From Minisyncoccota bacterium (GTDB lineage: Bacteria; Patescibacteriota; Minisyncoccia; Phycocordibacterales; UBA9973): DNA of 38,010 bases. This document shows, piece by piece, positions 1 to 38,010 of this stretch. The stretch's first letter is position 1. Every line of letters starts with the position of its first letter. The notes beneath the pieces were generated by a model. That model was given only the letters and a program-made list of their open reading frames with translations. It had not been told where the DNA came from and made no database searches. The translations under genes were made by a program, and so were the position numbers. Location of the stretch: the NCBI GenBank assembly GCA_028718635.1, contig JAQULK010000002.1:1-38010 (forward strand), in the 5' to 3' direction.

Positions 1-336
1 CTCTACAACCGCAAAACATTCATCTATGCTGTACACTTCTATGGTTCGACAGTACGACTGAAGAATCTGCTGCATTCGGCTGGAAATGTCTTGATATAGA
101 TCAAAGTGATGCGAGAGAATAGTCACTTCTGGAAAAAGTTTTTTAATTTGAAAAGTCGGCATTCCGCGGGTCACTCCGAGCTTTTTTGCCTCCGGGCTCA
201 TGGCCACGGCAATCCCGCGGTCTTCCCCCACGACCACTGGCTTGCCTCGAAGTTCCGGGCGCAAGGTAAGCTCACAGGCTACAAAGAAGGAATCTCCGTC
301 GGCATGCAGGAAAAGATTGTTCGGCTTATTTTTCAC
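1..336 (-). CDS. dinB: Y-family DNA polymerase (DinB/Pol IV-like), N-terminal part; the gene runs off the left edge
   Basis: Not in the ORF track (GTG start at 334-336, partial). Manual reverse translation gives VKNKPNNLFLHADGDSFFVACELTLRPELRGKPVVVGEDRGIAVAMSPEAKKLGVTRGMPTFQIKKLFPEV. This matches the conserved Y-family N-terminus (hHxDxDxFFxxxE ... GxPvvVg). Confidence 0.7.
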   Translation of the reverse strand, partial: MKNKPNNLFLHADGDSFFVACELTLRPELRGKPVVVGEDRGIAVAMSPEAKKLGVTRGMPTFQIKKLFPEVTILSHHFDLYQDISSRMQQILQSYCRTIEVYSIDECFAVVE

Positions 337-433
337 TTAGTAATTGTACACCAAACAACGAGACGGAAGAATAAAACCTTTTTGCAGTATGTATTTATCT
401 TATCTTTTCAAAAAATACTGATATAATATCTAT

Positions 434-2137
434 ATGAATTCAGAAAATAGAATATGCCAAAACTGTAAAGGTGAATTTACCATTGAGTCTGACGATTTCG
501 GATTTTACGAAAAGATAAAAGTACCACCACCGACTTTTTGTCCAGAGTGCAGATTGCAAAGGAGGCTGGCTTGGCGAAACGATCTAGCTTTCTATAATCG
601 CACGTGTGACCTATGCGGAGATAAAATAATCTCTCTTTATCACGCCGAAAAACCGCTCACTGTTTATTGCAACAAATGCTGGTGGAGCGATAAGTGGGAT
701 CCAAAAAGTTACGGCAAAGACATTGATTTTAGCCAGCCATTTTTTGAACAATATCGAGAACTGCAAAATAAAGTCCCCTTGCCTTCTTTGTTCAACGATG
801 ACGGCATAGGCAGTGTAAATTGCGAATATACTGAAAATGTCACTTTTGCTAAAAATTGCTATATGGTTTCCATGTCTTGGTTTGCAGAAGATTGTATGTA
901 TGGATACAGCATCGGCGGTCCGGAAACGAGCGACGTGGTGGATAGCTTGGGTATTTTCCATTACTCTCATGTTATCTACGAAGGGATTTTTCTAGAACAT
1001 TGTTACAATTGCAGGAATTGCTATTATTCCTCGAGCTTGGTGGACTGCACTTTCTGTTATGACTGCAAGGGTTGCTCTGATTGTTTTATGTGCGCGAATT
1101 TGCGTCAGAAAAAATATTGCATCTTAAACAAGCAATACACCAAAGAAGAATACGAAAGAATATTTAAAAGCTATCGATTAGACACTTATTCCGGAATAGA
1201 AAAAACAAAAAAAGAATTTATGGAATTTCTTGCAAAACAGCCTAGGAGATTTGCTAATATTCTTAATTGCGTAGCATCCACTGGACAAGGATTGATCAAC
1301 AGCAAAAATGCAAAAGACGTCTTTTGGTGCCGTTCCGTAGAAGATTCTAGATTTATTTGGAGAAGCAATGAAATTAAAGAAAGCTATGATTTGACGCCGG
1401 CTGGCAAAAGTCTCGAGTGTTACGAAGGGTTGACTCCGGATCATGATTTTCAAGTTTTGTTTTCGATTTATTCTTTAAAAAGCCAAGAATTGAGCTATGT
1501 GGAAAATTGCCATTCATCAAAACATCTTTTTGGCTGTTCTGCTATTCGACACGGCCAATATTGCATTTTGAATAAAAAATACAGCAAAGAGGAATATTTT
1601 AAATTGAGAGATAAACTTATAAAACATATAAAAGAGACTAGAGAATACGGGGAATTCTTTCCGAGCGGACTTTCTCATTTCGGTTACAACGAAACAATGG
1701 CGCAAGAACACTTTCCTCTCACTAAAGAAGAAGCGGTAAAAAAAGGATTCAAATGGTGGGACAAAACGCAAAAAACTTCCGGCAAAGAAACAATCCAACT
1801 AGAACAAATTCCGGATTCTATTTCAGATGTGTCAGAAAGTATTTTAGATGAAATTCTTTTATGTATTGAATGCGAAAGAAATTATAAAATAGTGCAGAAT
1901 GAATTATCTTTTTATAAAAAATATTCTATCCCCATTCCTCGTAAATGTTTTTATTGTCGAAATAGCGAACGTTTTAAATTTGAAAATCCTTTAAAGCTCT
2001 GGCATAGGACTTGCATGTGCGATAAAACCAACCATAATCATCAAGACAAATGCTCCGTAGAATTTGAGACCAGTTATGCACCAGAGAGACCAGAGATTAT
2101 CTATTGCGAGAAATGCTATCAGCAGGAGGTGTATTGA
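434..2137 (+). CDS. Cys-rich multi-zinc-ribbon protein, function unknown
   Basis: 567 aa ORF with many CxxC pairs. The N- and C-terminal modules are clearly related (CxxC..FxI..FYxK..PxPxxCxxCRxxxR...). The centre has repeated Cys blocks ending in YCILNK(Q/K)Y(T/S)KEEY. Confidence 0.6.
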   Translation: MNSENRICQNCKGEFTIESDDFGFYEKIKVPPPTFCPECRLQRRLAWRNDLAFYNRTCDLCGDKIISLYHAEKPLTVYCNKCWWSDKWDPKSYGKDIDFSQPFFEQYRELQNKVPLPSLFNDDGIGSVNCEYTENVTFAKNCYMVSMSWFAEDCMYGYSIGGPETSDVVDSLGIFHYSHVIYEGIFLEHCYNCRNCYYSSSLVDCTFCYDCKGCSDCFMCANLRQKKYCILNKQYTKEEYERIFKSYRLDTYSGIEKTKKEFMEFLAKQPRRFANILNCVASTGQGLINSKNAKDVFWCRSVEDSRFIWRSNEIKESYDLTPAGKSLECYEGLTPDHDFQVLFSIYSLKSQELSYVENCHSSKHLFGCSAIRHGQYCILNKKYSKEEYFKLRDKLIKHIKETREYGEFFPSGLSHFGYNETMAQEHFPLTKEEAVKKGFKWWDKTQKTSGKETIQLEQIPDSISDVSESILDEILLCIECERNYKIVQNELSFYKKYSIPIPRKCFYCRNSERFKFENPLKLWHRTCMCDKTNHNHQDKCSVEFETSYAPERPEIIYCEKCYQQEVY

Positions 2138-2138
2138 A

Positions 2139-2176
2139 TTGTCAAACATCGGGTGTTTGACAAGTGTTTGACAAAA
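2139..2176. terminator. Hairpin between convergent genes (TTGTCAAACA-tcggg-TGTTTGACAA), followed by a third direct copy of TGTTTGACAA
   Basis: Perfect 10-bp inverted repeat at 2139-2148 / 2154-2163, read directly. It lies between the stop of 434..2137 (+) and the stop of 2199..2777 (-). Confidence 0.45.
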
Positions 2177-2198
2177 CTAGAAAAAACAAGAAACCTTT

Positions 2199-2777
2199 CT
2201 AACTAGCATTCACATCAAAAAGCTCCTCTTTTGTGTTTTCCCAAGGGAAAATAGTTATTCCCTTCCGTAATCCTAACTTTTCAACTTCTTCAGGGGTTGC
2301 TCTGAATCTTTCATTGGTCATTGCTCCGTAAAAAACTTTTTCAACACCTTCTAATTCCTCAAAACCACCATAAACTTTTGTAAGGGTTGCAAGATAAATC
2401 TTAGCTTTAGGATATTTAGCTTTTATAGCCTTTACGGCTTCTTTGGCAACTGAACCAGAACTTGTATTCCCTTCTGCGAGAATTATATTCATATCTTCTG
2501 GCACATCGACTAAAATATCTGGGACTGAAATAATTTGAGTAATTTTAGTTGGGTAATATGAATATTTAAATTGTAAAGGGAGTAATGGAATAATCTTCAT
2601 TTTTATTGCTAAGGTGCTTCCCACTATTCCTCCCGTCCGGTGAAGCTGAGAAATTACGTGAACTTGTTTATTCTGTTCCTTGAAATATTTATTTATCTTT
2701 TCAATCAGAACATTGATTAAGTCATCGAATTCATTCCACGACATCGGATTTGCATCTTTTTCGGTATAGTTAGACAT
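2199..2777 (-). CDS. Phosphoribosyltransferase-family protein (Gpt/Hpt-like fold), divergent PRPP loop
   Basis: N-terminus SWNEFDDLINVLIEKI..., then HRTGGIVGSTLA, then an acidic/hydrophobic strand with loop NIILAEGNTSSGS in place of VDDxxDTGxT, and a C-terminal FPWE. Pattern resemblance only. Confidence 0.5.
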   Translation of the reverse strand: MSNYTEKDANPMSWNEFDDLINVLIEKINKYFKEQNKQVHVISQLHRTGGIVGSTLAIKMKIIPLLPLQFKYSYYPTKITQIISVPDILVDVPEDMNIILAEGNTSSGSVAKEAVKAIKAKYPKAKIYLATLTKVYGGFEELEGVEKVFYGAMTNERFRATPEEVEKLGLRKGITIFPWENTKEELFDVNAS

Positions 2778-2905
2778 GGGTTTATTATATCAAAACAAAA
2801 GTAAATTGGAATTTAAGGCTCAAAATAGAATCTTAATGAAGAATTCATAATTCTCGAGTATCATTATTTAGTCGAAATTAGTAGTTTTAATTAAATTAAA
2901 ATATT

Positions 2906-3157
2906 ATGATGTATGGATATTATGGTAATTGGGGCGGTCATATTTTGGGCGGGTTAATTATGTTTCTCTTTTGGATTGTTGTTATTGCCTTTATTATTTG
3001 GCTCATTCGAGGAGGCAAATCGCACTTTCATCATGGATGTGGGCATATGGATAGAAATAAAGATGCTATAGACATTCTAAAAGAAAGATACGCCAAAGGT
3101 GAAATCAACAAAGAAGAATTTGAGACCAAAAAGAAGGATCTGAGCAGTCAAAACTAG
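2906..3157 (+). CDS. Small membrane protein with C-terminal SHOCT domain
   Basis: One TM helix (LGGLIMFLFWIVVIAFIIWLI) followed by ILKERYAKGEINKEEFETKKKDL, the typical SHOCT signature. Confidence 0.7.
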   Translation: MMYGYYGNWGGHILGGLIMFLFWIVVIAFIIWLIRGGKSHFHHGCGHMDRNKDAIDILKERYAKGEINKEEFETKKKDLSSQN

Positions 3158-3180
3158 GGCGGAGGCGTTGCCTCCGCCCT
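3156..3180. terminator. GC-rich hairpin terminator between convergent genes (mainly serves pyrG)
   Basis: GGGCGGAGG-cgttg-CCTCCGCCC, a 9-10 bp stem. On the minus strand it is followed by TAGTTTTGA. Confidence 0.6.
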
Positions 3181-3187
3181 AATGTTC

Positions 3188-4840
3188 TTATTTCTTCTTA
3201 TTTATACTTGCTTTTATGAAAGCTGAAAAAAGAGGGTGCGGGGCAAGCGGGCGGGATTTGAACTCGGGATGAAATTGAGTGCCGAGATAAAATGGATGAT
3301 CTTTTTTGGAAAGTTCGGCTATTTCCATCAAAACTCCATCTGGAGATCTGCCAGAAAATACCAAACCGGCTTTCTCCAAATCTGCGACATATTTCGGATT
3401 AACTTCATATCGATGTCGATGACGTTCAGAAATTTTGGAAGTTTTGTAAGATTGAAATGCAATGGTGTCCTTGGCTAGAACACAATCATAAGCGCCTAGG
3501 CGCATACTGCCCCCGTAATTTTTATTCTTTATTTTTTCCACTTGATCAGCCATCGTGGCGATAACCGGATGCGAAGTGTTTGGATTCATTTCAGTCGAAT
3601 TCGCATCATGCAGTTTTAAAACATTGCGAGCATAGGAAATCGTTAAAATTTGCACACCTAGGCATAAACCAAAATATGGAATCTTTTTTCTGCGAGCATA
3701 ATCTGCCGCTAAAATCATGCCTTCTACTCCTCTATTACCAAATCCTCCTGGGACTATAATGCCGTCCAAATCATCAAGTTCGCTTAATAATTTAGGATTC
3801 TTTTCATATTTTTCTGAATCAAGCCAGATAACGTCCGGCTTGAAACCGAAGGACCAAGCAGCATGATTTATCGACTCAATTACTGAAATGTAGGTATCTT
3901 TGCAAGATTTAAAATTGAAATATTTTCCCACAATTCCGATACGTACTTCTTTTTTTATTTTTTTAATCTTATTTGCAAAAGCAGTCCAATCAGCCAAATC
4001 CTGATTTCGTGGCTTGAGCCCAATGGCTTTTAGTAAAGTATTGCCAAAATTTTCTTTTTCAAAATTAACCGGCACATCATAGATAGAATAAACATCCGGC
4101 GCCGAGATTATCCTCTCTATCGGCAAACTGCACACGTTGCTGATAGTTTGCTTGATGTCCAAGGTGGCAGGCTGGTCAGCTCGACAAATCACAAAATCAG
4201 GATTTAAGCCCATAGAATGAAGATCATTGATAGCGCGCTGAGTAGGTTTTGATTTTTGTTCGCCTAGGAGTGTCGGTGTCGGTAAATAACTTATTAAAAC
4301 AACAAAAACATCTGAGGGGGTTTTTGATTTCATCATGCGAGTCGCTTCGAGAAATGGAAATAATTGATATTCCCCCACTGTGCCTCCATATTCTATGATG
4401 GTAATCTCAGATTTATTCTTTTCCTGACAAGCTTCTATTCGCCTGATTATTTCCTTTGGGATATCTGGATAAACTTCGACATCCTCCCCTCCGTATTCTA
4501 GATTGCGTTCTCTCTTTATAACCTCTCTATACACTTGCCCAGTAGTAACATAATCTACACGGGTACTGATTTGGTTTGTGTAGCGTTCATAATTGCCGAG
4601 ATCTTGATCAGCCTCTATGCCGTCTTCGCCGACAAAGACTTCCCCATGCTCAGCCGGACGAATCGTCCCCGCATCTATATTGACATACATGTCCGCTTTC
4701 ATATTTGCCACTTTGTAACCGCGAGACTGCAAGATTTTTCCGATAGAAGCGGCAGCGATCCCTTTTCCCACTGAAGACATAACACCTCCCACTACGAAAA
4801 TATATTTTTTTTCTTTTTTTTGCATCCCGTTAGAAGTCAT
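3188..4840 (-). CDS. pyrG: CTP synthase
   Basis: KYIFVVGGVMSSVGKG P-loop start, a C-terminal glutamine amidotransferase domain (GLCLGVQ, HRHRYEVN), 550 aa. Confidence 0.95.
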   Translation of the reverse strand: MTSNGMQKKEKKYIFVVGGVMSSVGKGIAAASIGKILQSRGYKVANMKADMYVNIDAGTIRPAEHGEVFVGEDGIEADQDLGNYERYTNQISTRVDYVTTGQVYREVIKRERNLEYGGEDVEVYPDIPKEIIRRIEACQEKNKSEITIIEYGGTVGEYQLFPFLEATRMMKSKTPSDVFVVLISYLPTPTLLGEQKSKPTQRAINDLHSMGLNPDFVICRADQPATLDIKQTISNVCSLPIERIISAPDVYSIYDVPVNFEKENFGNTLLKAIGLKPRNQDLADWTAFANKIKKIKKEVRIGIVGKYFNFKSCKDTYISVIESINHAAWSFGFKPDVIWLDSEKYEKNPKLLSELDDLDGIIVPGGFGNRGVEGMILAADYARRKKIPYFGLCLGVQILTISYARNVLKLHDANSTEMNPNTSHPVIATMADQVEKIKNKNYGGSMRLGAYDCVLAKDTIAFQSYKTSKISERHRHRYEVNPKYVADLEKAGLVFSGRSPDGVLMEIAELSKKDHPFYLGTQFHPEFKSRPLAPHPLFSAFIKASINKKK

Positions 4841-4931
4841 ACTAATTTTATTAAATTTAAAATAATATTAAGTAACTTAAATTAATTCTTATAATATACC
4901 ATGAAATTTGACTTCTAACGGGATGCATCAT

Positions 4932-5855
4932 TTATTTATTCAAATATTTTCTGACAGCTAAGAAGCTAGAAATAATACCCAAACCTACGCCTGATAATAA
5001 AAGGATAATGAAAATTTGAAGAATGCTTGAGAGATAATAATCATACATATTGATTCCAAGAAAATCTGTCATATTGTGTCCGAGCCAGGCTGACACTGGC
5101 CAAAAAAGAATAAGGGTGAATAGAGTCGCAATGATGCCGTAGATCGCGCCTTCTATCATAAAAGGCCCGCGCACATGCATCTTGGAAGCGCCGACCAGGC
5201 GCATCACGCCTATTTCTTCTTTGGAAATAAAAATCGTCAAGCGAATCGTATTATAAGTAATAATGATAGAAATAATCACAAAAAGCAGGGTTACCAGAAG
5301 TCCGAGCTTTTGCGCGCCAGAGATTATGTTGTCTAATTTAGATATAACTTCTTTGTTGTTATAATAATTCGTATGATCTATTATAGAAATTGGGCCTGAC
5401 ACTAACGCATTGTCTGATTTCAAAAAATTTGCAATCGATTCGTATTGAGAAATTTCTTTTGCTTTAATGCCGAGAGTCGCTAAAAGCGGATTGCTACCTA
5501 TCTCGTCCAAGGCTTGAATGGTCGGGTAGTCATTTGAGTGGCGAAGGCGGAAATTCTTTAAATTGTCAGCAGCGCTTGTATAAAAAACTTGGGATACTTC
5601 TGGTAATTTTTCCAATGAAGATTTTAAGCGCATAATATTACTCTCCGACGCGCTTTCGGTAAAATAAATAGTGACATCCACTTTGTCTTTGATTTGGTTA
5701 AGAGAAAAATGTAAAACTGCCTGCAAAAAAATAATAAGCGTAATGACTGAAAGGGTAATCGTAACTACCAGAACCGCTGCCCAAGAAACAAGCCCACTTC
5801 TTTTAAAGTTTAAAAATCCATTTTTTATAATTCTTTTAAATGCGACTATTCTCAT
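4932..5855 (-). CDS. ftsX: Cell division permease FtsX
   Basis: 307 aa with N-terminal TM, periplasmic domain and 3 C-terminal TM helices. It lies directly downstream of ftsE. Confidence 0.85.
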   Translation of the reverse strand: MRIVAFKRIIKNGFLNFKRSGLVSWAAVLVVTITLSVITLIIFLQAVLHFSLNQIKDKVDVTIYFTESASESNIMRLKSSLEKLPEVSQVFYTSAADNLKNFRLRHSNDYPTIQALDEIGSNPLLATLGIKAKEISQYESIANFLKSDNALVSGPISIIDHTNYYNNKEVISKLDNIISGAQKLGLLVTLLFVIISIIITYNTIRLTIFISKEEIGVMRLVGASKMHVRGPFMIEGAIYGIIATLFTLILFWPVSAWLGHNMTDFLGINMYDYYLSSILQIFIILLLSGVGLGIISSFLAVRKYLNK

Positions 5856-5890
5856 AAATTTAAAAATTATTCTAGAACGATTATATCATA

Positions 5891-6559
5891 TTATTTCTTA
5901 TGCTTAGTATCCCTTATAATTTTCCCATTTTCCATAGTAATTACTCTTTTTCCAAGGGATTCAATAATTCCGTAATTGTGAGTAGTCAATATTACAGTCG
6001 TGCCGAGATCATTTATCTTTTTTAAAATCTGCACTATCTCATGCGTGTTCACTGGGTCTAAATTCCCCGTCGGCTCATCAGCGATGATGAGCTCTGGTTG
6101 ATTTATGATTGCCCTCGCGATAGCCAAGCGTTGCTGTTCCCCACCGGACATTTGATCTGGGAAATGAAAAACTCTATGGCTTAGATCAACAAGCTCTAAA
6201 ACATGCGGAACGTCGCTCGCTATCTCTTCTTCAGTTTTACCGACGGCCTCCATAGCAAAAGCGATATTTTCATAAGCAGTTTTGTTGGAAAGCAGTTTGT
6301 AGTCTTGAAACACCATGCCGATACGGCGGCGAAGCCTGGTCAAATCTCTCCTTTTTATCTGGTTCACATTTAATGACTCAAAAAAGACCGTGCCCATAGA
6401 AGGCTTTTCTTCCGCTAAAATCATTTTTGCTAAAGTAGTTTTACCGGCGCCGGAATGTCCGACAATGGACACAAATTCTCCTGTTTCTACCGTAAAAGTG
6501 ACATCATCGAGTGCAGCCAAATCCTTGTAAATTTTTGAAACATTATTAAAGTAAATCAT
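5891..6559 (-). CDS. ftsE: Cell division ATP-binding protein FtsE (ABC ATPase)
   Basis: Walker A GHSGAGKTT, signature MSGGEQQR, Walker B LIIADEPT. I place the start at the internal ATG (6559, MIYFNNVSKIY). The 10-codon extension in the track is encoded by a repeat arm. Confidence 0.9.
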   Translation of the reverse strand: MIYFNNVSKIYKDLAALDDVTFTVETGEFVSIVGHSGAGKTTLAKMILAEEKPSMGTVFFESLNVNQIKRRDLTRLRRRIGMVFQDYKLLSNKTAYENIAFAMEAVGKTEEEIASDVPHVLELVDLSHRVFHFPDQMSGGEQQRLAIARAIINQPELIIADEPTGNLDPVNTHEIVQILKKINDLGTTVILTTHNYGIIESLGKRVITMENGKIIRDTKHKK

Positions 6560-6669
6560 CCCGTTACGAAATAAACGCGGACACCACAATGATGCGCCTT
6601 ATCTTCATTATTAATAAAATTTGTTGTTAAAAATATTTTTGTCATATGTGTCCGCGATTTCGTACGGGA

Positions 6670-6930
6670 TTATCCCGTACAGAACAGGAAGCGCTTTAAC
6701 CTTTGTTTTAAATAAAGTTTGCCCCTTCCCGACTTTAGATACAATTCGCGGTTTCTTGCATCACTCTCATTTAAACACGCTTCATAATATATTATTTCAA
6801 AGGGGCCTCGTCCTTTAGTATACGAAGATTTACCCTCAGAATGTTCTTTAAAGCGCTTCCGCAAATTATTTGTGTAACCCGTATAAAAATTACCACTTTT
6901 CTTACTTTTTAATATGTAAGTATAAAACAT
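6670..6930 (-). CDS. GIY-YIG nuclease superfamily small protein (UPF0213/YhbQ-like)
   Basis: MFYTYILKSKKSGNFYTGYTNNLRKRFKEH...: GIY-(x10)-YTG, R, E motifs; 86 aa. Confidence 0.85.
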   Translation of the reverse strand: MFYTYILKSKKSGNFYTGYTNNLRKRFKEHSEGKSSYTKGRGPFEIIYYEACLNESDARNRELYLKSGRGKLYLKQRLKRFLFCTG

Positions 6931-6974
6931 AGTAAGTTCTGTTCGGGAGCACCTTTTTATTCTATCACAAATTT

Positions 6975-7313
6975 CTATTCAAACAAAACAGAAACTCTCC
7001 CTAGAATTTCGTTTATTTCCAATAGGCTTACCCTGCCTGTTATTTTCTTTATTCTCTCTTGTATATCAAAAGATCTTACCTGATCAGCTAAAACAAAAGA
7101 CTTTTCTTTGGGCCCTTTTATGGCAACTTCAAAAAAATAACCCTTGCGCTTGCTGGTCATAGGACAAACTAGCGCCAAACCAGAAAAAGAATTGTATTCA
7201 TCAGAAGAAATCACCACCGCTGGACGCAACCCTGATTGTTCATGACCTTTAGTCGGGCTAAAATCAATCCAAACAATGTCACCTCTCTTTGGAATTACTG
7301 GATTTTTTACCAT
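6975..7313 (-). CDS. mazF: Type II toxin, MazF/PemK family endoribonuclease
   Basis: PKRGDIVWIDFSPTKGHEQSGLRPAVVIS...CPMTS is the PemK/MazF signature. It overlaps the upstream antitoxin by 7 nt. Confidence 0.85.
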   Translation of the reverse strand: MVKNPVIPKRGDIVWIDFSPTKGHEQSGLRPAVVISSDEYNSFSGLALVCPMTSKRKGYFFEVAIKGPKEKSFVLADQVRSFDIQERIKKITGRVSLLEINEILGRVSVLFE

Positions 7314-7549
7314 ATTTCTTTACCTCTAGACTTGTCGTTCAGCCACAGAGATTTATGCAAGCTTTTCTTCGTCATCCCTTTTAGCATTTGTTCTACAGTA
7401 TATTTAGGGCGGCTAGAAGTAATAATCATCTTATTTCCTAATTGCTGAAAACCCACCACGGCTCCCTCTGACCAATTTAGATTTTTGGCAAATTCATTGG
7501 GTATTCGCACCGCCAAACTATTTCCCCATTTTTGTATTTTAGTTGTCAT
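7307..7549 (-). CDS. mazE: Type II antitoxin, MazE/AbrB (SpoVT) family
   Basis: MTTKIQKWGNSLAVRIPNEFAKNL is the swapped-hairpin AbrB/MazE motif. 80 aa, immediately upstream of mazF. Confidence 0.8.
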   Translation of the reverse strand: MTTKIQKWGNSLAVRIPNEFAKNLNWSEGAVVGFQQLGNKMIITSSRPKYTVEQMLKGMTKKSLHKSLWLNDKSRGKEIW

Positions 7550-7607
7550 ATTCTAAGTATATACAATGTATCTACACTGTCAAGTTTACAAATTCTTCTC
7601 TGCCTCA

Positions 7608-7680
7608 ATCCCGAACGAAGCAGGTCGCCCCAAGGTGACCGTAGCACTCGCTTGTTAGCGAGGGCGGCTTCGTTCGGGAT
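7608..7680. repeat. 73-nt GC-rich nested palindromic element overlapping the 3' end of prfB
   Basis: A 14-bp outer stem ATCCCGAACGAAGC (7608-7621) / GCTTCGTTCGGGAT (7667-7680) encloses two inner hairpins (GGTCGCC-ccaa-GGTGACC and CTCGCT-tgtt-AGCGAG). Read directly. Confidence 0.7.
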
Positions 7681-8572
7681 CAACGAAAATGTCCAAATCT
7701 CCATTTAAAACCGCATCTACATTGGAGGTCTCAACCCCAGTTCTGTGGTCTTTGACCATTTTATAAGGATGAAGCACATAAGAACGGATCTGATTTCCCC
7801 ATTCTATTTCAGTATTTTTGGTGGATTTCAGGCTTTCTTCCATAGTTCTCTTGTCTTCCTGCGCTTTTTTGAAAATTTTGGCCAAAAGGATAGCCATCGC
7901 TCGCTCGCGATTTTGTTCTTGAGAACGCTCATTTGAAGCGTGTACGGCTATCCCTGTCGGAACATGCACTAAACGAACCGCGGTTTCTCTTTTATTCACA
8001 TTCTGCCCCCCAGGACCGCCGGAGCGGGAGTATTCTATCTTTAGGTCAGCCGGCGGTATAACAAAATCTTTTTCTTCAAGTTTAGAAAATTTAGGCAAAA
8101 CTTCTACCATGGAAAAAGAAGTGTGCCGTAATTTTTTTGAGTCAAAGGGTGAAATTCGCACCAGGCGGTGCACCCCGCTTTCATTCTTTAATGCTCCATA
8201 GGGACCAACCCCTCCCAACCTCCCCTTATCATGGGAGGAGATTTCAAAAGAAACATTCCTATATCCATTATCATTGTTTTTATTTTCATGAATAAAAAAA
8301 ACTTTCCAACCGCGCTTGTCGGCATACTTGATATACATGGACAAAAGCATCGCAGAGAAATCTTCTGCGTCATCCCCGCCAGCGCCGGAGATGATCGTGA
8401 TCACAGCATTGCCTTTGTCGTATTTGCCGACTCCTTCTTTTTTTTCTTTCAGTTCCGCTAATTTTTTCAAAGTCGCCTGCGCTTTGTTTTTGTCATTCCA
8501 AAAATCAAGGGCCTGCATCTCTGCTTCCAGTTTTTCTATTTCTTTTGTGATTTCATTTAAATCATTTTCCAT
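7655..8572 (-). CDS. prfB: Peptide chain release factor 2, short form without frameshift site
   Basis: SPF tripeptide (RISPFDS), GGQ motif ([10 protein letters not shown]), 305 aa, one uninterrupted frame. Confidence 0.9.
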
Positions 8573-8573
8573 G

Positions 8574-8646
8574 AGCCATCCCCGAGGATCGAACTCGGGA
8601 CCTCAGTCTTACGAAGACCGCGCTCTACCAACTGAGCTAGGATGGC
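8574..8646 (-). tRNA. tRNA-Thr (anticodon CGU)
   Basis: Manual fold: GCCATCC/GGATGGC acceptor, GCTC-AGTTGGTA-GAGC D arm, CGGTC-TTCGTAA-GACTG anticodon arm, CCGAG-TTCGATC-CTCGG T arm. CCA is not encoded. Confidence 0.9.
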
Positions 8647-8661
8647 CAAAGAACAAGCAAG

Positions 8662-8733
8662 AGCCGTCGAAGGGGATCGAACCCTTGGTCTCGTCATTAC
8701 CAATGACGTGCTTTACCGCTAAGCTACGACGGC
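8662..8733 (-). tRNA. tRNA-Thr (anticodon GGU)
   Basis: Manual fold: GCCGTCG/CGACGGC acceptor, CGTCA-TTGGTAA-TGACG anticodon arm, AAGGG-TTCGATC-CCCTT T arm. Confidence 0.9.
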
Positions 8734-8824
8734 TTTATAAACTACTCTGTTATATTAGTTTATCCCGACACCTTTTACAAGTGAAAGGTGTGGGGATTTA
8801 TTTTGGCCTATTTTGCAAAAAAAA

Positions 8825-9502
8825 TTAATTCAAATATCTTTTTAATAATTCCTCTCTAGATATCTCTGCTTCACTAATATCTCTTCTTTCTGATTCAAAA
8901 TACTGGTTCTTTTGTTGTTCACTAATATATCCTGTGACGACAAAACCAAACTCAGCCATACGTTTAGGATTATTAGTTACAACGTCAGAAATAGCAGTTA
9001 TTTTTTTTATTGTTTCATCTTTTTCAACAATTTTGGCTAATTTTTTTAACCCCTCAATAATTAATTTTAAATAATTTTCTTTTCCAACTTCCCTTAGTAG
9101 TTCTTTTGATGGAGCAAGGTGGATATGAATACTGTTTTCATCAACCCCATAAGACAAAAGATCATTTAACTTTATAAGATTTCCTTCTTTGAGAAAAGCT
9201 TCTGCTTGTATTTTTTCAATTAATCTTGGATTTTTCTTTTTTATTTCTAAAATTGGTTCAAGAACGATAAGTGTTTTATTTATGAATTCATCTCTATTTA
9301 AAATTTCGGAACACTCCCTTAATTCTTGGGTGGTTTTTTCTTTTTCAAGAATACCTTTTTTTATAAAAATACCTACTCCTGCTGACAAAAAAGCATTAAA
9401 TCTTTCTTCCCCACTTTTATAAGCATCAAAAAAATCTCCTATTTCTTTTTTGAATTTCTCTTCCTCTGTTTGTTTTTTAGGCTCTAGTGACGCTTCTTCC
9501 AT
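8825..9502 (-). CDS. Hypothetical soluble protein, 38 nt downstream of the Hyf-like operon
   Basis: 225 aa ORF, Lys/Glu-rich, no motif I recognise. Same strand as the upstream operon. Confidence 0.5.
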   Translation of the reverse strand: MEEASLEPKKQTEEEKFKKEIGDFFDAYKSGEERFNAFLSAGVGIFIKKGILEKEKTTQELRECSEILNRDEFINKTLIVLEPILEIKKKNPRLIEKIQAEAFLKEGNLIKLNDLLSYGVDENSIHIHLAPSKELLREVGKENYLKLIIEGLKKLAKIVEKDETIKKITAISDVVTNNPKRMAEFGFVVTGYISEQQKNQYFESERRDISEAEISREELLKRYLN

Positions 9503-9540
9503 GGAATTTATTATAACAGTTTCTCGCCGAAGTATCTTAA

Positions 9541-11124
9541 TTACAAATCATTCCCAGAATATGATAAGTTAAAACTCTTATTTATCAACGGGAAATCGGG
9601 AACTACATTGTCGTACCCAGCATCTCTAAGTACTGCCCAATTGATCAAAGAAGGGTCTCTTGGAAAAACTCGGCTGATATTTCCTTTCGAATCTGTCCTT
9701 ACAAAATAGACAATATCCCCTCTCCACCCCTCGACAATGCTCACCGCAAAAGCATCTTTTTTGAAAGCGATGTCGGGATTGGAAATATTAATATCTCCTT
9801 TGGGTAATTTACTCAAGGCATTTTGGATAATTTTAATTGATGAATACACTTCTTTGATGCGAACCCGAAACCTCGCGTACACATCTCCTCCGTTTTCAAC
9901 CGCAATTTCATCCAGAATAAGTTCATCATAACCGGCATAAGGATAATCGATGCGCGCATCATTTGCTATACCGAGAGACCTTCTGACAACCCCTACTACT
10001 CCATGATCTTTGGCAATTTCTTGATCTATCGCACCTGTCCTTTCCAGACGATTCAAAAGAGACGCATCGTTGAGAGCTATATCCATAACTTCTGAAAAAT
10101 CTTTTTTTATATTTTCTAAATTCTTAATCAAAACATTTTTTTCTTCTCCACTGATATCTTTAGAAACTCCTCCCAGCATATTCACTCCTCGCAAAAATCT
10201 GCTTCCGGTGATTCGCTCATTTATCTGCATTATCCCCTCTCTTAATCTAGCACCTTGGGCTCCCCCAAAATTAAAACCGGTGTCGAGCATAATGGCCCCC
10301 AAATCTCCAAAATGATTTGCTAATCTTTCTAATTCAGAAAAAATAACTCTAATATAAAGCGCTCGCTTGGGAACTTTTACATTGCTTAATTGTTCTAATG
10401 CCTGACAAAAAACCAAAGAATGGCTGAAAGAACTATCCCCGGAAATTTTCTCCGATAAACGTATCTTTTCTGGAAGAGGCAAAACCTCAAATAATTTTTC
10501 ACTGCCTTTATGGGTGTAACCAAGCCGTGGCTCTAAAAGGACAATGCTTTCTCCGGCAACACTAAAACGAAAATGGCCAGGTTCGATAATCCCCGCATGA
10601 ATCGGCCCGACTGGTATTTCATAGATGCCTTCTCCTTTAACTTTTTGAAAATGATATGTATTATTTTTGGCAATCGGAGGCCTGGTAGAAAAATTGAAAT
10701 CTTTTCTCAATGGAAAAATATTTTTGGGCCAATTCTCGTGAAGAATGATCTGTCTGGCGTTGCGATGACCGACAGGCTTTAGCCCGAAAAAAGTTTGAAT
10801 CCTCCTTTCATAATCCGCTATCTTGTGGGTGCTAGAAGATAAAGACAGAGATGGAAATTCTGCTGTGTTTGTTAATTTAATAAAAGGCATGATAAACAAA
10901 TGGTCCTTGGGCGAACCAAAAATATACCATATTTTAAAACAGCCATTTTCTTGTCTTTCATCTGTCGCGGTTACAAGTTTTAAGGAAAGGCTGTGATTTT
11001 TATAAAAATCAATAATCAATTCTTCTATCTGCGAAGATGGGACTTCAAAAGAAACAGCATTTTCACTGAAACTCAATTCAGCATTTTTTGGAAGATTATA
11101 TTTTTGTATTTTTTCTTTTATCAT
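9541..11124 (-). CDS. Group 4 [NiFe]-hydrogenase-like large subunit (HycE/HyfG type, NuoC-NuoD fusion) lacking all four NiFe cysteines
   Basis: IPVGPIHAGIIEPGHFRF and ERLANHFGDLG are family signatures. The N-terminal CxxC site reads SGDSSFSH (aa 228-235, nt 10420-10443). The C-terminal DPCxxCxxR site reads NLSYSGNDL (nt 9544-9570). Confidence 0.85.
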   Translation of the reverse strand: MIKEKIQKYNLPKNAELSFSENAVSFEVPSSQIEELIIDFYKNHSLSLKLVTATDERQENGCFKIWYIFGSPKDHLFIMPFIKLTNTAEFPSLSLSSSTHKIADYERRIQTFFGLKPVGHRNARQIILHENWPKNIFPLRKDFNFSTRPPIAKNNTYHFQKVKGEGIYEIPVGPIHAGIIEPGHFRFSVAGESIVLLEPRLGYTHKGSEKLFEVLPLPEKIRLSEKISGDSSFSHSLVFCQALEQLSNVKVPKRALYIRVIFSELERLANHFGDLGAIMLDTGFNFGGAQGARLREGIMQINERITGSRFLRGVNMLGGVSKDISGEEKNVLIKNLENIKKDFSEVMDIALNDASLLNRLERTGAIDQEIAKDHGVVGVVRRSLGIANDARIDYPYAGYDELILDEIAVENGGDVYARFRVRIKEVYSSIKIIQNALSKLPKGDINISNPDIAFKKDAFAVSIVEGWRGDIVYFVRTDSKGNISRVFPRDPSLINWAVLRDAGYDNVVPDFPLINKSFNLSYSGNDL

Positions 11125-11125
11125 T

Positions 11126-12562
11126 TTAGTAAAGCAAGACAGCTTTATTTATTAAGGCGAGTAAAAATGGCGGAATATAAAAACTTAAAATAATTATTAT
11201 TACTAAGAAAATAATCGGTGGAACAAGCAACCAAATACTGCTTTCCCCGGCTTCCACATCTACAGGCTTTTCTCCCAAAAACATTGAACTTACATGTTTC
11301 AAAAAACCGATAAAAGTAATAGTCAAAAAGAATAAAACAATAAAACTGACAATCGGGTAAACTTGGATTCCGGCAGAAAGTATATACACTTTTGTAAGAA
11401 AAATGCCAAACGGAGGCGTGCCTGAAATAATTAAAAATCCCAAGATAAAGAGAACGCTGGTAATGGGAAGAATCTTCAACGCGCCTTTGATATTTTGAAT
11501 TTTTGCAGAACTATATTTGAGCAATAAATTTCCGGAAGTAAAGAATAAAATAGCTTTGACGCAAGAGTGATAAATCATATGCAAAATTGCGGCAAAAATA
11601 CCCAAACCTCCAAATCCAAAACCAAGAGCCATGATTCCGGCGTTTTCAATGCTGGAATATGCTAATAATCTTTTATAATTCCTTGAATTAAATATTATCA
11701 AAGCTGAGACAGCGACAGATAAAACACCGAAGGCAATCAGCAAATGCTGGCTAAACAATGGCCCGACAACCGCATCAGTTATTTTTTTGAATTTCAATAT
11801 TATCATGAAGGCAATCGGCAACAATGCTCCTGACAATAATGCTCCGAGAGGAGCAGGGGCTTTACTGTAAGCATCCGGCTTCCAGGTGTGCATTGGGACG
11901 AACCCCACCTTCGTTCCATAACCGATCAAAACAAAGATGAAGGCAATTTTCGCCAGAAGCGGATTGAGATTTGAAGAATTTTCCAACAATAAATTCCAAC
12001 TGATCGCTCCGCCTGTTCCATGGATCTCAGTAAAATATAAAAGAGTTCCGAAAAATCCCAACAATAAACCGACAGAGTTGATAATCAAATATTTCCAAGC
12101 GGCTTCGACGGATGAAGGTTTGTTGTAAAAACTGACGAGAAAAGCGGTGGACAAGGTGGTCGCCTCAATGGAGATCCAAGCGAAAATCGGATTGCTGGCA
12201 CTTATCGAAAGAAACATAGCTGTTAAAAATAAATTCAATAAAATAAAATATTGTTTCACTCTTGTAAATCCTATGATATTTTTGGCAGTTTCTTTTCGAA
12301 GATAGACAATAGAATAAACAACAGTAAAGAAACCGACAAAGCTGACGATGAGAATCATTATGGCTCCCAGGGCATCAATATTAAAAAATGGAAGGAAATT
12401 ATAAGAACCAAAATCTGCTACCTTGATGGCTATTGAAATAGACAATATCAATACAATAAATGACGAAACTACGGAGACACCCTCAATGGCTGCTCTTCTT
12501 TTAAGAAGAATACTTACTAAGGATGAAACTATTAACAATGCAATAATAAAAATTATTTCCAT
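11126..12562 (-). CDS. Antiporter-like membrane subunit (HyfF / NuoM-N / MrpD family)
   Basis: 478 aa polytopic protein. MHTWKPDAYSKAPAPLGALLSGALL matches the proton-pumping subunit signature (HxWLPDAxxxAPxPxSALL). Confidence 0.85.
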   Translation of the reverse strand: MEIIFIIALLIVSSLVSILLKRRAAIEGVSVVSSFIVLILSISIAIKVADFGSYNFLPFFNIDALGAIMILIVSFVGFFTVVYSIVYLRKETAKNIIGFTRVKQYFILLNLFLTAMFLSISASNPIFAWISIEATTLSTAFLVSFYNKPSSVEAAWKYLIINSVGLLLGFFGTLLYFTEIHGTGGAISWNLLLENSSNLNPLLAKIAFIFVLIGYGTKVGFVPMHTWKPDAYSKAPAPLGALLSGALLPIAFMIILKFKKITDAVVGPLFSQHLLIAFGVLSVAVSALIIFNSRNYKRLLAYSSIENAGIMALGFGFGGLGIFAAILHMIYHSCVKAILFFTSGNLLLKYSSAKIQNIKGALKILPITSVLFILGFLIISGTPPFGIFLTKVYILSAGIQVYPIVSFIVLFFLTITFIGFLKHVSSMFLGEKPVDVEAGESSIWLLVPPIIFLVIIIILSFYIPPFLLALINKAVLLY

Positions 12563-12566
12563 AAAT

Positions 12567-13214
12567 TTAATCTTTTAATTTATTCATAACGGTTACATTA
12601 AGCGAACCAAACTGTTCATATATCATATTTGTAAATACTGTTGAAATAATAATCCAAACAAAAATATCAAACAAAATCCCAATTTGAAGCCACGCGGATT
12701 GTTCCAGTCCGGCAAAAACAACGAAAGCAATTAGGCTATTTTCAAATGAAAGCACCCCGATAATCTGCGAAAGCGCTCCCTTACGATTGATAATTAAAAA
12801 CAAGGAAAGAAACATTACTGCAAGCGACAAGGCCAGCAACATATGATTGCCAGGAATTATGTTGGTCAAGGGAAAAAATTTATGGGAATAAGCAATGAAA
12901 GTCAGAGAGGAAATAATTATTAGGGTAAGAGGGGTGTTGATATAAGTGCTGACTGAAAAAGCTAAAGCATTTTTCTTGATCAAACGATTGAAGAACAAAG
13001 GGGCCAATATCACTTTGATCGCCAAAACTAGCAAGACCACCACAAGCAATAATATACTACCTGAATCCAAGTACGAATTAAACAATATAATTCCCAATGC
13101 TAAGGATTGAAACATATATGCCCAAACTACCTCAGAGCTCTTTTTAGAAATATGCAGAAAAACTAAAATCAGAAACATTATCTCTAATATGAATTGTAAA
13201 AATAAAATACTCAT
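12567..13214 (-). CDS. HyfE-like small membrane subunit (NuoK-related)
   Basis: 215 aa, about 7 TM helices, in the position between the HyfC-like and HyfF-like genes as in hyf operons. Confidence 0.65.
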   Translation of the reverse strand: MSILFLQFILEIMFLILVFLHISKKSSEVVWAYMFQSLALGIILFNSYLDSGSILLLVVVLLVLAIKVILAPLFFNRLIKKNALAFSVSTYINTPLTLIIISSLTFIAYSHKFFPLTNIIPGNHMLLALSLAVMFLSLFLIINRKGALSQIIGVLSFENSLIAFVVFAGLEQSAWLQIGILFDIFVWIIISTVFTNMIYEQFGSLNVTVMNKLKD

Positions 13215-13216
13215 AA

Positions 13217-14143
13217 TTAATTGATGAGCCCAATGGCCACTACGCTAATAATAAAAGATATGATCAAAAGATCCGGCAAGCGAAAATATCTGAATTTAGA
13301 CATTTTTGATTCGAGCACCCCGACTACCAAACAGAAAATCACTATTTTAAATAATAAAACCAGTATCCCCGCAACAATTGCCATCAAGCTCATACTATGT
13401 GCTATCCCATAAGGAAAAAACATATTGGCGCCCAGGCTTACAAAAATAATAAATTTGTTAGCTCCTGCCCATTCCATCAAAGCTAATTTCTTGCCTGAAT
13501 ATTCTAAGATCATAGCTTCGTGAATCATGGTCAATTCTAGATGCGTATCCGGATTGTCAAAAGGAAAACGGCCGTTCTCTGCCAATAAAATAATAAAAAA
13601 TCCAATAAAAGCCAAGATGACAGATATAATGGGTTTGTTATATACAAAAAGACCGGCACTTGATATTTTAAATAAGTTTGTCGTGCCACTTATTATGGCA
13701 ACAGTTAAAAGTGAAAAAATTAATCCACCTTCCGCCATCGCAGAAATGGTCATTTCACGGCTTGAACCAAAACCGCCAAACGGACCGCCTGTATCCATCC
13801 CAGCCAGTGCCAAAAAGAATGTCCCAATAGAAAGCAGATAAACTGTAACCAGAATATCGCCGGTATAAAAATTCATAAATAAAGAGCTAAACAGAGGGAT
13901 GCTTGCGCCCACGATAATAGTTATAGAAAAAATAATATAAGGAGAAAATTTAAAAATCCAAGAAGCCTCGGAGCTTATGACTTCATCTTTGTGCAATAAT
14001 TTCCACAAATCTTTATAAGGTTGCCATACGCTGGCTCCCCGACGATTTTGCAATTTTGCCTTGATCTTTTTTATAAAACCAATAAAAAAAGGCGAGACCA
14101 GAGGAACAAAAATAAGTTGTAAAATTAAAATAATAATCTGCAT
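13217..14143 (-). CDS. HycD/HyfC/NuoH-like membrane subunit
   Basis: 308 aa. LAENGRFPFDNPDTHLELTMIHEAMILEYSGKKLAL matches the AExxRxPFDxxExExEL...EYSG NuoH/HycD signature. Confidence 0.85.
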   Translation of the reverse strand: MQIIILILQLIFVPLVSPFFIGFIKKIKAKLQNRRGASVWQPYKDLWKLLHKDEVISSEASWIFKFSPYIIFSITIIVGASIPLFSSLFMNFYTGDILVTVYLLSIGTFFLALAGMDTGGPFGGFGSSREMTISAMAEGGLIFSLLTVAIISGTTNLFKISSAGLFVYNKPIISVILAFIGFFIILLAENGRFPFDNPDTHLELTMIHEAMILEYSGKKLALMEWAGANKFIIFVSLGANMFFPYGIAHSMSLMAIVAGILVLLFKIVIFCLVVGVLESKMSKFRYFRLPDLLIISFIISVVAIGLIN

Positions 14144-14147
14144 AATT

Positions 14148-16199
14148 TTATAATATTAAGAATAGTGAAATTATAAGAGCGATAAAAATATAAGAAATAT
14201 AAATATTAATATTTCCGGTTTGAATGTTTTTTATGCGCAAAGACAAGCCATTAATTATTTTATTTATGGGCTGATAAAAATAATAATTGTAAACATTCTC
14301 TACGCCCAAGGTAACGGCTCGAGACTTCGGCAAATATCTGCTTTCGGCGTCATGATATTCGACATCGTGCTGGATGCTAGGCTTGAGAATACCCCTGAAA
14401 ATAAGAATAATTGATCTGGTAAATCCGGTCGCCGTTATTTCCATTCGAGGAGAAAGTGCGGTACCGCAATCCCATGTTTTGCTAATTGTAATTTTTTGAT
14501 TTTTATTGACATTGTATTTGATAATCCAAATTACCAATAAAATTGTAAGAATAATTCCTATGAAAATCGCAAAAGGAGCGACGGATGAAAAACCATTATT
14601 TATATTAAATACTTGATGGGAAGAAATAAAAACAGAAGAAGAGGAATTGTTAAAAATAGAAAATCCTCTCCCTACTTTTTCAAGCAAGATAGTTATGTAA
14701 CCTGATAGCAACCCAAATAAAATTGACAACAGAGCAAGTGCTCCCATCCCTATGCGCATAAATGTATCAGATTCTTTTGCCTGTGTAACCTCTTCGCTCC
14801 TGGGACGAGCGAGGAATATAGCGCCGAAGGCTTTGACAAAACAAGCAAGAGCAAGCCCCCCAGTGAAAGCGAGAGACCCTGCCGCGAGCATAAACACCAT
14901 CTGAGAATAAGATTGCAATTGAGCTATCCCTTGAAAAAGAGATTGGAATGTCAGCCATTCGCTAAAAAAACCATTAAACGGAGGAAGAGCAGAAATTGCC
15001 ATTGAGCCAATCAAGAAAAACATCGCTGTTTGGGGCATGTATTTTATAAGACCGCCATACTCTTCCATATTCTTAGTATGAACTTCATTTATAACGGACC
15101 CGGCGCTCAAAAAAAGCAACGACTTGAAAACAGCGTGGTTGAGAGTGTGGAAAAGCGAAGCGATTAAACTAAGCAGGGCTAGGGGTACCATATTGAGTGA
15201 AAAAAATACCATCGCGCTACCGAGTCCAAGTAAAATTATCCCAATGTTTTCAATACTGTGATAGGCTAAAAGTTTTTTAATATCATGCTCCGTAAGCGCA
15301 TACAAAACTCCAAGCAAAGCAGAAACGGACCCGATAATAATAATGACCATCCCCCACCAAACTGGAATCGGTTGCAAGATATCCAAAGCCATGCGAAGAA
15401 GCATATAGATGCCTGTCTTTATCATCACTCCAGACATAAGAGCAGATACGTGTGAAGGAGCAGCAGGATGAGCTGCGGGAAGCCAAATGTGAAATGGAAT
15501 GATACCAGTTTTCGTACCAAATCCAATAATCCCGAATATGAAAATAATATTTTTTACAGAAGATGGAATCAAAGCCATATTGGATTTAATTACAGAAAAA
15601 TCAAAAGAATTCGTGTATTTATAAATCAGTAAAAATGAAAATACTATAAACGAGGTGCCGATATAAGTCATAACTAAATACAAGAAACCAGCTTTAATAT
15701 TTTTTCTTTCATCACTGTCATAAACAACTAAAAAGTACGACGAAACCGACATAATCTCCCAAGCAATCAAAAAGAAAATTCCATTCGAAGCGGTCACAAC
15801 CAAAATCATGCTCCCGATAAGCAAATTATAGAAAAAACCTAATACTCCAATATTGTATTTTTTATAAAAATGTTTGATATACCCTATTCCAAAAACAGAA
15901 CAAAAAAGAGCGATTAAGGAGATGGCAAAAATAAAGAAAGCGGAGAGCATATCAATGTTGAAAGAGAAAGATAAAAGAGAAAATGAAGAAGAACCGAAAT
16001 TAAAAGCAAGATTGTGTCCAGTAATTATTACTAAAACTGAAAAAATAATTCCTGATAGTGAACCTAGGATTGCAAAAAAATTATTCCAAATATTCGCCAG
16101 TTTGTCATCTTTCTGCAACAACAAAGAACCGATCGCTCCAACAGCAAAAAAAACTAACAGCGAAGAAAACCCTATTGGTGATGTTATGGTTTCGATCAT
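14148..16199 (-). CDS. HyfB/HycC/NuoL-like antiporter-type membrane subunit
   Basis: 683 aa. FHIWLPAAHPAAPSHVSALMSGVMIKTGIYMLLR and LLAYHSIENIG are family signatures. Confidence 0.85.
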   Translation of the reverse strand: MIETITSPIGFSSLLVFFAVGAIGSLLLQKDDKLANIWNNFFAILGSLSGIIFSVLVIITGHNLAFNFGSSSFSLLSFSFNIDMLSAFFIFAISLIALFCSVFGIGYIKHFYKKYNIGVLGFFYNLLIGSMILVVTASNGIFFLIAWEIMSVSSYFLVVYDSDERKNIKAGFLYLVMTYIGTSFIVFSFLLIYKYTNSFDFSVIKSNMALIPSSVKNIIFIFGIIGFGTKTGIIPFHIWLPAAHPAAPSHVSALMSGVMIKTGIYMLLRMALDILQPIPVWWGMVIIIIGSVSALLGVLYALTEHDIKKLLAYHSIENIGIILLGLGSAMVFFSLNMVPLALLSLIASLFHTLNHAVFKSLLFLSAGSVINEVHTKNMEEYGGLIKYMPQTAMFFLIGSMAISALPPFNGFFSEWLTFQSLFQGIAQLQSYSQMVFMLAAGSLAFTGGLALACFVKAFGAIFLARPRSEEVTQAKESDTFMRIGMGALALLSILFGLLSGYITILLEKVGRGFSIFNNSSSSVFISSHQVFNINNGFSSVAPFAIFIGIILTILLVIWIIKYNVNKNQKITISKTWDCGTALSPRMEITATGFTRSIILIFRGILKPSIQHDVEYHDAESRYLPKSRAVTLGVENVYNYYFYQPINKIINGLSLRIKNIQTGNINIYISYIFIALIISLFLIL

Positions 16200-16204
16200 A
16201 TTGT

Positions 16205-16753
16205 TTATATAGGATTATTTAATTTCGAAGGCCCGTTTAATGTCTCAAGAATTTTAAGAAGGTGCAATAAAATTGTCTTGGGTGACGGTGGATCGCCTGG
16301 AATATGAAAATCCACAGGAATAATTGATTCGACGCTGTCTAAAACTGCATAAGATCCTTTGAATACGCCTCCGTCTTTTGCATCATCACCTACCGTGACT
16401 ACGATTTTTGGGGTAGGAGTTGCTTCATAAGCATCTTTGACTGCGCTCGCCATATTGCGAGTCACCGGACCGGTAACCAGCAACATATCAGCATGCCTCG
16501 GAGAAGCGACAAAATGAATCCCGAAACGCTCGATATCATAGTAGCTATTTGATAAAGCGACTAGTTCCTGCTCGCAAGCGTTGTCGGATCCGGCGTCTAC
16601 TTGCCGGATAGCAAGAGAACCATTAAACATGCGTTTCACGTTGTCATGTATCTTCTTTCCAATATAAGAAATCTCTTCTTGATCTACATCATTATGGGAT
16701 ATTGGAATCACTGTGTTTTTGTTTTTGAATATTTTTAACAGAAGTTTAAACAT
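16205..16753 (-). CDS. HycG/HyfI/NuoB-like small subunit with 3 of the 4 [4Fe-4S] cysteines replaced by Asp
   Basis: VASPRHADMLLVTGPVTRNM is the family core. The ligand sites read VDAGSDNACEQE (D57, C60), VGDDAKDGG (D124) and IPGDPPSP (D154), where the family has GSCxxCE, GxCAxxGG and PGCPP. Confidence 0.85.
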   Translation of the reverse strand: MFKLLLKIFKNKNTVIPISHNDVDQEEISYIGKKIHDNVKRMFNGSLAIRQVDAGSDNACEQELVALSNSYYDIERFGIHFVASPRHADMLLVTGPVTRNMASAVKDAYEATPTPKIVVTVGDDAKDGGVFKGSYAVLDSVESIIPVDFHIPGDPPSPKTILLHLLKILETLNGPSKLNNPI

Positions 16754-16925
16754 AAATTGTGCTTTTTAACAATAAAAACATACGCAATAATTAAATTATT
16801 ACGTATATTTTTATATTATACCCAATATGGATTTTAGTCAAAAAAAATTATTTACCTTCTTTAAATTCTAAAAATTTACCAAACTTAGGCAACATTTAAA
16901 GAGCTACGCTGAAAAGAGTATGTTG

Positions 16926-17342
16926 TTACTTCTTTGCGAGGCTATCAATAAAATTGTGGTATTTTTGATCTTCTTTACCAATATGATTTATCCACCACTC
17001 TCCAAGATATGTCTCTACTTCCATTATTAATGCATCTGCATTTTCTCCACTATTTAATTTATCTAAAAAAGCAACATAATTCTTGATAAAATCCTCATGT
17101 TTTTTTATATGTTCTTGCAAATAAGGATAACTATATTCCTGCATATAATATTCTTCATAAGAAAAATGTTCTTTAATGTATTCGTCAAAAAAACTAACCG
17201 CATCGGATGCCTCTTTGGATTTTGCCCCTATGGCTATCGCATCAATGATTTTGTTAAGTTGTGATAAAAGTTTTTGATGTTGTTCGTCAATATGACCCTC
17301 TCCAACTGACATACTTTTTGTCCATTCAAAATAAATTGCCAT
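16926..17342 (-). CDS. Bacteriohemerythrin-like protein
   Basis: FEWTKSMSVGEGHIDEQHQKLL..., HFSYEE, HIKKHEDF, WWINHIGKEDQKY: the His/Glu/Asp di-iron ligand pattern of hemerythrin. 138 aa. Confidence 0.85.
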   Translation of the reverse strand: MAIYFEWTKSMSVGEGHIDEQHQKLLSQLNKIIDAIAIGAKSKEASDAVSFFDEYIKEHFSYEEYYMQEYSYPYLQEHIKKHEDFIKNYVAFLDKLNSGENADALIMEVETYLGEWWINHIGKEDQKYHNFIDSLAKK

Positions 17343-17537
17343 AAGAAATTTAATAATTAATTTTTAATAAAATAAACATAACTATTTTTATAGTATATCA
17401 TATAGGTTCGTAGTCTATAAAATATTTCAAACTTGAGTCAAAACCTGTGCACGACTTAGTGGGCGATGTTAGAACTGCGTTTAATGTGTTAAATGATATA
17501 CAGATATACGTTCCTGCATATTGGCTTCGATTTATGT

Positions 17538-18254
17538 TTATAAAACATTACCTTTTAAATATGCTTTGCGTTTTGTTTCTGGAAATTTTTCTACTGCATA
17601 ACGAAGCATCGTACGAGGCATTTTTTTATAATATTTTTTAAGAAACTTCTCTTCTTCTTTCTGATTACGCTTACCAACCTCTCGAAGCATCCACCCAACC
17701 GCTTTGTGCAGTAAATCTTCTTTATCGTTTAGAAGTATTTTCGAGATTTTAAGAGTGTCTGTAAAATAATTTTGGTAGATAAAATAGGAAGTTGCTATTA
17801 TCGCGATGCGCCTTTCCCACATATTTTTTGAAAGTGCAAGTTTATATAAAATTTTTCTGTTCTCATCTTTATTTTTCCATAAGTATGCACCCACTATCCT
17901 ATTAACGGTAACATCCACCAAATCCCAATTGTTTATGTATTTAGTATTTTTTAAATAAAAATTATAAATCTTTTTTTGTATTTTTTTATCAGCTTTTTCA
18001 AATTGATAGGAAAGAATTATCAAAGCAGTCATGCGTTCTTCATGGATCTTTGATGATAGCAGTCTTTTTATTTCCTGCAAAGGAAGCAAGTTAAACTTTT
18101 TTGAAACATTCCGAATCTGAGGCATTGATAGGCCAATAAATTTATCCCCGTATCCGTAATCACCAAACCCTGTTTTAAAATACCACTCATTACTTTTTTT
18201 ACGCTTTTCCGATGAATATTTTTTCAGTTCTTTTTGAACATCAACGAATTTCAT
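17538..18254 (-). CDS. DNA alkylation repair protein (AlkD/AlkC HEAT-like repeat family)
   Basis: WYFKTGFGDYGYGDKFIGLSMPQIR, NNWDLVD, WERRIAII and HKAVGWMLREVGK resemble the AlkD-type family signature. Confidence 0.75.
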   Translation of the reverse strand: MKFVDVQKELKKYSSEKRKKSNEWYFKTGFGDYGYGDKFIGLSMPQIRNVSKKFNLLPLQEIKRLLSSKIHEERMTALIILSYQFEKADKKIQKKIYNFYLKNTKYINNWDLVDVTVNRIVGAYLWKNKDENRKILYKLALSKNMWERRIAIIATSYFIYQNYFTDTLKISKILLNDKEDLLHKAVGWMLREVGKRNQKEEEKFLKKYYKKMPRTMLRYAVEKFPETKRKAYLKGNVL

Positions 18255-18326
18255 GCAAAAAGTATATCAGGTTAGAATTAAAAAGTCATTGTAGAATAAA
18301 GATATTATTTAACAATTTTATATTTG

Positions 18327-18398
18327 CGCGACTGATGGGTGCTGACCCCACGACCTCCGCCGTGACAGGGCGGCGCTCTACCGTTGAGCTACAGCCGC
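18327..18398 (-). tRNA. tRNA-Asp (anticodon GUC) with atypical T-loop
   Basis: Manual fold: GCGGCTG/CAGTCGC acceptor, GCTC-AACGGTA-GAGC, CCGCC-CTGTCAC-GGCGG, T arm GTGGG-GTCAGCA-CCCAT. Confidence 0.8.
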
Positions 18399-18507
18399 AT
18401 CTTTAGATATTTTTGAAAAACTACCTTTTTCCTATCCAAATAAATATCCGATGCAACTAGTCTATTATACATAAAATCGTGTAATTTCAAAGCGTTTATA
18501 TATTTTG

Positions 18508-18581
18508 TGTCGACGCCAAGAGTTGCACTTGGGACCTGGCGCTTATGAAACGCCCGCTCTAACTACCTGAGCTACGTCGAC
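18508..18581 (-). tRNA. tRNA with CAU anticodon (elongator Met or Ile2) with atypical T-loop
   Basis: Manual fold: GTCGACG/CGTCGAC acceptor (G1:C72, so not an initiator), GGCGT-TTCATAA-GCGCC, T arm CCAAG-TGCAACT-CTTGG. Confidence 0.8.
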
Positions 18582-18634
18582 ATATTGGCAGAATAGCATT
18601 ATTTAAGGCTTTTTTCAAATATAATTTGCAAAAA

Positions 18635-19312
18635 TTAAATATTTGAAATATGATCTATGGCTCCTAAAATCTTATTTCTTGCAGATGTACCTTTTCTGAC
18701 CTTAACTCTTAAAATACCTTTATATTTTTCCATATTTTTTAATGAAGCCTTTTTAAGGTTTGTCTGAATAAAAGTGGTTTTTGAAAATTGTTCTTTTTTG
18801 ATTCCTAAAAAATTTATCCAAAATGATTTTATCTTATATTCCTTTTTTCTAAAAAATTCATTTAAAGTAAGCCGGAATATTAGGGAATCTTTTTCTACAT
18901 TCCACAACTTTAACCATTTAAAATAAAAACGTATCATATGCGGATTGCTATTAGTAAACCCAAATTCACCATTTTCATATTTGTACCCTTCTCCCCAATA
19001 TAACCCTAACCCAATCATTAAAATATCTCTATTAGAGAGTGCGCCTAAATCTTCAGCTCCTTTTTGTTTTTGTAAAATATTTCGTGTTATTCTTTCTTTT
19101 CTTTTTAATTCTGAGTATCTTAAAAGACCTCTAATAGATTTCACTTTACCTTTTGTCTTTATTTTTATAATTGCAGATTCTGTAAGAATTATATCTTTGC
19201 ACCAAAAACTAAGAGTCGATTTGGTAACATGTATTTTTTTTGAAATATCACCAAGACTTTTTCCACTTTCTCGCATTCTTTTTGCAATTTCTTTTTTCTG
19301 TGGGTAATACAT
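18635..19312 (-). CDS. HTH plus LAGLIDADG-like domain protein, free-standing
   Basis: N-terminal HTH (SGKSLGDISKKIHVTKSTLSFW), then LMIGLGLYWGEGYK resembling a LAGLIDADG motif. 225 aa. Confidence 0.45.
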   Translation of the reverse strand: MYYPQKKEIAKRMRESGKSLGDISKKIHVTKSTLSFWCKDIILTESAIIKIKTKGKVKSIRGLLRYSELKRKERITRNILQKQKGAEDLGALSNRDILMIGLGLYWGEGYKYENGEFGFTNSNPHMIRFYFKWLKLWNVEKDSLIFRLTLNEFFRKKEYKIKSFWINFLGIKKEQFSKTTFIQTNLKKASLKNMEKYKGILRVKVRKGTSARNKILGAIDHISNI

Positions 19313-19357
19313 AAGGTATATTATATAACATAGTCAGTACAGAAACAAGGAAAAAAC

Positions 19358-19386
19358 TTGCCAATATTTATAATTTAATATAGAAT
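19358..19386 (+). promoter_or_regulatory. Sigma-70-type promoter for the tmRNA-like gene
   Basis: TTGCCA (19358-19363), 17-nt spacer, TAGAAT (19381-19386). The predicted RNA 5' end follows 8-9 nt downstream. Confidence 0.55.
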
Positions 19387-19394
19387 ACTTTACA

Positions 19395-19698
19395 GCGGGA
19401 TAGAGAAGAGGCATCTCGTAAGGCTCAGCGTAGTAAATAATGGGCCCCCTCTCAGGAAACTTTGAGGTGTGTACTCGTCAAATTCGGAGAAATCCTCTCT
19501 GCTTTAGCAGAAAGACAATTCCGAGCTAAATTTTTCAACACAAATTGAAAATAAATGTGTAGAGACTAGATGGCGAGCTCCTTAATCTTTTTTAAAAGAA
19601 AGGAGATGGTATAGTCCAGACCACAAACATTCAGGTAGTGAAAACTATAGTGGTAAAGCATAACCTTAAGACGGCCGTTCGATTCGGCCTCCCGCAAC
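19395..19698 (+). ncRNA. ssrA: tmRNA (ssrA)-like RNA
   Basis: 5' GCGGGA pairs with 3' TCCCGC. The 3' end reads AAGAC-GGCCG-TTCGATT-CGGCC-TCCCGC-A, a tRNA-like T arm plus acceptor as in tmRNA. UAAGG/CCUUA forms a P2-like closing helix. Own promoter and terminator; about 300 nt. The tag ORF is not confidently identified. Confidence 0.55.
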
Positions 19699-19701
19699 AT
19701 G

Positions 19702-19746
19702 AACCTTCCCTCTACTTAATAAGGAGAGGGATTTGAGGGTGAGGTT
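19702..19746. repeat. GC-rich palindromic repeat element (copy A), acting as a terminator after the tmRNA-like gene
   Basis: AACCTTCCCTCTACTTAATAAGGAGAGGGATTTGAGGGTGAGGTT followed by TTTAT. It is near-identical over about 30 nt to copy C at 34747-34775. Confidence 0.7.
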
Positions 19747-20391
19747 TTATATATACCCATACTCATGAAAAATCTGCTCGTATAGAGCGATGACTCTTTT
19801 TGCTTCATGTTGAGAAACTTCAAAATCCAGCCCCTCGTGAGCTATTCTGTTTCTGATGGTGTGAACTTCCCATGCGATGGTGAGATTTGGAAAATTCTCT
19901 TGATTGGCATTTTTTAATCTATCCCCCAAGGTTTCTCCCCTGAAGCCTAATTGCTCCATCAAGCTCTCAAGCATAGAATCCGCCTCGATGATAGCGAGCT
20001 TCCAATCGCTCGCATGTTGAGAAAAAAGATAGCTGAGAGTCTTACTCCAACGTTCATTTTTTGAGCCTCCGGTTTCTTCTCGTTGTCTTTTTTCTCTTTC
20101 AGCCTTTTTGAGCGCGTATTCATGTATTTCATGATGCAAATGCTTATGTTCCTTAGCTCTGATTTCGAGCATCCGAACAATCACGTAACAGATTATGGTC
20201 AAAAAAAACATCGCTAAAAAGAAAAGGATTGTTTTCGTAAAAACAGATATTTGACCGAAGGAAGCAATTGAAAGATTGTTAATAAAATTATGAAAATATA
20301 TTGTGCCTTGATCAAATAGATAGGTCGGATCAAAATACTTTGAATCAAAAAAGGTGTTTTGTAAAACTGGATTTTGGTTAACTGTTTCCAT
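19747..20391 (-). CDS. Membrane-anchored hypothetical protein with a C-terminal Rx4H (HEPN/DUF4145-like) motif
   Basis: One TM helix (ILFFLAMFFLTIICYVIV), a charged coiled segment, and a C-terminal helical domain with WEVHTIRNRIAHEG. Confidence 0.5.
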   Translation of the reverse strand: METVNQNPVLQNTFFDSKYFDPTYLFDQGTIYFHNFINNLSIASFGQISVFTKTILFFLAMFFLTIICYVIVRMLEIRAKEHKHLHHEIHEYALKKAEREKRQREETGGSKNERWSKTLSYLFSQHASDWKLAIIEADSMLESLMEQLGFRGETLGDRLKNANQENFPNLTIAWEVHTIRNRIAHEGLDFEVSQHEAKRVIALYEQIFHEYGYI

Positions 20392-20416
20392 AATGAAATT
20401 ATAACATAACTGTCTT

Positions 20417-21856
20417 TCAGGCAGTGCTTTTATTGTTGTCTGTTATTGATTTAAATTTTTTCCCGATTTCAAATAAATTTTCTTCTCCTCCATGCGGAGC
20501 CATAAATTGAATGCCTAGCGGTAATTTTTTACCTTCTCTTTCTACCTTCCCCATAGGCAAAGAGATTGCCGGACAGCCAGTCAAATTGGCCGTGACAGTA
20601 AAAACATCTTCAAGATATAAAGATACCGGATCAGATTTTTCCCCGATTTTCAAAGCGGTATCCGGCATGGTCGGAGTCGCTATCAAATCCACGGACTCGA
20701 ATGCTTTCAAATATTCACTGCAGAGTTGCTCGCGCACCGAAACCGCTTTGCCGTAATAAGCATCATAATATCCGGCAGACAAAACATAGGCGCCGAGCAT
20801 CAATCTCCTTCTCGTCTCTCGGCCAAAACCGTTGCTCTTGGTTAGCAAATAATCTTCCAAAAGATTTTTACCGTTGATATGCAAACCATACCGCACTCCG
20901 TCAAAACGCGCTAGATTTGTGGAAACCTCCGCAAAATTTATAATATAATAAGCAGACAAGGCGGGTTTAGAAGAAGGAAACTCCAGTTCATAATTTATCT
21001 TATATCCTTGTTTTTCAAGATGTTCTAACGTATCAGTAAATTGTTTCAACACATCCTGCGCAAGAGCTTTGGAAAAAGAAGCCATCGGCACTCCAATGAT
21101 TTTCTTCTCTTTCTTTTTTTCATAAAAATCTTTATCGATAGAAGTGCTGTCTAGCGGATCCTCGCCGCGAATTATATTAAAAATAATTTCTGCGTCTTCT
21201 GCTGTTTTTGTTATCGGTCCTGCTTGATCAAAAGAAGAAACGGCAGCAATAAGTCCGGAACGCGAAACTACGCCATAGGTGGGCTTTAATCCTACGACTC
21301 CGCAAAAACTTGCCGGATTGCGTATTGATCCGCCAGTATCAGTGCCGAGCGCTCCGAGAGCCATATTGGCCGATATAGCCACCGCTGAACCGCCGGAAGT
21401 ACCTCCGGCAACTCTGTCTTTGTCATGAGGATTTCTGGTCACTCCGTAAGCAGAATTTTCTGTAGATCCTCCAAGGGCAAATTCATCCATATTTGTTCTG
21501 CCTAAAAATACTGCGCCTTGTTTTTTTAACTTAGTAATTACCGTAGCATCATAAGACGCGACATAATTCTCGAGCATTTTGGAAGCAGCAGAAACCTTGC
21601 GTCCTTCTATCAAAATATTGTCTTTGATCGCAAGCGGAATACCCAGAAGCGGACATGACTCCCCTTTGGCGATCCTCTCATCAGCTATTTTTGCCTGTTC
21701 TAAAACATCGTCAAAAACTTCCAAGTAAGCATTGAGCTCTTTGTTTTTCTTTTCTATCTCGGCTAAATAAGCCGACGCTAAATCCACTGCTGAAAATTCT
21801 TTGCTATCGAGCTTTCTTCTTGCATCTGCAATTGTAAGTTTGGCTAAATCAATCAT
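20417..21856 (-). CDS. gatA: Glu/Asp-tRNA amidotransferase subunit A
   Basis: Amidase signature GGSSGGSA-like (GGTSGGSAVA), GTDTGGSIRNPASFCG, 479 aa, downstream of gatC. Confidence 0.95.
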   Translation of the reverse strand: MIDLAKLTIADARRKLDSKEFSAVDLASAYLAEIEKKNKELNAYLEVFDDVLEQAKIADERIAKGESCPLLGIPLAIKDNILIEGRKVSAASKMLENYVASYDATVITKLKKQGAVFLGRTNMDEFALGGSTENSAYGVTRNPHDKDRVAGGTSGGSAVAISANMALGALGTDTGGSIRNPASFCGVVGLKPTYGVVSRSGLIAAVSSFDQAGPITKTAEDAEIIFNIIRGEDPLDSTSIDKDFYEKKKEKKIIGVPMASFSKALAQDVLKQFTDTLEHLEKQGYKINYELEFPSSKPALSAYYIINFAEVSTNLARFDGVRYGLHINGKNLLEDYLLTKSNGFGRETRRRLMLGAYVLSAGYYDAYYGKAVSVREQLCSEYLKAFESVDLIATPTMPDTALKIGEKSDPVSLYLEDVFTVTANLTGCPAISLPMGKVEREGKKLPLGIQFMAPHGGEENLFEIGKKFKSITDNNKSTA

Positions 21857-21957
21857 ATTATTCTAATTATTAAAATTAAAAAATTTTAAGCGTCGTGGGT
21901 CCCCTGTCCTTATGGCTCCGAGGGCGAAGGCGCAGAAATTTTTTGAATTTTAATAAT

Positions 21958-22230
21958 TCACAAAATCTTTTTTACTTTTAAAAATGCATCCTGTTTATCT
22001 GGAAATTGATTTGTGATGAGTTCTTTTGAAAACTCTCTTGGAATTATTTCGTCTTCTCGCCAAACGTTATGAACTTTATATTCTAGTTCCACGTCCTCAA
22101 CTTTTAGCTCTTCAATTTGTTTGACATATCCTAAAATACTCTCCATGTCAGAGAGTAAGTTCTTTTTTTCTTCTTCAGAAAGCTCAATTCTGGCAAGACT
22201 AGCAAGATTTTCAACATCTTTAATGTTCAT
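21958..22230 (-). CDS. gatC: Glu/Asp-tRNA amidotransferase subunit C
   Basis: 90 aa. LARIELSEEEKKNLLSDMESILGYVKQIEEL is typical GatC, and the gene is adjacent to gatA. Confidence 0.85.
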   Translation of the reverse strand: MNIKDVENLASLARIELSEEEKKNLLSDMESILGYVKQIEELKVEDVELEYKVHNVWREDEIIPREFSKELITNQFPDKQDAFLKVKKIL

Positions 22231-22280
22231 GAGAACAGTATAGCAAAAAGGGGTTAAAAAATAAATAGATTGCTTATAGC

Positions 22281-22300
22281 ATCTACGCTATAGCGTAGAT
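22281..22300. promoter_or_regulatory. 20-bp perfect palindrome ATCTACGCTATAGCGTAGAT (site 1 of 3)
   Basis: Read directly. It abuts the stop codon of 22300..22668. Confidence 0.8.
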
Positions 22301-22668
22301 TAGTTTGTAAAAGGCCTAGCTAGTTTAAATGTCTTAAATTCTTTTTGCAATCCAATTCTTTTTAAATAATCTAGGAAATCTTTAGGAAGTGGCGATGGTC
22401 CGATCCAAACACTTCTCTGGATCATAATAAAATCAAAATTTTTAAGTTGCCGACGAAACCAATCTCTCTCCTTCTTTCTTCCTTCTGGAATATCGTAAAT
22501 TAGAAGCAAATTTTTTGGCACATCTTTTTTGAAATCAGAAATAAAAGATTGAAGATATTGTCTTTTGGGTATTTTAAGTATTTTATTTTTCTCATAGGGA
22601 TCACCAAAACTAGGCAAACCAAACATATTTACCGACATGCCTTTATATTTTAATCTTCTTTGAGACAT
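22300..22668 (-). CDS. Small Cas2-fold / PaaX-C-like protein (paralog 1)
   Basis: LLLIYDIPEGRKKERDWFRRQLKNFDFIMIQRSVWIGPSPLP follows the beta-alpha-beta pattern of Cas2 and of the PaaX effector domain (vYDIPe..R..Rd.lRr.L...Gf..lQ.SVW). It is clearly paralogous to 28715..29083, with near-identity across this core. Confidence 0.6.
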   Translation of the reverse strand: MSQRRLKYKGMSVNMFGLPSFGDPYEKNKILKIPKRQYLQSFISDFKKDVPKNLLLIYDIPEGRKKERDWFRRQLKNFDFIMIQRSVWIGPSPLPKDFLDYLKRIGLQKEFKTFKLARPFTN

Positions 22669-22694
22669 AGAATGTATTATATACTCACACCACC

Positions 22695-22714
22695 ATCTAC
22701 GCTATGGCGTAGAT
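22695..22714. promoter_or_regulatory. Palindrome ATCTACGCTATGGCGTAGAT (site 2 of 3, one central mismatch)
   Basis: Read directly. It lies 27 nt upstream of the start of 22300..22668 and downstream of phzF. Confidence 0.8.
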
Positions 22715-22739
22715 GTAGAAAAGTTCACAAAAATAATTA

Positions 22740-23626
22740 CTATACCTCAATCTCCAACTCTCTTGAAACAATTGCCCTTCCCCCAACCTTAACTTCTTTG
22801 ATCTCATTACCTGAAACAACTAGCTTTACTAATATTTCTGATGGCTTATTCATCGAATATTCTTGCTCAAAATATAATTGGGATAGTTGTGTGTTTTTTA
22901 TTTTCCCATACTTAAACAGATAGCAGGCCAAGGCGCCATTTGAAGTCCCAGTTGCAGATTCTTCAGGTATCCCATATAAGGGCGCAAAATTTCTACAATT
23001 AGCCGTTCCGTCAAATTTTGTTTCTAAAGTATAAACGTGATAACCAATGGTATCGTTTTGTTTGCAGATAGCTGATATTTTTTCAAGATCTGGTTTTATT
23101 GATAATAAATATTTCAATGATTTAATTGGCAAAAAAATATCTTTGAGCCCGGTTGAGACAATTTGAACTGGCAGCTCATCATCAATACATTCCTCAGGAA
23201 TATTTAAACTCTCAGCGATCTCTCCTTTGTTTAATTTCTCAAAATATTGAGGGGGTTTTGATCCATAAATACTGTTCCGTCTTTCCCAGCCTCAATACCT
23301 AAAATACCGGCCTTTGTTTCTTGTGTATAGTTGCCAGATTTAATTAGTTGCTTATTCCACATTAAAAAATAAGTTGCGATAGTGGCATGACCGCACAAAT
23401 CAACTTCATCCGTTGGGGTAAAAAATCTCACCTTGAAATCTGCTTTATTTGATTTCGAAACAAAAGCAGTTTCCGAAAAACCAACCTCTTTAGAGATATA
23501 CATCATTTGTTTTTCTGTAAGATTATCTGCATCCAAAACTACTCCTGCCGGGTTCCCCCCTTCAAGAGTTTTCGCAAAAGAATTCAAAGTAAAAACTTTT
23601 ATTTTTTTGAGACAATTTTTGTCCAT
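22740..23626 (-). pseudogene. PhzF-family isomerase, interrupted by a frameshift at a homopolymer
   Basis: The N-terminal ORF (FTLNSFAKTLEGGNPAGVV...LCGHATIA) and the C-terminal ORF (IPEESATGTSNGALACYL) are in different frames. The downstream frame stays open back to 23250. One extra C in the C5 run (plus-strand G5 at 23251-23255) restores ...MDQNPPQYFEKLNKGEIAESL...QIVSTGLKDIFLPIKS. Confidence 0.75.
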
Positions 23627-23644
23627 AAAAATGTTTATACAACC

Positions 23645-23664
23645 ATCTACGCTATAGCGTAGAT
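23645..23664. promoter_or_regulatory. Palindrome ATCTACGCTATAGCGTAGAT (site 3 of 3), upstream of phzF
   Basis: Read directly. It lies 19 nt upstream of the likely phzF start (23626). Confidence 0.8.
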
Positions 23665-23690
23665 GCAAATATATATTGAAAACACCTCAA

Positions 23691-24575
23691 CTACCCGACC
23701 AAAGCCTTTATCCTCTCCTCCACTGGCGGATGAGTGGCAAAAAAACCGCTGATTTTTTTGCCAATTTTTGAACCTTTTGGATCGGCAATATAAAGATGCG
23801 CGATGGCACTCGATTGATGGATCATTGGTTGGCTATATTGAGAGATTTTGCGTAGCGCATTAGCGAGACCTTCTGGATAACGAGTAAGCAATGCTCCGGA
23901 AGCATCCGCCAAAAATTCGCGTTTTCTAGAAATAGCTAACTGAATTAAAACTGCAAAAAGAGGTGCTAGTATAGATAAGATAATTCCAATAATCATAAAA
24001 ATTCCTCCTCCTTTATTGTCATCATCGCTACGCCTACTAAAAAACAAACTCCTTGTAAAAAAATCTGCGAGAATTGTTATAAAACCGACGAGTACCACGA
24101 CGACAGTAGAAAGCAACATGTCACGATTCCCAATATGAGAAAGTTCGTGCGCAATTACCCCTTCTAGCTCTGTTTTATTTAAAATTTGCAAAAGTCCAGT
24201 AGTCACACAAACAACAGCATGTTTTTTATCTCTGCCTGTCGCAAAAGCATTGGGAGCAGAATCTTGCACTACATATACTTTCGGCATTGGAAGTCCAGCG
24301 GTAATTGATAAATTTTCCACACTAGTATAAAGATCAAAATATTCTTCTCTTTTTGCCTCTTTGGCACCAGCTAAAGTAAGAACAATCTTATCTGAAAACC
24401 AATAAGAAAAAATATTCATCAATATACTAAAAATAACAAAAAAATACAAAATATTCGAATTATCGTAATAAAAACTAAAAAACCAGCCGAAACCGATGAC
24501 CACCACAAAAAAGATAGTCATTAATAACCAAGTCTTCGTAACATTTTTTGATTGCTCTGTGTATAAAGTAGCCAT
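23691..24575 (-). CDS. htpX: M48-family zinc metalloprotease HtpX
   Basis: HELSHIGNRD (HExxH), 4 TM helices, C-terminal FATHPPVEERI. 294 aa. Confidence 0.9.
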   Translation of the reverse strand: MATLYTEQSKNVTKTWLLMTIFFVVVIGFGWFFSFYYDNSNILYFFVIFSILMNIFSYWFSDKIVLTLAGAKEAKREEYFDLYTSVENLSITAGLPMPKVYVVQDSAPNAFATGRDKKHAVVCVTTGLLQILNKTELEGVIAHELSHIGNRDMLLSTVVVVLVGFITILADFFTRSLFFSRRSDDDNKGGGIFMIIGIILSILAPLFAVLIQLAISRKREFLADASGALLTRYPEGLANALRKISQYSQPMIHQSSAIAHLYIADPKGSKIGKKISGFFATHPPVEERIKALVG

Positions 24576-25127
24576 TTAAAACTTTACTTCCACTGGATTT
24601 TGCGCGGCATCGTTGTCGCCCAAATCAAAGAATTCCATTTTGGAAAAATTAAAGGTCATAGCGATAAGATTACCGGGAAAACTTTCAATGGCGATATTTA
24701 GATCCCGAACATTGGCATTGTAAAATCGGCGAGCTGATTGAATTTTGTTCTCAGTATCCGAAAGTTCACCTTGTAAAGCTAAGAAATTTTGATTAGCTTT
24801 CAAGTCTGGATACGCTTCAGCAATGGCAAAAACTGATTTTAATGCCCCAGTCAATATGTTCTCAGCTTCGGCGTGTCCAGCAGTTGGCCCAGTAGCACTC
24901 ATAGCCACTGTTCGCGCTTTGGTGACATTTTCAAAAGCAGTAGACTCATGTGTAGCATAACCTTTCACAGTATTCACTAAATTCGGGATCAAATCATAAC
25001 GGCGCTTCAACTGCACTTCTATATCCGCCCAAGCTTCCTTTGCACGATTACGCAAAGAGACGAAACGGTTGAAAGCGAAAACCACAAGTAAAACTATCGC
25101 TAATAAAATTATTAAAAAGTACATCAT
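24576..25127 (-). CDS. lemA: LemA family protein
   Basis: N-terminal TM, then NRFVSLRNRAKEAWADIEVQLKRRYDLIPNLV and SARRFYNANVRDLN. It abuts htpX, the usual pairing. Confidence 0.9.
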   Translation of the reverse strand: MMYFLIILLAIVLLVVFAFNRFVSLRNRAKEAWADIEVQLKRRYDLIPNLVNTVKGYATHESTAFENVTKARTVAMSATGPTAGHAEAENILTGALKSVFAIAEAYPDLKANQNFLALQGELSDTENKIQSARRFYNANVRDLNIAIESFPGNLIAMTFNFSKMEFFDLGDNDAAQNPVEVKF

Positions 25128-25179
25128 ATTTTATATTGTTTGTTAACTAATAATCAAAAACTTATTTAGAGTATAACAC

Positions 25180-26082
25180 CTATTTGTTTTTCTGCCACTC
25201 TCCCACTAATACAAGTAAAGGTGAAGCTAAGAAAATTGAAGAATAAGTTCCGAAAAACATTCCTGCTGTAAGCATCAAAGCAAAATACTTTGTAGACACA
25301 GGACCAAAGAAGAATAATGCGAGAAGTACAAGAATAACTGTTCCTGAAGTACAAATAGATCGAATGTATGATTGTTCTAAACTTTTACCCACCACTTCAC
25401 TGAAATTTACTTTGTCTATTGAATTTTGATTTCTCAAATTCTCCCTGATTCGATCAAAAATAACTATAGTATCAGAAACAGAAAGACCGAGAATAGTAAG
25501 AATTGCCACCACAAAAAGAGTATCCACCTCTGCTCCAAAATAATGGGAAAGAATGACAAATAATCCAATAGGAATAACTACGTCATGTAAAAGTGTAACT
25601 ATGGCAATGATTCCATATTTCCAAGAAGAAATCGGTTTAGAAACTTTTCTAAAAGCAAAAGCGATAAAGCAAATGATGGCAAATGAAATTAAGACAATCG
25701 CCAAAATAGCCTTTCTGGTAAGCTCAGCTCCTACAGAAGGTCCGATAGAATTGAAACTCATTTCAGTGAGAACATCTTTTCCTCCTTGTGAAAGAGCCGT
25801 CAAAAGCTGTGCGTGTTCAGAATCATTTAAATCACGGGTCTTTACGATATAGCCAAGATCCCCTACTGGCTGGAGAAGGATAGAACCGAAACCAAGAGCG
25901 GAAAGACTTTTCTCTAAAGCAGATTGTTCTGGGCGCTCTATTTTATATGAAACTTCTGTGAGCGCGCCGCCTTTGAAATCGATACCTATTTTTAATCCAA
26001 AAATAAATAAAGAAATAAGAGAAAGAACGACCAAGACGGCTGATATGCTGATAAATATTTTTTTGTGGTTTATTATAAACAT
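25180..26082 (-). CDS. secF: Protein translocase subunit SecF
   Basis: 300 aa. GIDFKGG, then 5 C-terminal TM helices with DTIVIFDRIREN. Downstream of secD. Confidence 0.9.
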   Translation of the reverse strand: MFIINHKKIFISISAVLVVLSLISLFIFGLKIGIDFKGGALTEVSYKIERPEQSALEKSLSALGFGSILLQPVGDLGYIVKTRDLNDSEHAQLLTALSQGGKDVLTEMSFNSIGPSVGAELTRKAILAIVLISFAIICFIAFAFRKVSKPISSWKYGIIAIVTLLHDVVIPIGLFVILSHYFGAEVDTLFVVAILTILGLSVSDTIVIFDRIRENLRNQNSIDKVNFSEVVGKSLEQSYIRSICTSGTVILVLLALFFFGPVSTKYFALMLTAGMFFGTYSSIFLASPLLVLVGEWQKNK

Positions 26083-26088
26083 AATTTT

Positions 26089-27477
26089 TTATTTATTCTC
26101 ACTTTTTTGACCATTTGAAAATCCGCTTGAAAATAAAAATCTGGCGACTTTCCCTTCCCCGATAAAACTAACCGTTGAAAGAAAGATTCTAGTAATGACA
26201 ATCGCGCTGAACATCGACACAATTATTCCCATGCCAAGCGTCAAGGCAAAACCTTGTATCAAAGATGTACCGAACCAGAAAAGAATTACAGCTGTGATGA
26301 AGCTTGAAATATTTGAATCTCGAATAGAAAACCAAGCTCTCGAAAAACCGATGGCAATCGAATCGGCAATACTTTTACCAGAACGCAATTCTTCTTTTAC
26401 ACGTTCAAAAATAAGCACATTGGCATCTACCGCTATCCCCATGGAAATTATAAATCCAGCGATGCCAGCTGCTGTTAAGGTGACAGGCATCAATTTGAAA
26501 AGAGCAAGTATTATAACAATAAAAATACAAAGAGAAATAGTAGCAATTAAGCCAGGTAAGCGATATAAGAGAATAAGGAATAAAGCTACTAAAAAAAATC
26601 CAATAATCGCAGCCTTTACTCCAGCATTTATTGCACTACCTCCTAAGGTGGCGCCGATAGTTTGAGTAGAAAGGAGAGTTATCGGCACAGGCAGAGCTCC
26701 CGAATTGAGCCGGCCAACAAGCAATTTTGCTTCAGTCGGAGTAAAACTTCCAGAAATAACAGCCTGGCCGTTTGGAATTTCTTCTCGAACAACTGGCGTA
26801 GAAATAGGCGCGCCATCCAAATAAATTGCTACCATTTTCCCGATATTGTCTTTTGTAATTTGAGCAAAAAGTTTTGTCCCTGTATCATCAAACTGTAGAC
26901 TTATTTTAGGTTCACGAGTATTTGTGTCAAATTCTAGGATCGCTTTTTTCAAATATCTTCCAGTAAGATCGGTAGAAATAAATTGAGAATTTATATCGAG
27001 AGTGACCTTGCCATCTTTGCCAACGGTAGCAGTTTGCGGGGTACCTTTTGGAGCTTCTATTTTAAATTCAAGAAGCGGAGTCTGTCCGATCATATCTATG
27101 GCTTGTTTAACATCTGTCACCCCCGGAAGGTCCACTATCAACTGTTCCCCTGTTGCTCCAGAGACAAATCCTCCGTGTTGCACCTGCACTACTGGCTCGG
27201 AAACTCCAAAAAGATTTATGCGCCGTTCAATCACATCACGGAGCGCATTCATTGAGTCCCCTACCTGACTTACTGGAACTAAAGAAGTATCGGCTTTATA
27301 TATCAGGTGACTTCCTCCTGAAAGATCAAGCCCGAGTTTGAAAGAAAATTTTGCCAGACCAGTAGCTTTGGTGCCTATAGGTAATCTCCTATAGTTAGCT
27401 TCTGACTTATAAACAAAAAAGCCAATCCCGGCACCTAAAATAAGAATTATTAAAGTTAAAACAATCTTTTTCCACAT
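26089..27477 (-). CDS. secD: Protein translocase subunit SecD
   Basis: 462 aa. LGLDLSGGSHLIY, a large periplasmic domain, and a C-terminal TM bundle with DANVLIFERVKEE. Confidence 0.9.
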   Translation of the reverse strand: MWKKIVLTLIILILGAGIGFFVYKSEANYRRLPIGTKATGLAKFSFKLGLDLSGGSHLIYKADTSLVPVSQVGDSMNALRDVIERRINLFGVSEPVVQVQHGGFVSGATGEQLIVDLPGVTDVKQAIDMIGQTPLLEFKIEAPKGTPQTATVGKDGKVTLDINSQFISTDLTGRYLKKAILEFDTNTREPKISLQFDDTGTKLFAQITKDNIGKMVAIYLDGAPISTPVVREEIPNGQAVISGSFTPTEAKLLVGRLNSGALPVPITLLSTQTIGATLGGSAINAGVKAAIIGFFLVALFLILLYRLPGLIATISLCIFIVIILALFKLMPVTLTAAGIAGFIISMGIAVDANVLIFERVKEELRSGKSIADSIAIGFSRAWFSIRDSNISSFITAVILFWFGTSLIQGFALTLGMGIIVSMFSAIVITRIFLSTVSFIGEGKVARFLFSSGFSNGQKSENK

Positions 27478-27522
27478 AATGAATATAAAGCCATATTACA
27501 CACTTTCTATAAAATATGCAAA

Positions 27523-28101
27523 TTATTTTTTCTTCTTTAGAAATTCACAAATAATTGGTATTAAAGACAAAACTATTATAAATAGGATTATCGGTAAAAT
27601 ATATTGATTAATATTGTTAACAGAATTTCCAAGAAAATATCCACTGAAAATCATTGAGGATATCCATAAAAAAGCACCGAATATATTGTAAAAAATAAAA
27701 CTATTGTATTTCATATTTCCCGCACCAGCCATGATTGGAGCGAAAGTTCTAACAATGGGCACGAAGCGAGCAAACACAATCGTCCTCTTTCCATATTTAT
27801 CGTAAAATTTTGCAGTTTTATCTAAATTATTTTTATTAAAAAAGAATGAATTCCGTTTAGAAAAAATTCTCGGTCCCATTTTTTTACCCGTCCAGTATCC
27901 TACACTATCACCTAAAATTGCGAACAAAACTGATCCAAAAAATAAATAAAAAATATTAAAATAACCCGCTGAAGCTAAAACCCCTGCACTAAACAAGAGA
28001 GATCCTCCGGGAAAAAAGAAACAAAAGAAAAGTCCCGACTCGGCAAACACGACAAAAAAAATCCCAAGCAACCCTAGGTTTTCTATAAAAGATAAAATCA
28101 T
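27523..28101 (-). CDS. DedA-family (VTT domain) membrane protein
   Basis: GDSVGYWTGKKMG ... YGKRTIVFARFVPIVRTFAPIMAGAGNM is the DedA signature. Confidence 0.85.
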   Translation of the reverse strand: MILSFIENLGLLGIFFVVFAESGLFFCFFFPGGSLLFSAGVLASAGYFNIFYLFFGSVLFAILGDSVGYWTGKKMGPRIFSKRNSFFFNKNNLDKTAKFYDKYGKRTIVFARFVPIVRTFAPIMAGAGNMKYNSFIFYNIFGAFLWISSMIFSGYFLGNSVNNINQYILPIILFIIVLSLIPIICEFLKKKK

Positions 28102-28649
28102 TTAGTTTTAAAGAAAAAATTAGTAACGCGATTAGCTAGGTAAGCAATAATGAAACCTTCTATAAAACCACCTAAAATATCTATTGGGAAATGCACTCCG
28201 GAAATAACACGAGAAACCCCGATAAGCAATGCGAAAAGCATGAAAATATAGCTGATTTTTTTATTGATATAAAATAATGCAAAGGCCAAAGCCGAGGCTA
28301 CAGCTGAGTGTCCAGAAGGAAAAGCAAAACCAGTCTCTCCGAAAAGCGGACGCACTTGTGAGAAAACCACGAATGGCCGAAGCGTATGAAATAAAATTTT
28401 TGCAATAAATTTATTGAAAAACCACGCGACGACTACTGACAAGCCGACTGGAACAAAATCCTTCCATTTGTTTATTAATTCTCTAACAGGGTTTTGAGAC
28501 GGGAGAACCTTGTAATAAAAAAGTAAAAAAATTCCTGCTAATATTATTGCTATATAAATAAAATAAACAGCAAAAAAAATAACAATGCCATCAAAAATTT
28601 TAGATTGATGCGCTAGATTATAAAAAAAGAAAAAGATTGCGTTGTTCAT
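28098..28649 (-). CDS. PAP2-family phosphatase (undecaprenyl-diphosphatase/BcrC-like)
   Basis: PAP2 motifs KxxxxxxRP (LFHTLRP), PSGHS and SRVISGVHFPIDILGG. It overlaps the dedA-like gene by 4 nt. Confidence 0.85.
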   Translation of the reverse strand: MNNAIFFFFYNLAHQSKIFDGIVIFFAVYFIYIAIILAGIFLLFYYKVLPSQNPVRELINKWKDFVPVGLSVVVAWFFNKFIAKILFHTLRPFVVFSQVRPLFGETGFAFPSGHSAVASALAFALFYINKKISYIFMLFALLIGVSRVISGVHFPIDILGGFIEGFIIAYLANRVTNFFFKTK

Positions 28650-28690
28650 TTATATAGGATTATAATATTTTTTAAAAAAGATACCTAATT

Positions 28691-28715
28691 TATCATTTAC
28701 GCTATAGCTGATATT
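28691..28715. promoter_or_regulatory. Palindrome-like site TATCATTTACGCTATAGCTGATATT (variant family, site 1 of 2)
   Basis: Read directly. It abuts the stop of 28715..29083 and lies 42 nt upstream of the PAP2 gene start. Confidence 0.75.
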
Positions 28716-29083
28716 CATTTATTATAAGGTTTGGCTAGTTTAAAAGTTTTAAAATTATTTCTTATTTTTATTTCCTTAAGATATTTTAGAAAATCCTTTG
28801 GTAATGGTGATGGACCAACCCAGACACTTTTTTGTATCATAATGTATTCAAATTTCACTAATTGTCGACGGAACCAATCTCTTTCTTTTTTTCTTTCCTC
28901 TGGAATATCATAAATTAGAAGTAAATTTTTAGGTGCATCTTTTTCAAAAGAAGACAAAAAAGAAACATGGTATAGACTTCTGATCCTCTTGCGGGATTTT
29001 TTATTTTGTTCTTTTTTAGTAAGAGAAAAAATAGGTAGTCCGAAAGCATTTACCCGCATTCCTTTATAATATCTGCTAGTCAT
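28715..29083 (-). CDS. Small Cas2-fold / PaaX-C-like protein (paralog 2)
   Basis: LLLIYDIPEERKKERDWFRRQLVKFEYIMIQKSVWVGPSPLPKDFLKYLK. Paralog of 22300..22668, same length (122 aa). Ends with a TGA stop. Confidence 0.6.
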   Translation of the reverse strand: MTSRYYKGMRVNAFGLPIFSLTKKEQNKKSRKRIRSLYHVSFLSSFEKDAPKNLLLIYDIPEERKKERDWFRRQLVKFEYIMIQKSVWVGPSPLPKDFLKYLKEIKIRNNFKTFKLAKPYNK

Positions 29084-29103
29084 ATTTTATATTATACGTT
29101 ATT

Positions 29104-29129
29104 TATCAATATGCGCTATAGCTGATATT
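29104..29129. promoter_or_regulatory. Palindrome-like site TATCAATATGCGCTATAGCTGATATT (variant family, site 2 of 2)
   Basis: Read directly. It lies 21 nt upstream of the start of 28715..29083. Confidence 0.75.
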
Positions 29130-29147
29130 AGATTAGATATTTGTAAA

Positions 29148-29738
29148 CTACGATTCTATCACAACATACTCCCCTTCTTTTAATGCATGAATAGGTAAAT
29201 TTTCTTTGTAATTTTTTAATTCTTCCAATGCTTTATCCCAATCAATAGGACCACGAGGATCATCACTGCCATAAGAAGATTTATAATGAGGAAGAAATTT
29301 GATCGGTAAAATTGAAAGCCCGTCCATACACCGACGCCAATCACAGGTCCAAAAATATTTAGAAATGGCATCTGAGCCTGCTGAGCTAGTAGCTATAACT
29401 TTCCCTTCCCAAATTTTTGGAATATCAAATTGTCTTAACCAATACTGCAAAAGATGATCGTCCCCACCATGAATATAAACAACGGCTGAATTTTTAATTT
29501 GTTCTTCAAAATTTTCAGGAAAAGCTAATTCAAAAATGGGCGTCGCTTCCTCTGGAAACATTTTGCATTTCTCTTTAAATTCAGAAAATTTTATTTCCCA
29601 GTCTTCGCGTGGTTGAGCAAAAAAACACATAAGTAAACGCGGGTTATTTCCTAAATTTTTTACTATCTCAGCAAAAAATTTCTTTGCTAAATCTGGATAA
29701 TTTTTTGAACCACCTGAATTCAAAATATATTTAGTCAT
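29148..29738 (-). CDS. Peptidase S51 / type 1 glutamine amidotransferase-like protein
   Basis: VVYIHGGDDHLL...GKVIATSSAGSDAI resembles the dipeptidase E family (GGNT..L ... G.SAG). Confidence 0.55.
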   Translation of the reverse strand: MTKYILNSGGSKNYPDLAKKFFAEIVKNLGNNPRLLMCFFAQPREDWEIKFSEFKEKCKMFPEEATPIFELAFPENFEEQIKNSAVVYIHGGDDHLLQYWLRQFDIPKIWEGKVIATSSAGSDAISKYFWTCDWRRCMDGLSILPIKFLPHYKSSYGSDDPRGPIDWDKALEELKNYKENLPIHALKEGEYVVIES

Positions 29739-30597
29739 TTTTAAAGCTTTTTGCTACCGTTAATACATTATTTAAAAGCATTGCCACAGTTACCGGGCCG
29801 ACGCCTCCGGGAACAGGCGAAACATAACCGGCAACATCTTTCACGGATTCAAAATCAACATCACCGACAATATTTTTTCGGGTTCCGAGTAGGCCTACGT
29901 CTTCAGAAGTTCCTGCATCTATTAAAATTGCTCCTTGCTTTATCATACCACCAGTAATATATTTTCCTTTACCAATTCCTAAAATTATGACATCCGCTTG
30001 CTTGATAAGCTCTTCTTTGTTTTCAGTTTTGCTTCGAATGATAATCGGATCTAAACCTCGAAATTTGAGCAAGGCTGTGACTGGCTTCCCTACTAATAAT
30101 CCTTGACCTAAAACTACTATCTTTTTACCTTTTAAATCTAAATTAAGTGAATCAAGGAGCGCCATGCAAGCTAGCGCCGTCGGGAAACCTACAGCGGTTT
30201 CACCGCTGTAAAATTTTTCACTCGCGACAGTCCCCAAACAATCGACATCAAGTTTTGGATCAATGCCATTGAGCGCTGTTTGTTTATCAATGTGTTCCGG
30301 CAACGGAAGCTGAATAATAATTCCGCGCATATTTTGAACCTTATTTAAAATTTCTATTTCTTTTATTAATTCAGAAGTAGTTATAGACGCAGGAAAATTT
30401 GCTTTATGAAAACTTATGCCTACAGACTCCGCCATGCGTCCTTTCATTTGCACGTATTGGAGAGATGCAGGATCTTCGCCCACCAACACATCGCAAAAGA
30501 CCGGCTTAAAAGATAGCTCCTTTACTTCCGTTTTCACTTTCTCTAAAATCTCATTCCTTATTTTTTTTCCATCAATTATAGTCATAATTTTATTCAT
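29731..30597 (-). CDS. folD: Bifunctional methylene-THF dehydrogenase/cyclohydrolase FolD
   Basis: IIDGKKI..., VGEDPASLQYVQMK, VVLGQGLLVGKPV, PVPGGVGPVTVAMLL. I place the start at MNKIMTIIDG (30597). The track's longer N-terminus is encoded by a repeat element. Confidence 0.9.
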   Translation of the reverse strand: MNKIMTIIDGKKIRNEILEKVKTEVKELSFKPVFCDVLVGEDPASLQYVQMKGRMAESVGISFHKANFPASITTSELIKEIEILNKVQNMRGIIIQLPLPEHIDKQTALNGIDPKLDVDCLGTVASEKFYSGETAVGFPTALACMALLDSLNLDLKGKKIVVLGQGLLVGKPVTALLKFRGLDPIIIRSKTENKEELIKQADVIILGIGKGKYITGGMIKQGAILIDAGTSEDVGLLGTRKNIVGDVDFESVKDVAGYVSPVPGGVGPVTVAMLLNNVLTVAKSFKND

Positions 30598-30612
30598 AAA
30601 ATTTTCCCGTAA

Positions 30613-30654
30613 ATCTCCCCCTGCCAAAGGGGAGTGCCCGAAGGGAGAGGGGGT
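30613..30654. repeat. GC-rich hairpin element (copy B, a divergent member of the GGAGAGGG family) between the SEDS gene and folD
   Basis: CTCCCC-ctgccaaa-GGGGAG, then TGCCCGAAGGGAGAGGGGGT. About 64% GC in an AT-rich spacer. Confidence 0.55.
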
Positions 30655-30661
30655 CTATCCC

Positions 30662-31792
30662 TCATATTCCCAAAAATTCATTTTTCATATCATCGCGATG
30701 CGCTGGTCTACTATATCTGCGCAAACCCATCAAAATACCCAATCCTGCAAATTCGGTTAATAAATGTGAACCGCCATAACTCATAAATGAAAGAGGAATA
30801 CCGGTTACTGGCAACAACCCAAGATTCATACCAATATTTATAAGTATATGGCTCATAAAATAAATAGCAATTCCCATACCAAAAAGTATTTCAAAATTAG
30901 AAGCACCCAAGGAAGCAGAAAGAAGAATCCTCCAGATTACTAAACAGTAAAACAAAAGAATTAAAGAGCAGCCAACAAATCCCCACTCCTCGGCAAAAGC
31001 GGCAAAAATAAAATCGGATTGCGGAACAGGCAAAAATTTTAATCTTGACTGTGTCCCAAAACCTAAACCCTTTCCCAAGATTTGTCCTGAACCTACAGCG
31101 ATAGTTGACTGAAATACATTATATCCTGTTTTGTGAATATCGGCTAAAGGATTTATAAAACTATAAATACGAGCTTTTTGATAGGGTTTAAAAGCGACAA
31201 ACCATAAGGAAGCAAAAATCAGCACTCCGACAGCAAACACAGCAAATAAGTGAACCTTGGAAATTCCGGAAACAAGCACCATGCCCAGCCAGATAAAAAA
31301 TATAATCATGGCCGAACCAAAATCGGGTTGAAACAAAACCAAAACCAAAGGAAAAAATGCATAAAGCCCAGAAATGAAAATATGTTTTATGTCTCTGATC
31401 TCCACATGGCGACGAGAAAAATATTTTGCTAAAACCAAGACTAAAACTAGTTTCATCACATCAACCGGCTGGAAAAAGAAGAGACCGAAATTAAACCAAC
31501 TTTTCGCGCCGTTCGAAATGTTTCCTAAAAATATAAGTATCAATAAAAGAAAGGATATAAATAAAAATAAAAACACCAATACATTTGTGCGCTTTAGAAA
31601 ACGAAAATCAATGAAAGAAAAAATAAAGAAGATCGCAAAAGAAAGAAGAACCCAAATAATCTGCTTGCTAAAAAAATCGCCTCCGCTTTCAAGAGGAGCA
31701 AAGGACTTCATCGTTACCAGGCCTGCTGCGACTATCGGAACAATAAAAACAACCAGAAGCCAGTCTATTCTTTTAAAAACTTTTTCTGCCAT
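30662..31792 (-). CDS. SEDS-family peptidoglycan glycosyltransferase (RodA/FtsW)
   Basis: 376 aa, about 10 TM helices. QPDFGSAMI, QSDFIFAAFAEEWGF and PLSFMSYGGSHLL are SEDS signatures. Confidence 0.9.
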   Translation of the reverse strand: MAEKVFKRIDWLLVVFIVPIVAAGLVTMKSFAPLESGGDFFSKQIIWVLLSFAIFFIFSFIDFRFLKRTNVLVFLFLFISFLLLILIFLGNISNGAKSWFNFGLFFFQPVDVMKLVLVLVLAKYFSRRHVEIRDIKHIFISGLYAFFPLVLVLFQPDFGSAMIIFFIWLGMVLVSGISKVHLFAVFAVGVLIFASLWFVAFKPYQKARIYSFINPLADIHKTGYNVFQSTIAVGSGQILGKGLGFGTQSRLKFLPVPQSDFIFAAFAEEWGFVGCSLILLFYCLVIWRILLSASLGASNFEILFGMGIAIYFMSHILINIGMNLGLLPVTGIPLSFMSYGGSHLLTEFAGLGILMGLRRYSRPAHRDDMKNEFLGI

Positions 31793-31796
31793 AGTG

Positions 31797-32636
31797 TTAC
31801 TGCAATTTTACTGAGAAAATATTAAACATTGGAATTATTTCTTTAGCTACCACCTTCCCGGATAATAGTTCTGGCCAAGTAAAATTAATATCAGAAACTT
31901 GAAGTGGATTAAATTGATCTAAATAAGTGCGACTAGCTGAAATGGCATTGCCACTTGCATCATAAAGAATTGTAATCACATTCATATCAGGAATAGTAAA
32001 AAGTGAATTATTTTTTATAGTAGCAGAAAGCTTGGGTGAGGTCGTTTCATCCACAAGTTGTATATTTGAAATTAAAATTTTTAATTGATCAATCTTCTCC
32101 TCCGACACTTGAAGCCACATGGGTATCTGTGTAAATTCAAAAGTGACATAAACAGGAATAGAATTCCCGATGTCTATTCCCGGTTCAAAAATAGCGAAGT
32201 TGCTTCCTGGAGGGATAAAAGTACTTCCCTCTCTCTTCCCGATATAAACATTATTCGTATTAGCAAAACGAAATCTATAATTTATTTTTTCAACTCCGGC
32301 GTTTTTATTGTGATTTGTGAGGTAAGCCACAGCATTATAACGTCCAGGCACGACTTCAAAAGCGCGAGCCCAGAGAATAGAAACGGCATCCGCCTGATCG
32401 GAGCAAAATTTTAAACAAGACCCTCCGCAATCTATCCCCGTTTCGTCTCCATTTTGTTTACCATCAAAACAGGTCGGCGCCTTATTGAAACTCGGATAAA
32501 TTAATAAAAATCCAAATATAGAAAAAAATAAAATTAAAACAACTACGTAAAAAATTTGCCGTTTCAAGCTCCAAGTAATCAATGCCATATAAAGACATAA
32601 TAGCATGTAAGTCCAAAAAGAGAAAAGCTCAGCCAT
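31797..32636 (-). CDS. Hypothetical membrane-anchored extracytoplasmic protein
   Basis: 279 aa. N-terminal TM helices, then a Cys-knot-like CFDGKQNGDETGIDCGGSCLKFC and a beta-rich region. It lies 4 nt upstream of the SEDS gene. Confidence 0.6.
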   Translation of the reverse strand: MAELFSFWTYMLLCLYMALITWSLKRQIFYVVVLILFFSIFGFLLIYPSFNKAPTCFDGKQNGDETGIDCGGSCLKFCSDQADAVSILWARAFEVVPGRYNAVAYLTNHNKNAGVEKINYRFRFANTNNVYIGKREGSTFIPPGSNFAIFEPGIDIGNSIPVYVTFEFTQIPMWLQVSEEKIDQLKILISNIQLVDETTSPKLSATIKNNSLFTIPDMNVITILYDASGNAISASRTYLDQFNPLQVSDINFTWPELLSGKVVAKEIIPMFNIFSVKLQ

Positions 32637-32678
32637 ACATTCACAAAGTGAACAACAACTGAGCTTAAAAAGAGGGGA

Positions 32679-32801
32679 TTAGAAAGAAAAAACAAAACAC
32701 ATAATCCCCCAAGAAACAATTATAACTGCGGCTGCCGGCAGGGCAACCGCCCACACCCATGTCCCTAAGGACATGGGATAAGGCACAAAAAGTCCTTTCA
32801 T
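32679..32801 (-). CDS. Putative 40-aa hydrophobic small protein (below the ORF-track cutoff)
   Basis: GAAAGGAGG Shine-Dalgarno 4 nt before the ATG. Product MKGLFVPYPMSLGTWVWAVALPAAAVIIVSWGIMCFVFSF. Followed by the hairpin GGGGATTA...TAATCCCC plus TCTTTTT. Confidence 0.4.
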   Translation of the reverse strand: MKGLFVPYPMSLGTWVWAVALPAAAVIIVSWGIMCFVFSF

Positions 32802-32870
32802 AGAACCTCCTTTCTAACTAAGATTATATCACACAAAATATAAAAATGTCAAGCGAATGTATTGGCTACC

Positions 32871-33957
32871 CACATATTGCACCCCTACCCATAATAGGGA
32901 CATATGAAACAATTCAACATAAGCAAAGGAGTAGTCGGTTTTAGAACAGCCACAGAGAATATCGTTCGGTCGAGAATACCAGAAAAGGATAGAGAGAAGG
33001 TATTGCAAAGATTAAAGGTCTTAGATCATGCTCAGAAGTTTGGAATCAAATCAGCCATTGACGCCTACGGTGTCTGTGAACGCACCATTAAGTACTGGAG
33101 AAAGAAATTAAGAGAATCGCACAATGTATTTGCAGAGTTAGCACCAAAGACAACTAGACCCTTTCATACCAGAAAAGAAAAAACTCCTCAAAAAGTGAAA
33201 GAATATATTCGTGATTTGAAGAAGTCTAAACCAAGACTAGGAAAAGAAAAAATCGTAGAATTAGTGCGAGTGGATACTGGATATGTTCTTTCACCCACAA
33301 CCGTTTGGAATATCATTCAATATTGGAAAAGAAGAGGAGAAATTCCAGATCGAGTTAGATACACATTAAATGGAGCCACCGGTAGACTCATTGAAAGAAA
33401 ATGGAAAAAGAGCAAGAAGAAACTACGTAGAAAAGAATATATGCCAGAGAATCCAGGAGATCTGATTCAAATCGATACAATTGTTGTATGGATTCTAGGA
33501 AAGAAATATTACATCCTCACTGCCATTGATATTCTCACTCGTTTAGCCTACGCTTTTGTTTCCAATTCTCACAGCTCAAGTATGGCTCGAGATTTTCTGA
33601 AAGCATTACCAAATATTTTTGGATATGCAGTTAAAAAAGTGCAAACAGACAATGGCACTGAATTTGCCAAACATTTTGATGAAGCTTGCATCTATCTGAG
33701 CATTGATCATTTTTGGAATTACCCCAGACATCCGAAACAAAATGCTTTCATTGAAAGATTTAATCGCACGATCCAAGAAGAATGGGTTACGACCAGACAA
33801 TCGCTTTTCATTAATGGAGAGTTGGATAGATTAAATGAAGATCTTGTTGCTTGGCTTACTTGGTACAATACCGTCAGACCACATTGGGGACTTCACTTAG
33901 AAACTCCAAGAGGCTATACTGAACGCATTACTAAAAAAGACTAGGGTGCAAAATGTG
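32871..33957 (+). mobile_element. Insertion sequence with rve-type DDE transposase (IS481/IS3-like)
   Basis: Terminal inverted repeats CACATATTGCACCC (32871-32884) and GGGTGCAAAATGTG (33944-33957) flank a single transposase ORF. About 1.09 kb. Confidence 0.7.
32904..33944 (+). CDS. DDE transposase / integrase core domain (IS481-like)
   Basis: N-terminal HTH region, then IQIDT (D), VQTDNGTEF (D), HPKQNAFIERFNRTIQEEW (E): the retroviral-integrase-type rve domain. 346 aa. Confidence 0.85.
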   Translation: MKQFNISKGVVGFRTATENIVRSRIPEKDREKVLQRLKVLDHAQKFGIKSAIDAYGVCERTIKYWRKKLRESHNVFAELAPKTTRPFHTRKEKTPQKVKEYIRDLKKSKPRLGKEKIVELVRVDTGYVLSPTTVWNIIQYWKRRGEIPDRVRYTLNGATGRLIERKWKKSKKKLRRKEYMPENPGDLIQIDTIVVWILGKKYYILTAIDILTRLAYAFVSNSHSSSMARDFLKALPNIFGYAVKKVQTDNGTEFAKHFDEACIYLSIDHFWNYPRHPKQNAFIERFNRTIQEEWVTTRQSLFINGELDRLNEDLVAWLTWYNTVRPHWGLHLETPRGYTERITKKD

Positions 33958-34037
33958 TTCTGACTAATACAGCGAAATCTTGACAACGACAAAAATAACC
34001 ATATAAATATAGCTTTTTGATTAGAATCAAGTACTCG

Positions 34038-34147
<110 letters not shown>

Positions 34148-34480
34148 TGAAAACTCGATCGAATAATTTTTTTTGTGATTTCCAAATTTCTTAACAGGAA
34201 TCGAAACATTAGTACTTCTCAGCTCAACGTATTGCTACGCTTACACTTAAAGCCTATCAACGTGATCATCTCTCACGGTTCTTAACGATTCCTAATCTTG
34301 AAGCTGGCTTCCCTCTTAGATGCTTTCAGAGGTTATCCATTCCCGACATAGCTACCGAGCAGTGCCCTTGGCAGGACAGCTCGCACACCAGAGGTCAGTT
34401 CACATCGGTCCTCTCGTACTAGATGCAAATCTTCTCAAGAATCAACGAGTGCAGTAGATAGGAGACCAACCTGTCTCACG

Positions 34481-34779
34481 CATGATATCACAAATTGCTT
34501 TGTGCATTGGACTATACGTTCGCAATTGCTTGCGGCCGGTTTGTAGTCTCTACAAGGAAAAATTCCTCTCGGTATTATCCCAATGGGATTTCACCGAAAA
34601 CCCCGACTTCATTCTCAAAATAAATTGAAAACCGCCGTGATTTGATTGGTTCTATCACTATACTTTCAAAACGAAAAAACTAAAACATAAATTAAATAAT
34701 TTTCCTCTGAGGGTTCAAACTGTACAAAATCCCCCTTCCCCCTCTCCTTAATAAGGAGAGGGTTGGGGTGAGGTTCTGT
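34481..34779 (-). ncRNA. Group I intron, ORF-less, in 23S rRNA at about E. coli position 2593
   Basis: The exons join as GGGTTCAGACCGT|CGTGAGACAGGTTGG (E. coli GGGTTTAGAACGT CGTGAGACAG). The 5' exon ends in U and the intron ends in G. R-like (GTAGAGACTACAAA) and S-like (AACGTATAGTCC) core elements are present. Confidence 0.8.
34731..34775. repeat. GC-rich palindromic repeat element (copy C), located inside the group I intron
   Basis: CCCCCTTCCCCCTCTCCTTAATAAGGAGAGGGTTGGGGTGAGGTT, with a perfect 11-bp palindrome CCCTCTCCTTA-A-TAAGGAGAGGG. The 3' half matches copy A (19715-19746). Confidence 0.75.
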
Positions 34780-35442
34780 ACGGTCTGAACCCAGCTCGCG
34801 TACCTTTTTAATTGGCGAACAGCCAAACGCTTGGCAGCTTCTCCACCGCCGCGCTAAGGTGAGCCGACATCGAGGTGCCGAACTCCGCCGTCGATATGAA
34901 CTCTTGGGCGGAACTAGCCTGTTATCCCTAGAGTAGCTTTTATCCGTTAATCTCCCACCGCGTCTAATACGGGTGGTCGGTTCACTATGTTCTACTTTCG
35001 TACCTGCTCGAGATGTGCCTCTTACAGTCAAGCAATCTTGTGCCATTACACTATCGGCACGGTTTCCATTCGCGCCTAGATTACCTTTAAACCCCTCCTT
35101 TACTCTTTAGGAGGGTACAGCCCCAGTAAAACTATCCACCATATACTGTCTCAATACGTTTTTGCCGTATTGGTTAGAACATGCCTTCAAAAAGAATGGT
35201 ATTTCACTGTCGAGTAGAGTACAGCCAAAACCGTACACATCAAACCCCTCCCATCTATGCTACGCAGTCCAAAAACATGCTCAATATAAAGTTATAGTAA
35301 AGCTTCTAGGGTCTTTTCGTCTAACTGCACTTAACCGGCATCTTCACCGGTATTGTATTTTCACCGAGCTGGTCCCCGAGACAGTTTCCCACTCATTACA
35401 CCATTCGTGCGCGTCGGAACTTACCCGACAAGGTATTTCGCT

Positions 35443-36266
35443 AGGGTTACCTTAATCTTTATGTCGCCATAAAGCCCGAACTCTATCTTACTAAGTTTAT
35501 GCTTAGCCTGACGTTTGGTTTCTGAGGATTCTAATAATATTCGCTCTGCTTTTTCTATGATTCATCTTTTCCATTATTTTGGCTATGCGTACAGCTCCAT
35601 TGATTTTTAGATGATTGCCTTTTTGTATTTCATTAAGACACTTAGAAAATAATTCAAAATTCTTTCTTTTTGCAGTTTTTAATTTATATTGATTAAAGAA
35701 AGGAATGATTGTATTTACTAAGTCTTCTTTTTTGCGGACAACATATCTATAAAGATGTTCTTTGTGGTTATCATATCTTTTATTTTGATACAGATTACCA
35801 ACTCCAAAAAAATCTTTTATCTTTTTTAAGCTTTCAATACTACTTTCACCTTGTGTAACGGAAAATTCATAAAATATTTGGTATCCGGTTTTGTATCCCC
35901 GTCGAATTCTATTTTTTTCTTTCTTGTCAGATTGTTTGACAAAATTAGTAGAAAAACATCCTTCTCCGTCTACAAAACCAACTACCCAACCAATCATTAT
36001 TAGTCTTTCCTGCTGATTTTCTGCATGAGATACTTTTTTACTCATAGTTTTTTGGACAAGTGTTATATAACACTTGCTTATTATATCATAAGTAGTACTC
36101 AATTCTACAGCATTTTATGCACAGATTTCCCAGCATATAGTCAGTTGTGGACATCCGCATAAGCGGATAGGCAACTTTTTGTGTAATTTTAACTAACTGT
36201 TTACTTTTTTCTACAACAGTCCCAGTCCTTAGACCACTCTTGATATTTTTTAAAAAGCGTGGCCTA
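35443..36266 (-). ncRNA. Group I-like intron carrying a LAGLIDADG ORF, in 23S rRNA at about E. coli position 1931
   Basis: Upstream exon ...GGCCGTAACTATAACGGTCCTAAGGT; downstream exon AGCGAAATACCTTGTCGGGTAAGTTCCGAC. P7-like pairing GGACU/AGUUC, with S-like AAGATAGAGTTC. The boundaries are ambiguous by a few nt. Confidence 0.7.
35503..36045 (-). CDS. LAGLIDADG homing endonuclease (single-motif type), intron-encoded
   Basis: MIGWVVGFVDGEGCFS is a LAGLIDADG motif. About 180 aa from MSKKVSHAENQQ. It lies wholly within the 23S insertion. Confidence 0.85.
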   Translation of the reverse strand: MSKKVSHAENQQERLIMIGWVVGFVDGEGCFSTNFVKQSDKKEKNRIRRGYKTGYQIFYEFSVTQGESSIESLKKIKDFFGVGNLYQNKRYDNHKEHLYRYVVRKKEDLVNTIIPFFNQYKLKTAKRKNFELFSKCLNEIQKGNHLKINGAVRIAKIMEKMNHRKSRANIIRILRNQTSG

Positions 36267-36301
<35 letters not shown>

Positions 36302-36457
36302 CAGGGCTTATATCAATCACCATCACATATTGCTACATAACAACGTCGATATTTGACCTTCTGGCATTGGTCAGGTGTCACCCCCTATACATCCTCTTAC
36401 GAGTTCGCAGGGAGCTGTGTTTTTGGTAAACAGTTGGCAGGAATACTTTCGCTGCGG

Positions 36458-36591
36458 CCCCCACACCTACTTTGCTATCGTTCTGTTTTTCAGAACAACA
36501 TTTTTATTACTTTAATATTCTAACTTTAAAATTTATCAAAAAAGATAAAACAAAATCAGAACAAAAAACAATAGCAAAGTAGGTGTGGGGG
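36458..36591 (-). other. 134-nt hairpin insertion (IVS-like helix extension) in 23S domain IV, variable helix near E. coli 1710-1750
   Basis: Perfect 21-bp stem CCCCCACACCTACTTTGCTAT (36458-36478) / ATAGCAAAGTAGGTGTGGGGG (36571-36591) around an AT-rich tip. It is flanked by conserved CTTCGGGATAAGGC and CTGCCAACTGTTTACC. Confidence 0.7.
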
Positions 36592-37663
36592 CAAGCCTTA
36601 TCCCGAAGTTACGGCTGCTTTTTTGCCGAGTTCCTTGGGGACCACTCACTCGTTCGTCTTGGTCTACTCGACCTGATCACCTGTGTCGGTTTGCGGTACG
36701 GATCTTATATTCATAAGTTTAGAGATTTTTCTTGGAAGCGCGCTTTGTATCATTGTCCTATTCCGAGGAATAAAACTTTTCATCTACCTTAGATTCGCCA
36801 TTAAAAGCAGTGTGCGGATTTTCCTACACCTCATCTTTAGTAAACAAACTTCAAATCCAATAATGAGCGATACATACTACACTCCGTCCTCCCGTCACTG
36901 AATACAAAAGTCAGGGAATATTAACCCTGTGTCCATCGAGTACGGTTTTCACCATTCCCTTAGGCCCGACTAACCCTTGGATGATTGACATTACCAAGGA
37001 AACCTTGATCTTTCGACGTGGCGCGTTCTCAACGCCATTGCGGTTACTTGTGCCAACATTCTTACTTCCAAACGCTCCACGGGCTCTCACGAGTCCCGCT
37101 TCACAGCAGATTGGAACACTCTCCTACCACATGAATTTCACGAATGAAATTCATATCCTCAAATTCGGTAATATACTTAGCCCCAATTATTTTCGACGCA
37201 AAATCTCTAGATGAGTGAGCTGTTACGCTATCTTTAAAGGATGGCTGCTTCTAAGCCAACCTCCTCATTGTTTAAGAAATCTCACCTTCTTGTCTTACAC
37301 TTAGTATATATTTAGGGACCTTATTTTGAGATCCGGGCTGTTTCCCTTTTGGCCAATGGAGCTTCGCCCCCATGGCCTAACTGCCAAGCTATGGTCTCTA
37401 GTATTCGGAGTTTGATAGGTTTTGCGAGATTGCTCCCTGTCAAAACCTTCCAGTGCTCTACCCCCAGAGAAAACACTTGACGCTAGCCCTAAAGCTATTT
37501 CGGAGAGAACCAGCTATTACAGGGTTCGATTAGCTTTTCACTCCTTACCACAAGTCATCGGGAGACGTTGTACGATCTATCCGTTCGGACCTCCATTCGT
37601 CTTTCGACGAACTTCATCCTGCTCATGGCAAGCTCACCCTGCTTCGGGTCTTATGCATGTTAC

Positions 37664-37739
37664 TATACCCGCACACTTATATGCTTGATGTTTACAACTT
37701 GCGCCCTTGGCGCCTCAAGCACATAAGTGTGCGGGTATA
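37664..37739 (-). other. 76-nt hairpin insertion in 23S domain II (about E. coli 630-650)
   Basis: TATACCCGCACACTTATATGCTTGA ... TCAAGCACATAAGTGTGCGGGTATA. It interrupts the conserved stretch between GGGAAACCGAGT and GACCCGAAGC. Confidence 0.65.
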
Positions 37740-37919
37740 ATTCGCGCTATTAACACTCGGTTTCCCTATGGCTGCGCTGTTTTAGCCAGCTTAGCCGAGC
37801 AGCATGCATAAACTCGTTGGCTCATTCTTCAATAGGCACGCTGTCGCAGATATAAATACCTGCTTCAACTCCTTGTAGACATACGGTTTCAGGTCTATTT
37901 CACCGCCCTAATCGGGCTG

Positions 37920-37956
<37 letters not shown>

Positions 37957-38010
37957 ATCTTTAAGAGTATTTAGCCTTAGCGGTTAGTTCCGCTAGATTC
38001 CCCCCGGCCA

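Follow-up and report, generated by a model that had tools for sequence, protein, structure and literature searches.

What becomes of the proximal-cluster site of a NuoB/HycG-type small subunit when the cysteines that would hold its [4Fe-4S] cluster are replaced by aspartate? The question is raised by a 38,010-bp stretch of DNA (37% GC; hereafter the window), in which the first gene of a six-gene operon encodes a subunit with Asp at three of the four ligand positions. A sequence-only reading of the window had located this gene correctly, but its strand (minus) needed adding. The window also carries, on the plus strand (434–2137), a Cys-rich 567-aa ORF with many CxxC pairs that is unrelated to the operon.

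Table. Coordinates, in the window, of the operon and of the residues of the small subunit discussed in the text.
Feature	Coordinates	Strand	Basis
NuoB/HycG-type small subunit, first gene of operon	16205..16753	minus (16753→16205)	ORF, 182 aa
D57, codon GAC, site of Cys1 (GS-C-NGC)	16583..16585	minus	alignment and codon check
C60, codon TGC, site of Cys2	16574..16576	minus	alignment and codon check
R86 of SPRHAD motif, conserved basic residue, former cluster pocket	16496..16498	minus	homolog conservation
D124, codon GAT, site of Cys3 (G-x-C)	16382..16384	minus	alignment and codon check
D154, codon GAT, site of Cys4 (PG-C-PP)	16292..16294	minus	alignment and codon check
HyfB/NuoL-like antiporter-type subunit, 683 aa	14148..16199	minus	Pfam Proton_antipo_M 1.5e-59
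HycD/NuoH-like subunit, 308 aa	13217..14143	minus	Pfam NADHdh 4.1e-45; HycD 7Z0S_D 3.9e-40
HyfE/NuoK-like membrane subunit, 215 aa	12567..13214	minus	weak Pfam Oxidored_q2 (NuoK/MrpC-like) match
HyfF/NuoM-like antiporter-type subunit, 478 aa	11126..12562	minus	Pfam; alignment to MbhH 6CFW_H
NuoC-NuoD fusion, HycE-like large subunit, 527 aa	9541..11124	minus	Pfam; HycE 7Z0S_E 7.3e-75

The small subunit matches the Pfam model PF01058 (Oxidored_q6) with 83.4 bits (gathering cut-off 27; E=1.5e-23). Compared to PDB sequences it is closest to MbhJ (6CFW_J, 1.2e-29) and HycG (7Z0S_G, 2.9e-28), and then to complex I PSST/NuoB; scores for the NCBIfam models of complex I NuoB are below the cut-off (114.5 vs 116 bits for NF005012 and 109.7 vs 142.7 bits for TIGR01957). 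An AlphaFold2 model of the subunit, built from 40 homologs, has a pLDDT of 90.9 overall and of 92–96 in the blocks that contain the three Asp sites. Foldseek matched this model, with a probability of 1.00, to approximately 50 NuoB/PSST/MbhJ/HycG chains, the TM-score reaching 0.84 for 6CFW_J.

HMMER alignments to MbhJ (6CFW_J), HycG (7Z0S_G) and complex I PSST place D57, C60, D124 and D154 opposite Cys1, Cys2, Cys3 and Cys4, respectively. The register is secure because relatives with all four cysteines (CCCC) read GSCNGC, GDCARDGG and PGCPP in the same columns. Alignments and codons together bear out the claim, made from the sequence alone, that three cluster cysteines have been replaced by Asp; given 14 Asp among the 182 residues, the probability that at least three of the four named sites would be Asp by chance is about 0.0017. 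The motif G-D-D-A-K-D-GG, to which attention had been drawn, is new only in part: D124 replaces a cysteine, but D123 and D127 are ancestral and occur in the cluster-containing CCCC relatives, which rules them out as a novelty (the position of D123 is Thr in an actinobacterial lineage described below). An error of register, or the supply of Cys ligands from elsewhere, had been named as findings that would overturn the reading, and alignment and cysteine counts revealed neither. C60 is the sole cysteine of the small subunit, so ligands cannot come from elsewhere within it; the large subunit contains two.

The small subunit heads a Hyf-like set of six adjacent minus-strand genes separated by gaps of 1–5 bp, a tightly packed order that is kept across phyla in related loci. 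The 683-aa subunit scores 657 bits with the NCBIfam model 'hydrogenase 4 subunit B', just below the cut-off of 667, and the match of the 215-aa subunit to 'hydrogenase 4 membrane subunit' (1.3e-11) is likewise below cut-off. The operon comprises these six genes and not the complex I set (NuoA, NuoI, NuoJ and the rest of nuo), and no NuoI/HycF-type ferredoxin gene was found either in the operon or in the 19 related loci inspected. Neither of the NiFe motifs RxCGxCxxxH and DPCxxCxxR was found in the partner large subunit: alignment to HycE, with codons checked, shows S228, S231, S521 and G524 in place of the four NiFe cysteines, the former motifs reading KISGDSSFSHS and NLSYSGNDL. All six subunits together have 8 cysteines in 2,393 residues. 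Since the NiFe cysteines are gone, a ferredoxin subunit is missing and cysteines are this scarce, a cubane is excluded; on the evidence of its sequence the small subunit carries no [4Fe-4S] cluster, and the complex is without any recognisable redox-cofactor site.

The membrane arm retains hallmark charged residues. TM5 Glu, TM7 Lys and TM12 Lys, as found in active antiporter-like subunits, are retained in the 478-aa NuoM-like subunit, and the NuoH-like subunit retains most of the PFD…E loop, with changes. This acidic TM5–6 loop has a part in coupling in both complex I and FHL; in the window's NuoH/HycD-like subunit it is altered, residues ~190–215 reading PFDNPDTHLELTMIHE vs PFDLAEAEQEL-QE in HycD.

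A hemerythrin-domain gene (16926–17342, minus; Pfam 6.4e-14) lies directly upstream of the operon and had suggested a link to iron or oxygen. A search of 86 related loci (L001–L086) did not find it in any of them; the link was therefore dropped, and the adjacency is probably incidental. A candidate promoter, TTGACT…TATAAT, in the AT-rich region upstream was also rejected: the region contains 34 promoter-like matches, compared to 29.5±5.8 after shuffling, and is not above expectation.

[quoted passage not shown] 2020, PMC7304191), and include a CPR-specific clade reported to lack the large-subunit cysteines (PMC7304191); their function is described as unknown (PMC4378227, PMC6349859, PMC7304191). 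On the basis of motifs, and of close homologs in Nomurabacteria, Magasanikbacteria and other CPR MAGs, we infer that the window's complex is a member of this group. It shares with Ehr the six genes (NuoB-, NuoL/HyfB-, NuoH/HycD-, HyfE-, NuoM/HyfF- and NuoCD/HycE-like) and a large subunit that is related to group 4 hydrogenases but devoid of NiFe cysteines. It differs in that its small subunit is also without cluster ligands and has a conserved set of carboxylates, whereas the small subunits of proteobacterial Ehr are still CCCC. The descriptions of Ehr that we found in the literature treat the large subunit only.

Conservation was determined for the 120 nearest protein clusters (67–89% identity) plus the window protein (n=121). 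D57 is Asp in all 121 sequences and D124 in 120 of 121; at D154, Asp alternates with Asn (77 D, 44 N). Cys is found at the position of C60 in 116 of the 121 near homologs, and over wider relatives the residue is C, A, V, P, T, I or E and is thus dispensable. Codons were counted in 70 unique non-CCCC coding sequences taken from genome loci, and Asp is encoded by GAT and GAC, respectively, 13 and 12 times at site 57 (where this site is Asp), 20 and 20 times at site 124, and 31 and 24 times at site 154. Gene-wide dN/dS compared to the nearest relatives is 0.05–0.13, with dS saturated; saturation of dS and a phylum-wide spread exclude the notion that the homologs are one recent clone. Conservation of the sites, turnover between GAT and GAC, the low dN/dS and similar patterns in separate lineages (below) vindicate the proposal that the replacements are non-random and not the product of simple decay. 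Acidic residues at the old ligand sites are kept by purifying selection.

The wider family allows the rules at the four sites to be described. Because mafft --auto placed many CCCC sequences out of register, this alignment was used only for the Cys-less set. Two or three D/E residues occupy the four sites in 197 of 199 unique Cys-less sequences, and none has four, compared to a background D+E content of 10%; three or more of the sites carry oxygen-donor residues in 196/199. Site 4 is D or N in 198/199. Site 1 is D, T, S or N among the wider Cys-less relatives, and Asp at this site appears specific to part of the family rather than universal. The residues at sites 2 and 3 go together: Glu at site 2 pairs with Gly at site 3, a Cys or small residue at site 2 pairs with Asp or Glu at site 3, and site 3 (D124) becomes Gly only where site 2 is Glu. 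This exchange of Glu60/Gly124 for Cys-or-small/Asp-or-Glu looks like a compensating swap. The vacated cluster pocket has been rebuilt and not abandoned, being furnished with two to three carboxylates plus polar oxygen side chains. Two pocket arginines, R86 (SPRHAD) of the small subunit and R186 (GHFRF) of the large subunit, are conserved among homologs in CCCC and Cys-less classes alike; that R86 would lie close to the cluster is suggested by the complex I literature.

The nearest homologs are from Nomurabacteria, Staskawiczbacteria, Magasanikbacteria and other Patescibacteria, and the window's genome is of a Patescibacteria (Nomurabacteria-like) type. Eighty genome loci were fetched with the small subunit, and all 80 encode an Ehr-type large subunit in which R[IV]SGD[STEM]S…H and NLSY[ST]GND are conserved. 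In the numbering of the window's large subunit these segments span residues 226–236 and 519–527, and in full read R/K-[IV]-S-G-D-[STEM]-S-F-x-H-[SA] and N-L-S-Y-[ST]-G-N-D across the 80 loci; such conservation suggests that the former NiFe active site has likewise been turned into something specific. Ligand sites in the 80 loci are CCCC in proteobacterial Ehr, D-C-D-D in the window's CPR clade, T/S-C-D-D in Lentisphaerae, Dadabacteria, Saccharibacteria and others, S/T/N-E-G-D in Moranbacteria, Uhrbacteria, Kaiserbacteria and others, and D-[P/A/T]-D-N in methanogens and Dehalococcoidia. A high-GC actinobacterial group has D-[V/I]-D-D in 120/120 sequences, and a Chloroflexota group has [D/E]-x-[E/D]-[D/S] in 113/120. 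The sequence-only reading knew of no example with three Asp ligands, and there is none in the literature that was searched; in sequence databases, however, the arrangement is common and is found in hundreds of clusters.

The pattern of relatedness among these forms bears on how often the replacement occurred. In a neighbor-joining (NJ) tree from which the ligand columns were left out, Cys-less forms are scattered among CCCC ones. The tree was not bootstrapped and was backed by nearest-neighbor identities and flank motifs: no Cys-less lineage is closer to the other Cys-less lineages than it is to CCCC sequences, and the flank motif is CDWE in the Chloroflexota group and its CCCC kin vs CEQE/CELE in the window's clade. 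Taken together, these data support the view that carboxylates have replaced the cluster cysteines repeatedly and by convergence. One pair of sequences, P0158 (S-A-E-S) and P0164 (C-C-C-C), is 85% identical once the ligand columns are left out; the switch seems to be recent here, and the pair would lend itself to a study of how Cys gives way to carboxylate.

Several loci have features of their own. The actinobacterial lineage is Solirubrobacteraceae-like (L087:5513-7796; proteins P0198 and P0271-P0389), most of its D-[V/I]-D-D proteins keep at the N-terminus the degenerate remnant of a ferredoxin, with one CxxCxxC, and its partner large subunit is without NiFe ligands (RVSGTSSVAHA … LSPAGCDR). 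Cryobacterium sp. Y50, a cultured isolate and thus a possible experimental host, has the six-gene operon (L026:10001-17200) on a 173-kb scaffold, with D-T-D-D in the small subunit; the 8 kb that include most of the operon (L026:9001-17000) have a GC-content of 52% vs 59% over the 20.5-kb locus, which suggests horizontal acquisition. Another cultured carrier is Methanospirillum lacunae Ki8-1 (L070), with D-A-D-N in the small subunit. A Lentisphaerae MAG (L014:6400-18000) has two tandem Ehr-like gene sets and, after them, a third small-subunit gene, which is longer (254 aa) and encodes a ferredoxin-type Cys motif. The Ehr operon is immediately downstream of an F-type ATP synthase operon in L001 and L002:2534-9816 (Magasanikbacteria genome), and likewise in two other organisms (L058 and L060); in L001 and L002 genes for a CBS-domain protein and an ArsB/CitMHS-type transporter come after the Ehr operon. 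As evidence of a functional link to ATP synthase we discounted this adjacency, a weak hint that recurs in only 3 distinct organisms.

In four loci of Chloroflexota/Dehalococcoidia (L088:1-2677, L090:8248-10906, L091:8385-10867 and L092:8497-10858) the small subunit and a 2x[4Fe-4S] ferredoxin domain form one fusion protein. The fused subunits have ECED, DTED and DADD at the proximal-cluster sites, and the adjoining large subunits keep all four NiFe cysteines (ER[VIA]CGAC..SH and FELCY[AS]C[LT]DR). Among homologs of this group 113/120 are Cys-less at the proximal sites. These look like forms in which an intact NiFe site is found without a cysteinyl proximal cluster. If the enzymes are active then something must bridge the proximal position, and they would present a real puzzle for hydrogenase enzymology.

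What, then, do the carboxylates do? The [Fe4S4(Cys)4] unit has a net charge of -2 when oxidised and -3 when reduced, and the proximal cluster cross-links three loops at the interface between small and large subunits. The explanation that we favor, with a probability of roughly one half, is that the carboxylates replace the charge of the cluster and brace its pocket, possibly with the help of a hard cation, and that the complex is a redox-independent ion-translocating module. The carboxylates of D57, D124 and D154 would stand in for [Fe4S4(Cys)4] in the same place and with the same net charge of -2 to -3. Homology predicts that they would lie opposite R86 (small subunit) and R186 (large subunit); in this position they would hold the three ligand loops, and the interface of the two subunits, together, and a hard cation may sit between the carboxylates. 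Given that both arginines are kept in CCCC and Cys-less forms, two to three carboxylates would preserve both the charge balance and the cross-links. Retention of the NuoM-like TM5 Glu/TM7 Lys/TM12 Lys, and of most of the NuoH loop, leads us to infer that the whole complex most likely works as an ion-translocating machine that is independent of redox chemistry, in which case the peripheral module would have a structural or regulatory role. There are two difficulties for this account in its purest form. The three buried carboxylates of the DCDD form may need a counter-ion, a consideration that favors a cation site, and in the Chloroflexota lineage a role as purely structural filler is hard to square with the forms described above.

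The sequence-only reading had proposed a remodelled metal site. In the form considered here, the old cluster pocket would be a site for a hard cation (Mg2+, Ca2+, Mn2+, Fe2+ or Na+) held by D57, D124 and D154, with the ion having a structural, regulatory or sensing role. We regard this as possible, although on balance doubtful. Every tolerated residue (D, E, N, S or T) offers an oxygen donor, with at least three such residues in 196/199 sequences; two carboxylates would neutralise M2+; the E60/G124 swap resembles the relocation of a ligand; and convergence in at least three lineages is as expected of such a site. Yet a metal-free charge surrogate predicts the same pattern, the two conserved pocket arginines could already balance the charge, and site 1 varies widely (D/T/S/N) between sister clades. 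The exchanges at site 1 (D/T/S/N), at site 4 (D/N) and between sites 2 and 3 (E with G) would fit a cation site and a metal-free pocket of salt bridges equally, and a bound hard cation would be just as natural a means of keeping three carboxylates in one place. A bolder version, which we think unlikely but hold in reserve, is that the carboxylate set is a new metal centre in place of the proximal [4Fe-4S], serving as an electron relay in Chloroflexota and in cation-sensing or gating of ion translocation in the window's complex; it is because of the Chloroflexota forms that we do not dismiss a truly new metal centre, although its probability is small.

That ion-translocation residues are kept in a complex with no redox input, that new conserved polar motifs are found at the NiFe site too (SGD[ST]S, LSYSGND), and that the operon occasionally adjoins that of ATP synthase could all be understood if the acidic cluster belonged to a hydrophilic route for ions or protons (a cation funnel or a proton-loading site) that joins the E-channel of the membrane arm to the cytoplasm or to the cavity of the former active site. 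However, a titratable relay would poorly tolerate D/N and D/S/T exchanges, the adjacency is confined to 3 organisms, and in structures of complex I and MBH the homologous cluster sits high above the membrane and away from the path that protons are known to take; we consider the idea distinctly unlikely. More improbable again is that electrons still pass through a redox-active metal centre whose ligands are the carboxylates and not cysteines. The Chloroflexota proteins, with ECED/DTED/DADD alongside a 2x[4Fe-4S] domain and four NiFe cysteines, need something at the proximal position, but the window's complex has neither NiFe cysteines nor a ferredoxin subunit and therefore nothing to relay between, its site 2 Cys is dispensable, and an Fe-S cluster with a single Cys ligand, or with none, is not known. 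Least credible of all is neutral decay, with the small subunit a relic and its Asp residues accidental. A cluster would have no conceivable redox role in a cofactor-less complex, which speaks for decay; but invariant or near-invariant sites over 120 homologs, synonymous turnover, a dN/dS of 0.05–0.13 and the recurrence of acidic replacements in independent lineages all oppose it, as does the contrast with the NiFe positions of the large subunit, which became Ser/Gly.

Comparisons to characterised systems show how far the window protein departs from them. MbhJ of the Pyrococcus furiosus membrane-bound hydrogenase and HycG of the E. coli formate hydrogenlyase have the same fold and the same GS-x-N, SPRHAD and PG-x-PP motifs, but theirs is a proximal [4Fe-4S] held by four Cys that passes electrons to NiFe, where the window protein has D, C, D and D; the four cysteines that define the small subunit of group 4 [NiFe]-hydrogenases (HycG/MbhJ/EchC) are accordingly not found in it. 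Complex I NuoB/PSST/Nqo6, the site of cluster N2, shares fold, family and pocket arginines, but the window's complex is without the N2 cluster, NuoI and the N-module. Proteins in which a [4Fe-4S] has a single Asp ligand exist (P. furiosus ferredoxin, the DPOR NB-cluster) and likewise place a carboxylate at the position of a normal cluster cysteine; they keep three Cys, however, whereas the window protein has at most one, and that one dispensable. Mrp-type cation/proton antiporters resemble the complex in having antiporter-like subunits with a conserved Glu/Lys set and no redox cofactor, but are without a peripheral module of the NuoB/NuoCD/NuoH type.

What appears to be new here is the small-subunit carboxylate site, the Ehr complexes themselves being already known. 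No description of the site was found in the full-text literature searched, a scope outside which the founding Ehr paper lies (Marreiros 2013). One practical consequence concerns annotation: the names 'NADH-quinone oxidoreductase subunit B' and 'Ni,Fe-hydrogenase III small subunit', routinely given to these proteins, imply a cluster that they are unable to bind. The usual view of complex I, the membrane-bound hydrogenases and related complexes is that chemistry beside the terminal Fe-S cluster drives them. A widespread and strongly conserved version with neither NiFe site nor cluster, but with a carboxylate pocket that is under selection and arose by convergence, is a natural experiment on what the peripheral module does beyond electron transfer, and would be of still greater interest if the carboxylates do bind a functional metal. 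It also poses the question of what role Ehr complexes have in CPR bacteria, which are without respiratory chains.
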